Shown here: positions 1 to 64,000 of the stretch, piece after piece
Layout: the number at the start of each line of letters is the position of its first letter
Position numbering within the stretch: position 1 is the first letter of the stretch
Assembly (NCBI RefSeq): GCF_009914755.1
Contig: NC_060925.1
Length of the DNA stretch: 64,000 nt
Reading direction: 5' to 3' (one strand)
Source of the DNA: the human T2T-CHM13v2.0 reference genome, Homo sapiens
Notes under the pieces: generated by a model
Seen by the model: only the letters and a program-made list of their open reading frames with translations
Database searches by the model: none
Told to the model about the DNA's origin: nothing
Made by a program: the position numbers and the translations under genes

Positions 1-63
1 CGATTCTCCTGCCTCGGCTTCCCAAAGTGCAGGGATTACAGGCATGAGCCACTGTACCTAGCC
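1..63 (-). mobile_element. Alu 5' end (left arm), cut by window edge
   Basis: cttcccaaagtgcagggattacaggcatgagccactg is the reverse complement of the Alu left-arm start. Confidence 0.9.
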
Positions 64-640
64 ATATTCACTAAAATTACACATGTGCCTACCTTACGAC
101 CAGCAACTCCATGTCTAGGAACATAACTATGAGAAAAGAGTGTAGACATCTACCAAAAGTCTGTACAGGAATATTAATGGCAGCTTTATCATAGACAAAA
201 ACTGGATACGATCAAATGTTCATCAACAGTGGAACAGTTAAATTATGATACGATGAAATACATGGCAACAAAATAATCAAGTTATATACAACAATGTGGA
301 TGAATCTGAGACACAATGATGAGCATAAGAAGCAAGGCAAAGGAGTACATAATGTATAATTTTATTTATATATAATAAATTTTATTTATATGAATTAATT
401 TTTAAAAAGAGTAAAACTAATCTGTATGACAGAAGTGAAAATAAGTTACCTGAAGGTTCTTGGGGGAGTGGGGGAAGGAGCAACAAAAGACTGAAAAAGA
501 GTATGAGGGAACCTTCTGGGATCCTGAAAATCTGTGAGCTGAATTGAGTGGTGAATACAAATACATGAGAACTCACTGAACTTTTTACTATAGATATGAG
601 GACTTTATATAGGGAAAAAAAAACCTCCAAACACAAACCC
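64..640 (+). mobile_element. Old L1 (L1M-type) ORF2 end / 3'UTR fragment
   Basis: Degenerate L1 3' motifs: ccagcaactcc, gcagctttatcatag, aaatgttcatcaacag, tggatgaatct, aaaactaatctgtatg. Confidence 0.7.
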
Positions 641-676
641 TGAAAAGAATATATTTCTATCTGAATTCAGGAAGAG

Positions 677-1037
677 GCTGGACGTGGTAGCTCATACCTG
701 TAATTCTAACACTTTGGGAGACTCCCAAAGGATTGATAGCAATCCTTTGGGATTGCTTGAGGCCAGGAGTTCAAGACCAGCCTGGACAACATCTTGAGAC
801 TACCTCTACAAAAGCAAGACAAGACAAAACAAAACAAAAACTAACTGGGCGTGGTAATCCATGTCTGTAGTCCTAGCTACTTGGGAGGCTGAGGCAAGTG
901 GATCACTTGAGTCTAGGAGTTCAAGGCTATAGTGAACGAGCTATCATCCTGCCACTGCTCTCCAGCCTGGATGACTGAGTGAGAACCTTAGAATGAATGA
1001 ATGAATGAATGAATGGATGAATAAATAAATAAATAAT
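677..1037 (+). mobile_element. AluJ with internal fold-back insertion and (GAAT)n/(TAAA)n tail
   Basis: Dimeric Alu; flanking repeat aattcaggaag/atttcaggaag; tail microsatellite 991-1037. Confidence 0.9.
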
Positions 1038-1239
1038 TTCAGGAAGGTAAGAAGATTAACTTGTGTCTTGTAGTAGTAGTTACTGTAGCCATACATATAA
1101 CTTGACTTATTTGGAACTTAGCTATTTGGAAACCTTACTTAACCAGGTCATAGAAAATACCTGAATGCTAAGCCAAAGATAAAAACAAATACCTTTTGGG
1201 CAGTCAAGTATGTTTCACATAGTAGCTGCCATTGGCTGA

Positions 1240-1577
<338 letters not shown>

Positions 1578-1877
1578 CACCTGGACTATGCATTTTTATT
1601 TTGCATTTATCCCTAGTAAAGCTATCTGGTCTCCAAGCAGATAGCATATTAAATGGGACATATTAACTGTTTGCATCGTGAATTTATGGGTGTCTAACCT
1701 TTTCTGTAAGGGGAACTTTGCTGTTGCTGTAGTACAGATGTTTTCAAACTTCGTTTTAGCTGTGGAACTTTTTCTTCAAATGTTATCTCATGTGTAAGTT
1801 CAGTATTCCATGTGTAACAGTTAACTTGCATTAAATCATCCAACTGATATATAGCAGGCCAGTATTTGTATTCAAGT

Positions 1878-2265
1878 GTGGCAGAGATGGATTAGGTGCT
1901 CACCAAATCTGCTTTTTGTTTGTTTCTTTGTTTCTTGACTCTGGTCATGTAGCTAAGCTATATTTCTTAGCCTCTCTTTCATTAGCAGTGGCCATGTGTC
2001 TGAGATCTAACCAAGGGAACATGGGTGGAACTGATGTAAGCCACTTTGACACCACAAAACCTCCCATGGGTTCTCTCTCTTCTTCTCTGGTGTACTTGTT
2101 GGATGGAGAAGATGCTGAGAAATAGTGGGAAGTCCTAGGGGATGGAAGAACCCAGGATTCTGAATACTCCATTGGACCTTACGTGAGTGGAAAACAAGCT
2201 TCTGTTTTGTTCAACTAAATCTTTGCTAAGACTTGAGTGTTCATTATACCAGCTAGTATTACTTA
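1878..2265. mobile_element. MaLR LTR (MLT1I/J-like)
   Basis: tatttcttagcctctc...gtggccatgtgtctgagatct...gtggaactgatgtaagccactt resembles old MLT1. Confidence 0.6.
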
Positions 2266-3362
2266 TGAATACACTTTGTCTGTGTGACTATAAAAGTTAT
2301 ATTCATCATCTCAGTGTACCAGGCACTTTTCTAATAGGTAGCAGGATTAGAAAGTCTTAATAGGTCCTAAAGATAGTTTCTTCTCCCTAGCTCTACTCCT
2401 CTCCTCAGAAAAGGAGAAAAAGTATTATGAATGTTTATTTTGTTTAAATATGTCAGCTTTGACAATTTAGGGGTAATTTCATTTAATGCCTAAACAAGCT
2501 GAAGACACAAAGAATTATCACTGAATCAGTGATTAGGAATAATTAGACCAGAAGACCTTTGCAATATCCATCTAGCCTTACTTAAAGTTCAAATTATGAA
2601 TATATTACTTATATGAGAAAAAAGATCCAAGAAAATAAAGATTTGTCCTTTTACAAAATAATTTCAGCAAAGTAACTAAATCTATTCAGTGGAACATATT
2701 TTCTGTTCTCCCAACCAATAATAATAAATAGTAGCTTAGAAGAGAATTAAAATGCTCTTGAGACTTTTTGCTCTAATAATCATTTTAGAGGTTGACAATG
2801 AGAGGAAAAGATTGGGTTGATTTAGAAGTCCTTAGGAAAGACTGGATCTCAGATGTTACAGTTACAGAATTTTCTAGTCTTAATAACATCTCATCATCAA
2901 ACTCATTTTATGTTTTTTACTTCATGTCTTCAATTTGTGTTAAATATGAAGAGTTATAAATCAGATATGAAAATCCACTGTTTGTGAGATTTTAAAAAAG
3001 GCTCGATCTTGTCGTTGATTTACAGTGTTTTATAATGAGACTGATTTCATAAGCCAGAGAAGAAATTTGTGACATTTTATGTTCTATTCCACATGCCTGT
3101 GTTTACTTTCTAAGCTTTAAATTAATGATCCAAAAAGACATCTCTAGATATATGTATAACTGCAGCCGTAAAATTAGAGAATGCAATTATTTGGATTTAC
3201 TATTATTTTTGGTTTAAGGAAGACTATTTTATCTAGTTTAACCAACCAATTATCGTAAAAATAACATTCCTTACCTACCCAGCCATCCATTGACTCTTAT
3301 CTAATGTTTTTTTGGTTGCCGAATTCAGGATAGCTAATTTAAATAATTATATTGGTTATCAG

Positions 3363-3522
3363 TTTGTTTGTGTGTTTAAGACGGAGTTTCACTCTGTTGC
3401 TCAGGCTGAAGTGCAGTGGCACGATCTTGGCTCACTGCAGCCTCTGCCTCCTGGGTCCAAGTGATTCTCCTGCCTCAGCCTCCTGATTAGCTGGGATTAC
3501 AGGTGTGTGCCACTGTGCCTGG
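3363..3522 (-). mobile_element. 5'-truncated Alu (right arm only)
   Basis: Right-monomer sequence; TSD-like tggttatcagttt / tggttattagttt. Confidence 0.85.
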
Positions 3523-3677
3523 ATGGTTATTAGTTTTGAACCACTCTTTTGAAATCAGAAGTTGAAGAAGATAGTGTTCAAAGGTTGAAGCAAATGTGGA
3601 GGCTGTACTAATTATAAAAGTGTTCTGTGGGAACCATGAAGCAGCAAGTAAGAAGTTGCACCCTTAATTTTTTTTAA

Positions 3678-4231
<554 letters not shown>

Positions 4232-5124
4232 TACAGGCATACTGCAGATATTGTGTGTTCAGTTCCAGACCACTGCAATAAAGCAAATGTCTCAATAAAG
4301 TGAGTCACATGAATTTTTTTGTTTCTCAGTCCATATAAAAGTTGTGCATTATGTCTAAAAAATCACATACCTGAATTTAAAATTTTTTTATTGCTAAAAA
4401 CTGCTAATGATCATCTGAGCCTTCAGAGAGTTGTAATCTTTTTGTTGAAGAGTCTTGCCTCAATACTGATGACTGCTAGCTGCTCAGGGTGCTGGTTGCT
4501 GAACATGGGGATGGCTGTGGCAATTTCTTAAAAGAAGACGACAATGAAGTTGCCCCATTGATCAACTTTTCCTTTCATGAAAGATTTCTCTTTAGTATGC
4601 AGTACTGTTTGATAGCATTGTACCCACAGAATTTCTTTCCAAACTGGAGTCAATCCCTTCAAATTCTTCCACTGCTATATCAACTAAGTTTATGTAATAA
4701 ACTTCTATCTCAAGATGGAATAAACTTCCATCTCAAGAAGCCGCTTTCTTTGCTTATCCATAAGAAGCAACTCCTCACCCATTCAAGTTTTGAGATCACA
4801 GAAATTCAGTCACATCTTCAGGCTCCACTCCTAATTCCTATTCTCTTGCTATTTCTAACACATCTGCATTACATCCTTCACTGAAGTCTTAAACCTTTCA
4901 AAGTCATCAATGAAAGTTGGAATCAGCTTCTTCCAGATACCTGTTAATGTTGATATTATGGATGTCATGTTAGGAGGGATGAAAACAACATTAATCTACT
5001 TGTGTATCTCTATCAGAGCTCTTGGGGTAACTAAGTGCATTGTCAATGAGCAGTAATATTTTTAAAGGAATCTTTTTTTCTGAGCAATAGGTCTCAACAG
5101 TGGGGCTTAATATAGTCAGTATGC

Positions 5125-5416
5125 GGCCAGGTGCAGTGGCTCATGCCTGTAATCCCAGCACTTTGGAAGGCCGAGGCGGGCGGATTACCTGAGGTCAGGA
5201 GTTCAAGACCAGCCTGGCCAACATGGTGAAACCCCTTCTCTACTAAAAATACAAAAATTAGCCAGGCATGATGGCATACTCCTGTAATCCCAGCTACTCG
5301 AGAGGCTGAGGCAGGAGAATTGCATGAATCCTGGAGGAGGAGGTTGCAATGAGCCAAGATGCGCCATTACACTCCAGCCTGGGCGACAAGAGCGAGACTC
5401 CGTCTCAAAAAAAAAA
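5125..5416 (+). mobile_element. AluSx-like inside Tigger1
   Basis: Full Alu; TSD tcagtatgc / tcagtttgc. Confidence 0.93.
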
Positions 5417-6085
5417 TTCAGTTTGCCATGCTTAAAACAGATGTGCTGTCATCCAGGCTTTGTTATTTTAATGATAGAGTGCAGTCAGAGTAGATTTAGC
5501 ATAATTCATACGGGCCCTAGGATTTTTTGGAATAGAAAATGAGCATTGGCTTCAACTTAAAGTCACCAGCTGTATTAGCCCCTAACAACAGAGTCAGCCT
5601 ATCCTTTGAAGCTTTTAAGCCAGACACTGACTTCTCTAGCTATGAAAAGTCCTAGATGGCATTTTGTTCCAATAGCAGACTGTTTCATCTATGTTGAAAA
5701 TCTGTTGTTTAGTGTACAGTGTTCATCAGTGTTCTTAGTGTTCATCAATGGTCTTAGCTAGATCTTCTGGATAACTTGGTACAGCTTCTGCATTAGCACT
5801 TGCTGCTTTACCTTGTACTTTTATGTTCTGGAGATGGGTTATTTCTTTAAACCTTATAAACCAACTTCTGCTAGCTTCAAACTTTTCTTCTGTAGCTTCT
5901 TTACTTCTCTCAACCTACATAGAATTGAAGAGAGTTAGGGCCTTGCTCTGGATTAGGCTTTGGTTTAAGGAAATATAGCTGGTTTGATCATTTATTCAGA
6001 CCACTCAAGCTTTATTGTTTTGCTTTCTTATATTTCATGTGATGCCTGGAGAGTAGCACTTTTAATTTCCTTCAAGAACTTTTCA

Positions 6086-6388
6086 GGCCAGGTGTGGTGG
6101 CTCACACCTGTAATCCCAGCACTTTGGGAGGCTGAGGCTGGTGGATCGCTTGAGCTCTGGGTTTGAGACCAGCCTGGGCAACAAACCCTATTTCTACAAA
6201 AAGTAGAAAAATTAGCCAGGCTTGGTGGTGCACGCACATAGTCCCCTCTACTCAGGAGGCTGCGGTGGGAGCATCGTTGGTCAAGGCTGCAGTGAGCTGT
6301 GATCGCGCCATAGCACTCTAGCCTAAGTGACAGAGTGAGACTCTGCCTCAGGAAAAAAAAAAAAAAAGAAAGAAAGAAAGAAAGAAAA
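6086..6388 (+). mobile_element. AluJ inside Tigger1, (GAAA)n tail
   Basis: Diverged dimeric Alu; A-tail grading into (GAAA)n. Confidence 0.9.
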
Positions 6389-6549
6389 ATAATTTTTCCA
6401 TTTAATTCACAACCTGGCTGTTTGGTGTAAGAGGCCTATCTTAGCTTTTGTTTTGCCTTCCTCACTAAGCTTAATCATTTCTAGCTTTTGATTTAAAGTG
6501 AGATATGTGACTCTTCCTTTCACCTGAACACTTAAATGCCATTGTAGGG

Positions 6550-6974
6550 TGATATGGTTTGGATGTTTCATCCCCTCCAAATCTTGTGTTAAAATGTGAC
6601 CTCCAATGTTGGAGGTGAGGCCTAGTGGGAGGTGTCTGACTAATAGGGGCGGGTGGATCCCTCGTGAATGGCTGGTACCCTCCTCTCAGTAATGAGTGAG
6701 TTCTTGCTCTGAGTTCACACGAGATATTGTTGTTTAAAAGAGTGTGGTATGTCCTCTCCTCTCTTTAACTCTCTCTCTCTCACCATGTGATATGCCTGCT
6801 CCCCCTTTGCCTTCCACCATGATTGTAAGCTTCCTGAGGCTGTCACCAGAAGCAAAACAGATGCTGTGCCATGCCTGTATAGGCTGCAGATCCTTGAGCT
6901 GAACAGACCTCTTTTTTAAATAAATTACTCAACCTGAGGTATTCCTTTATAGAGACACAAAGTAGACTAACATA
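6550..6974 (+). mobile_element. MST (MSTA/MSTB) MaLR solo LTR inside Tigger1
   Basis: tgatatggtttggatgt start; ccatgattgtaagcttcctgaggc; agactaaca end; flanks taggg / tagga. Confidence 0.88.
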
Positions 6975-7375
6975 TAGGATGACTAATTGTCCTAATTTCC
7001 ACATCATCATGTCTCAGCAAATAGGGAGGCCCAAGGGGAAGAAAAGAGGCAAGGAATGGCCAGTTGATGGAGCAGTCAGAACACATAAGGGTTTATTGGT
7101 TATGTTTGCTATCTTACGTAGGTTTGTGGTGCCCCCAAACAATTACAGTAGTAACATCAAAGATTATTTATCATAGATTACCATAATAGATACAATAGTA
7201 ATGAAAAATTTGAAGTAATGTGAGAATTACTACGGGTGATACAGAGATACAAAGCGAGCACATGCTGCTGGAAGAATGGTGCCAACAGACCTGATTGACA
7301 CAGGGTTGCCACAAACCTTAATTTTATAAAAAATGCAATATCTGCAAAGTGCTAAAAAAATGAGATATGCCTGTA

Positions 7376-9250
7376 GTTGGAATCATACAGTATGTAGCCT
7401 TTTCAGATTGGCTTCTTTAACTTAGTAATATGTATTTAAGGTTCTTCCATGTCTTTTCATAGCTTGATGGCTCATTTCTTTTTAGCACTGAATAATATTC
7501 AGTTGTCTGGATGTACCAAGGTTTATTTAGCCATTTGTCTACTGAAAGACATGTTGGTTGCTTCCAAGTTTTGGCAATTATGAATAAAGTTGCTATAAAC
7601 ATTCATGTGGAGGTTTTTGTGTGGACATAAGCTTTCAGCTCATTTGGGTAAACACCAAAGAGTACGATTGCTGAATTGTACGTTAAGAGTATGTTTAGTT
7701 TTTAAAGAAACTGCCAAATCGTCTTTTAAAGTAGCTGTACCATTTTTGTGTTCCCACCAGCAGTGCATGAGAGTTCCTGTTGCTTCACACCCTTGCCAGC
7801 ATTTGGTGGTTTTAGTGTTTAGGATTGTTGCCATTTTAATAGGTTTGTAATGATATGTCGTTGTTTGAACTTGTGATTGATTCCCTAGTGAAATACTTTG
7901 TGGAGCATCTTTTCATATGCTTATTTACCATTTGTATGTCTTGTTTGGTTAGGAGGCTGTTGAGATTTTTGCCCATTTTTAATTGATTTCATTGATTTCT
8001 CCTCTAATTTTGTTTATTCTACTTACGTTGTATTTAATTTGCTTTTGTTTTTCTAGTATCCTAAGGTAGAAGCTTCAGTTATTGATTTTAGACCTTCTTT
8101 TTTTAAGATATGCATTTCAATGTTATAGACTTCCCTATAAGTACAGTTTTCACTGCATCCCACAAATTCTGATAAGTTATATCATCATTTTTACTTAGTT
8201 TGCAATATATTTAAATTTCTCTTGAGATTTCTTTGATAACATGTACTTGAAAGTGTGTTGCTTTATCTTTATGTGTTTGAGGATTTATCAGCTGTCTTTG
8301 TGTTATTGATTTCTAGTTTAATTCTGGTGTAGTCTGAGAGCAGACATGGTATGATTTCTATTTTAAATTTGTTAAGGTGTGTTTTATGACCTAGAATGTG
8401 GCCTATCTTGATGAATGTTCCATGTGAGCTTGAGAAGAATGTGTGTTCTGCTGTTGTTGAATGAAGTAGTCTGTAGATGTCAGGTATATTCAGTGAATTG
8501 CCGGTGCTGTTGAGATCAACTATATTCTCACCGATTTTCTGCCCACTGGATCTGTCCATTTCTGATAAGAGGGCTGTTAAAATTTCCAACTGTAATACTG
8601 GATTCATGTATTTCTCGTTGGCATCTCTTAATTTTTGCTTCCTATCTCTTAATGCTCTGTTGTTAAGTGCATACACATTAAGGATTGTTAAATTTTCTTG
8701 GAGAATTGACTCCTTTATCCTTTCTTTACCCCTGATAATTTTTATTTCTCTAGTCTGCTGTGCTGAAGTTAATATAGTGATTCCAGCTTTTGATTTGTGT
8801 TAGCACAGTATAGCTTTCTCCATTTACTTTTAATCTATGTGTGTCTTTATATTTAAAATGTATTTCTTGTAGATAACGTATAGTTAGGTTTTGTTTTGTG
8901 ATTTATTCTAACAGTCTCTATTTTTAAATTGGATTTAGATTATCGATGTGTAAAAGTGATTATTGATATATTTGGATTATTAATATCTACCATATTACTT
9001 CCTATTTGTATTCATTGCCTTTGTTCTTTTTTCCTTATATGTCTTCCACCCATTTTCTACATTTTCTGGTTTAATTGAGCATTTTGTTTCACTCCATTTT
9101 CTTTTGTTTCTTAGCATGTCAGTTATCTTTTTTTAACTTTTTAAATTGTTTGCTTTTGAGTTTGCAATATACATTTACGATTAATTCAAGTCTAGTTTCA
9201 AATAACACTGTATCATTTTACAGATACTGCATGTATCTTATAATAAGAAA
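7376..9250 (-). mobile_element. Old L1 continuation: ORF2 C-terminus/3'UTR, then endonuclease-region fragment
   Basis: ORF 7417-7602 (MFIATLFIIAKTWKQP) and ORF 8269-8676 (DIYRLLH..TFFSSSHGTF.KIGHILGHK) are L1 ORF2 relics. Confidence 0.85.
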
Positions 9251-9849
9251 ATATTCCTAATCTCTCTCTGGAATCCTCAATTTTTGATGCTTAAAGTTCT
9301 ATCTTAGAACCGATTGCCTGATTATTTATCAGATGTCCAATGTTGATATTTGTTTCAGGTTATGAGAATATTTATTTTCTAAGTATATATTCATTAAAGA
9401 ACATATAAAGCTTGTTAAGAGCTTGTGGATATCTCTTTATGCTTTAAAAATTTCCCTAAATTGTGATGCTAATGTTAAAAATAATAATTATAAAAAACTT
9501 GAACAGGCCAGATAATAGTTTGTACATCTACTAAATTGGCATTTCTGGGAAGAAAATTGCTTTAACAATTTTAGTAGTATTTCTTGCCTTCTCCTTATCC
9601 TCCTGTTTCACATTATTCTTTTTTCCTTTTTTAATATTCTGTCCATATCCTTTAAGAAACAAAAAATTACTTGGTATAGAGAAAATGACTCCCTGTAGTG
9701 CATTTAACTGCTTCCTCACCCATGATCTGTATTTTGATGTAATCTTCATGGTATCAGAGATAATGTTAAACTCAAATAGGTGCTTACTGACTTTCTCATT
9801 ACTAGTCTGAAGTTAGGTAGTTTTATTTTAGATCTCTCTCTTTTTATTA

Positions 9850-10930
9850 ATTAATTCAACAAATATTTATTGTGTGCTTACAATTTGCTAAGCACTTGAG
9901 ACACTATGGAGAATCAAAACAAACATGGATGTTATAGCCTAGTGGGTAAAACAGGCATTGATTGATAATTTCACGAGGAAATATACAATTACAACGCCAC
10001 AGCTGTGATGGAGAGATGCATTGGGCTGTAAAGGCCTGTAATAGGGAGATTTGACCTGGTCAGAGGGGTCAGGAAAGACTTCCCTGAGGAAGTGACACTT
10101 GAACTGAAATCTGAAGCATGATAATGATGGAAGGAAGATCGTATACCATCCAGTTGCAGAGAACAGGATGAGCAAGAGCCCTGTGGTGGGAAGGAGAGTG
10201 ACAGGTGTGAAGAACTGAAAGAATTCAAGTATGTCTTTATGAGGGAGCCTTACAAGGGTAGAGTGGGTATGAGTAGGCTCATACCAAAATCAAGAATTTT
10301 GTCTTGATTGTAAGTGGGAAACCATTGAATAGTTCCAGACAAGATGAGGTAAATTTGTATTTTGAAAAGATTATTCTGACTACAGTAGGAAAAATGTTTT
10401 TTGGTGGTCATAGTAGATGTAGGTTGATAAATTTAGGAGGCTCTTGTAATCCAGGTGAGAGATGATGGTAGATTCATTTAGGGGAGAATGGTGAGAAGTA
10501 GATAGGTTGGATAATACTCAGGAGGGGAAATGAGTAAGATTCATTAGATATTGGATATTGAATGGTGAGAGATGGTGATAACTAAGGTTTGGGGCTTGTA
10601 TAGCTGGATGAATGTGGTCCCATTTATTAGGATAAGGAACACTAGAATAAGACCAGATTTTAAAAGAAAGATCATAGTGTAGGTTTTATACGTTTTGAAC
10701 TTGAGATAGCTATTAAGTGTTAAATTGAATATATGAGTATGTTGCTCAAAGAAGACAAAGTATGAACTGGAGATATAAGTAGATGTGTTAATTGTGAATG
10801 ATGATATGCATGGTGAGAATATGGACAGAGGATGTCAAGGATCCAGCTTTCAAAGTCTCCCAACACTTAGAGACTAGATAGAAAATATTGAACCTCTGAT
10901 TGAACCAGTCAGAAGTGTGATCAGAGGTTA
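9850..10930 (-). mobile_element. L2 (L2a-like) LINE fragment
   Basis: attcaacaaatatttattg L2 3' terminus; ggtcaggaaagacttccctgaggaagtgacacttgaactga. Confidence 0.8.
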
Positions 10931-12809
10931 GGGGAAAACTAGAATTTTTTTTTTTTTTTTAATATTTAAAGGTGTTCATTATGGTTTTAGGAGTTTTTGT
11001 TTTTGTTTAAAAATGATTTCTTATTTAAATAAATCTTTTATTCCAACACTTAAAAAATCTTTATTTGGCCCTTCTAGACGTATCTTTGTCTCTTAAATGA
11101 GAAGCGGTTGTGTACATGTCAGGTGTGCCTTTCACTTCTGATACTTAGAAGAAAGGTAGTTTTCACTGCAGGAAGTGTTTCATTGGGAAGCATATGTGCT
11201 CCAGTGATAGGAAATGGGAAGAGGATGTTTTGTTATTAATTATTTAGCTTTGTATAAACAAGGACTTTGTACTTTTGAAAGATGTCATCTTCTGGTTAAT
11301 ATAAATGAGTTCTATTTTTAAAGATTTTTATGAGTTGATCTAAGAGCTATGTAGTCACTTGTTCTAGTAACAGAATTCTAGAACTCTCTTTGTTAACTGT
11401 AGCATCTATCATGTATTCTAATACAAAAGAGCAAGTGGGATACATATAATAAAATAGAATATTCGTATAGAAAAGTTGTGTCATAAAATAGGAAGTGACA
11501 ACAGACTATGTCTAAGCTGAGAAAGCTCATGTTTTCCCTTTTCATCTCTACTTGTTTCCCTAATAAACACATTTTAATGAGAAACTGATATCCTATTTTA
11601 AACTTTTTAAAAGACTTTTAGCATTTACACTAATCCTAGAATATCTAAGAGTTAGTGCCACAACTATGCTCTTTAAGCCTGAATTTCTCAATTATGTTCT
11701 GTGGATCATAGTTTAGAAAATGCTAATTTAAGCAGGTCATGGAATCCTGAACTGGAAATTAGGATATACTTGTGTTTTTTTATTTTTGCTGTTAACTTCT
11801 AAGGGACAGGTCCCTTTTGTCTGGCTTTGTTGGATTATTTATAATATGAGAGACTTAGTGAAGTTGGTCTGTGATGACTTGTCTAGTTCTCTGTTCTATA
11901 ATTATGATTCTGTAGATTAGTGTTAAGGCTTTTATTTTTGCTGTGGATTTTAAATATATATATTTTTACTTAACTTTTCTGCTTTCAAAAGGAATGAAAA
12001 CACATACTTATAAAATTTGATATATGATAGAAATTAATAATATAAAAAATGAAATTCTACCCTGAAAGAAAATAACAACACATTTTTTCTTGATGCATAT
12101 GATTCTACTGTGTACATACTGATATATTAATCATTATTTTAAATAAAAGTAGGATCATGGTCTACTTTTTATGGTATATTTTACCTTTCTATCTTGTCTC
12201 TTGGATTCCTTTCCATATACATTTATCTCTTACATTTTTTTCTTGTCACTGTTATGAATGTAGTATATAGCCATGGTTAAAACTTAAAACCAGAGGTCTA
12301 AGGTGATTTCTTAGCTATACTCCTCACAAGTAATCACTGTTATAAAAGCATGTGTGTCTTTGTAGCATGTATAAATATATGTGTGTTTCTTTTTGTATGT
12401 ATATATATGTACTATGATTTATTTAGTCACTTTTCTATTGATGGTCATTAGCATTTGCCTCCTTTCCTTTCATACTGTACATACATATATATATATATAT
12501 ATCCTGTATATATGTATATGCTAACTCATAAGAATGTAAGTGCAAAAGATTGTTGAATTTTTTATTGTGCTTTCTTTATGTGCTATAGATAATCTTTGTC
12601 TTCAAGGAGGTTTGGCTAGGATTACTGTATCTTTGATTCTTAGCACACTATCATGAGCACTGCGTAGGTCTCTACAATCTCACAGAACATTTCAGGCAAA
12701 TGTTCTCATTTTGCCCCGAAATCTTGATACAGTTTTCTCTTTTGGTGAACTTGACTGAATTACAGAGGAACCTTGAGAACTTAGTTCTTTTAGTTTAAGA
12801 TCTATCTAC

Positions 12810-12975
12810 AGCTTGTTATTCACAATTCGGTCCGTGGACCAGTAGCATAGTTATCATCTAGGAGCTTAGAAATGTGGAATCTCAGGCGGAGTAGTAAATT
12901 GAAATCTGCATCTTAATATGATCTCCTAGTATAGTAATTCATTCACACATTATAATGTGAGAAGCACTGGTCTGG
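12810..12975. mobile_element. MER5A-like hAT-Charlie MITE
   Basis: ggtccgtggaccagtagcat...agaaatgtggaatctcagg...gaaatctgcat...tgagaagcactgg. Confidence 0.75.
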
Positions 12976-13234
12976 AAGCAGATTTGTTGCATTGTTTTTT
13001 GGGGGGGCATGTTTCTTTGTGCCCACATCATGAGTTTGGTCCTTTGCTTCTTGTTGTTCTGATTAAGAGAAGAGGAAGAAAAGAAAAACATACAAATGTT
13101 TGAACTAAAGAGCTGAATTTACTAAGGATAAAAGCCATTTTCCCTGTTTTTATTGTGCCTTGCAATGGTAGAGTCTTTTGTTGATTTTTACCTGGTTTTT
13201 ACCACACCAGCTATGTGGAAGAGAAGAGAAAAAA

Positions 13235-14157
<923 letters not shown>

Positions 14158-15019
14158 ACATTGCCTCCATCCTTTACACTTTATACTTTGTAAAAATCCC
14201 CTTACTACACACTTCCCTAACACCTTACATTTTCCCCTTCCTTATGTAAGCCTTTCCTGATAATGGGAAGTTCCAGGAAGACAGGGACAGTGTCTGGTTG
14301 TTTTTTGTTGTTGTTGTTGTTGTTCCTCTAGTCCTAATATAGTGCCTGATAGGTAGGTGCTGAATAACTATTTGAAATATGATTCTGTGAATTTAAGTAA
14401 TTGCATATTTATTCAGAGAATTTAAATGTCATTTTGACATAGCAACCAGAATGATTCTTAAAGCTGTGCTTTAAATGTTATAAATTGTTGTTTAAAAAAT
14501 GTAAAAGTAAGTAGTTGCTGTTGGAAGTGGCAGAAATGTTCTTGTTCTGACATTTCAATGAGCAGCCAACTTTTATAGTAGAAAGAATTCTTAATGAATG
14601 TAGTAATCCAGTGGTTCTAGTATCATTGTTTCTAAGAGATTATACATCCTGTGAATATTTTCTTTAAAATTCCTAAATTCATTATATATATTTGAGAAAA
14701 TTCAGAAAATGAAGTGTCAAGTTATTGTTTTAAAGTTAGATTAAGGATAAAGCTTAGAGAAATAACTAACGTGAGTGATATTAGGCTTTCGTTAATAATA
14801 GAACATAATTTTGAGCACTTGTCAAATTAAATTTTAGCTAGCCGTGACAGATCTGAGTCTTCACCTTTATTTCTTTGATTCTTGCTTGTGTAGTGTGTCT
14901 TCCTCAGTCCATGGTTCTTTCTGCCTTCTAATTGTATTTGATTTTGTTTCTGTTATTTAATATTTTCCATCTCCATATTTCTGAATTAAATAGGGAAGCT
15001 TATGGTAAAAAAAATTGTG

Positions 15020-15312
15020 GGCCAGGTGCGGTGGCTTATGCCTGTAATCCCAGCACTTTAGGACGCCGAGGCAGGTGGTTCACGAGTTCAGGAGTTCAAG
15101 ACTAGCCTGGCCAAGATGGTGAAACCCCGTCTCTACTTAAAATACAAAAAAAATTAGCCGGGTGTGGTGGCGGGTGCCTGTAACCCCAGCTACTTGGGAG
15201 GCTGGGGCAGAGAATTGCTTGAACTGGGGAGGCGGAGGTTGCAATGAGCCAAGCGTGCCACTGCACTCCTGGGTAACAGAGCGAGACTCCGTCCCGGGGA
15301 AAAGAAAAAAAG
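15020..15312 (+). mobile_element. AluS (Sg/Sx-like)
   Basis: Full Alu with A-rich tail. Confidence 0.92.
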
Positions 15313-15689
15313 AATTTTGGTAGTTTTTCGAAACAATTGTGTTGATGGTTTACAAAATACCGTAATCCTTGTTACCTTTAACCTTACCTCTTGGTATAAG
15401 ACTCATTTAACAAGGAGTCTCTGAATTTTACCATGTGGATTTCAGGACTCAAATTCTATTCCCAGTTTGCAACTTTTCTCAAAATTATAGCTCTAATTTA
15501 ATTTTCCACTAAGATATCTTAATAGGGTGATCTTGATTAACTTCTCTCCCTCATAAAATCTATGAAGCAAGATATTTTGTTATACTACTCAAAAGATACT
15601 CTCAAAGAGGGAACATTACAGTATTAATTATAAAAATCTATATTATAGACTCAAAGGAAGAGGTTGTAAAATTTAAAAATATTTACTTG

Positions 15690-18440
15690 CGTATTGTTTT
15701 ATTTTAATGTGATTTCAAACCTATAGAAATTTGCAATAGTACAATAAACTCCCATAAATCCTTTACTTAGATTCAACAACTGTGTACAGTTTGCCCCATT
15801 TGCTTTATCATATTTTATCTACCTTTATATGCAGTTTTTCCTGAGTCATTTGAGAATAAGTTGGAAACATTGTGACCCTCTATCCCTAAATCCTTCTGTG
15901 AGTACCTTAAGAATATGATAACTTTCTCTTACATAACCATAGTAAAATTATTAAAATGAAAATTTTAATATTTTTGTAATTAGATAATGGCCTAACCCAT
16001 AATCCACATTCAGAATTTGTCAGTTGTCCCAATAATGTCTTTCATAACTGTTTTTCCCCAGTTCATGATACAATCCAAAATCATGCATTGCTTTAAATTG
16101 TCTGTCATTAGTCTCTTTGAAACTGAACAATTCCATGATCTTTCTTTGTCCTGATCCTGACATTTTTGAAGCAAGGAGGATGGTTATTTTGTAGAACTTT
16201 TTTTTTTTTTATTGGGAGGGGGTACCAGTCTGATTTTGCTCATGATTAGATGTAGGCTATGCATTTTTTTTGCAGGAATGACACACAAATGATGTTGTAT
16301 CCCTCACTGTTCATCAATCATATCAGGAGGCAAATAATGTCAGTTTGTTCCAGTATTGCCATTTAGTCACTTGCTCATTGATTGATTGATTCATTCATTC
16401 TCTTCAATGTATTTACTCCTTTCCTCAAGCCAATAATACACAGAAAGTGGTTTCTGACTGGCTAATCTATAACACTGATTAAGCAAATCTGCTAACTAGA
16501 TAGAGTTCAGTGTTGCTTTTAGTTTTCAAGGTAAAATCTAATTATGATGAAATGGTAAACCTTAAGGGAACATTTGGATGAGTTTTGAAAATACTTAAAC
16601 CCTCATAATCCAGATCCCTATCAAAGCTTAGAAAGTTTCCATCACCAAAAGCTTCCTGGTTCTCCTTTCTGGTTAATAATAATGCCATCTACCACTGAGA
16701 ACTGCTTTTCTGATATTTTTTTTCTATTATAGATTAGTTTGGTTTGGTTTAGAACTTTGTATAAATAGAATCATACAGTGTATACTCTAGTGTCTAGGGT
16801 CTTTTTTTGGCATAATATCTGTGAGATGCATCCTCATTGTTTTGTGAATGAGTAGTTCATTCTTTTTATGGCTGAGTAGTATTCCATTGTATGAAAACAC
16901 CACAATGTATTTAGACATTCTTTTGTGATGTACATTTGGGTCGTTTTATTTTATGACTATTATAAATAAAGCTGCTGTGAACATTTAGGTACAAGTATAT
17001 ATATTTTTAATTTCTCTTGAGTAAATACCTGTAAGTGGAATTGCTGGTTCATAGGGCAGATGTATGCTTAACTTTTTTTAAAAAACTGCAAACATGTTCC
17101 ATAGAAATTGTACCATTTTGTGCTCCCATTACCAATCATGAGAGTTCTGGTTACTCTACATCCTCACCAGCATGTGGTTTTATCAGCCTTTTAAGTGTGA
17201 GCCATTCTAGTGGATGTGAGTAATATCTCATTATGGCTTTAATTTGCATTTCCCCAATTACTAATGAGATTGTTATCAGTGGTGGGTATCTGAGTTACTG
17301 GTGGTGCACCCATACAGGCCTGCAGCAACCTTAATTCTTGCCTCCTCAGAAGAAAGAATTTAGGGGCATAAGGCAGAAGAGGAGATCGAGGCAAGTTTTA
17401 GAGCAGGAGTGAAAGTTTATTAAAAAGCTTTAGAGCAACAATGAAAAGGAAGTAAAATACACTTGGAAGAGGGCCAAGTGGACATCTTGGAGGACAGATG
17501 TCTCCATTCGATCATGGACTTAGGGTTTTATATGTTGGCATGCTTCTGGGGTCTTGTGTCCCTTTCCCTTTGATTCTTCCCTTGGGGTAGGCTGCCCGCA
17601 TGCACAGGGGCCTGCTAGCACTTGGGAAGTGAGTGTGCGCAGTGTGTTTACTGGAGTTGTACACATGCTTACCTGAGGCGTTCTTCTCTTTACCGGTGGA
17701 ATGTCCTCAGAAGGTCATATACCAGTTAAACTCTGCCATTTTGCCTTTTGTGTGCATGCTTGAGCCCATTCACCCAGTTCCTGAGATCTTATCGGGAAGC
17801 TGCTGATCACCAGTTTCATGTGTTTCTATCTGTTGGGAAACTGCCTTTCCCTGGTGCTGGCTGCAACCAATTACTATTTTAGAGAGACAGTTAACAACTG
17901 CCTGACCATCACCTGGTGGTCACCTGACATGCCTGGTGGTCACCTGACATTCCTGGTGGGGTGGGCCCTCTCCTGTCCTGTTCATGTCTGACTAGATACC
18001 TACTGTAACAAGATTAATTCTTTTTTCATATGCTTGTTGGCCTTTAATATTTTTTTGTGTGCGTGAAGAGTTTGTTCAACTCTTACTGACTTTTTAAAAA
18101 ATTGGTTTTTCTTTTTACCAGTAAGGTATAGAAGTTCTTTGTATATTCTGGTATAAATTATTTGAAATGTTTGTATTGTGAATATTTTTTCTCATTTTGT
18201 GGCTTGCATGTTGATTTTCCTAATGATGTCTTCTATTGAACAGAAGTTGTTAAATTTATGAAATCATACTTATTACCATTTTCCTGTATTAGTTTTGCTT
18301 TCTGTGTCCTAAGAAATCTTTGCCTACCCTCAGGTCACAAAAATACTCACTCACAGTTTTTTTTTACAAGCTTTATAATTTTATACTCTACATTTAGGTC
18401 TTTTTTTCTCCTCACAGATTATTTTTTGTGAATGATGTGA
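15690..18440 (-). mobile_element. Old L1M (MC/ME-like) fragments, interrupted by an ERV1 LTR
   Basis: Degenerate antisense L1 3' motifs: agaatcatacagtg, ctgagtagtattccattgtatg, taatttgcatttccc, aagaaatctttgcctaccc. Confidence 0.7.
17271..18010 (-). mobile_element. ERV1 solo LTR (MER50-like)
   Basis: TG...CA termini with perfect 4-bp TSD agat; minus-strand start tgttacagtaggtatctagtcagacatgaacagg; ~20-bp tandem repeat near 17912-17958. Confidence 0.8.
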
Positions 18441-18927
18441 TGTGCCATAAATAGAGATTAGAACTTGATATTTATTGTTCCTTTCCTTGTGCAAATTCAC
18501 CATTCTAGGTTTTCTTTTAAATAAGGGGAAAATGTACAATTGTAAGATTCTCTAATTTGATATGTTTTTGAGAAAGCCAAATACTTCATTTCTTTAATAT
18601 ACAAATATGTAGATTTAGAGACTATATAAACAAATCAAAATGCAGTTATTGGTTGATGATAATAGTGATAAATAGAACATTGTAATATGTTTAAAGGAAT
18701 AGGTATGTTGGTTTTCGTTACGATTTCGACCATAATAAGAAAAAGACTTAGTGTGAGACCTGTTTTTCATTGTAAAACATTCTACAAATAAGTGGATAGT
18801 TTTTTTAGTTTGCCAGATGAAATCATTTTTAAAACAACTTGCAGAGTGACTTTGATTGCACTGTTATATCTGTTTTATTGGTAGTCTGAAGTCTGTGAGG
18901 CTTTCCATTTGAAACCCCTATTTTCAG

Positions 18928-19001
18928 GGGTTTATGAGCAGGCAGTTGAAAAGAACTTAACCAGCAAAAACTTGGCATTCATGATCTTGGTTCAGTATAA
19001 G
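18928..19001 (+). other. Candidate 74-nt (probably non-coding) exon upstream of the 200-aa ORF
   Basis: cccctattttcag| acceptor and AAG|gtactt donor in non-repetitive sequence; motif evidence only. Confidence 0.25.
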
Positions 19002-20011
19002 GTACTTGCTTTAACAAATTTTAAGTAGTCAGCTCTTTTTTAAAGTTGTAAGGAGCACAAAGAGGAATAAAGGAATTTCTTTGGTTAAACAGATAGGGAA
19101 TATTTTTCCAGCCAACTTATCCCAATTGGATTTATATAGCAAACTTTCTTCTTCCAGAAATTTTTTAAGTATGTACATTCCTATGTTCCAGTTGCCACAA
19201 GATCTTGCCTCAAGATTTTCCTTTTCCTTTGCTGTAGTTTATAGCAAATACCCTCTGCCTCTGCTCTTTTTCTTCCTATTTATGCTTTTTAAATTCTTCA
19301 TAGTGTAATATATTTACACTAAAAATGGTGTTGGCTTTCTTTTGGCTTTTTTCCTCCTCTTACAGTACCAGTTTGAATTTTACCTATTGGTTGAAAAACA
19401 ATATTAACTTTGAGAGATGTAGTATAAATAGCATTGATTTGCTTGAAATTAAACTTCTGAAATGCAGGCCATCAAAACTCTTCTGAAGAGTTGTCACTCC
19501 AAGACTAGGCAAGGTTTTTTTTCTTCTTCTGGAAAGTATCAATATCAGCTTGAGTAATTTGATTTTCTTCACAATCTGTTTTTAACTCGCTATCATTTGC
19601 ATGGTGAACACTTAACTACTACTGGTCCATAAAGGTGTTGGTGGGTTGTTGTTGTTTTTATTTCACTTAAAAAAATCATTTCCCGAAAGCCTATTACAGA
19701 AATGTAACCTACTGCAGGAAGTGAGGTGATCCTTTGGAAATCTTGACTTTGTCTCTACTCTGATGATACTTTGCTTCAGGCAAGAGGTTTTTAGGTGCTG
19801 CTGAAGTTTTTGAGATCTTGGAAAATGGCGTAATAACATGACACCAGCTCTTAAGCAGCAACATCTGCTGTGGTTCAAAGCCACACAAAGAAAGCTGCTT
19901 AAGCAGTCAAATGTTTTGGACTGCACAGACATGTGTGGTTCAACTGCAAAGACTGCAGAGTAGAGGAATCTTAAAGTTTAGAGAGACTGTTAAAGACTGG
20001 AGTCAGGGAAG

Positions 20012-20614
20012 ATGAGCATCTTTAAGAAACAAACATCACCTTGTCCTCCAAGCTATCGAAGATCTTTGTCAGAACCTGCTTATGCAGATTCAGAGATAGG
20101 AACAAGTTTAAAGAGTTATCCATGGTGTGGTCCAGTGAAAAGCAAGAGGAAGAAAAATGATTCTGCTGTTTCCAATCTGGGAAAGCCACTGGGTGCTTAT
20201 CGGTGGCAGAGACATCCGAGTTTTAGGTGGAAAGGGAACAAAAGGGAGAGATTGCAGAGTAATAAAGGAGACCTGGTTGAACGACAACAACAAAAGGTCA
20301 TCCTGCCAAAGATGGTTAGTAATAATGCTTCTTCCTCTGCTGATGAGGTCCTTGGAACATCAACAGAGAAGCCACACCTGGTCAACAGCCGATCACTTCG
20401 AGCACCATTCACCAGATCTGTTTCAGAACCAGAACCCCGCTGCAGTATCCCATTTGTTAGACTGTGGCCAACTTCACTTGGGTCAGTGGAGTCTGAGCAG
20501 CAGGGATATTTCATCCGTGGCATTTTCTCTACTCTTTCCAATGGCTTCTCCAGGATGCTGAATCTAAAAGGAGAATCAACCAATGAGCCAGTAAGAGAAG
20601 GTATATTGCAATGA
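20012..20614 (+). CDS. Candidate alternative first coding exon (~193-196 aa N-terminal extension) of an unidentified host gene; 200-aa ORF if unspliced
   Basis: Longest non-repeat ORF in the window; in-frame TAA at 19991; ggaagATGa (A at -3); donors CCA|gtaaga (after 20590) and AAG|gtatat (after 20600) just before the stop; two RSxSEP motifs; sharp drop to AT-rich sequence after 20640. Confidence 0.55.
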   Translation: MSIFKKQTSPCPPSYRRSLSEPAYADSEIGTSLKSYPWCGPVKSKRKKNDSAVSNLGKPLGAYRWQRHPSFRWKGNKRERLQSNKGDLVERQQQKVILPKMVSNNASSSADEVLGTSTEKPHLVNSRSLRAPFTRSVSEPEPRCSIPFVRLWPTSLGSVESEQQGYFIRGIFSTLSNGFSRMLNLKGESTNEPVREGILQ

Positions 20615-22313
20615 ATAAGGGGAAAAGAGGGATGGCTCAGATTTAGTTACTGTTGAAATTTTAATTATTTGTTTTATAATCAGGTGAAACATTTCATTTT
20701 CTCATTATAAAACAAATATATTTAATTAGCACAATTTTAAAAAAGTGATCATCACTGCTTCAGAAACCTTTTAATGACTTATAGTAATAGCAAGAAGTGA
20801 ATGGATTTGGTTAATTAAGGAATATTTTTATGTTGTTAATTCTTGAACTCAATTTTGGAGCACATGTGAAAAAATTATTTTTAATGCTCATTTGTCTCCA
20901 CTGATCTACTTTTCCAGGTTAAGTGCAATTTGGAGGGGAAAATATTCAAGTAATTTGTCATGACTGTTGAGAATTTAAAATGTATTTCTACTGTTATCTC
21001 TTCATAAACATTATTTTTAAATTAATGTTATTAGTGAGAAATGTAGAGCAGAATTACACTGATAGCTCTTAAAAAGTTGGGATTTTAATTTGCTTGTATC
21101 ATAAAATACTCCATTTGAATATGGAAGCCAAGCATGCAAATCTTGAATATTTGTTTAGATGACAAAATAGAAATTTGTGTTTGATTCATTTAAGACAATA
21201 GAATTGTCAAATTTTTAAAAATCTTATTTGGGACTTTTTAAAATTTAAAAATTATTTCATATTGATTATAGCATTGTTAAAGCCAAAAAGCCCACAGTGC
21301 TTAATTTTTTTAACTGATTGCCTTAAAAATGGTTGACCTTATCTGGTGAACAATTTTGGTTATGACTTGGGGCCTATGTTTTTTAAAAAACCTTAGCACT
21401 GGAAGCTTGGTAGTATCTTCATGACCAGCTGAGATCATTTTTTGAGAAGCTCTTACCATTAAGAAAATTTCAGCCTCTCATTATTAGGAGATTGAACGTA
21501 TCATCAAAGGTTTAAACCCTTTCTAAAACTGTGAGAATTGTTGAAGAATTTTGTTATTGAAATATAATTTAATTTATTTTAAAATAAAGTTGAAGAATGC
21601 TAATGAGATCATTTCAGTGAAAACTGAAGTAATTTTCCAAATTAATGTATGCCAAAAATTAAGTATTTTCTATAAACCCTGTCCTCCCTAGATGTTCCTT
21701 TGCTCAGTGAATTTTAGTGATACTCTTAAACATATATATTTTCTCCTTACTCTTGGCAAATAGATAATTACCTAGAGGAAAATCTTCCTCCTTGATGTGC
21801 CTCTATTAACATTCCATTAAAATTTTTGAAAGACTTGGTTGTTTCAGTTTCTTGGATACTTGTATGTCTGTTTCCTTGCCAGGTGATCATAAGGTGATCA
21901 AAGTAAAAGAATGTCAAAGGAAATTAAGAGTTTAAAATCTTACAATCAGTTCCTCTCAATGGTTAGCATGTGTGCATTTGATAAAAGAAGCAATACTTTA
22001 AATTTTTGCATTTATAATCATTTTTGGACTTTGATAGTGCACTTTCAGTTTTTAGCAAGTATACCAAGCTATTTTTGACTGTCTACAATGTGTGAGGTGC
22101 TGTGAGAAGGTGTCCCTGCATTTTACACATATATGGTCTACTTAAGGAAATATAAAATGTAATAATATGTATATGGAAGCACATACAGAGTTTAAGTTTA
22201 AGGTGCTATTTCAAGGAATTTCGATTCCAGTAACGAAAAAACAGTGCATAGTGTCCTACCAGTAACATAACAACATTTATAAAACAGTTACTCCGCTATC
22301 TCCTAAGTGCTTC

Positions 22314-22350
22314 GTGTGCGTGTGTGTGTGTGTGTGTCTGTGTGTGTGTA
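22314..22350. repeat. (TG)n microsatellite
   Basis: Imperfect TG run. Confidence 0.9.
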
Positions 22351-23456
22351 TGGGTATGTATGTGCAAGTGAGGGGGGATTAAGCTCTTAAGACTGAAATG
22401 TACTGTTTATTATAAAGACCGGATCAAGTGCCTGTGCAGAGGTCTCCTTTTCTCTTTTGGCAGTAACTTCTTTCTGGCCTAGTGTCTACATCAGTGGTTT
22501 TCTAACCTTTTGCAGTTGTGAGCCTTTCTTCATCCCTTATTTCCCACAAGCAAAAGACTACCAAATAACTGACTAGTTTGATTTTCTTATCTAAGAGAAA
22601 GTAATTAAAGTTGAATTCACTGAGTTAGCAAATTAAGTGAATTTATAGGCGAGAGCTAGTATCCTAATGAATAAAGTTTCTGAGGCAATTTATTTATTTA
22701 AAATCCAAATTATTTGGAAATAATTTTCCAAAAAAGATTATCTAGTTGTTATCCTACTTTCTCCTGCCTACCAGTATTTTTTTAATGCTCATTTTCCAGA
22801 TACTGGAATTGGAAAGCTATTGATTACCAAACCTTCAGATAACCAGAAGATAGTCTCTTTTGTTCAGATATTAGGTGCAAAGGATCTGACCCAGTGTGGT
22901 CATGGTAGCTAATTGTTACATCAGCTATAAAGTTGTTGGTTTTTTAGATTATGCCTAATAATCTTGAGGGCTAAGCTACCCCAACCTATAATAGAATTTA
23001 TCTCTTCATAAGTATATACTATGATGGTCCTCGTAGAGGTATGATACTGTAATAACCATGTACCTGTCTCTCAGCTTTAGAATTTGCAGTTACACTTGGT
23101 TTCCAAAAATCAGAGATTCTGGATTTTAAGAGCTTAGACTAGCCACTAAAAACCTGTAGAATGTCTAATAATCACCCCAAATTTTTACTAGTCAACCAAG
23201 TGTTATTTTTTATCCATGTGGCAACTGGGTCATTTCTTTGCTTCTCAAGCCTATAAAGATTAGTAATTCCTTGGTTTTCAGTTGCTCATTGTTTTCCAAG
23301 GAAGTCTTAAAAAACAAAGGAAAACAAAAAACAGAAAGGGTTTGCTTTAAGCATTATGATTGGTAGTTTATTTCACTGTTTAAAACTTTAGGGTATAACT
23401 TGCACAAAACACTAGGCTTCTCTAGCTTTTACTTATGAGCAAAACTTAATCTGTGA

Positions 23457-23783
<327 letters not shown>

Positions 23784-23789
23784 TCCCTG

Positions 23790-23960
23790 AGTACTTTAAA
23801 TGCATTTTATCTGGTTTAATCCTCCGAATAATCCTGCGAGGGAGTGTTATTCTCATTTTAAAAGTAAGGAATTAGAGCCTCAGAAAGTTTCAGTTACTTC
23901 TCCAAGACTACACAGCTAGTAAGTTGTGGGTCCTAGGTCTCTTATGATTCTGTGCTCCTC
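23790..23960 (-). mobile_element. MIR
   Basis: tttaatcctc...cattttaaaagtaaggaa...ccaagactacacagctagtaagt MIR core. Confidence 0.7.
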
Positions 23961-24349
23961 CATTTGGGGGCCCACTTTGAACACATGATGTTTGAGAGTT
24001 TTTCAGGAACTTGAGAGCATCGCTTCAAGCAGTATTGCGGAATAAAGGGGCAGGAGTTTAGCAGCAGAGGTTAGTTCCCATATGAGGATATACATTTGGA
24101 AGCCATCAGCCCATGGACATTGAAGCCACAGGAGTGGGTGAAATCACACAGGCTAGGGATATAGTGGGAGAGTAATGAGAATGTTGAGACTAGCATCCCA
24201 GCCTCAACACATCTGGACATCTTATTCCAGTCTAACCAGTGTCTGTTAACAGAGCCAGTGGTTTACGAGTATAGACTTGGAGTTTACCAATGTGGTGGTA
24301 ACTTTAATATTCTTACTTTTACATATACTTGCATACACACCTTATTTAT

Positions 24350-25150
24350 TTTTGTTTAACAGCTTTTTTGAGATATAACTTACATAACGTATTTCATCTA
24401 CTTAATACACACAATTCAATTACTTTTTTATTGTGATAGCATGCACATACCAAAAAATTTACCACTTTAACCATTTTTAGGTGTACAGTTCAGTGGCATA
24501 AGTAGCTTCACATTGTTGTTCAACCATCACCATCATCCATCTCCAGACTATTTTATCTTCACATACTGAAACTCTGTACCCATTAAACACTAACTCCCCA
24601 TTCTTGCCTCACCCTAGGCCCTGGTAACCACCATTCTACTTTCTGTCTCTATGAATTCGATTCCCAAGTACCTCATATAAGTGGAATCATAATATTCTTT
24701 TGTACAGTTTATTTTTAGTATTTTTACAAAGCTGTACAAGCACACCACAATTTTAGAACATTTTCATTACACCAAATACCTATTAGCAGGCAATTCCTGT
24801 TTACCCTTAAAGGTCCCATCCATCAGACCTAGGCAATCAGTAATATACTGTCTCTATAGATTTGCTTATAGATGCTATATAAATGGAATTTTACAATATG
24901 TGACATTTTGTGTCTAGCTTCTTTTACTTAGCATAATGGTTTCATGGCTCCTCCATGTTATAGCAGCAGTACTTTCTTTTTATCACTGACTTTCTATTGT
25001 ATGGATATACTATATTTCATTTATACATTCATCATTTGGTGGACATTTGGGTTGTTTCCACATTTGTGCTATTATTAATTATGCTACTATGAACATTCAT
25101 GAACAAATTTTTACGTGAACATATGTTTTCATTTCGCCTGGGCATTTACC
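24350..25150 (-). mobile_element. Old L1MB-like 3' ends, apparently two nested copies
   Basis: 3'UTR motifs occur twice: ccactttaaccatttttaggtgtacagttcagtggc...gtggaatcat, then agaacattttcattacacc...aatggaat. Confidence 0.75.
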
Positions 25151-28100
25151 CTTGTATTTTGCAAACAGTGTATTCTGCCTCCAGAATAATGATTTGGTGT
25201 TTTGTGACCTTAAGTCACATTAAATTTTCCATTTGTTATCTGAACATGTAATGGTGCTGCTACTTTATTATTGTTTTATATCCGTGTATTCATTCAGTAA
25301 AATATTTCTGTGTGTATGTGTGTATATACACACACACACACACACTTTGATCACCTCAAGTACCTATTAGCAATCACTATATATATATGTAAATAAAATT
25401 TTAGTCTTAGTCAAATACCTTCTGTAGTTAGTAATTTCCCACACCTCTGCTCAAAATATAAATATAGTTCAATGTGATCTAGAGTTTTCAACTGGTAGCT
25501 TGATTACAATGAACAGTATGATTTGTCTGCATTTCCAGGATGATTGTCATCCTGGAATGATTTATCTGCCTCAGGCAAGTTTTTATTTGGTTTCTCACAC
25601 TCAAGGCCAGTTTGTCTTTGTGAGGAAGCAAAGAGAAGAGTAAGATGAGTAATGACTCTGGATCTATGATTATGAAACCGTATCCTTATGAGTACACAGG
25701 TTCTTAGTGACTGAGCTTGAGTCAGTTAACCACAGGTATTTTTCCTGTCATTCTCATGTGGAATTTTCATTGAAATGTCTTAAAAAAATTTTGCCTCTAA
25801 TTTCTGGATTTAAGGATGATTACTTATTCACCTTTACAAAGTAGAAACCCTATTCTATCTATGTTTTTAGATTTTGTCACCAAAATGTCAAAATAGTTTG
25901 AATCTTAAGGGATATTGATTCATATAATTTAGCATAGTATATAACCATAACCTTGGTCAAACTAAAGAGTATTTTGAAAGCTATGTGTGTGGTTTGTTGT
26001 TCTGAAGTAAAGTGGTATCTGGTGGTTAGAACATAAGAGTTACTGTCAGCATTTGTGGGTTTTCTTCCCAGATCCAAGCTTTTTTAAAAGGAAAGTCAGA
26101 GTCCATGCCTGTTGTATGTTTAGTGCAATGGTTTACATACTGTAGATATATTGTAAATACTAGTGAAGATGTTATACAACTGGCAGAATAATATGCAATA
26201 AATCACTCACAATATGTGTAAAATAATGATAGTTGTCACTGGTACTTAGTGATTCTATTATTTAATAAATCTTTCTTTGAGAAAGGCATGATTACTGTTT
26301 CCAAGTAGTAGTGTGGTATTTTAAGCAACTTATAATAAACATTTTTAGTTCAAAGTGGTTAGACATTACTCTCTATCCAAGGGACTTTTGAGGACACTAC
26401 CTCATGGACACCATCCATATATCACAGTAGTACATGCCAGAATCTAAGAGTAAGGAATACGTTTAAGATTGTGTGATGATTCTAATATGTGGACACGTTA
26501 GGCACTGATACTCTAGTATTTAAGTTTTATTTACCTCTATCCTCTTGATGGCATCCTAAACCATGGTTCTTAAAGCTTGAGCTGGATGGAGGTGTTCTGC
26601 CCCTGAAATAAGGTAATAAAGGTATTTTCCTAGCTTATTAAAAACAGATGAATGGTATTTTTATTTAAAATTTTTATTTTATAAATTTTTTAACATTGTG
26701 GTGCCTTGCTATCCCTTAGCCTATAATAAAACATAAAATATTTGCCTTTACACAGATTTTTATACTTGATTATTTTGTCTTTAATATAAACTTTTGTAAT
26801 TACTTTTTGCCCTGTGATGTAACATTAGGGCATTGCTTTTCAAGCACAGTGTTTTATGAACATATGTTGTCCACAGTGAACAAGGTCAGTTGCTAGTGGA
26901 AATTATGGAGTTGCTGGCTTACTAATCCTCTCTAGCCTATTATTTCAATTTATTGGACTGTTAGTGATACCGCAGATATTGTTATTAGTCCCTAGATGTA
27001 GACAGTATTTCTTTGAATAATGCTTTCCTGTTCATAGAATTCTAGATGTATCATTTTGTTTAGCCAAAAGGAACTTAATACTTTCCTGTAAACCCTATCA
27101 CTTCAGATGTTAGTGTTTATTGTATTTCTTTACCAATAAAGAACATTCATTTAAACACAATAGGTCCATTTTCTTATTTTTATCCAGTTTTTTTTTCTTA
27201 GCCTTAGACTTTATTTTAAATACAAGAATATAAAGGGATGTTTTATCCAAAAGCAAATGGCATTGAAAAAAGACCACTTTAAATTATTTAAAGCAAGTGT
27301 CAAATTTTCATAGTAAATAATGTATACATGTGTTGCTGGAGAGGATATTGGGAATTTATCTTAAATGAAAATTTATGAAAATAAACTTTTTAGTCTTTTA
27401 AACAAAATTTACATTATAATTGTAACTATATACTAGTTATTAAAATAAAGTTATTAAGCTAATTATTAACAACTTTTTGTGGTATTTTTCCCTGAACAAA
27501 ATTGTGTGACTGCAAATCAATATCCTTCACTTCACATTTTACTTTGGAGAATTATTTTATTATAATGTTTTTTAGGAAAATTATTGGAAGATTTTGTTAG
27601 TTTTTAAGGTTCCTTTTTATTTCTATTATAATTATTTTATTTATACATATTTTTATTTTTATTCATGACTTTTTTATTGATTAGAAACATAAGCCCTCTG
27701 GTGTATCCTACTGTCACATTGTTCTAATTGACCAGTGTGGTTTTTAAATAAGAGTGCAGAATATAAAGTATGAGGTGGAATTTTGAGGAAAATGATTTAT
27801 AAATAAAATTTTAAAATAGGATGAATTTATGAATACACTTGAATATTTAGGTTTTGACATTTATGCTTCTTTCTGGTGTGCTATATAATTACAACTTAAA
27901 TACCCTAAATGAGTATTATTGATGTGATTCATATACTTGAGATAAGTACACAGAATGTTGAGTCACTGTATGAAAGAATGAAAGAATGAAGAGCTGTTTA
28001 TATACAGATATGGAAAGATCTCCAAGCTGTGTTAGGAAATAAGCTACAAAAGTACTATATGTTTCTTTTGGTTCTTTGTAATTTTCAATCTCTTTCACGT

Positions 28101-28739
28101 GTGTTGCTAGTATATTGTGGAGAAAGTAATAAGTTCACTTTATGTGTGAGGAGAAATACTTTAGGGGTACATATTAAATTTCCATGGGTAAGCTCTTTTC
28201 TCATCTTTTAAGGCAGCTGTGGATTTGGAAATGGAGAGTCAGTCTGAGAATCAAACTTGAATCCTCCACTGATCTGATATCTCTATCCATCTTTAATTTA
28301 ACTAGAATACATTGAGCCTTGATCATGAGCATCAGGATTAAATAACATTTACATAATACTTCACCTTCCTCTCTCAGAAATGGATGACCAAAGTATTGCA
28401 CTCAGAAGGGTGTGCAAAGGTGTGCAGATGACATACCAACTTATCAGTATATTATCTTGGACAAACTTACTCTTCATTTGGCTGTTAAATGCAGGAAATA
28501 ATAGTACAGATTAATTCTCCCCCTTCCACAAATACGTACATATATGCATGCAAAGAAGTGTATGCAGAGGCCATGGCTGTTGCTTAGTCTGGAAAGCTTT
28601 TTCAATCTGAAGGCTCTGTCTTCTCTTGCTATGGTGGTGTTTACCTCTAGCTCTCTCTTCAATTCAATTTTTTGCTCATGCAGGGAGCACTGGTCAGAGC
28701 ACAAGGATGGAGAACTGCTTTATTTCACCCTCAGGTTTG

Positions 28740-29138
28740 TTTCTTGATTTATTTATAGTATTTTTGAGTGTATCTCTTTGGGTAGTTTTCTTAGTGGTTG
28801 CTATAGGTATTACAGTATTCATATGTGACATCACAGTTTATTTTTATCAACATTTTACTACTCTGAGTAAATGTCAGGTAGTAAACTCTCCATTTACACC
28901 CTCTGCATTCCCCACTTTTAAGTATCATTGTCTTTGAATATTGGATGGTGTTCTAATTATTGCTTCAATTAGTATATATGGTTTATAAAACTCATGAGGA
29001 TACTTACACGTTCCCATATTTCTGCTTCCTTCCTGATACTCTTAATATTTTAGCATATCTTTTAACATATCTTTTCTCTTTGAAGAACTCCCTTTAGCCA
29101 TTCTTTATGCATAGGTCTGCTAATGACAATTTTTATAA

Positions 29139-29191
<53 letters not shown>

Positions 29192-30590
29192 ATCTCTCTC
29201 TCTTGTCTCTCTCTCTCCCCACTCCTGGGCTCAAGCAGTCCTCCACCCTCGGCTTCTTAAAGTGCTGTGATGGGATTATAAGTGTGAGCCACCAATGCCT
29301 GGCCCACTTACATTCTTGAATCTGTAGGTTTACGTCTTTTGCCAAATTTAGGAAGTTTTCACCATTATTTCTTTGAATACCCTTTTAGCTCTACTTTCTT
29401 CTCTCCTAGATCTCTGGTGATACAGATGTTGGATCTTATTTATTTATGTTTGAGACAGGACCTTACTCTGCCACCCAGGCTGGAGTGAGTGGTGCCATCA
29501 AAGCTCACTGCAGCCTTGACCTTCCAGGCTCAAGCGATCCTCACACCTCAGTCTCCTGAGTAGCTCTGTAACTTCTATTTCTTTTATAAGGTTTTTTTCT
29601 TAATTTGTTTCCAGATAATTTCTAATTGATTCTGAAGCATTTTATGACATGCAATTTAAACTTCTCAGATAATTTTAATGTCTGATTTTTCTCAGTTGAT
29701 TGTCTTTTTTCATTCAAGTTGAGATTTTCCTGGTTCTTGGTGTGTTGATTTTTTAAAAATTTATTGAATCTTGAACATTTTGGTTATTATGCTAGGGAAC
29801 TCTGGGTTTTATTTAGATCTTTTATTTTAGCAGGGAGTTGCCCTACTCAAGTTTAGCATGCAGCTCCAAGCCTACAGTAGTGAGCTGTGCTTCCAGTGAC
29901 AATTTAATTTTCAGAGATTTTGCAGTACTATTTTTGTCTGCTTAGTTTAGCTGGAGTTCCTACCGATCCCTGCTGGTGCTGCCCAAAGCAGGGAATGAGC
30001 TTCCCCAGGATAGGCCATCTGGTGCCTCTAGGAGGCAGAAGGGAATCTCTGGCCCATTGGGGAAAATGAGGCTTCTTGGGTTTTGGCAGGACCTCCCAGC
30101 CTGTGAAAATGAGGAACACTTCCCAGCCTGAGCCCTGGTTGTGGTGCATCCCCCTTTCTGTTATCCACCTGGCTACCTGAATCTCTCACTGGGGAAGGGG
30201 AGTCCCAGATCTGGAGGGGAAGAAGAATGCTTTCCCTGGCTGCTTATTGTCTGTTGGCCTCCCCATCATTACCCCTTGCTAGTGATGCTAGGCTTGCTTG
30301 TTGTTATCAAAAAAAAAAAAAAAAATGACAACAACAAAATAAATAGCCCCAGGTATTTTCTGTTCCTAGGTTTGAGGTCAGGCCTGGGTTGCCTTCTTTT
30401 AATGGATTGGGAGGCAGGGTCCTCAGATGTCCTGCCACTATTTTGGTCCTCCTTGTCCTAGGGCCCCTAGCAAATCAGCCATTTTTCTTTTTACAGAGTT
30501 CTTCTATGACTGTCTTTTGTATTATTTCAAAATTTTGTCATATTTAGTGAGGAGCAGTTGGGAGAAACGAGTCTACACCATCTTGTCTGG
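28740..30590 (-). mobile_element. Old L1M ORF1/5' region fragments with inserted Alu pieces
   Basis: ttgaagaactccctttagcca, gccaaatttaggaagttttc, tacaccatcttg 5' end; (CT)n-tailed Alu monomer at 29144-29305; partial AluJ at 29440-29565. Confidence 0.65.
29144..29216. repeat. (CT)n microsatellite
   Basis: Long CT run; explains the SLSLSL ORF at 29107. Confidence 0.95.
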
Positions 30591-30916
30591 CCCAAGACTT
30601 TTTCTTAATCTTTTGTTATTCATATCATTTTCATTTAGAGTGCCTAGCTTGTCATCATCCATGTCAAATATCTGCAGTTGTTGAATGGTATAACTCTTCT
30701 ATTCCTCACTTATTAGTGCTTTTTACATGGAATCTGAGCACTTTTCCAACGTCACTTTCATTGGCTCTGTGAAATTTTATCTTTTTGCAAGATTAGCAAT
30801 TTAACCCTTCAGTCAGTTTGCACTTATACAGTATTCAGCAATGATCAAAAAGGTACTGGGATGGATAGTATTCAAGTGGGGATAGTATTAAGTTGTATAA
30901 GGGGTCAGTTCACTAA

Positions 30917-31246
<330 letters not shown>

Positions 31247-31499
31247 TATTTCTTCTTTAAAATTTTGTTTTATTTTTATTGTACTTTAAGTTCTGGGATA
31301 TATGTGCTTAATGTGCAGGTTTGTTACATAGGTATACATGTGCCATGGTGGTTTGCTGCACCTATCAACCTGTCATCTATGTTTTAAGCCCCACATGCGT
31401 TAGATATTTGTCCTAATGCTCTCCTTCCCCTTTCCCCTCATCCCCCAACAGGCCCCGGTGTGTGATGATCCCCTCCCTATGTCCATGTGTTTGCATTGT

Positions 31500-34400
31500 T
31501 CAACTCCCACTTATGAGTGAGAACATGCAGTGTTTGGTTTTCTGTTCCTGTGTTAGTTTGCTGAGGGTGATGGTTTCCAACTTCATCCGTGTCCCTCCAA
31601 AGGACATGAACTCGTTCTTTTTCATGGCTGCTTAGTATTCCATGGTGTATATGTGCCACGTTTTCTTTATCCAGTCTATCATTGATGGGCATTTGGGTTG
31701 GTTCCAAGTTTTTGCTATTGTAAATAGTGCTGCAATAAACATATATGTGCATATGTCTTTATAGTAGAATGATTTATAATCCTTTGGGTATATACCCAGT
31801 AATGGGATTGCTGGTTCAAATGGTATTTCTGGTTCTAGATCCTTGAGGAATCGCCACACTGTCGTCCACAATGGCTGAACTAATTTACACTGCCACCAAC
31901 AGTGTAAAAGCGTTCCTATTTCTCCGCATCCTCGCCAGCATCTGTTGTTTCCAGACTTTTTAATGATCACCATTCTAACTGGCATGAGATGGTATTTCAT
32001 TGTGGTTGTAATTTGCATTTCTCTAATGACCAGTGATGATGAGCTTTTTTTCATATGTTTGTCAGCTCCATAAATGTCTTCTTTTGAGAAGTGTCTGTTC
32101 ATATCCTTCACCCACTTTTTGATGGGGTTGTTTTTTTCTTGTAAATTTGTTTAAGTTCCTTGTAGATTCTGGGTATCAGTTCTTTGTCAGATGGGTAGAT
32201 TACAAAAATTTTCTCCCGTTCTGTAGGTTGCCTATTCACTCTGATGATAGTTTCTTTTGCTGAGCAGAAGCTCTTTAGTTTAATTAGATCCCATTTGTCA
32301 GTTTTGGCTTTTGTTGCAGTTGCTTTTGGTGTTTTAGTCATGAAGTCTTTGCCTATGTCCTGAATGATATTGCCTAGGTTTTCTTCTAGGGTTTTTACGG
32401 TTTTAGGTTTTACATTTAATTATTTAATCCATCTTGAGTTAATTTTTGTGTGAGGTGCAAGGAAGGGGTCCAGTTTCTGTTTTCTGCATACGGCTAGCCA
32501 GTTTTCCCAGCACCATTTGTAAAATACGGAATCCTTTCCCCATTGCTTTTTTTGGTCAGGTTTGTCAAAGATCAGATGGTTGTAGATGTGTGGTGTTATT
32601 TCTGACACCTCTGTTCTGTTGCATTGGACTATATATCTGTTTTGGTACCACTACCATGGTGTTTGGTTACTGTAGCCTTGTAGTATAGTTTGAAGTCGGG
32701 TAGCATGATGCCTCCAGCTTTGTTCTTTTTGCTTAGGATTGTCTTGGCTATACAGGCTCTTGTTTGGTTCCATATGAAATTTAAAGTCATTTTTTCTAGT
32801 TCTGTGAAGAAAGTCAGTGGTAACTTGATAGGAATAGCATTGAATTTATAAATTACTTTGGGCAGTATGGTCATTTTCACGATATTGATTCTTCCTATCC
32901 ATGAGCATGGAATTTTTTTCCATTTGTTTTTGTCCTCCCTTATTTCCTTGAGCAGTGGTTTGTAGTTCTCCTCGAAGAGGTCCTTCACATCCCTTGTAAG
33001 TTGTATTCCTAGGTATTTTACTTTCTTTGTAGCAATTGTGAATGGGAGTTCATTCAGGATTTGACTCTCTGCTTGTCTATTATTGGTGTGTAGGAATACT
33101 TGTGATTTTTGCACATTGATTTTGTATCCTGAGAATTTGGTGAAGTTGTTTATCAGCTTAAGGAGTTTTGGGGCTGAGACGATGGGATTTTCTAAATATA
33201 CAATCATGTCGTCTGCAAACAGAGACAATTTGACTTCCTCTCTTCCTATTTGAATACCCTTTATTTCTTTCTCTTGCCTGATGCTCTGGCCAGAACTTCC
33301 AACACTATGTTGAATCGGCGTGGTGAGAGAGGGCATCCTTGTCTTGTGCTTGTTTTCAAAGGGAATGCTTCCAGTTTTTGCCCATTCAGTATGATATTGG
33401 CTGTGGGTTTGTCATAAATAGCTCTTATTATTTTGAGATATGTTCCATCAATACCTAGTTTATTGAGAGTTTTTAGCATGAAGGGGTTTTGAATTTTATC
33501 AAAAGCTTTTTCTGCATCTATTGAGATAATCATATGGTTTTTGTCATTGGCTCTGTTTATGTGATGAATTACGTTTATTGATTTGCATATGTTGAACCAG
33601 CCTCTCATCACAGGGATGAAGCTGCCTTGATTGTGGTGGATAAGCTTTTCGATGTGCTGCTGAATCAGTTTGCCAGTATTTTATTGAGGATTATCACATC
33701 GATGTTCATCAGGGATATTGGCCTGAAATTTTCTTTTTTTGTTGTGTCTTGGCCAGGTTTTGGAATCAGGATGATGCTGGCCTCATAAAATGAGTTATGG
33801 AGAAGTCCCTCTTTTTCTGTTGTTTGGAACAGTTTCAGAAAGAATTGTACCAGCTCCTCTTTGTACCTCTGGTAGAATTCGGCTGTGGATCCATCTGGTC
33901 CTGGGCTTTTTTTTGTTGGTAAGCTATTAATTACTGCCTCAGTTTCAGAACTTGTTATTGGTCTATTCAGGGATTTGACTTCTTCCTGGTTTAGTCTTGG
34001 CAGGGTGTGTGTGTCTAGGAATTTATCCATTTCTTCTAGAATTTCCGTTTTTTTTGCATACAGGTGTTTATAGTATTCTCTGATGGTAGTTTGATGGTAG
34101 TTTATATTTCTGTGGGATCAGTGATGATATCCCCTTTATGATTTTTTATTTTGTCTATTTGATTCTTCTCTCTTATTAGTCTATCTAGTAGTCTATCTAT
34201 TTTGTTAATCTTTTCAGAAAACCAGCTCCTGGATTCATTTATTTTTTGAAGAGTTTTTCGTGTCTCTATCTCCTTCAGTTCTGCACTGATCTTAGTTATT
34301 TATTGCCTTCTGCTGGCTTTTGAATTTGTTTTCTCTTGCTTCTCTAGTTCTTTTAAGTGTGATGTTAGGGTGTTGATTTTAGATCTTTCCCACTTTCTGA

Positions 34401-35292
34401 TATGGGCATTTAGTACTATAAATTTCCCTCTTAACACTGCCTTAGCTGTATCCCAGAGATTCTGGTATGTTGTGTCTTTATTCTCATTGGTTTCAAAGAA
34501 CTTCGTTATCTCTACCTTAATTTCGTTATTTACGCAGTAGTCATGCAGGAGCAGGTTGTTCAGTTTCCATGTAGTTGTGTGGTTTTGAGTGAGTTTCTTA
34601 ATCCTGAGTTCTAATTTGATTGCATTGTGGTCTGAGAGGCTGTTTGTTATGATTTCCATTCTTTTGCATTTACTGAGGAGTGTTTTACTTCCAATTATGT
34701 GGTCAATTTTAGAATAAGTGCTGTGTAGTGCTGAGAAGAATGTATATTCTGTTGAGTTGGGGTGGAGAGTTCTGTAGATGTCTATTAGGTCCACTTGGTC
34801 CAGAGCTGAGTTCAAATCCTGAATATCCTTGTTAATTTTCTGTCTCGTTGATCTGCTTAATATTGACAGTGGGGTGTTAAAATCTCCAACTATTATTGTG
34901 TGGGAGTCTAAGTCTCTTCGTAGATCTCTGATAACTTGCTTTATGAATCTGGTTGCTCCTGTATTGACTGCTTATATATTTAGGATAGTTAGCTCTTCTT
35001 GGTGCATTCATCCCTTTACCATTATGTAATGCCCTTCTGTGTCTTTTTTGATCTTTGTTGGTTTAAAGTCTGTTTTATCAGGGACTAGGATTGCAACCCT
35101 GCTTTTTTTGCTTTCCATTCCCTTTATTTTGAGCCCATGTGTGTCTTTGCATGTGAGATAGGTCTCCTGAATACAGCATATCGATGGGTCTTGACCCTTT
35201 ATCTAGTTTACCGGTTTGTGCCTTTTAACTGAGACATTTAGCCCATTACATTTAAGGTTAATATCGTTAGTATGTGAATTTGATCCTGTCAT
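31500..35292 (-). pseudogene. L1 ORF2 (endonuclease/reverse transcriptase), disrupted
   Basis: Fragments contain EN motifs ([19 protein letters not shown]), RT motifs ([16 protein letters not shown]) and the C-terminal [18 protein letters not shown]; several stops and frameshifts. Confidence 0.92.
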
Positions 35293-35359
35293 CATGATGC
35301 TAGCTGATTATTTTGCACATTAGTTGATGCAGTTTCTTTATAGTGCTGTTCTTTATATT

Positions 35360-36371
35360 TTGTTATGTTTTTGCAGTAATTGGTACCAGTTTTTCCTTTC
35401 CATATTTAGTGCTTCCTTCAGGAGCTCTTGTAAGGCCTTGTGGTGACAAAATTTCTCAGCATTTGCTTGTCTGTAAAGGATTTTATTTCTCCTTCATTTA
35501 TGAAGCTTAGTTTAGCTGGATATGAAATTCTGGGTTGAAAATTCTTTTCTTTAAGAATGTTGACTATTGGCCCCCACTCTCTTCTGGCTTGTAGGGTTTC
35601 TGCCAAGAAATCTGCTGTTAGTCTGATGGGCTTCCCTTTGTAGGTAACCTGACCTTTCTCTCTGGCTGCCCTTAACATTTTTTCCTTCATTTCAACTTTG
35701 GAGAATCTGATGATTATGTGTCTTCGGGTTGCTCTCCTCAAGGAGTATCTTTGTGGTGTTCTTTGTATTTCCTGAATTTGAATGTTAGCCTGTCTTCCTA
35801 GGTTGGGGAAGTTCTCCTGGATAATACCCTAAAGTGTGTTTTCCAACTTGGTTCCATTCTCTCTGTCACTTTCAGGGACCCCAATCAAGCATAGGTTTGG
35901 TCTTTTCACATAGTCCCATATTTCTTGGAGGCTTTGTTCGTTCCTTTTCATTCTTTTTTCTCTAATCTTGTCTTCACGTGTTATTTCATTAAGTTGTTCT
36001 TCAATCTCTGATATCCTTTCTTCTGCTTGATCGATTCAGCTATAGATACTTGTGTATGCTTCACGAAATTCTCGTGCTGTGTTTTTCATCTCCATCAGGT
36101 CATTTATGTTCTTCTCTAAACTGGTTATTCTAGTTAGCAGTTCCTGTAACCTTTTGTCAAGGTTCTTAGCTGCCTTGCATTGGATTAGAACATGCTCCTT
36201 TAGCTCAGAGGAGTTTGTTATTACCCACCTTCTGAAGCCTACTCCTGTCAGCTCGTCAAACTCATTCTCTGTCCAGTTTGGTGCCCTTGCTGGACAGGAG
36301 TTGTGATCATTTGGAGAAGAGGCATTCTGGTTCTTGGAATTTTCAGCATTTTTGCTCTGGTTTTTCCTCAT
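35360..36371 (-). pseudogene. L1 ORF1p, disrupted
   Basis: MRKNQSKNAENSKNQNASSP..ENEFDELT and RHIIIRFSKVEMKEKMLRAAREKG..FQPRISYPAKLSF lie in separate broken frames. Confidence 0.9.
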
Positions 36372-37769
36372 TTTCGTGGATTTATCTACCTTTGATCTTT
36401 GAGTCCAATGACCTTTGGATGGGTTTTCTGTATGGGTCGTTTTTGTTGATTTTGATATTGCTTCCTGTTTGTTAGTGTTTGATTTTGATATTGCTTCCTG
36501 TTTGTTAGTGTTTCTTCTAACAGGCCTCTCTTCTGCAGATCTGCTCCAGTTTGCTGGAGGTCCACTCCAGACCGTTTGCCTGGTTATCACCAGCGGAAGC
36601 TGCAGAACAGCAAAATTGCTACCTGTTCCTTCCTCTGGAAGCTTCGTCCCAGAGGGGCACCAGCCTGATGCCGGGGCTCTTCTGTATGAAGGGTCTGTCA
36701 ACCCCTGTTGTGAGGTCTCTCCCACTCAGGAGGCTTGGCGGTCAGGGACCCACTTGAAGAGGCAGTCTGTCCCTTAGCAGAGCTTGAGTATTGTGCTGGA
36801 AGGGCCCTCTTTGTCAGGATCCCCTTGCTCTCTTCAGAGCTAGTAAGCTGGAACGTTTATGTCTGCTGAAGCTGCGCCCACAGCCGCCCCTTCCCCCAGG
36901 GTGCTCTGTCCCAGGGAGATGGGAGTTTTATCAATAAGCCTCTTACTGGGGCTGCTGCCTTTCTTTCAGAGATGACCTGCCCAGTGAAGAGGAATCTAGA
37001 GAGACAGTCAGGCCACAGCCACATTGCTGTGCTGTGTTGAGTTCTGCCCAGTCCAAACTCCCAGGCCTCCTTAGCACTGTCAGGGGAAAACCGCCTACTC
37101 AAGCCTCAGCAATGGCGGACGCCCCAACCCCACCAAGCTTGATCATCCCAGGTCGACTTCAGACTGCTGTCCTGGCAGCAAGAATTTCAAGCCAGTGGTT
37201 CTTAGCTTGCTGAGCTGTTTGGGAGTGGGACTCGCTGATCGAGACCACTTGGCTCCCTGGCTTTAGCTGCCTTTCCAGGAGAGTAAACAGTGCTGTCTTG
37301 CTGGGGTTCCAGGCGCCACTCAGTTGGAAATGCAGAAATCACCCGCCTTCTGCGTTGGTCTCGCTGGGAGCTGCATACCAGAGCTGTTCCTATTAGGTCA
37401 TCTTGCCAGATCCAGAAAACCTTATTTCTTTATAAAAGTTTACAACTATGGGGACTGCAGTGAACACTTATAAGCAAACACCTTACTATATATATATGTG
37501 TGTCCTTACACTGTGTTTGCTTAGTCACGTTATTTTGAAATTTAAAGACCATAAAGTCTTCGAATCAAATGTACTTATTTTACAGATGAGTAAAATAAAG
37601 TCACAGGGGTACTGTGAGGCTTACATGAGGATGTAAAGCTCTTAGTACAGTCAAGGGCTAGCTAGCATTTAGTAAGTGTCATGTTTGCTGCTACTGTTAA
37701 TAACTTTTGTTACTATTTTGTAAAATTCTAAGATCAGAGAAAGCAAGAGTGAAGTGAGGTCTGATAGTT

Positions 37770-37980
37770 TTTGTAGGAAACTAAGAATCAGGAGTTTAGG
37801 GTTCCATTTCTGTTTTGTTCCTGACTCACTTGGACTCTTTGGGAAACTGGTTAACCTTTTCGTGTCTAAATCTAGCCATCTAAAGCTAGGAGAATCTTGC
37901 CATCTGCCTACGTCATGGGAGATCGTAAAGAAAATGATGGAAAATGCTTTACATCTGTGGGAGAAAGGTACTATGTAAGC
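37770..37980 (+). mobile_element. MIR
   Basis: aatcaggagtttagggttcc...ttaaccttttcgtgtct...catctaaa; degenerate. Confidence 0.5.
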
Positions 37981-39662
37981 TTATAACTTTGTTCTCTCCA
38001 TTGACAATAACTTGCTCATACAATCTTTAAAAATCTGCTTAACTAGCAATCCAAAATTACTGTATATGTGCAATGTGGGAGTGTTGATGCTTCCGTTAGA
38101 ACACTCCCTTTTGTGATTTCCTCATCACTTAAGAAATGTAGATACTTGCTGCCACAGTATACTAAAACTATATGTAAAAATCAGTATATGTAAATTATAG
38201 TTAATGACTGAACATAATTCCTCATTTATCTACATAGTTTTAATTGAAATGAGCTTTGGTACTTTTTAAAGGAAAGAAAAAGGATGAAAGTGGGGACAGG
38301 GAATGGTTGATTAATTACAGTGATAAAACATGGGCTAGAACCTTGAAAGATCATGTAGCCTGTCCTGCCACAGTAGAATTGTATGTTAATTCAGTTCAAT
38401 AATTATTGATCAAGTGGCTACTATGTGTATGGCACATTAAAAAAGTAAGACAGTCTTTTTCTTCAGATGCTTATCAGTCTAGTAGGGAAAGTAAAAACAT
38501 AACTATTTACTTTATTCTTTCATCCTCATTAATGAATTAGCCTTGTAAAGATGGTTGCAAATATAGTCAGTGCTTGAAATAGAATGTTATGTAAATTTTA
38601 ACTATTTTAAATTAGCTACAGTTAACTAAATGTTTATATATAAGTCTCTAAGTGTCAGATGGTCAGATCAGAAAAGATATACACATAAAGGTTTCAGATT
38701 TGCCAAATTCATTTCTGGTTGGGGTCCAAAAACATTGAAAAATTATGTTATTTAAGAGAATAAAGTGCTTGAAAAATTTTATAAACTGAAAATTTATGTG
38801 GGGGTGGAGGAAATTTTTGTTCTAATTTCCTCGTAATCCACTTTGAGATTATGATTGAGCCTGAATGAGTTTTATTTTAAAATTAATTCTGAGGAATTTA
38901 ATTCAATATTTTAAAATAAAATTATGTGGAAAAATATATTCTAAACCTATTAATTTTGCATTTTACATTGAAATAATAAAAATCCAGGGGTAAATTATGA
39001 ATATGCAGATAGTATACTCACTCTGAAATCTCACTATTCACTTATACTAGGAAGGAAATGTTGGAATAGGAGGAGATGTAATCTATCTCAGCAGTATGGC
39101 AATATGAACATTAATATTTATGTAAAATGTTAACATTTTGTTTTTTGATGTTTATAGTTGTATGGAGATTAGAAAATAAAAAATTTATTTTGTTTTTAAG
39201 AAAAGAGTACTTTCAGGCTGATGGTGTGATGCTTTGGAATTGGCAGTCTAGTTCTTTATATTTTTGTTTCAGTTGCAGATCCCTAAAATGCTACTAAAGA
39301 AAGAGAAATGAAATAGAAATGAAATCATTAAGATCAGAATACAGTTTTTGGCCTATAAAGCTCAAGGAGGAATCTTTAGATATGAATTAAAGGGAAAAAC
39401 TTTATAATGATAGTTAGAAAAGGGTCTGATGCAAGAAAATCCTGAAATCAAAATCTACCATCTGATTGGATAATCCAGAAATCAAGTGACCATCTTTAAC
39501 ACCTTGCTTTCCCTGTCACTAAATCCAGTTCGTCAGCAATTCTTATTCTTTTTGCCACCTAAATATTTCTCTATTACAACCTTCGTTTATCTCTCCCCCG
39601 ACTATATTGGTCTCAATCTACCAGTAACTGGTAAACCTTGCCTGGATTACCGTAGCAGCCTC

Positions 39663-40131
39663 TGTATTCATTTTCTAGGACTGCTGTAAGAAATTACCAC
39701 AAAGAGGTAGCTTAAAGCAATAGAAATTTATTCTCTCTCAGTTCAGGAGGCTAGAAGCTTAAAATCTAGGTGTCAGCAGGGTTGGTTCTTTCTCAAGACT
39801 CTGAGGGAAAATCTGTTTCATGCCTCTCTCCTTGTTTCTGGTGGTTGCTGACAGTCTTTGGTGTTTCTTGGCATTCAGCTTCATCACCTTAATTTCTGTC
39901 TCCGGTGTCACATGGCTGCCTTATTTGTGTGTCTCTTCTGTGACTTCAAATTTTTCTTTTATTATAATGATTTGGGTGATTAGATTTCAGACTCACCGTA
40001 CTCCAATATGACTTTACCTTAACTTAATTACGTCTGCAATGACCCATATTTTCAAATAGGGTCACAATCGCAGATACCAAGGGCCATAACTTTAACATAC
40101 TTTTGGGGGGCATACAATTCAACCTGTTACA
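39663..40131 (-). mobile_element. MLT1 (C/D-like) MaLR solo LTR
   Basis: gactgctgtaagaaattaccac...agaaatttattctctctcagttc...acaattcaacc; TSD gcctc / gcttc. Confidence 0.85.
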
Positions 40132-40191
40132 GCTTCTAAGCAAAAGTGTCCCTATATTTGAGATTTTTTTGAGTCAATTGTCTGTATGTAG

Positions 40192-40626
40192 TTTCACTCG
40201 TGTCAGTGTGAAGAGACCACCAAACAGGCTTTGTGTGAACAATAAGGCTGTTTATTTCACCTGGGTGCAGGCGGGTGAGTCCGAAAGAGAGTCAGTGAAG
40301 GGAGATAGGGGTGGGGCTGTTTTATAAGATTTGGGTAGGTAAAGGAAAATTACAGTCAAAGGGGTTGTTCTCTGGCGGGCATGGGTGGGGGTCACAAGGT
40401 GCTCATTGGGGGAGCTTTCTGAGCCAGGATGAGCCAGGGAAAGGAATTTCACAAGGTAATGTCATCAGTTAAGGCAAGGACCTTCCATTTTCACTTCTTT
40501 TATGGTGGAATGTCATCAGTTAAGGCAGGAACAGGCCATTTTCACTTCTTTTGTGATTCTTCACTTGCTTCGGGCCATCTGGTCACAGGGGATATGATGG
40601 CTTAGCTTGGGCTCAGAGGCCTGACT
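40192..40626 (-). mobile_element. HERV-H solo LTR (LTR7 family)
   Basis: Minus-strand start GTCAGGCCTCTGAGCCCAAGCTAAG; CCTTAACTGATGACATT repeats; CTTATAAAA TATA; end GGTGGTCTCTTCACAC..GAGTGAAA; perfect 5-bp TSD tgtag. Confidence 0.93.
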
Positions 40627-43371
40627 TGTAGCCAGAATGATCTTTCAAAGAGACAAATCCGATCCTGTAAGTCTTCTATTCAAAACTATCCAATGGTTGT
40701 CCATTCTTTTTGAAATTAGGCTTAAAATTTATAACACACTCTGGCCTCTGCTTCTCAAGCTTTACTTGGAGCCATTCGTCTCCATCATATTTCTGCTCCA
40801 ATGACTGGCCTACTTTCAGTTCCCAGAATGTGCCATGTTCCTTTTCACCTCAAGTCAAATGCTGTTGTCTCTGTGTGAGATCTTTTGCTGCTCCTTCTTC
40901 CCCATCATTTTATTCTTCTGGGTAATGTCTATTTATCCTTCAGAGCTCAATTCAAATGTCACTTTCTTAGAGAAATGTGCCCTGATCCCCAAAACTAGAT
41001 TAAGTCTCCCCATATTATATACTCATAATATTTTGTACGTTTCATATATCATAACTGTAATTACATGCACAGGGTCTTTAAAAGTTAATGTCTGGATTAT
41101 GTCAACTTTTGGCATTGCAGTCTATCTGCTGATCCATTTCTCAGTGAAATTATTGAAACTTATAAAGAAAACAGTTATTTTAAAGCCTTTGGAAATGGTC
41201 ATAAAGGCATACAATAAATGAAGAAAAACCTACAAAAGTTCAAGAAAACTTAGAAAAATATGCTAAGAAAAAGCAAGAGTCTGTAATACTTGAAACTGCT
41301 CCTGACCTCCCACTACTGAGCTCACTGAGACTGTTGCAACCAAATCTTGGCAACCAAGCCAAGAACACAAGGCTCCATCTTTCCTCAGCTCCTTGTTGGA
41401 ATTCTTTCTTCTCAGGAATACAGAAGGAGAGGAGAGAGAGAAAGAAACAGAAAAATATTCAAAGAAACAGTAGCAGAGAACTCCCCCAATTTATTGAAAA
41501 ACAATAAGCTGCACAGCCAGAAAGCTCAGTGAACTCCAAGTAGGATAAACACAAAGAAATTCATAGGCACATAATAATAAAAATACTGTCAGTCAAGTAC
41601 AAGGAGAAAATCTTGAAATCAGCTACAGAAAAACCACTCATTATTTACAAGGAAGCTCCAGTGAGATTAACATCTTCTCTGTGGGGGAAAAAAAAAGGAA
41701 GCCAGGAGACAATAGGATAACATACTGAAAGTACTCCGGAAAAAATCCAAAAAAACCCAAAAAAACTGTCAACCAAACATCTTATGTCTAACAAAGCTAT
41801 CTTTGTTGAGATATAAGCAAAATCAGAATGATATAAAGATATTTCCAGAGAAACAAAAACTGAGACAAATTGTCACCAGCAGACTTGCCGTAGAGGAAAT
41901 ACTAAAGGAAGTTCTTCAGGCTGAAAGCAAGTAACTCCAGACAGTAATTCAAATCCAAATGAAAAAAAACAAAGAGCTCCAGTAAAGCTAATTATGTAAT
42001 TTTAAAAGATAGTATAAATGCTTATTTTCTCCTTTCTTTTTCTAATTGAAAAAGCAATTGCATAAAATAATATGTATATTATTATTGTTGGGCTCATAAC
42101 ATATAGAAACGTAATATATCATAGTATATTTGCTAATTACGCACGAAAGACATGGGTGGGAATAAAGCTGTATTGGACTAAAGCAATGATTGTAAAGTAA
42201 TTATAGCAATGTATTAATATTATTGGGTTTATAATATTAATACATGTAATATCTATAACAATAAAGTGGAGAAAGAGAATAGAGCTGTATGGGAGTAAAA
42301 TTTCTATATCCCACTGCAATTAAATTAGAACAAATCTGAAGATGATTCTAGTGAGATATGTATGGTAAGCCATAGAGAAACGAGGAAACAATAGCTTTTT
42401 TAAAAAATGAAAAATAACTTTATTTAAATGTATTAGAAAATATTCACTTAATGCAAAAGAAAGCAGTAAAAGAAAAATAGAAGAACAACAACAAAACAAG
42501 AGATAAATAGAAAACAAAAGGTAAAATAGTAGATATAAATTCAGTTATGTCAATAACAACATGAAATGTGAAAGGATTACACAATCCAATCAAAAGCGCT
42601 TGTGAGACTGGATTAAAAATAAGAATCAACTATACGTTTTCTACAGGAGACACACTTTAAGAAATGCAAATAGGTTGTAAGTAAAAGGATGGAAAAACAT
42701 GTATCATACAAGGAGCAACAACAAGAAGGCTGAAGTGGCTATACTAACATCAGAGAAAATAGACTAAACAGTAACAACAAAGGAATCCTCTTATTAGAAA
42801 TAGAGGGGCATCCTCAATAAAATACTAGCAAATTGAATCCAGCAACATCTAAGTATTATAAACTATGACCATGTGGGATGTATCCCAGGAATGCTAGGTT
42901 GTTTGAACATAAGAAAATCAATGACGGTAATATATCATATTAATAGAATAAAGGAAAAAAACATGATTCTTCCAATAAACACAGAAAGAGCATTCGATGA
43001 GATTCAACACCTTTCATGATAAAAAACACTCAACAAGTAAATGGGAACTTTCTCAGCCTGATAAAGGCCATCAACAAACATCTACAGCTAATATCATACT
43101 TAATGAGGAAACATTAGATACTTTCCTCCTAATGTGAAAAAGATAAGGATGTTTGCTCTCACTACTTCTATTCAACATCTTCTTGGAAATTCTAACCAGG
43201 GCAATTAGGCAACATAAAGAAATAAAAAGCAACCAGATTGTAAACCAACAAGTAAAACTATTTCTGTTTGCAAGTGATATGTTCACATGTATGTAATCCT
43301 AAGAAATCCACTAAAATATACAGTAAATATATAACTTCACCTTGATTATGGGATACAAAATCAATGTATAG

Positions 43372-43704
<333 letters not shown>

Positions 43705-44126
43705 TGAATAATCCAAAAATTTAAGATAATTTTATTCATAAAACATCAAAAAGAATAAGATACTTAGGAATTTAATAAAAGAAGTGCAAAACCTTTGAAA
43801 ACCACAAAACACTATTGAAAGAAATTAAAGAAGATTTAAATAAATGGAAATGCACCCCATGTTCATTGATTAGAAGACTTAGTGTTGTTAAGATGTCAAC
43901 AATACTCACAAAATGGTCCACAGATTCAATACAATCCCTGTCAGAATCCCAGCTGACTTTTTTGTGGATATTGACAAACTGATTCTAAAATTTATATGGA
44001 ATTGCAAGCAACCCAGAATAGCCACAACAATCATAGGGGATAAAAAGAACACTTCTTAATGTCACAACTTAATACAAAGTAGTAGTAACCAATCAAGAAT
44101 CAAGACAGTGTGGTGCTGGCTCAGGG

Positions 44127-44129
<3 letters not shown>

Positions 44130-44162
<33 letters not shown>
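44130..44162. repeat. (GT)n microsatellite
   Basis: About 16 perfect GT units. Confidence 0.95.
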
Positions 44163-44165
<3 letters not shown>

Positions 44166-44261
44166 AATAAAATCAAGTGTCTAATAAAACTAATCGATTT
44201 TCGACAAGGTTATCAAGACCACTCATCATAAGAGTATAATAACTTTATAAAAATTAATGTA

Positions 44262-44569
44262 GGCTGGGCATGGTGGCTCACGCCTGTAATCCCTGCACTT
44301 TGGAAAACCAAGGCAGGTGGCTGCCCACGTGCTTGAGCCCAGGAGTTCAAGATCAACCTAGGTAACATGGCAAAACCCCACCTCTACCAAAAATACAAAA
44401 AATTAGGCTTGGTGGCGTGTGCTTGTAGTCCCAGGTACTCAGGAGGCTGAGGTGGGAGAATCACCTGAGCCCGTGAGTTGAGGCTGCAATGAGCCATGAT
44501 CATGCCACTGCATTCTAGCCTGGGCAACAGAGTGAGACCCTGTCTCAAAAAAGAAAAAAAAAAAAAAAA
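44262..44569 (+). mobile_element. AluJ
   Basis: Diverged Alu with cttgagcccaggagttc and gaggctgcaatgagccatgatc. Confidence 0.9.
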
Positions 44570-44719
44570 GAATTGATACATAGCTAAATCTTAATGACCT
44601 TGGATTGGCAAAGTATTTCTAGAAGTGACATCAAAAGCATGAAGAACAAAAGAAAAAATAAATAATTGGACTTCATCAATATTTAAAACAAAACGATACC
44701 ATCAAGACAGTGAAAGGAG

Positions 44720-45071
<352 letters not shown>

Positions 45072-45813
45072 TTACCTAATTTGGGACTTGTATCCATAAC
45101 ATATAAAAACTCTTACATCTCAATAATAAAAAGACAAGCCAATTTTAAAAACAGGCAAAGGATCTGAGTAGATAGTTCTCTAAGGATGGTATACAAATAG
45201 CCAGTAAGCACATGAAAAGATGCTCAGCATCATTAATCATTAGGGAAATACAAATCAATACAACAGTGAGATACCACATCTTGCTATTAGGATATCTAGA
45301 ATCAAAAAGTCAGATAATAACAAGTGTTGACTTGTATGTGGAGAAATTTTAACCCTTCTACATTGCTGACATAAAATCGTGTAGCTGCTTTGAAAGACTG
45401 CCTGGCAGTTCTTCAAACAATTAAAATAACATTACTAAATCACTCAGCAATTCCACTCCAAGTTATATAACCAAGAGAAATGAAAACGTATGTCCTCATA
45501 AAAATTCATACATGAATGTTTATAGCCGCATTATTCATAAGTGCCAAAAGGTGGAAACAACCCAAATGTTCATCAACTGATGAATGTATAAATAAAATGT
45601 AGTATATCTATACAATAGAATAATAATCAGCCCTAAAAAGAATGTAGTACTAACACTTTCTAAACACGAATCTTGATTATATTATGTTAAGTGAAAGACC
45701 ACACATATTATATGATTCCATTCATATGAAGTATCCAGACTATGGAAATATAGAGACAGGAAGCAGATTAGTAGTTTCTTAGGGCCGAGGGGGATGGGTG
45801 GATGGATGTGTAA

Positions 45814-46102
<289 letters not shown>

Positions 46103-46284
46103 TGAAACTTCTTTTTGAGCTGACAAGAATGTTCTAAAATCGTCTATGTTGATTGCACATATCTGTGAATAAAGTACAGACTGTTGAATTGTACACTTTA
46201 AATGGCTAAATTATGTGCTATGTTAGTTGTATCTTCATAAAGCTGTTATTAAAAGATGTCCGTCTTCCTAGGTAAACTACATGT

Positions 46285-46560
46285 TTTGTTTTGTTTTTAG
46301 AGGCCAAGTCTCTCTCTGTCACTCACTGGACAGTGCAGTGGTGTGAACACAGCTCACTGTAGCCTTGGCCTCCAGGCCTGCCTTAGCCTCCCCAGTAGCT
46401 GGGACTACAGGTGTGTGCTCCCATGCCCAGCTAATATTTTAATTTTTTTTGTTGAGATGGGATCTCACTTTGTTGTCCATGCTGGTCTTGAAATACTGGG
46501 CCCAAGTCATCCTCCCTCCTTGGCCTCTCAAAGTGCTGAGATTACGGGGATGGGTCACTC
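46285..46560 (-). mobile_element. Degenerate AluJ
   Basis: cagctcactgtagccttg...agtagctgggactacagg...ctcaaagtgctgagattac. Confidence 0.8.
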
Positions 46561-46776
46561 CCCCCTGCATGTTTTGATATCACTAGTGATGTTTATTTTG
46601 TTAATCATTGTATTTAGACTTCAGAGTGTAGAGTACAGCCATAAACAACCTTAACAGTTTGAATTACTGAAAAATAATCTTTTATTTTAGACCTAATGAT
46701 CTTACAAATGACCTGAAATGTAAGGTTTGTTTTGCCTTCGTCACAGATGTAAATTTTGTTTTAAAAATATATTTGA

Positions 46777-47055
46777 GGCCAGGCGCGTTGGCTCACGCCT
46801 GTAATCCCAGCATTTTGGGAAGCCGAGGTGGGTGGAACACGAGGTTAGGAGTTCAAGACCAGCCTGGCCAAGATGGTGAAACTCCGTCTCTACTAAAAAT
46901 ACAAAAAAATTAGCCGGGCGTGGTGGCTGGCGCCTGTAATCCCAGCCACTTGGGAGGCTGAGACAGAGAATTGCTTGAACCGGAGAGGCGGAGGTTGCAG
47001 TGAGCCGAGATCACGCCACTGCACTCCAGCCTGGGCGACAGAGCGAGACTCGTCT

Positions 47056-47115
<60 letters not shown>
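46777..47115 (+). mobile_element. AluSg/Sx-like with long A tail followed by (TA)n
   Basis: Full Alu; A-run of about 30, then about 15 TA units. Confidence 0.93.
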
Positions 47116-47118
<3 letters not shown>

Positions 47119-48339
47119 AATAATTTTAGCAAACTGGAAGATTCAAGAAAGTCTGGCACCTTTTATCTAATGTGTGTTTCTAGTTTTATTTTTCCCTACA
47201 GTCTTGACTTTTGTTAAGAATTGTAGAGTTCTCATTAACACTATTAGGTGAATCGTTCATACAAAGTTTTTAAAAAGTCTTCCAAATAAGAAAAAACAAA
47301 TTCACTTACAGGTAAAATATTTCCCATTATTTTATTTCCTTAAGTCAAACTCTATATCCTAAATAACTAACTTCACTAAAATATCAAGAGTATTTTATAA
47401 AGGACTTGCTGGATTAACTGACATGATTAATTCCCCCAAATTTCTCCACTCCTTCTGTGAAACCTACTGACTGATGCTAATGGTGCATTGAACATGTTGG
47501 AGAGGACTGCTCTTCAACATGCCCACTTACTTCTGCACCCATCAGTTGTAAGCTTATCATAAATCAGTGATTTGTTCCCAAATTTGGCAGTTTGTTCTTG
47601 TTATTGTACTTAGACTGATATTCAGTGTTTAATAAATTGATGAACTGTGAATGCTAAATAGAAATTGTTGTTGTTCTATAATCTTGGCGTTAGAACAGTC
47701 TGAATGTGAGATGCAGTAAGGAGAAGAGCCAGAAGGTGTGGAGGTCATTCTATTCATACAGCTCCGAGCTCCTTGCTGCTGCCATCATTATTAAACAGCT
47801 CTTTGGAACTCTCTAATTTTAGTCTCTGTGAATTCTCCCTTTTTTCCTTGCCAGTTTCCAATCTGTATTTTGAGAAATACTTGATTAAAATATTTATCTC
47901 CTAAGTAGAAAAATAAGAACTCTGGAATTGTCCAAACCCTCATGTTTGTAACTCATGGAAAACAAATAAATTTGATGTGAGCATAATATAAATATTTAGG
48001 CCTACCTCTGGATAGGTATTAGAGAAGAGCTTAGCTACAGACGTTTATAACAACTTAGCTCTACATATCTTTTTTTGTATACCTTTATAAAGACATACAA
48101 CCTTTTTGACTTTTAACAATAATATAATCACCCCATATTCCACCTGTGTTTTTATGTTGCAGTAGTTACTCCAGCTAACACAAACAAGTTTATATACTGA
48201 ATTTTTATATGTGAGTTCAAGGTGAATAGTAAGTAAAGAAAAGTAACTTTTCCAGGAAATGCACATAAGTGCTCTGTGTTACTAAAAGAGTACTTCATAA
48301 CACAGAGGAACATAACTGTAAGGATTAATTAGAAGTGTT

Positions 48340-48629
48340 GGATGGGCGTGGTGACTCAACGCGTGTAATCCCAGCATTTTGGGAGGCTGGTGGATCACGA
48401 GATCAGGAGTTAAAGACCAGCCTGGCCAAGATGGTGAAACCCCGTCTCTACTAAAAATACAAAAAAAGTAGCCTGGTGTGGTGGTGGGCGCCTGTCATCC
48501 CAGCTACTCAGGAGGCTGAGGCAGAGAATTGCTTGAACCTGGGAGGTGGAGGTTGCAGTGAGTTGAGATTGCACCACTGTACTCCAGCCTGGGTGACAGA
48601 GTGAGACTGTCTCAAAAAAAAAAAAAAAA
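48340..48629 (+). mobile_element. AluSg-like
   Basis: Full Alu; TSD aagtgttg. Confidence 0.92.
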
Positions 48630-49000
48630 GTGTTGATGTGCTTTGCATTACAAAAAATCTATATCATGAAGTTTTCTTAAAGGACTCCAGCCTAGCTAGC
48701 CTTTTGAGAGTCTCTCTATTAGGGGCCTGCTAGGGCTATTTAAATTCTTAATCCTCTTTTTTTGGTGTCATTATATTAAGAATATAAAGACGAATAATTG
48801 AATGATTGAGGAATATTCCAAGTATATTATTTGGAGGAATTATTAGCAAAATCAGTATCCTTTCTCTGCTGAAAACAGTGACTAAAAAGAGAAAGTGGGC
48901 AGGCTCCTTGTATTGTTAGGAAGGTCGTGCTCTTGGGCTTTGTATAAATGCAGGGTATTTAAAGTTCCCAGTATCCTTGGAAACACAAACTGTTTATAAT

Positions 49001-49031
49001 ACCAATTGGTGCTTGTGTTTCAGTGACGTCA
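49001..49031. promoter_or_regulatory. Candidate CCAAT palindrome plus full CRE
   Basis: accaattggt at 49001-49010 and TGACGTCA at 49024-49031 in unique sequence; motif evidence only. Confidence 0.25.
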
Positions 49032-49964
49032 TACAATTTACAGATCCACACAATGAACGTCTTGTTTGTGGACCTACAGAGGAGTTCAGATAGTTTTGGA
49101 AAAGCAACTGAATGCCCATAGGATTTAAGGCTTAATTTGTGTGTGTGTTTTCTCAGGCTTTAATTTTAAGAAAGAGTGACAACCTTACTTTTCCTTCTTT
49201 AAATCTTACGAGTTTGGATTCAGCTTTTTTAAAAATAGCAAAAGATGTCACCCATCAAATTTGTCATTGTTTTATATTCTTGTGATTGCATTTGAGAAGT
49301 ATATACACATTTTTGTACCAATTGAAACCTGTAGAGAAATAGATGAAGAAGATCAATTACTCCTCTCAAGTTTAGCCATCAACTGTGAGTGGTAAGAGAC
49401 TTTTAGAGCTGGGCGTATTTGATAACTGGTTAGAGTAAAACAGTGCTATTAAAAAGATTTTTTTCTCTCTTCTCATCCCCCCTGCCCCCCACTCATTTTT
49501 TTTTTTTTTTTTAAATCTGAGAGGGAATTGGTAGACTGACCTAAATGGTGTACATTAAGCTGAACAAATAGACCTAAATAACAGAAAGTGTTTTGGCCCT
49601 TATATTTCATTTCTGCTTGTAACTGCTTCTCTAGCCAAAAGGCTCTGGATTTGTTGTCTTTTCCTTTGTAAAGTTTGTATTAAGAATAATATGTAGATTT
49701 TTGGCACAGCAATATAACTAGAGTCTGTCTGATGGTATCAGATGGAAATATGTTTTTGTTAGAGCAAATCTGTGCAGTACTTTTTTTCCTCAGAATATTT
49801 CCAAGGAAAGGTTTATTTACATTCATCATATAATCCTGAAGACCATTCACAGTTTAAATCAGTTTTTTCTATCAGATTTTATTACAATATTTTTACCATC
49901 TGAACATTTTCAATAGGAGTAACAAATGAACCCATTGTTTCAGATGTGTGAAGTTAAAATAATA

Positions 49965-50215
49965 ACAAGTGCTATTATTTATTGAGGGCTTTACAGTATG
50001 CCAAGCACTGTTTGTAATGCTTGATATTTCTCACTTAATCTTCACCACATTCCTACATAGTAGAAACCACATTATTCCATTTTAAAGATGAGAAAACTGG
50101 AGCTCTAAGAAGTTAAGTATCTTGACTAGAGTCACATGGCTGGCAAGTGATAGGATGGGAATTCCTTTTCAGGCAGTCTGACTCCAAAGTCTGTGCTCTT
50201 AACCACTTGACCTTC
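49965..50215 (-). mobile_element. MIR (near full length)
   Basis: tttattgagggctttac..ccattttaaagatgagaaaactg...gcagtctgactccaaagtctgtgctcttaaccact. Confidence 0.85.
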
Positions 50216-50424
50216 ATGCTTCTCAAGAATGATAATAATCAGAGTTAACATTTACTGAGTACTTTTCTGTGTTCCAGAAATTGCTCTCAACTCTTTCTGG
50301 TGTGTTAACTTATTGAATCAAATAACCTAAGTTGAGGACATGGGTCTTGCCAGGGTTTCAGTTTGACTCTGAGCCTCCCTTTGCCAAACGTTTGTGGTTT
50401 GGTAACTTCTTCTCTAAAATCGTT

Positions 50425-50555
50425 TAAAAAAAAAAATTGAGACAGGGTCTCACTATTTTGCCTAGGCTGGATTTGAATTCCTGGACTCAAGCGATCCTCC
50501 CCCATCAGCCTCCTGAATAGTTGGGATTACAGGCCATATGCCACCATGCTGGGCC
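50425..50555 (-). mobile_element. FLAM / Alu monomer
   Basis: gagacagggtctcactattttgcctaggctgg...ctcaagcgatcctcc. Confidence 0.8.
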
Positions 50556-51149
50556 TCAAAGATCTTTGAAAATAATTTGTGTCTGCTGAAAATCTGTATT
50601 GAGTTGTGTTAAACAACTCCATAGGAATTCTAGCAGAGGTCAGCGTGTGCCATTGTGCTCTGAGTTAGTATTACCTTCCTTCTGGTATATTTAGGTACTC
50701 TTACTTTTCTTATGGGAGAAATAAAAATTTTAGAGAGTTATGCAGAAGTCTAAGTTTGAACCTAATATTTCAAGTGCTGCTTAGATATTTATAAGGGAAA
50801 GATTAAATACCTTGTAACCAGCATTTCTTTTCTGATTGTTTAAGTTAAAGCAGTGGATGTACATAGTTAAAAAGTCAGTTCTGCGAGGATTTAAATGAAA
50901 ATGATCATTCACTTTCCCTATCTCTACCCGTTGCCTCAGCTAGTTTCTGCTCCACAGAGGCATCCATTGTCAACTCTTTCAGAGGTTTCTTTCACTATTT
51001 ACCATCATATTTTAAATAACTCATGTATTCACGTACGCATACATGAAACCAAGATAGACTTATACAGTTTTAAACATTCTTTGTTTGGAATTGCCTTCTA
51101 CTTGTAATCTATTTCTAAAATTCTCTCTAAACCCTCATGCACAAAACTG

Positions 51150-51801
51150 TGATGTTATCCCCTTGTATAATTTAGAAAATCAGAGGTTCTTACAACCCCC
51201 TCTCAGATTTGATAATTTGCTATAGTGGCTCTCAGAACTCAGGGAAACAGTATATAGTACTTACTATTATCAGTTTACCAAAAGGATATCATAGAGGACA
51301 CAAATGAACAGCCAGATGAGGAAGTATATAGGGCAAGGTCTGGAAGATTTCTAAGGGCAGGTACTTCTGTCCCTATGGAGTTTTAGGGTATACCAGCATC
51401 CTGGCATGTGGATGTATTCACCAACCTGGGAGCTCTCTGAACCCCACTGTTTAGAGTTTTAATGGAACTCTATTACATAGATATGATTGATTAAATCATT
51501 GGCCATTGGTGATTAGCTCAATCTCCAGCCTCATTTCTTCCATGGGGGTGTGGGTTACATCTGAAAGTTCCAACCCTCTAATCACAGGGTTGGTTCCTCT
51601 GGCAACCAGCCCCCATTTGGGGGCCACTAAGAGTCAACTCATTAGTATAAACTTAAGTAAATTTGAAAGGGACTTACTATGAATAACAAAAGATGCTTCT
51701 CCAACTGATTACTCTAGAAATTCTAAGGATTTTAGCAGTTCTGTGCTAGGAACCGGGGACAAAGACCAAATATGTATTTCTTATTATATCAGAATATCAC
51801 A
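51150..51801. mobile_element. MER21-like LTR
   Basis: gataatttgctatagtggctctcagaactcagggaaac; tgattaaatcattggccattggtgat; tttcttattatatcagaatatcaca end. Confidence 0.75.
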
Positions 51802-51942
51802 CTTGCCCCAAATCATCTGTAATACATGGAAGATTTGAATCTAGTTATCTGACTATACCACTAAATTAGTGTTTTCATATAACTCACATTTGGCCTTGTT
51901 CAAATGTTCAAATGGAACTATATAGTCATGGTTCCCTCCTTT

Positions 51943-52101
51943 TGTTGTTGTTGTTTTTGGTTTTTTGGTTTTTGTTGAGACAGAGTCTTCCTCTGTCACC
52001 CAGGCTGGTGTGCAGTAGCACGATCTTGGCTCACTGCAACCTCCGCCTCCTGGGTTCAAGCAGTTCCCCTGCCTCAGCCTCCCAAATAGCTGGAATTACA
52101 G
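51943..52101 (-). mobile_element. Alu right-arm fragment
   Basis: gagacagagtcttcctctgtcacccaggctgg...tagctggaattacag. Confidence 0.85.
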
Positions 52102-52129
52102 TTTCCCTCCTTTTCAATGCCCAAATAAT

Positions 52130-53130
52130 TAATAATAGAAAAACGTTATTATTGTATGCCAGTATGTGCAAAGTGCTTTGTTAAGCACTCAGTATGCATT
52201 ATCTCATTTGAACCTCAAAAAACTCCCTAAAAGAGTAGGTATTTTTATAGTCCCTATTCATAGATGAGGAGATTGAGGTTCAATTAGGTTGAGTAATTTG
52301 TCCAGTCTTTTTCAAGTAAACTTTTTATGAAAGGATAATGTACACAAAGTACATAAATTGTATAGCTTGATGTATGGCTTGATGAATTTGCATAAAGGGG
52401 CATATCTGTGTAATTTATACCCTGCTCAAGAAACAGAACATTATTACCATCTCAGAAGCCCACTTATGTCCTGTCCCAGACACTTCACCTGCAAACAGTG
52501 ACTACTAAACTGACTTTTAATACTATAGATTAGGTTTACCCAATTTTGATGTTTAAACAAAATTACACATCTTTTGTATCTTTTTTTGCTCAACGTTATA
52601 TTTGTGAGAGTCAAACATATTGTTTTCTATAGTTATAGTTCTTTCATTCTCCCTGGTATATAGTATTTCATTTTATGAATTACCAAAATTTATCCATTTT
52701 ACTGTTGGTTTTTATTTTGGATTGTTTCTAGCTTTTGGCAATTTTGAATAGTGCTGGCATGTATGTTCTTATACATGTCTTTTGACTAAAACATGTCCAC
52801 ATTTCTGTTGGGTATATATCTAGGAGTAGAATTGCTAGATATGTATACGTTTGGTTTTAGTTAATATTGTCCAACAGTTTTCAAAAGTGATTTTACCAAT
52901 TTATACTCTCACCCTCAGATCCTTCAATTCCTCAACAATACTTAGTATCTTTTTCATTTTAGCCATTCTAGTGGGTATGTAGTGCTATCTCACTGTGGCC
53001 TTAATTTGCATTTCCCTGATGAGTAATGAAGTTGAGCATCTTTTTACATGTTAAATGGACATTTGGATATTCTTTTTTGTGAAGTGAGCATTCAAGTCTT
53101 TTGCCTGTATTCAGCTGGTTTGTCTGCCCT
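52130..53130 (-). mobile_element. MIR (to ~52305) followed by an old L1ME-like 3' end
   Basis: gcattatctcatttgaacctca...agatgaggagattgagg; then aagaaacagaacattatt...ttaatttgcatttccctgatg. Confidence 0.7.
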
Positions 53131-53187
53131 TGTTTCTTTTTTCTCATACCATTTACACTTGGTTTTACTGGACAGCCTTATTCATTT

Positions 53188-53825
53188 TGATACGGCTCCA
53201 ATGAGTGGAGGAACACCAGGGCTCTTGTCTCACACCAAATTCGATAAGACGACATGGACACACGTGGAGTGGTTTTAAGTAGCAGAGAGTTTAATAGGCA
53301 AGAAAGAAGAGGGAAGAAAGAAGGAAGAAGCTACCCTGTACAGAGACAGAGGGAGGGGGCCTCCAAAGCTGAGAGGAGACCTCAAGTGCGGCAGAAACCA
53401 GCCAGGTATATGAAGAGGCTGGAAGAGGCAGTGTCTTATTTGCATAGGGCTCAGGGGATTGGTTTGATCAGGCATGTCATTCATGTAGCCTGTGGGAAAA
53501 AACTGGCCCTCCCACCCTAGCCTTTTAATATGCAAATGCAGAGTGCCATGAGTTTCTATACACTTGGGGAAATGGGGGGCAGCCATGTTGCCAGGCACAT
53601 GTGGGGGCAAAGGCAAGAGAACAAGGGTAGGAATCGCCATGCTGGGCGGACCCAGTTTCTAATGGCTGGCATTTGTATATCAAAGGTTTCCAGCCCAGCT
53701 CTAAGAGCTGGGCTTTCCTGCTAGACAAGAAATGTTTCTGAAGCTGCTTCGAAAGAGACAAAAACTTTCCAAGGACCCCTTTTCCTCTCCTATCTGCCTA
53801 AAATAATTTCTTAACTCCTACCACA
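53188..53825 (-). mobile_element. ERV1 solo LTR (MER61-like)
   Basis: TG...CA termini; minus-strand start tgtggtaggagttaagaaattattttaggcagatag...aggggtccttggaaag. Confidence 0.8.
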
Positions 53826-54322
53826 TTTTTGTCAGTCTATCCATCCTTTTCTTAACAGATTACATTGACTTTCTCCATCCCTGTTCCCTTTTTCTGAAGA
53901 AAGAACTTTAGACTCTTCTAGCATTTTATTTCGGCATTTACATATCTCTCTTAATTCCAAATAATATACATACACTGTTGCTTTTTTATTCATCCATTTT
54001 AGACCTTTTTACTGATTTCCTATTATGGCGGATGAGGATTTAGCTATCACATAAAACCATTCCAACTTCCTCACTATAGTTTTTGGTGATTGGTTGGTTT
54101 GTTTTTATCAGTATTCAATGTTTGTATTATTATGCCATGCTGAGTATGGTTGAATATCATTATTATTTTTCCTTCCTTTTTTTTTTTTTGAAGTTTGTAA
54201 TTGCCCTTTTTTCCTGTTTGTTTAGTTTTCTTATTACTTATTCTTCTCAGACCTTACTGTAATATTGCATTATATTTTTACTCAAGGTCGATAATACCAG
54301 GTAACGTATCAGATCTAGTGTC

Positions 54323-54475
54323 TTTTTTTTTTTTTTTTTGAGAGGGAGTCTTGCTCTGTCGCCCAGCTGGAATGCAGGGCTCACTGCAATCTCCACCTCC
54401 TGAATTCAAGCTATTCCCCTGCCTCAGCCTCCAGAGGATGGTCTCAATCTCCTGACCTCGTGATCACCCACCTCA
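54323..54475 (-). mobile_element. Alu with internal deletion and 5' truncation
   Basis: Right arm joined directly to gatggtctcaatctcctgacctcgtgatc; TSD cagatctagtgt on both sides. Confidence 0.8.
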
Positions 54476-54714
54476 GATCTAGTGTTATTTTGCTTTCTTT
54501 TCTTTTTTCTTGGAAACATTCCTCATGGAGCCCTCCTCTTCTTACCTTTAGGCCTATTTCCTGAATAGCTATCATTTTAGGAGTTTCTTTTGCTGTCATT
54601 CTTGGAATTCCTTTTGCCTTTTTCATAGGTTGTATTCCTCGTTGTGTGGATCTTCCTCTCTTTTTTTACTTACTTCCTTGCTTTGTTCAAGCATATCCTC
54701 CAGTAGTTAGTTGT

Positions 54715-55458
<744 letters not shown>

Positions 55459-55683
55459 TCCTTCAATAGTTTTTAAAGATGGCACATAGGCAGAAAAGCA
55501 TGGTATGACAGCCTTCAGCCTGCCAGTCTCTTTAACCATACTGCTGCAATCAGGACTGGTGGATAGTTATCAACCTCCTATTCTTATTCATTGTCATGTT
55601 GAGATACTACTTGCTTCTCTCCTGTATTGGAGCACCTGTTTTTTTAAATACTGTATGCTTTTTGTTTTCTTGGTTTACTTTCT

Positions 55684-56057
55684 ATTATGAACTGAGTGTG
55701 TCTCCCCAAAGTTATTTTATGTTGAAGCCTTCTATCTGAGTGTGCTGTATTTGGACATAGGACCTGTGAGGAAAGTGATAAAGATTAAATGAGGTAATAA
55801 GGGTGGGACCTTAATTTAATAGGGCCGTTGCCCTTATAAAGAAGGGGAGAGGCTCCAGTGATCTCTCTTCCCCATGTGAGGACACAGTGAGAAGGTGGCC
55901 ATCTGTAAGCCAAGAAAGAGCCCTCATCAGGAACTAAATTGGCCAGTACCTTGATCTTGGACTTCATAACCTCCAGAACTATGTGAATATAAATTTGTGT
56001 TGTTTAACTCACACCGTCTATAATATTTTGTTAAGGCAGCCTGAGCAGACTAAGACA
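55684..56057 (+). mobile_element. MLT1A-like MaLR LTR
   Basis: atgaactgagtgtgtctcccc...ccttgatcttggacttc..cctccagaact...gcagactaagaca. Confidence 0.85.
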
Positions 56058-56086
56058 TTCCCCCATTTTGAAGGAGGACATCTTCT

Positions 56087-56631
56087 TGTCAGACACGTGT
56101 GAACCAGAGCAATTCTATCCTAAGTAGGAACTGGGTACAGTGAGGCTGAAACTTACCAGGCTGCATTCCCAGATGGTTAAGGCATTCTAAGTCACAGGAT
56201 GAGACAGGAGGTCAGCACAAAATACAGGTCATGAAGACCTTCCTGATAAAATAGGTTGCAGTAAAGGAGCTGGCCAAAACCTGCCAAAACCAAAATGGTG
56301 ACGAGCGTGACCTCTGGTCGTCCTCACTTCTACACTCCCACCAGCGCCATGACAGTTTACAAATGCCATGACAACGTACCCTATATGGTCCACAAAGGGG
56401 AGGCATGAATAATCTACCCCTTGTTTAGCATATTATCAAGAAATAACCATAAAAATGGGCAACCAGCAGCCCTTGGGGCTGCTCTGTCTATGGAGTAGCC
56501 ATTCTTTTATTCCTTTACTTTCTTAATAAACTTGCTTTCATTTTGCACTGCGGACTCGCCCTGAATTCTTTATTGCGTGAGATCCAAGAACCCTCTCTTG
56601 GGGGTCTGGATCGGGACCCTTTCCTGTAACA
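56087..56631 (+). mobile_element. MER41 solo LTR (MER41A-like)
   Basis: tgtcagacacgtgtgaaccagagcaa start; aataaacttgctttca; gagatccaagaaccctctcttggg...ctgtaaca end. Confidence 0.9.
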
Positions 56632-56639
56632 CTCCAGTA

Positions 56640-58150
56640 GGGTATTTTTCCTGATTAGCAGTTCGTGGTAGGCAAAATTTTTGAGGCCTTGATTATCTAA
56701 AATCCTTTTTTTCTCACACTTGGTTGTTAGTTTGGCTAAGTGAATAATAATCTAGGTTAGAAATACTTTTCTGTCAGAATATTGAACTCATTGCTCCATT
56801 GTCTTCCAAATTCCTGTGTTGCTTTTGAGAAGTCCAGATCTATTCTTATTCCTGATGTTTTATACATAACTGTTTTTTTTCTTACTGATATGTTTTGGTG
56901 GTCATCTGTTTTTATCAATTTTGCTGGACACTCGGGTTTCGATCTAGAAACTCACATCATTTAGTACTGAGAAATTTCACAAATGATTTCCTCATTTCTG
57001 TTTCTTCTTGCCTATTATTTTTATCTTGACCCTCCTAGATTGGTTTCTCAGTTTACCTTTTTCTTTTCCATCTTTTTGTCTTTTTGATCTATTTTCTTAA
57101 TTTTATCTTTTAATTATATTACTGCATTTTTTTCATTTCTGCTATTATGTTTTTAATATACAAAAGATCTTTTTAGCTCTGTAAGTGTTGCTTTTTATTA
57201 AAAAATATCTTATTTTTGTTTCCTGGATGCCATTTTTTCTTGTATCTGTCTCTTTGAGGATAACAGTGTTTTGTTTTTTCCCTGTATTGTTTGTGTCTCC
57301 TTCAAGTTGCCTTTTTCTGTGTCTCTCTTTTTTTTTTTTTATGTCTATATTCTTCTGCTAGAAGCTTTCTTTTGGTTCTGGTAATTCTTGTTGGTCTGCT
57401 TCAGATTAAGAATGGGAGATGAGAAAGCTTACTGGAGGATCTAAGTGTGAAGATGGACCTTGCCCATTTTAAGGGCTTTACTATAAGGTGACCTGGACCT
57501 GCTGTTTGTCGGGGGAACCCTTTTGTTAGTATCTTTAGTTCTTTTCTCTTGGGATGGTCTGATGCCCAGAGTGTTCTTCTAAATTGCCTGTCTGGAATGT
57601 AAAAGTCTAATTTTGAGAGTCAAATGGGAGTTGAAGAGACCTTTGGGGGAAGCTCATGTCTTAACATGTTTAGAGTAGCCTTTTCTCAACTGTGACAATT
57701 ACTCTTTTGTCCACCATTTATTTTACCCTCCCAGGAGAGCAAACCTCCATTCTTTTACCTGGGTTGGGAAGGGACATTTATCTATATAATGGGCGAGAGG
57801 ATCTTGGTACTCTGCCTCTTAAACAGATTTTATACTACCCCTCTTCTCCATTGAGAGCTACCTAGTACTGGCCTATCCCTGAACCTTTCAAGGATTCTGT
57901 GGTTTAAATTAGGTTGGTTCTTAGCTTTTCTCATTCTTAACCTAGGATTCTGTTACTCAGGCCTGCTAAGTCAGTTACCACTTGAACATGTTTCTTCTAG
58001 CTTTTAAACTTTTATTTACTTTTTATTTCCGTTCTCACTACTTTTGTGGGTCCATGTCTCTGTCTCTCCGTATATAAATTTATCTTTACTGTAGTTTAAG
58101 TGGGGTTTTGAAAGGAAGTGAAATTATATATGTTCAATCTACTGTTTTAA
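56640..58150 (-). mobile_element. Very old L1M ORF1/5' fragments
   Basis: T-rich degenerate L1 sequence such as ttgctccattgtcttcc..ttgcttttgagaagtc. Confidence 0.5.
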
Positions 58151-58289
58151 CCTAGTAGCTGCCATATATTTCTTAAAATGAAATTTGAATAAGGCATTAT
58201 GGAGCTCTTGGAGCAATTCCAGTTTTTTTTTGTAGGCCAGAGTTAGAGATCTTGGCCTTAGACAGATGGATCTAGCATTTGGCTTGACT

Positions 58290-58940
58290 TTATCTGACTA
58301 GATGTGACCCAAACTGAATTTCTCAGCTTCTTCCTCAAAGTTGTTCTTCTTTCAGAATTCCTAATCTCAGTAAATGAAACCTCTGTTCACCTTTTGACAA
58401 AAATGCAAATCAGCGGTGTCATTCCTCTGTTTAAAATTCTTCAGATGCTTCCCATTATTCATAGGATAAAAATCAACCTCCTTAACCTGGTTTATTGGGC
58501 TTTGCATGATCTTGCCCCAAACTTTTCACTAGCCTCCTATCTCTGCACTACTTCCTTGCTTTCCAAAACTGCTTCAGCCGTAGGGCCCCCCACCTTTCAG
58601 ATTGTTGAAGTAGGACCACCGTCTTCCTCAAGGGCTTTTACATCTGTGGTTCATTTGTCTGAAATGCTAATACATTTCCCTTCACCACCTACCATTCTTC
58701 CAGCTGTAATAATGCCCAAGCCTAAGTCTATTGCTTGTTGAATGTTCTCACAGCACCCTATACTGCTTTTTTGTAGTGTTTATCAGAATTATTTTAAATT
58801 AGTTATATACTGATTGTACAGTATTTGACCCCATTAAGTTGATGTTCCACAAGTCCAGTCACTAGATCCGTCTTGTTCATTGTTATATCCCGAGGCTTGA
58901 GTACAGTGCTTTACTTACAATAAACAAATACTCATTGAAC
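58290..58940 (+). mobile_element. L2 3' fragment
   Basis: ccaaactgaatttctc...cttgttcattgttatatccc...aataaacaaatactcattgaa. Confidence 0.7.
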
Positions 58941-59345
58941 TTAAAAATAAAGGAGAAGCTTTATTGATATGCTAGAAAAAAATCCCGGACTATACGTCAG
59001 AATAACTGAATTCTAAGATAGCTATGCTAGGTGTGTCACTTTGAGCAAATAATTATATAATTCTCAGCCTTATTTTATTTATGAATTAAGGAAGTGTGAT
59101 TTATTGATCTCTAAGATACCTTTTAACTCTACATTAAAGGACCCCCCCTTTCCCTTTCTATTCATTTCTTTTCCAGTTGGCTTTCATTTTTATTTTCCTA
59201 CTTGATACTCATAAATCATTTCTTCCTTATGTTCATTCTTTTTATTCTCTGTAATATGAATATATTCCTTGGTATTTGAACTCTCACTTTAGTTCAAGAT
59301 GGGCTTGAACTATATTTTCTTTTCTCAATTAAAATCCAACTATTT

Positions 59346-59643
<298 letters not shown>

Positions 59644-61284
59644 ATCCAAATATTTGCTGTAACGACTTGGAATTTTTTTAACCTTAAATTGACTATCCAG
59701 ATTAAAATATTACTAAAAGAACCCTGCACGTGTATTGTGGCCAAAAACATAAGTGCCACACAAATGTGGTTGGAGAATATAGACTTATTGTCCTGTATCA
59801 GCTATGTTCCCAATAGGATTGTATTTCATGATTATGTTAAGGGTTTTATGCAATCTTAATATCTTCTAAGATAATGGAAAAGGCTGCAAAAAGTAGGTTT
59901 GCCTAGGAAATTAGAAAAATTCTTACTTTGAAGAAAAGATATGTGATAAAGGCTAATGAGGCAAAAACCATAAACTTGGCCGTGGATATGTCCTCTTGTA
60001 CTGTGTGTATGACTTTTATAAAGAAAATTATGATAATGGTGTTAGTTTTAGAAAGCCTTGTAATTTGTTTAATTTTATTGCCTTATTTGCATTCATTATA
60101 TATCTTTAACAAATTATTGTTTATTTACCTTACAGTACAGGTTTGTAGTGTCGAAGGGAATGTAACTTGTGTCTGATGTATATACTATGTATAAACATAC
60201 CCACTAACAGGTTCACCAAATGTTAAACAATTTTGTATTGGCATTTTTAATTTAGAACTTTCTGATGGATTACGTATAGGGGTTTAAGAATACTTAATAT
60301 TTGGGGAAATTAATTTGGAGTTTTAGATGGGTTTGAACTAAATTTTCTTTTTCCATTTAAAAAATCATGGAATATAGGCTCCTGTTACATGAAAATTTGC
60401 CATCCAATGCATTTTCAGGAATGGATTAGATTTCGATAAGAGGGATGTTTTTCTATTTGTGTTGGCCGTATTAAAGAGAAAAACTAAATGCTGCTTCTTA
60501 CTGCTTTATAGCCTTGTATTGTAGGTGTTTGTTTCCTACCACTCACTTGAGGTCAGTGGTTTTTCATAAAAAGAAAGGTTTTTCACTGCTGATATGAGTC
60601 AGCTAAGTTGTGCTCATCGAATTGGGTTATCTAATTCCTAGTGAGTGACGGATAACATTCTTTAGAGATGCTTATATTATCACCTTGATAGTTTTCACTG
60701 TAAGCTCAGCGATTTGTGATTCAAATGGGTCTCAATTCAGAAAAGATGCATATGTAGCTCTGGATTCTATTGCACTTGATGCTATAAATAGAGGTAGAGC
60801 TATTAAAGATTTTTAGTGCTGCCATACTCTTGACAACTTTTATTTCTAATGTAGCCTGCCTTCTTCTGCTTTCTTAGGTAGAGAGGTGATATCACAGCAT
60901 TGGTTGTGTAACCAGTTGCTAAAAAGTCAGACACTAATTTCTCAATAGTGAAATTAGTGTCTGAGTTCACTCTTTTTCACCCTCTCCACAAAGAATCACA
61001 TTCCTTGAAAAGCTCTAATTCTTTTCCCACACCAGCTGCCCCTAAAGGAAAGTGATGCGATCCAATTCAAAAAGAGGCAAGCATGAGAATATATTAATAT
61101 AGGGAGAGATACTAAATATAACAAAAGGAATGTGCATTAAATGCTGTTTGAGATTAAGTCTTAGTGTAGTTCATTTTTCTGTCGGTAACAGAAACGAGAC
61201 ATGAAAATGATCTTGAGTTTTTATCGCTTAGTAATATAATACTATGGTCATATTTTAAGTGCCATGCTAGTTTTTCTTATGCTT

Positions 61285-61599
<315 letters not shown>

Positions 61600-61891
61600 T
61601 AAATTAGCACAATATTTATTTAAGAAAAAATTGTAGATAGGCTTTTATTTCCTTCAAAGGATTAGTATATAAGTGACCTATTTTATTTTGAATATTTTAT
61701 ATTTTTCTGTTTAAGAGGTTTAGTATGAACTGTAGATTATGACTGATCTATTGGGATTGAAGAACAGGCTGTGATGGACTGCCATTTCTCATCTTACTGC
61801 TGGCACCATTCATAAGACTCCATTCAGTTAACTAGGCCACATAGTTGCTTAAGCAGACTTGGCTTAATGTGGAAATTAAGGGACTTACCTC

Positions 61892-62045
61892 TTTTAAGAG
61901 ACTGGGTTGTGCTGTGTTGCCCCGGTTTGAATGCAGTGGCTATTGAGAGCACAGTCATGCACCCTACAGCTTTGATCTTCTGAGCTCAAGTGATCTCAGC
62001 TCCCAAGTAGCTGGGACTATAGAGGCATGCCCTGATATCCCAGCA
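61892..62045 (-). mobile_element. Old Alu monomer (FRAM/FAM-like)
   Basis: gctcaagtgatctcagctcccaagtagctgggacta; TSD-like ggacttac / ggacttat. Confidence 0.7.
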
Positions 62046-63210
62046 GGACTTATTTCTTCAAGTGCATATTTAAGAAGTGGAAGAAAACTATATGATCTGC
62101 TTTGTTTGCATTTCACGGCACGTGTGATCAGGACAGTGCAAACTGTTGTAGTGATGTGGAAGGGAGAAGCAAGGTAGAACTATCATAGGAATTGTTCCCC
62201 ATCCTTACCATCTTCTTAAAATAAGTAATGGCACCAAACTAAAATGAGCTCTTCTATAGAGAAGTGTTACCTTTATCAAATATCAAGTTGTCTGCCATAA
62301 ATAAGTCATGCCTTCAAGGAATTTATTACTTTTTTACCAGATAACTCACTCTGACCTGTGATAGAGCAGAGTTAGAACATTCATGCTGAACTGTGATGCA
62401 GCTGAGACTGAGAGGGAAGCAGCAGCAGAACTCTGCAAATGTTAGACTAAAGGAAATTACTCACCAGAGAGAAGTATCACATGTTATCTCTTTCCTGCTC
62501 TCTCCTTCTCTTAACAAGGGTGATAATGAGCATAGTGGATTTACTAACTAGACACCAGTGATCAAGTAGGTCGGAAATTAAGCCTTTGTAGTTGACAAGG
62601 AAACTAAAGTGGTTAGCTAAGGTTAAAAGACACAATATAAATTTATTTCGGCAAATAGTTGTGGTCTCATAGTAAATTTATGGTAATGTAAGGATTAAGA
62701 CTTGTATTTCCATGAAGGCAACCATTTCTGACCTAATGACTATATCTTAAACATATTGAATGATTACTTAGTATCCATATTACTCATCAAGGTACGAGGG
62801 TGGCCATATTTAAATCCACTGAGGCCATTTATTTGTATGAACTATAATATAATTTGCCAGCCCAAATGTTCATTGTGTGTCAGGACAAAGCAAAGTTCAC
62901 AGGTACTGTGTGTTGGGTGGTTATCAGTCTAAGAAAATTTTTGTTTGTTGTTCTGGAAATGTTATTTTCTGACATTTTGACAGAATATAGAGGGTGGGAA
63001 GGTAATGAAGGGATAAAATAAGTAAAATTAAACTTTACTTTAAGTGACCTGACTGGATTTTCCTTTCCTTTTGTACTTTAAGAATGAAAGAGAGTGACTT
63101 AGTTGATGGGAACTACACTAGGTCTTAAGCAGACAACATTAATACATTTATAAAATAATTTGAGCATAAATCTGCAGTATATTGTGGACTACTCCTCAAC
63201 CACATTACAA

Positions 63211-63375
63211 TTTTTTTGTTTTTTTTTTTGAGACAAGGTGTTATTCTGTTGCCCAGGCAGAGTACAGTGGTGTGATCATGGCCCACTGCAGCCTTGACTT
63301 CCTGGGCTCAAGTGATCCTCCTGCCTTAGCCTCCCAAACTGCTGGGGTTACAGGCATGAGCCACTGTGCCCAGCC
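63211..63375 (-). mobile_element. Chimeric Alu monomer (left-arm start, right-arm end)
   Basis: Right-arm sequence passes at gcctccc into aaactgctggggttacaggcatgagccac (left arm). Confidence 0.8.
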
Positions 63376-63565
63376 TGTTACAGTTATTGACATTGTTAAG
63401 AATCATCTCCACGTAACAACTCTAACATTATTTCTTCTATTATATCAGAAATTGTCTATAGAAGATAGCCATGTGTATGCCATATTTTTAAATCTGCATG
63501 TCAGGGGCAAGGATTTTATTGTTTATTAAAAAAATAAAGAACTGCCTTTTAAAAAATAGCTTGTT

Positions 63566-63920
<355 letters not shown>

Positions 63921-63957
63921 TTAAAACTGTTGTGAACATGTTGATGAAAAGAAAAAA

Positions 63958-64000
63958 TGCAATCCTCCCACCTCAGCTTCCCAAGTAGCTGGGACTACAG
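63958..64000 (-). mobile_element. Alu fragment at window edge
   Basis: gcaatcctcccacctcagcttcccaagtagctgggactacag. Confidence 0.8.

What the first reader, a model, noticed from the sequence alone, without database searches (positions are those of the whole stretch)
19991..20614. Hidden 200-codon ORF shaped like an alternative first coding exon in a repeat-free island
Seen: the longest non-repeat ORF in 64 kb, with an in-frame stop 21 nt upstream, A at -3 and higher GC than its flanks. Two donor-like sites lie 8 and ~5 codons before the stop (CCA|gtaaga, phase 0; AAG|gtatat, phase 1). The surrounding ~5 kb (18.45-23.45 kb) has almost no recognisable transposon, in a window otherwise full of them. 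Inference: an internal promoter gives the + strand host gene an isoform with a new ~195-aa N-terminus, or else this is a nested single-exon gene. I cannot name the host gene or tell whether the exon is already annotated.
Basis: partly seen in the sequence, partly recalled or inferred. Interest (0 to 1): 0.8.

Follow-up and report, generated by a model that had tools for sequence, protein, structure and literature searches.

The report
Annotated alternative first coding exon of RASAL2
The 200-codon reading frame is a real, already annotated alternative first coding exon of the human RASAL2 (nGAP) gene, which gives the RasGAP a different, disordered N-terminus of about 196 residues that is conserved from fish to human but has not been studied.

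Summary
This is not a new feature. The ORF runs from ATG 20012 to TGA 20614, with TAA at 19991 and A at -3. It is the longest ORF outside repeats, and 0 of 200 simulated windows reached 200 codons. The donor after 20600 (GAAG|gtatat, phase 1) is exactly the end of the RefSeq exons 15281/2/3-20600. I located RASAL2 exon 2 about 49.7 kb downstream, outside the window. It begins cag|AT GTG AAA, so the 20600 donor reads ...PVRE-DVKGPPTHR in frame. The 20590 donor would run straight into a stop (CCA ATG TGA). The same N-terminus, joined to the same DVKGPP exon, heads predicted nGAP isoforms in mammals, platypus, turtles, lizards, birds and teleost fish. A profile search of 1.84 billion representatives gave only 13 hits. 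The DNA is single-copy in the genome. The peptide has no Pfam match and folds with low confidence (pLDDT 51). It carries an RSxSEP motif that is invariant from trout to human, a second RSxSxP motif in tetrapods, and an amphipathic helix. A role as a phospho-regulated (14-3-3-type) regulatory extension is my inference only. The annotated 5' end lies inside an Alu, and the 4.7-kb leader has 85 upstream ATGs, so the true promoter is unresolved.

The parts
15014..15322 (+). Alu element (sense orientation) that contains the annotated 5' ends of the exon (15281, 15282, 15283)
   Evidence: the sequence reads GGCCAGGTGCGGTGGCTTATGCCTGTAATCCCAGCACTTT ... GAGACTCCGTC followed by an A-rich tail. The hub's mask list gives 15014-15322. 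That it is an Alu is my recognition of the sequence; no repeat library was run.
15281..20011 (+). Annotated 5' leader of the alternative first exon (4731 nt). It is CpG-poor and its true extent is doubtful.
   Evidence: Exon spans 15281/2/3-20600 come from the hub table; 85 upstream ATGs, and CpG observed/expected of 0.32 or less in every 500-nt window starting between 15500 and 21250, so there is no CpG island. Three starts 1 nt apart look like ragged 5' ends, not a splice acceptor.
19991..19993 (+). In-frame TAA, 21 nt upstream of the start codon
20012..20600 (+). Coding part of the alternative first exon: 196 codons (MSIFKK...NEPVRE) plus the first base (G) of a split Asp codon
   Evidence: P0043; exon 2 begins AT GTG AAA; orthologues
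20057..20077 (+). Motif RRSLSEP (residues 16-22). It fits RSxSxP and is conserved in tetrapods; P22 is Q in sauropsids.
   Evidence: 59 of 71 relatives match R[RG]S[LV]S[EDV][PQ]; absent from teleost sequences
20414..20431 (+). Motif RSVSEP (residues 135-140). RSxSEP is invariant from trout to human.
   Evidence: R135 S136 S138 E139 P140 invariant in 12 of 12; invariant in 17 of 17, including teleosts; 115 of 116 fetched relatives have at least one RS.S.P
20504..20566 (+). Conserved amphipathic segment GYFIRGIFSTLSNGFSRMLNL (residues 165-185), the only predicted helix
   Evidence: helix 165-171, low confidence; highest helical hydrophobic moment, 0.565, in the window starting at 167; Y166, G170, F172, S173, S176, F179, S180 invariant in tetrapods; the pattern is kept in fish
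20591..20596 (+). Donor-like gtaaga (phase 0). It lies inside codons Val-Arg of the exon and would be out of frame with exon 2.
   Evidence: CCA + ATG TGA gives a stop at once. PVRE is kept in the 5 eutherian full-length models P0002-P0006.
20601..20606 (+). Used donor gtatat after GAAG (phase 1). The intron of about 49.7 kb runs to exon 2 at window-equivalent 70263-70390, outside the window.
   Evidence: Hub table (exon end 20600)
20612..20614 (+). TGA that closes the frame in the intron, 14 nt past the donor (relevant to an unspliced reading only)

Best explanation
Window 20012-20600 is the coding part of an alternative first exon of RASAL2 (nGAP, a Ras GTPase-activating protein of the SynGAP/DAB2IP group). 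A transcript that starts inside the first intron of the main transcript (NM_170692; its exon 1 lies outside the window, before it, and its exon 2 beyond the window's end) is spliced from the donor after 20600 to the gene's normal exon 2. This replaces the usual exon-1 peptide (MELSPSS...SWVRVY) with 196 other residues (MSIFKK...NEPVRE). Everything from DVKGPPTHR onward is kept: the PH-like, C2, RasGAP and C-terminal domains. The new N-terminus is most likely an intrinsically disordered regulatory extension held together by short linear motifs. These are one RSxSEP site invariant from fish to human, a second RSxSxP site in tetrapods, a Y-x-W and GAYRWQTHP block, and an amphipathic helix. I infer that basophilic-kinase phosphorylation of the RSxSxP serines creates docking sites of the 14-3-3 mode-1 type, and that the helix binds a membrane or a partner, which would give this isoform its own control of localisation or activity. 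Shown here: the ORF, the donor, the frame match with exon 2, single-copy status, and conservation of the peptide and its junction across bony vertebrates. Inferred: promoter position, translation in human tissues, disorder, phosphorylation and 14-3-3 binding.
For: (1) The ORF and its signals are as described, and 0 of 200 simulated windows reach 200 codons. (2) The phase-1 donor equals the RefSeq exon end 20600 (hub table). (3) The stoat nGAP protein P0006 searched against the window's own genome matches residues 1-201 at chr1:177587997-177588605 (window 19997-20605) and residues 199-243 at chr1:177638259-177638393. That locus reads ...ttctcatgcag|ATGTGAAAGGACCACCC, so G|AT = Asp and the frame continues as DVKGPPTHRLSCGQ. 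(4) One search gave 41 hits with E of 0.001 or less. 39 carry an nGAP name, one is named 'Synaptic Ras GTPase activating protein 1' by UniRef (P0040, chicken, same N-terminus as the chicken nGAP models), and one is a 568-aa hypothetical protein (P0007). Identity is 78-80% in cetaceans and stoat, 48% in platypus, 45% in turtle and 38-46% in birds. (5) adds lizards. In one search, 69 of 71 fetched relatives contain DVKGPP after the homologous segment, and 65 of 71 start at or within 5 residues of the homologous Met. (6) A profile of 12 N-termini searched against 1.84 billion representatives gave 13 hits. One of them, P0086, is named Salmo trutta nGAP isoform X4. One search lists 33 teleost nGAP proteins with this N-terminus. 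Human and trout share 40 of 134 residues (30%). (7) Sequence this far apart is alignable only under protein-level constraint; this is inference from established knowledge of neutral divergence. (8) The ORF DNA has 1 match in the genome, itself. (9) There is no Pfam family. AlphaFold2 on the 12-row alignment gave mean pLDDT 51.3, pTM 0.11 and a single helix at 165-171, and 66% of residues are S/T/P/K/R/E/Q/G/N. (10) Human has RS.S.P at residues 17 and 135, and only 41 of 100000 shuffles of the peptide have two or more.
Against: No transcript, CAGE, ribosome-profiling or mass-spectrometry data could be consulted, so use of the exon in human tissues rests on the RefSeq models in the hub table. 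I could not see whether those are curated or predicted. All orthologous proteins are computational gene models, which favour open frames. The annotated 5' ends (15281-15283) lie in the tail of an Alu, and the 4731-nt leader holds 85 upstream ATGs. That would be a poor template for translation if it were real, so the promoter is not located. There is no CpG island. Human has R at residue 67, where 11 of 12 aligned sequences, and the titi monkey, have T. Human and titi monkey are 126 of 142 identical (89%), which suggests only moderate constraint. The hamster model P0008 lacks 43 residues including the invariant RSxSEP. The disorder call rests on a shallow alignment of 12 rows. The 14-3-3 reading is a motif match recalled from the literature and was not tested.
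Confidence: 0.85

Rival explanations
1. The exon is an ancestral coding exon that is conserved and used in other vertebrates, but in human it is little used or decaying. On this reading the ORF is still open, the RefSeq models reflect low-level or unspliced intronic transcription, and no meaningful amount of the long-N-terminus protein is made.
For: The annotated 5' end lies inside an Alu tail, and the 4.7-kb leader has 85 uATGs. Human differs at the nearly invariant T67. Identity to a New World monkey is only 89%. The hamster model lacks part of the exon. Six literature searches found no paper on this isoform.
Against: The human frame is intact over 200 codons, and 0 of 200 simulations reach that length. 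Human keeps all 31 columns that are invariant in the 12-sequence alignment, the start codon, the donor and the frame with exon 2. No frameshift or stop separates human from titi monkey over 142 residues.
Confidence: 0.09
2. This is a nested single-exon gene: an unspliced transcript is translated from 20012 to the TGA at 20614 into a free-standing 200-aa protein (...PVREGILQ).
For: The frame closes only 14 nt after the donor, so an unspliced RNA would give a 200-aa product. The annotated exon is long and intron-like (hub table).
Against: In 69 of 71 relatives the peptide continues into the RASAL2 exon-2 sequence. The conserved peptide ends at the donor in the 5 eutherian full-length models (NEPVRE). 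The donor is in frame with exon 2. I did not inspect the short proteins in the profile search (123-312 aa) as free-standing genes. At least P0076 runs into DVKGPP, and P0081 is a chimeric model.
Confidence: 0.03
3. It is a chance ORF, a repeat-derived ORF or a retrocopy inside a non-coding 5' exon.
For: None beyond the fact that long introns hold many ORFs. Pfam gives no family.
Against: 0 of 200 simulations reach 200 codons. The DNA is single-copy in the genome, and no interspersed repeat was found in 18450-23450. Protein-level homologues exist from mammals to teleosts, always at the head of nGAP.
Confidence: 0.01

Closest known systems
RefSeq RASAL2 alternative transcripts with first exon 15281/2/3-20600 (hub annotation table), and the NCBI-predicted 'ras GTPase-activating protein nGAP isoform X...' proteins of about 1380-1450 aa in other vertebrates
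   Same: The exon end (20600) is identical. The same N-terminal peptide is joined to the same exon-2 sequence DVKGPPTHR. This is the same object.
   Different: Nothing structural. I could not see whether the human models are curated (NM) or predicted (XM), nor where RefSeq places their start codon. Cetacean and stoat models start 5 codons earlier (MESWKM); in human that position reads CTG and is preceded by TAA.
The selected RASAL2 transcript (NM_170692, hub table), whose exon 1 encodes MELSPSS...SWVRVY (seen in the hamster model P0008)
   Same: Both first exons end in phase 1 and feed the same exon 2. All catalytic and lipid-binding domains are shared: PH-like PF25321, C2, RasGAP and DAB2P_C.
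   Different: The N-terminal peptides are unrelated. This one is about three times longer, basic (32 K+R against 17 D+E) and predicted to be disordered.
Alternative-promoter N-terminal isoforms of the paralogue SYNGAP1 (recalled from the literature, not consulted here)
   Same: It is the same gene family and the same strategy: different first exons put different N-termini in front of the PH/C2/GAP core.
   Different: No sequence similarity was found. The stoat N-terminus matched only the chr1 locus in the genome, while later domains also matched loci on chr9, chr6 and chr19 (run with a stricter first look). The profile search gave 13 hits. I read 8 of them, and none carried a name or sequence of another RasGAP.
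14-3-3 mode-1 phospho-motif R-S-x-pS-x-P (recalled), as used in other RasGAPs: NF1 after PKA phosphorylation, and a 14-3-3-binding site in DAB2IP/AIP1 (passages and a reference title in PMC7588890)
   Same: Human residues 17-22 (RSLSEP) and 135-140 (RSVSEP) fit the motif exactly. The second is invariant in 17 of 17 sequences from fish to human.
   Different: Neither phosphorylation nor binding has been shown for this peptide. The sauropsid first site ends in Q rather than P, and teleosts lack the first site.

Membership tests
Alternative first coding exon of RASAL2 | Open frame from an ATG to a GT donor, closed upstream by a stop | tested here: met
   TAA at 19991, ATG at 20012, 196 codons + 1 nt up to GAAG|gtatat at 20600
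Alternative first coding exon of RASAL2 | Donor phase compatible with the next constitutive exon of the host gene | tested here: met
   exon 2 starts cag|AT GTG AAA GGA. G|AT = D gives ...PVRE-DVKGPPTHR. The rival donor at 20590 gives CCA ATG TGA (stop).
Alternative first coding exon of RASAL2 | Peptide and junction conserved in orthologues | tested here: met
   69 of 71 tetrapod relatives carry DVKGPP after the segment, and 33 teleost nGAP proteins share it. All are predicted models.
Alternative first coding exon of RASAL2 | It is a first exon (own transcription start), not an internal cassette | tested here: inconclusive
   The hub table gives three starts 1 nt apart (15281-15283), which look like 5' ends. 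However, they lie in an Alu tail, and no CAGE or RACE data were available. 65 of 71 orthologous models start at the homologous Met.
Alternative first coding exon of RASAL2 | Codon-level purifying selection (dN/dS below 1, PhyloCSF positive) | not testable with these tools
   No vertebrate DNA other than this genome is held. Only protein-level conservation could be shown.
Alternative first coding exon of RASAL2 | Translation in human cells (Ribo-seq, peptides) | not testable with these tools
   A full-text search for three tryptic peptides found 0 papers. Supplementary tables were not searched.
14-3-3 mode-1 binding site | Sequence R-S-x-S-x-P | tested here: met
   human sites at residues 17 and 135, and 41 of 100000 shuffles have two or more. 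RSxSEP invariant in 17 of 17. The motif definition itself is recalled.
14-3-3 mode-1 binding site | The serine is phosphorylated and 14-3-3 binds in a phospho-dependent way | not tested
   This needs phosphoproteomics or pull-downs. No complex prediction was run.
Repeat-derived ORF or retrocopy | Further copies, or a parent gene, elsewhere in the genome | tested here: not met
   1 match (itself); residues 1-201 of the stoat protein match only this locus (stricter first look); only a (GT)n in the 5-kb island is multi-copy.

The most novel reading that the evidence does not exclude
The exon encodes an isoform-specific regulatory N-terminus conserved across bony vertebrates. An RSxSEP serine that is invariant from fish to human, joined in tetrapods by a second RSxSxP about 118 residues upstream, would be phosphorylated and clamped by a 14-3-3 dimer. 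A neighbouring amphipathic helix would bind membrane or a partner. This would switch the localisation or activity of the RasGAP on and off, independently of the two RASAL2 isoforms that have been studied. No paper in the searched library describes it.
Probability: 0.3. Interest if true: 0.45.

Novelty: already known. Interest (0 to 1): 0.22.

Why it matters
RASAL2 is studied as a tumour suppressor or oncogene in several cancers (titles and abstracts listed). From recall, that work uses the two classical isoforms. A third N-terminal form conserved across bony vertebrates, carrying invariant phospho-motifs, could have its own regulation and tissue pattern. It would be missed by exon-1-directed reagents or guides and by isoform-blind expression measures. 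As a genome-scan result it is ordinary.

Tried and rejected
Pfam on the 200-aa peptide gave no family, and none for the overlapping 134-aa ORF at 20157-20561. Six full-text literature searches found nothing on this exon or isoform: RASAL2 with 'alternative promoter', with nGAP/isoform/N-terminal, with 'first exon', with 14-3-3, with 'transcript variant', and three peptide strings. PMC6600239 mentions RASAL2 only as a miR-136 target (passages). PMC7588890 has no passage on RASAL2 isoforms (passages). I looked by eye for a promoter signature near the ORF. A TATAAATA at about 19423 and the lack of any CpG island do not settle the start site, and I make no claim about it. I did not use the bacterial promoter scanner because it does not apply. 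The donor at 20590 was considered and rejected on frame. A cassette-exon reading (exon 1 spliced into this exon, as in the hamster model P0008) is blocked in human by the TAA at 19991, and an exon starting at the ATG would be 589 nt, not a multiple of 3. dN/dS could not be computed for lack of orthologous DNA. I ran no complex prediction with 14-3-3: no 14-3-3 sequence was in hand, and phospho-dependence would not be modelled.

Full report
**The observation.** The sequence and the ORF list under the standard code with ATG starts show one ORF of 200 codons on the + strand, from ATG 20012 to TGA 20612-20614. Position -3 (20009) is A. Two GT sites lie near the end: CCA|gtaaga after 20590 (phase 0) and GAAG|gtatat after 20600 (589 nt from the ATG, so phase 1). 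Of the 7 ATG-ORFs of 120 aa or more in the window, only 32629-33336(-), 235 aa, is longer. In 200 first-order Markov simulations of the window, none produced an ATG-ORF of 200 aa or more; the maximum was 183 and the mean of the maxima was 120. GC is 0.446 in the ORF, against 0.337 and 0.317 in the flanks. The hub's mask list has no repeat of 100 nt or more between 15322 and 23469. A whole-genome search with 18450-23450 listed 40 matches: the region itself, and 39 that all fall on a (GT)n microsatellite at 22314-22364.

**What it is.** The hub's RefSeq table lists RASAL2 exons 15281-20600, 15282-20600 and 15283-20600 among 'other transcripts'. A search of about 5.8 billion proteins with the peptide (longer proteins) gave 41 hits. 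39 are named as nGAP (RASAL2), one is chicken P0040, which UniRef names 'Synaptic Ras GTPase activating protein 1', and one is a 568-aa hypothetical protein from titi monkey (P0007). Identity to human is 78-80% in cetaceans and stoat, 48% in platypus, 45% in a turtle and 38-46% in birds. The sequences show the peptide at the very N-terminus, running directly into DVKGPPTHRLSCGQSPYTE... The hamster model P0008 shows that this is where the usual exon-1 peptide (MELSPSS...SWVRVY) joins.

**The junction in human DNA.** I searched the window's own genome with the stoat protein. Residues 1-201 match chr1:177587997-177588605 (window 19997-20605) and nowhere else. Residues 199-243 match chr1:177638259-177638393, about 6.3 kb beyond the window's end. 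The fetched locus reads ...ttttcccttttctcatgcag|ATGTGAAAGGACCACCCACCCACCGT... and ends ...GAGAAGGAG|gtgaga. With the 20600 donor the split codon is G|AT (Asp), and the frame reads ...NEPVRE-DVKGPPTHRL. With the 20590 donor it reads CCA ATG TGA and stops. So only the annotated donor is productive, and the 'gtaaga' is simply the Val-Arg codons of the conserved PVRE.

**How old and how specific it is.** A second search, seeded with the chicken N-terminus (68 hits), added lizards and more turtles and birds. Of the 71 relatives then in hand, 69 contain DVKGPP after the homologous segment, and 65 start at or within five residues of the homologous Met. Sauropsids carry an extra 12-23 residues before DVKGPP. 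I aligned twelve N-termini (A1) and searched the profile against 1.84 billion cluster representatives. Only 13 proteins scored E of 0.001 or less. I read eight of them. One, P0086 (1409 aa), again runs into DVKGPPTHRF, and a third word-based search named it Salmo trutta nGAP isoform X4. That search listed 33 teleost nGAP proteins with the same N-terminus, from salmonids, Esox, Umbra, Toxotes and Halichoeres. Human and trout share 40 of 134 aligned residues.

The exon therefore predates the split between ray-finned fish and tetrapods. DNA that old is not alignable unless it is constrained, so the protein-level match is strong evidence of coding function; this step is inference. No paralogue N-terminus turned up. 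In one search the later domains also hit loci on chr9, chr6 and chr19. I take these, from recall, to be DAB2IP, SYNGAP1 and RASAL3. The first 201 residues hit only chr1, although that search ran with a stricter first look. The ORF DNA is single-copy, which excludes a repeat or a retrocopy.

**What the peptide looks like.** It has no Pfam family. AlphaFold2 on A1 gave mean pLDDT 51.3 and pTM 0.11, with no residue at 70 or above and one short helix at 165-171. The alignment is shallow, but the composition points the same way: 66% S/T/P/K/R/E/Q/G/N and 32 K+R against 17 D+E. Together these suggest a disordered, basic extension. Conservation is concentrated in short blocks: (Y/F)RRSLSE(P/Q) at 15-22, LK-Y-W at 33-38, LGAYRWQTHP at 60-69, R-PF-RS-SEP at 130-140, and EQQGYFIRGIFSTLS-GFS at 161-180.

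In a 17-sequence alignment that includes five named teleosts and four unnamed fragments, RSxSEP (human 135-140) and the W of the Y-x-W block are invariant, and the helix pattern is kept. The first RRSLSE site is absent from the teleost sequences. Both human sites fit RS.S.P, and two or more such sites occur in 41 of 100000 shuffles of the peptide. 115 of the 116 fetched relatives have at least one; the exception, P0081, is a chimeric fragment that stops before the site. The window starting at residue 167 has the highest helical hydrophobic moment, 0.565. R-S-x-pS-x-P is, from recall, the mode-1 14-3-3 motif. The review PMC7588890 (passages) reports PKA-dependent 14-3-3 binding for NF1 and cites a paper whose title names a 14-3-3-binding site in DAB2IP/AIP1. 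So phospho-dependent 14-3-3 control of this isoform is a reasonable hypothesis, but an untested one.

**What stays open.** The annotated 5' ends (15281-15283) lie in the 3' tail of a sense-strand Alu at 15014-15322. The leader they imply is 4731 nt long with 85 upstream ATGs. No CpG island lies anywhere between 15.5 and 21.5 kb. I think the models' 5' extension is doubtful and that the real start is closer to the ORF, but nothing here can show that. If the start lies upstream of 19911, a 35-codon uORF beginning there ends at a TGA that overlaps the main ATG. Human carries R at residue 67, where 11 of 12 aligned sequences and the titi monkey have T. Human and titi monkey are 126 of 142 identical with no gaps, which indicates moderate rather than strict constraint, as is usual for disordered regions. 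The hamster model lacks 43 residues including RSxSEP, which could be a model artefact or a rodent lesion. All orthologues are predicted models.

**Literature.** Six full-text searches found no paper that describes this exon, its peptide or a 14-3-3 link for RASAL2. Supplementary tables, where proteomic peptides would sit, were not searched.

**Verdict.** This is a genuine, ancient and already annotated alternative first coding exon of RASAL2. The novelty is nil as a genomic feature. There is some interest in the uncharacterised, motif-bearing N-terminus.

Noticed in passing
window 36956-37967 (+): The other annotated alternative RASAL2 exon in the window ends AAAG|gtacta. An ATG at 37934 gives MMENALHLWEK plus one base, so it is also phase 1. 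It would read ...EK-DVKGPP in frame with exon 2. It may be a third, very short alternative N-terminus. I did not check it for upstream ATGs or for conservation.
   Followed up: partly
window 15014-15322 (+): This is a sense-strand Alu. The three annotated 5' ends of the long exon (15281-15283) fall in its 3' tail, just before the A-rich end. This suggests the models' 5' ends are set by where transcript evidence stops in a repeat, rather than by a true start site.
   Followed up: partly
window 19911-20015 (+): An upstream ORF of 35 codons starts at ATG 19911 and ends at a TGA that overlaps the main start codon (A-TGA, 20012-20015). It matters only if the transcript starts upstream of 19911.
   Followed up: no
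window 20210-20212 (residue 67 of the peptide): Human has Arg in WQRHP, where 11 of 12 aligned vertebrates and the titi monkey have Thr (WQTHP). This is a lineage-specific change at a nearly invariant position.
   Followed up: no
window 17250-18000 (+): A local GC peak (0.46-0.50) with strongly negative AT skew and low CpG lies about 2 kb upstream of the ORF. It contains a 20-nt unit repeated 2.4 times at 17912-17959. It is not in the mask list and its nature is unknown.
   Followed up: no
window 30935-34047 (-): This masked block holds the window's longest ORF (32629-33336, 235 aa), which matches reverse transcriptase PF00078 (E 1.1e-9). It is a retrotransposon remnant on the minus strand.
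   Followed up: partly
protein P0008 (Cricetulus griseus model): The hamster gene model splices the usual exon 1 into this exon through an in-frame upstream stretch. It lacks 43 residues, including the invariant RSxSEP and most of the helix, and has K where W73 is invariant. The exon may be damaged or mis-modelled in muroid rodents.
   Followed up: no
sauropsid orthologues (P0011, P0012, P0020, P0041, P0045, P0063, P0072, P0073): Birds, turtles and lizards carry 12-23 extra residues (for example WGMDCNQIDLNT) between the end of the homologous exon and DVKGPP. Mammals and teleosts lack them. This could be an extra mini-exon or a shifted donor.
   Followed up: no

What the first reader, a model, noticed from the sequence alone, without database searches (positions are those of the whole stretch)
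37280..37413. L1PA 5'UTR deletion that looks like a spliced-out intron (SpIRE in an older L1 subfamily)
Seen: the minus strand reads GGTGATTTCTGCATTTCCAACTGAG|TGGCGCCTGGAACCCCAGC, with the junction at 37319/37318, about 95 nt from the L1 5' end. Established: primate L1 5'UTRs have a splice donor at about +97 (CTGAG|GTAC), and spliced L1 RNAs can retrotranspose (SpIREs, described mainly for young L1PA families). From my recollection of the L1PA7/8 consensus, TGGCGCCTGG is preceded by a T-rich ...CCCCAG acceptor a few hundred nt downstream. Inference: this copy was reverse-transcribed from an intra-5'UTR spliced RNA and arrived lacking part of its internal promoter, using an acceptor specific to the older family.
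Basis: partly seen in the sequence, partly recalled or inferred. Interest (0 to 1): 0.7.

Follow-up and report, generated by a model that had tools for sequence, protein, structure and literature searches.

The report
Spliced fossil of an old LINE-1
This old LINE-1 jumping gene, like 14 other copies in the human genome, lacks exactly the same intron-shaped piece of its built-in promoter, most likely because its RNA was spliced before being pasted into DNA; this extends a process described for younger LINE-1s to older families and a splice site not found in the papers searched.

Summary
Confirmed. The element is a near-full-length minus-strand L1 (31262-37413), labelled L1PA8 in a published RepeatMasker table. 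At 37319/37318 it lacks a ~312-nt block. In intact relatives the block starts GT (26 of 26) and ends in a T-tract plus AG (25 of 26).

The junction occurs in 15 copies with unrelated flanks, against 1,790 intact acceptor matches. The 15 are not one clade (AU p 9e-98), so the loss happened repeatedly. The donor matches the G98U99 donor of known SpIREs. The acceptor (~+406) is none of the four in Larson 2018, lies in sequence that does not align to L1PA2, and the published catalogue has no L1PA7/8 entry.

Verdict: a SpIRE of an apparently uncatalogued class, most likely made by repeated splicing followed by ordinary retrotransposition. About 3% of L1PA8-type but about 0.3% of L1PA7-type copies carry it. 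The same donor also joins another apparently uncatalogued acceptor (~+315, 24 hits).

Weak points: this copy's target-site duplication is degenerate, and primate orthologs and promoter activity were not tested. Known mechanism, new variant.

The parts
31262..37413 (-). Near-full-length L1PA8 (about 6.15 kb), antisense within RASAL2 (intronic for the selected transcript)
   Evidence: RepeatMasker row hg19 chr1:178213693-178219834, minus strand, L1PA8, 11% divergence. Identity fixed by the spacing to the next L1PA2: 70,117 bp here vs 70,119 bp in the table
37319..37413 (-). 5'UTR segment 1 (95 nt), ending at the splice-donor exon end (GAG)
   Evidence: Aligns with L1PA2 nt 11-97, whose nt 98-99 are GT
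37318..37319 (-). Junction: a ~312-nt GT...AG block is absent
   Evidence: Block is 305-361 nt in 26 intact relatives; only 2 nt (AG) of microhomology
36372..37318 (-). Retained 3' part of the 5'UTR; includes unused homologues of the 97/622 acceptor (AG at 36841-36840) and the 97/853-type acceptor (AG at 36601-36600)
   Evidence: 479 and 719 nt downstream of the junction
35350..36371 (-). ORF1, broken by stops and a frameshift (3' end approximate)
   Evidence: translation
31500..35292 (-). ORF2, broken (stops within the first 200 codons; 3' end approximate)
   Evidence: translation of the first 600 nt
31262..31290 (-). Degenerate A-rich tail
37414..37430 (-). Candidate 5' target-site duplication; its 3' partner is degenerate and appears split by an Alu
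   Evidence: score not above chance (9 of 24 cross-pairs as high)
30951..31246 (-). Alu directly after the L1 tail
   Evidence: sequence; Alu identity by recalled motif and by hits to other flanking Alus
36956..37967 (+). RefSeq exon of an alternative RASAL2 transcript; starts inside the L1 5'UTR (no AG before it), crosses the junction antisense to the L1, and ends at a GT donor
   Evidence: Hub annotation

Best explanation
This L1PA8 copy lacks a ~312-nt GT-AG-bounded block of its 5'UTR, most likely because the spliceosome removed it from an L1 RNA that was then likely reverse-transcribed into the genome as a SpIRE. Shown: the exact block, its GT/AG ends, the same junction in 15 separate insertions, and their scattered ancestry. 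Inferred steps: (1) an intact L1PA8 was transcribed; (2) the donor at about +95-97 was joined to a T-rich acceptor at about +406; (3) ORF1 and ORF2 are untouched by the splice, so the RNA could make its own proteins and insert by target-primed reverse transcription; (4) the new copy would have a weakened internal promoter and probably left few or no progeny. The event recurred in L1PA8-type and, about tenfold more rarely, in L1PA7-type elements.
For: GT start in 26 of 26 and AG end in 25 of 26 intact relatives. The donor aligns with L1PA2 nt 98-99, the position of the tested G98U99 donor of Larson 2018. Fifteen junction copies, all 5'-complete and mostly near full length; flank matches between them are only 53-314-nt, 69-85% hits that look like Alu. 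One clade is rejected for all 15 (p-AU 8.8e-98) and weakly for the 11 older-type copies (p-AU 0.035; 1 shared column vs 1.7 for shuffled labels and 23 for a true subgroup). Control: of 97 exact donor hits not followed by GT, 8 are mutated intact donors. Of the other 89, 83 join one of five recurrent positions, each preceded by AG in intact copies. Target-site duplications stand out in 3 of 13 testable copies.
Against: This copy's own target-site duplication is not above chance, and only 3 of 13 stand out. The tree is poorly resolved (22 of 39 branches open, bootstrap not converged), so small spliced sub-lineages (L003+L007, L011+L012) are not excluded. The 11-copy test used a group named after seeing the tree. 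No RNA evidence of this splice was seen, and neither promoter activity nor orthologs were tested.
Confidence: 0.94

Rival explanations
1. One or a few spliced L1s stayed active and founded a small spliced sub-lineage, so many of the 15 are descendants rather than fresh splice events.
For: 11 of 15 fall in the smaller L1PA8-type group. Two weakly supported pairs exist (81/57 and 91/83). A SpIRE reactivated by a host promoter is published (RAP1GDS1).
Against: AU tests reject one clade. There is no excess of shared derived columns and no shared unique flank of the kind a transduction would leave. The 3' ends are of three different types.
Confidence: 0.08
2. The block was lost by reverse-transcriptase template jumping, or by a post-insertion deletion at a DNA hotspot, and not by splicing.
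For: Internal deletions are common in these copies. Orthologs were not checked.
Against: Only 2 nt of microhomology. Breakpoints are base-exact at a GT donor and an AG acceptor in 15 copies. The same donor joins four other AG-preceded positions.
Confidence: 0.03
3. The short form is ancestral and the block was later inserted in the L1 lineage.
For: L1 5'UTRs were remodelled repeatedly (L1PA8 vs L1PA2 alignment breaks).
Against: The first ~140 nt of the block are also in L1PA2 (alignment 9-238). Short copies are scattered among long ones in two subgroups and are under 1% of acceptor matches.
Confidence: 0.01

Closest known systems
SpIRE97/622, 97/790, 97/853, 97/976 (Larson et al. 2018, PMC5860796)
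   Same: Same donor position (G98U99 equivalent); an intra-5'UTR GT-AG block missing from otherwise near-full-length L1s; both ORFs untouched; similar frequency (about 3% of L1PA8-type vs 3.4% of L1PA3 for 97/622).
   Different: Acceptor at about +406 of the L1PA8 UTR, in sequence that does not align to L1PA2. The 622 and 853 homologues stay unused 479 and 719 nt downstream. Shorter intron (~312 vs 524 nt). L1PA8/L1PA7-type, whereas S1 Table lists only PA1-PA6 and the text reports no 97/622 in L1PA7-L1PA17.
Spliced L1 insertions of Belancio et al. 2006 and 2008
   Same: Retrotransposed spliced L1 RNA from the same donor (as described in Larson 2018).
   Different: Acceptors 788/789 and 974/975 of L1.3. 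The papers themselves were not held, so their full lists were not seen.
RAP1GDS1 intronic SpIRE (Law and Burns, 10.1101/2025.02.02.635956)
   Same: A SpIRE inside a gene intron.
   Different: That one is an L1PA2 97/622 copy in the gene's own orientation and became a source element. This one is antisense to RASAL2, has broken ORFs and shows no sign of progeny.
Processed pseudogene formation
   Same: A spliced RNA copied into DNA by L1 proteins (general knowledge).
   Different: Here the template is the L1's own RNA, presumably mobilised in cis.

Membership tests
SpIRE (intra-5'UTR) | Internal deletion bounded exactly by a GT donor and an AG acceptor of the intact element | tested here: met
   GT in 26 of 26, AG in 25 of 26 (14 of 15 among copies not selected on the acceptor)
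SpIRE (intra-5'UTR) | Uses the conserved G98U99 donor | tested here: met
   segment 1 aligns to L1PA2 nt 11-97, followed there by GT
SpIRE (intra-5'UTR) | Same junction in multiple independent insertions | tested here: met
   15 copies, unrelated flanks, not one clade
SpIRE (intra-5'UTR) | TPRT hallmarks: poly(A) tail, target-site duplication, endonuclease site | tested here: inconclusive
   A-rich tail present. Duplication degenerate here and clear in 3 of 13 copies
SpIRE (intra-5'UTR) | Spliced RNA detected from an intact 5'UTR | not testable with these tools
   Needs RT-PCR or long-read RNA
SpIRE (intra-5'UTR) | Reduced sense-promoter activity | not testable with these tools
   Shown only for 97/622 in Larson 2018
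SpIRE (intra-5'UTR) | Deletion present at insertion (shared by primate orthologs) | not testable with these tools
   No other primate genome is held
Published classes 97/622, 97/790, 97/853, 97/976 | Uses one of the four published acceptors | tested here: not met
   the 622 and 853 homologues are retained downstream; the whole 3' UTR segment and the ORF1 start are present
L1PA8 | RepeatMasker subfamily call | tested here: met
   (published table) tied to this locus. The 18-nt 3'UTR segment (recalled as diagnostic of L1PA8 and older) is present
L1 antisense-promoter chimeric transcript | Transcript initiates inside the L1 5'UTR | tested here: inconclusive
   The RefSeq exon starts inside the UTR; one chimera with 2 reads is listed; but 4 of 4 tested L1PA8 chimeras did not start in the antisense promoter

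The most novel reading that the evidence does not exclude
The genome holds a mostly unread fossil record of L1 self-splicing, in which one fixed donor changes partner as the 5'UTR evolves: ~+406 in L1PA8, an 853-type site in L1PA7/6, ~+315 and 622 in younger families. Between L1PA8 and L1PA7 the lineage cut use of the +406 acceptor about tenfold while keeping both splice sites, which would be an early case of L1 evolving to suppress its own splicing.
Probability: 0.35. Interest if true: 0.65.

Novelty: new variant of a known kind. Interest (0 to 1): 0.45.

Why it matters
The published SpIRE catalogue stops at L1PA6 (~27 Myr) because its probes came from young L1s. This class extends the record to L1PA8/L1PA7 and shows that each 5'UTR version had its own acceptor. 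That gives a countable, in-genome read-out of ancient germline RNA splicing per subfamily, and a ready test of whether L1 evolved to avoid splicing. In practice, 15 loci that look like full-length L1s are likely promoter-damaged. The single locus has no demonstrated function.

Tried and rejected
Single spliced ancestor: rejected.

Segmental duplication or shared transduction: no unique flank shared among 15 5' flanks and 12 3' flanks.

Identity with a published acceptor: rejected. Listing in Larson's supplement: no hit for RASAL2, L1PA7, L1PA8 or L1P3 in 8 files; both parts of S1 Table were read.

The 16th pattern hit (C20) was dropped as non-L1. L069 was dropped from donor counts (5'-truncated).

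A clear target-site duplication for this copy was not obtained.

Cause of the subfamily difference: the splice sites look the same in both groups. The intron differs by a ~15-nt duplication-like insertion and a few substitutions; none could be tied to splicing.

Antisense-promoter origin of the RASAL2 exon: not established.

One search used a badly specified pattern (1 hit) and was replaced. Khan 2006 and Belancio 2006/2008 could not be read.

Full report
OBSERVATION. The window holds a minus-strand L1 from 37413 to about 31262 (6,152 nt). The junction is at 37319/37318, 95 nt from its 5' end. A DNA search of the own genome with window 37200-37413 scored 40 of 1,992 candidates and gave 30 loci: 15 colinear across the junction (this one and 14 others) and 15 with a 305-361-nt block there. 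Twelve more intact copies were taken in chromosome order from an exact acceptor pattern. Of these 27, L069 is 5'-truncated and was dropped from donor counts. In the other 26 the block starts GT in 26 (L022 and L068 after a 1-nt shift) and ends AG in 25, after a T-tract. Among the 15 not selected on the acceptor, 14 end AG. Microhomology at the breakpoint is 2 nt (AG).

HOW MANY. A 26-nt junction pattern (up to 3 mismatches) gave 16 hits, control 1; one hit has no L1 match, leaving 15. A query built on a copy from the other subgroup found 14 of these and no new one among 40 scored of 3,308 candidates. The matching intact-acceptor pattern gave 1,790 hits, control 0, so 15 of 1,805, or 0.8%. The intact-donor pattern gave 9,277 hits across many subfamilies.

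INDEPENDENT EVENTS. All 15 start at the L1 5' end and most are near full length; two have interrupted or replaced 3' parts in the stretch held. Comparing 15 5' flanks and 12 3' flanks gave only 53-314-nt hits at 69-85% identity, which I read as Alu. Target-site duplications stood out in 3 of 13 testable copies (L002 and L003: 0 of 24 cross-pairs as high; L014: 1 of 24). The window's own did not (9 of 24); an Alu sits in its 3' partner. A tree of 1,170 nt downstream of the acceptor (15 spliced, 27 intact) needs 11 label changes, at least 3 forced by well-supported branches; it is poorly resolved and the bootstrap had not converged. Holding the 15 together is rejected (p-AU 8.8e-98). Holding the 11 older-type copies together is rejected only weakly (p-AU 0.035, group named after seeing the tree). 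They share 1 private column, against 1.7 for shuffled labels and 23 for a real subgroup. Small sister pairs are not excluded.

CONTROL FOR SPLICING. I listed every exact donor match not followed by GT (97 hits, all shown; the pattern omits exons whose first base is G or second is T, and about a quarter of hits through its last letter). By my hand count, 8 are mutated intact donors, 1 is a tandem duplication in L009, 5 are singletons, and 83 join five recurrent positions: 55 to the 853-type site (22 on acrocentric short arms, probably duplicated), 18 to a site near +315, 5 to the site studied here, 3 to the 622 site, and 2 to a site near +290 inside this intron. Each is preceded by AG in intact copies (83 of the 100 listed, of 1,782 matches, for the +315 site). 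Random deletion would not behave this way.

SUBFAMILY. Pinson 2022 (PMC9396940; passages and supplement rows seen) lists a minus-strand L1PA8 in RASAL2, hg19 chr1:178213693-178219834, 11% diverged. Its distance to the next L1PA2 is 70,119 bp; the same distance here is 70,117 bp, so it is this element. Eleven junction copies have the window's 5'UTR type. Nine of them have an 18-nt 3'UTR segment with otherwise similar 3' ends, one (L006) has a different, older-looking 3' end, and one had no 3' end in the stretch held. Four have a second UTR type; three of them lack the segment and one had no 3' match. Calling that second type L1PA7 rests on a recalled diagnostic. With exact 23-nt patterns, spliced vs intact was 6 vs 98 for the first type and 1 vs 532 for the second (Fisher p 1e-4). 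With Pinson's counts of elements with a 5'UTR (379 L1PA8, 1,510 L1PA7, hg19), it is 11 of 379 (2.9%, CI 1.5-5.1) vs 4 of 1,510 (0.26%), p 1e-5. Only the window copy's label was checked against that table. The introns of the two types differ by a ~15-nt insertion and a few substitutions, not at the splice sites.

MECHANISM. Shown: the anatomy, recurrence and scattered ancestry. From Larson 2018 (PMC5860796; read parts 1-2 of 14, section 16, search passages, S1 Table in full; S1 Fig is an image and was not seen): this donor is functional, overlaps a RUNX3 site, is conserved in L1PA1-L1PA10, and intra-5'UTR spliced RNAs can retrotranspose once in cis. Inferred: an intact L1PA8 transcript was spliced from ~+95 to ~+406, kept both ORFs, and inserted by TPRT; the copy lost the RUNX3-overlapping donor and ~312 nt of promoter and was probably a dead end. 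Its ORFs are now broken.

COMPARISON AND NOVELTY. The intact L1PA8 UTR aligns to L1PA2 at 9-238 and again from 835; the acceptor at ~406 falls in the gap, and the 622 and 853 homologues remain unused downstream in this copy. Larson found no 97/622 in L1PA7-L1PA17, and S1 Table lists only PA1-PA6 (no hit for RASAL2, L1PA7, L1PA8 or L1P3 in 8 supplements). Full-text searches showed no listing that describes SpIREs in L1PA7/8. Of those papers I read passages only of Fernandes 2020 (PMC7110667) and Law and Burns; the rest were seen as listings. Khan 2006 and Belancio 2006/2008 are not held, and Dfam could not be consulted, so an earlier mention is possible.

RASAL2 EXON. A RefSeq exon (36956-37967, +) begins inside the retained UTR without an upstream AG and ends at a GT donor. 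Pinson lists one chimera here with 1 tumour read and 1 control read, but their four tested L1PA8 chimeras began upstream of the antisense promoter, and the host gene is transcribed on the same strand. A search for RASAL2 with antisense promoter and LINE-1 found 0 papers. Lanciano 2024 (PMC10879037): 2 of 6 RASAL2 supplement rows seen, neither this element. Unresolved.

VERDICT. Real, and explained by a known mechanism (0.94). The acceptor and the age class appear uncatalogued. New variant of a known kind; interest 0.45.

Noticed in passing
Genome-wide; example L075 (G000:C2:186801950-186802650): A second apparently uncatalogued SpIRE class: the same donor joined to a site near L1PA2 nt ~314 (intron about 215 nt). 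24 hits with up to 3 mismatches, control 0; AG precedes the site in 83 of 100 listed matches. Not among Larson's four acceptors.
   Followed up: partly
Genome-wide; example L076 (G000:C1:221192570-221193170): The 97/853-type junction gives 55 exact-donor hits (33 outside acrocentric short arms) against 9 published. The one copy examined is closest to L1PA7-type intact elements.
   Followed up: partly
G000:C13, C14, C15, C21, C22 short arms: 22 hits of the 853-type junction on acrocentric short arms, probably one SpIRE multiplied by segmental duplication.
   Followed up: no
L077 (G000:C6:19110320-19110820) and C6:16945027: Two copies join the donor to an AG-preceded site at about +290, inside the intron studied here.
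   Followed up: partly
window 36956-37967 (+): Alternative RASAL2 exon starting inside the L1 5'UTR, antisense to the L1; could be antisense-promoter driven or a truncated model.
   Followed up: partly
L009 around the junction (G000:C12:7485375-7485424): 23-nt tandem duplication of the end of segment 1 directly at the splice junction.
   Followed up: no
L051 (copy L006, G000:C23:71807600-71816100): Junction copy with an L1PA8-type 5'UTR but a different, older-looking 3'UTR; possibly a recombinant lineage such as L1PA8A (label recalled).
   Followed up: no
window 30951-31246 (-): Alu inserted directly after the L1 tail, apparently inside its target-site duplication.
   Followed up: partly
window ~36445-36515 (-): Tandem duplication of about 36 nt near the end of the 5'UTR, just upstream of ORF1.
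   Followed up: no
L051:6760-8501 and L058:3550-5200 (element orientation): Younger L1s next to or nested in two of the junction copies.
   Followed up: partly
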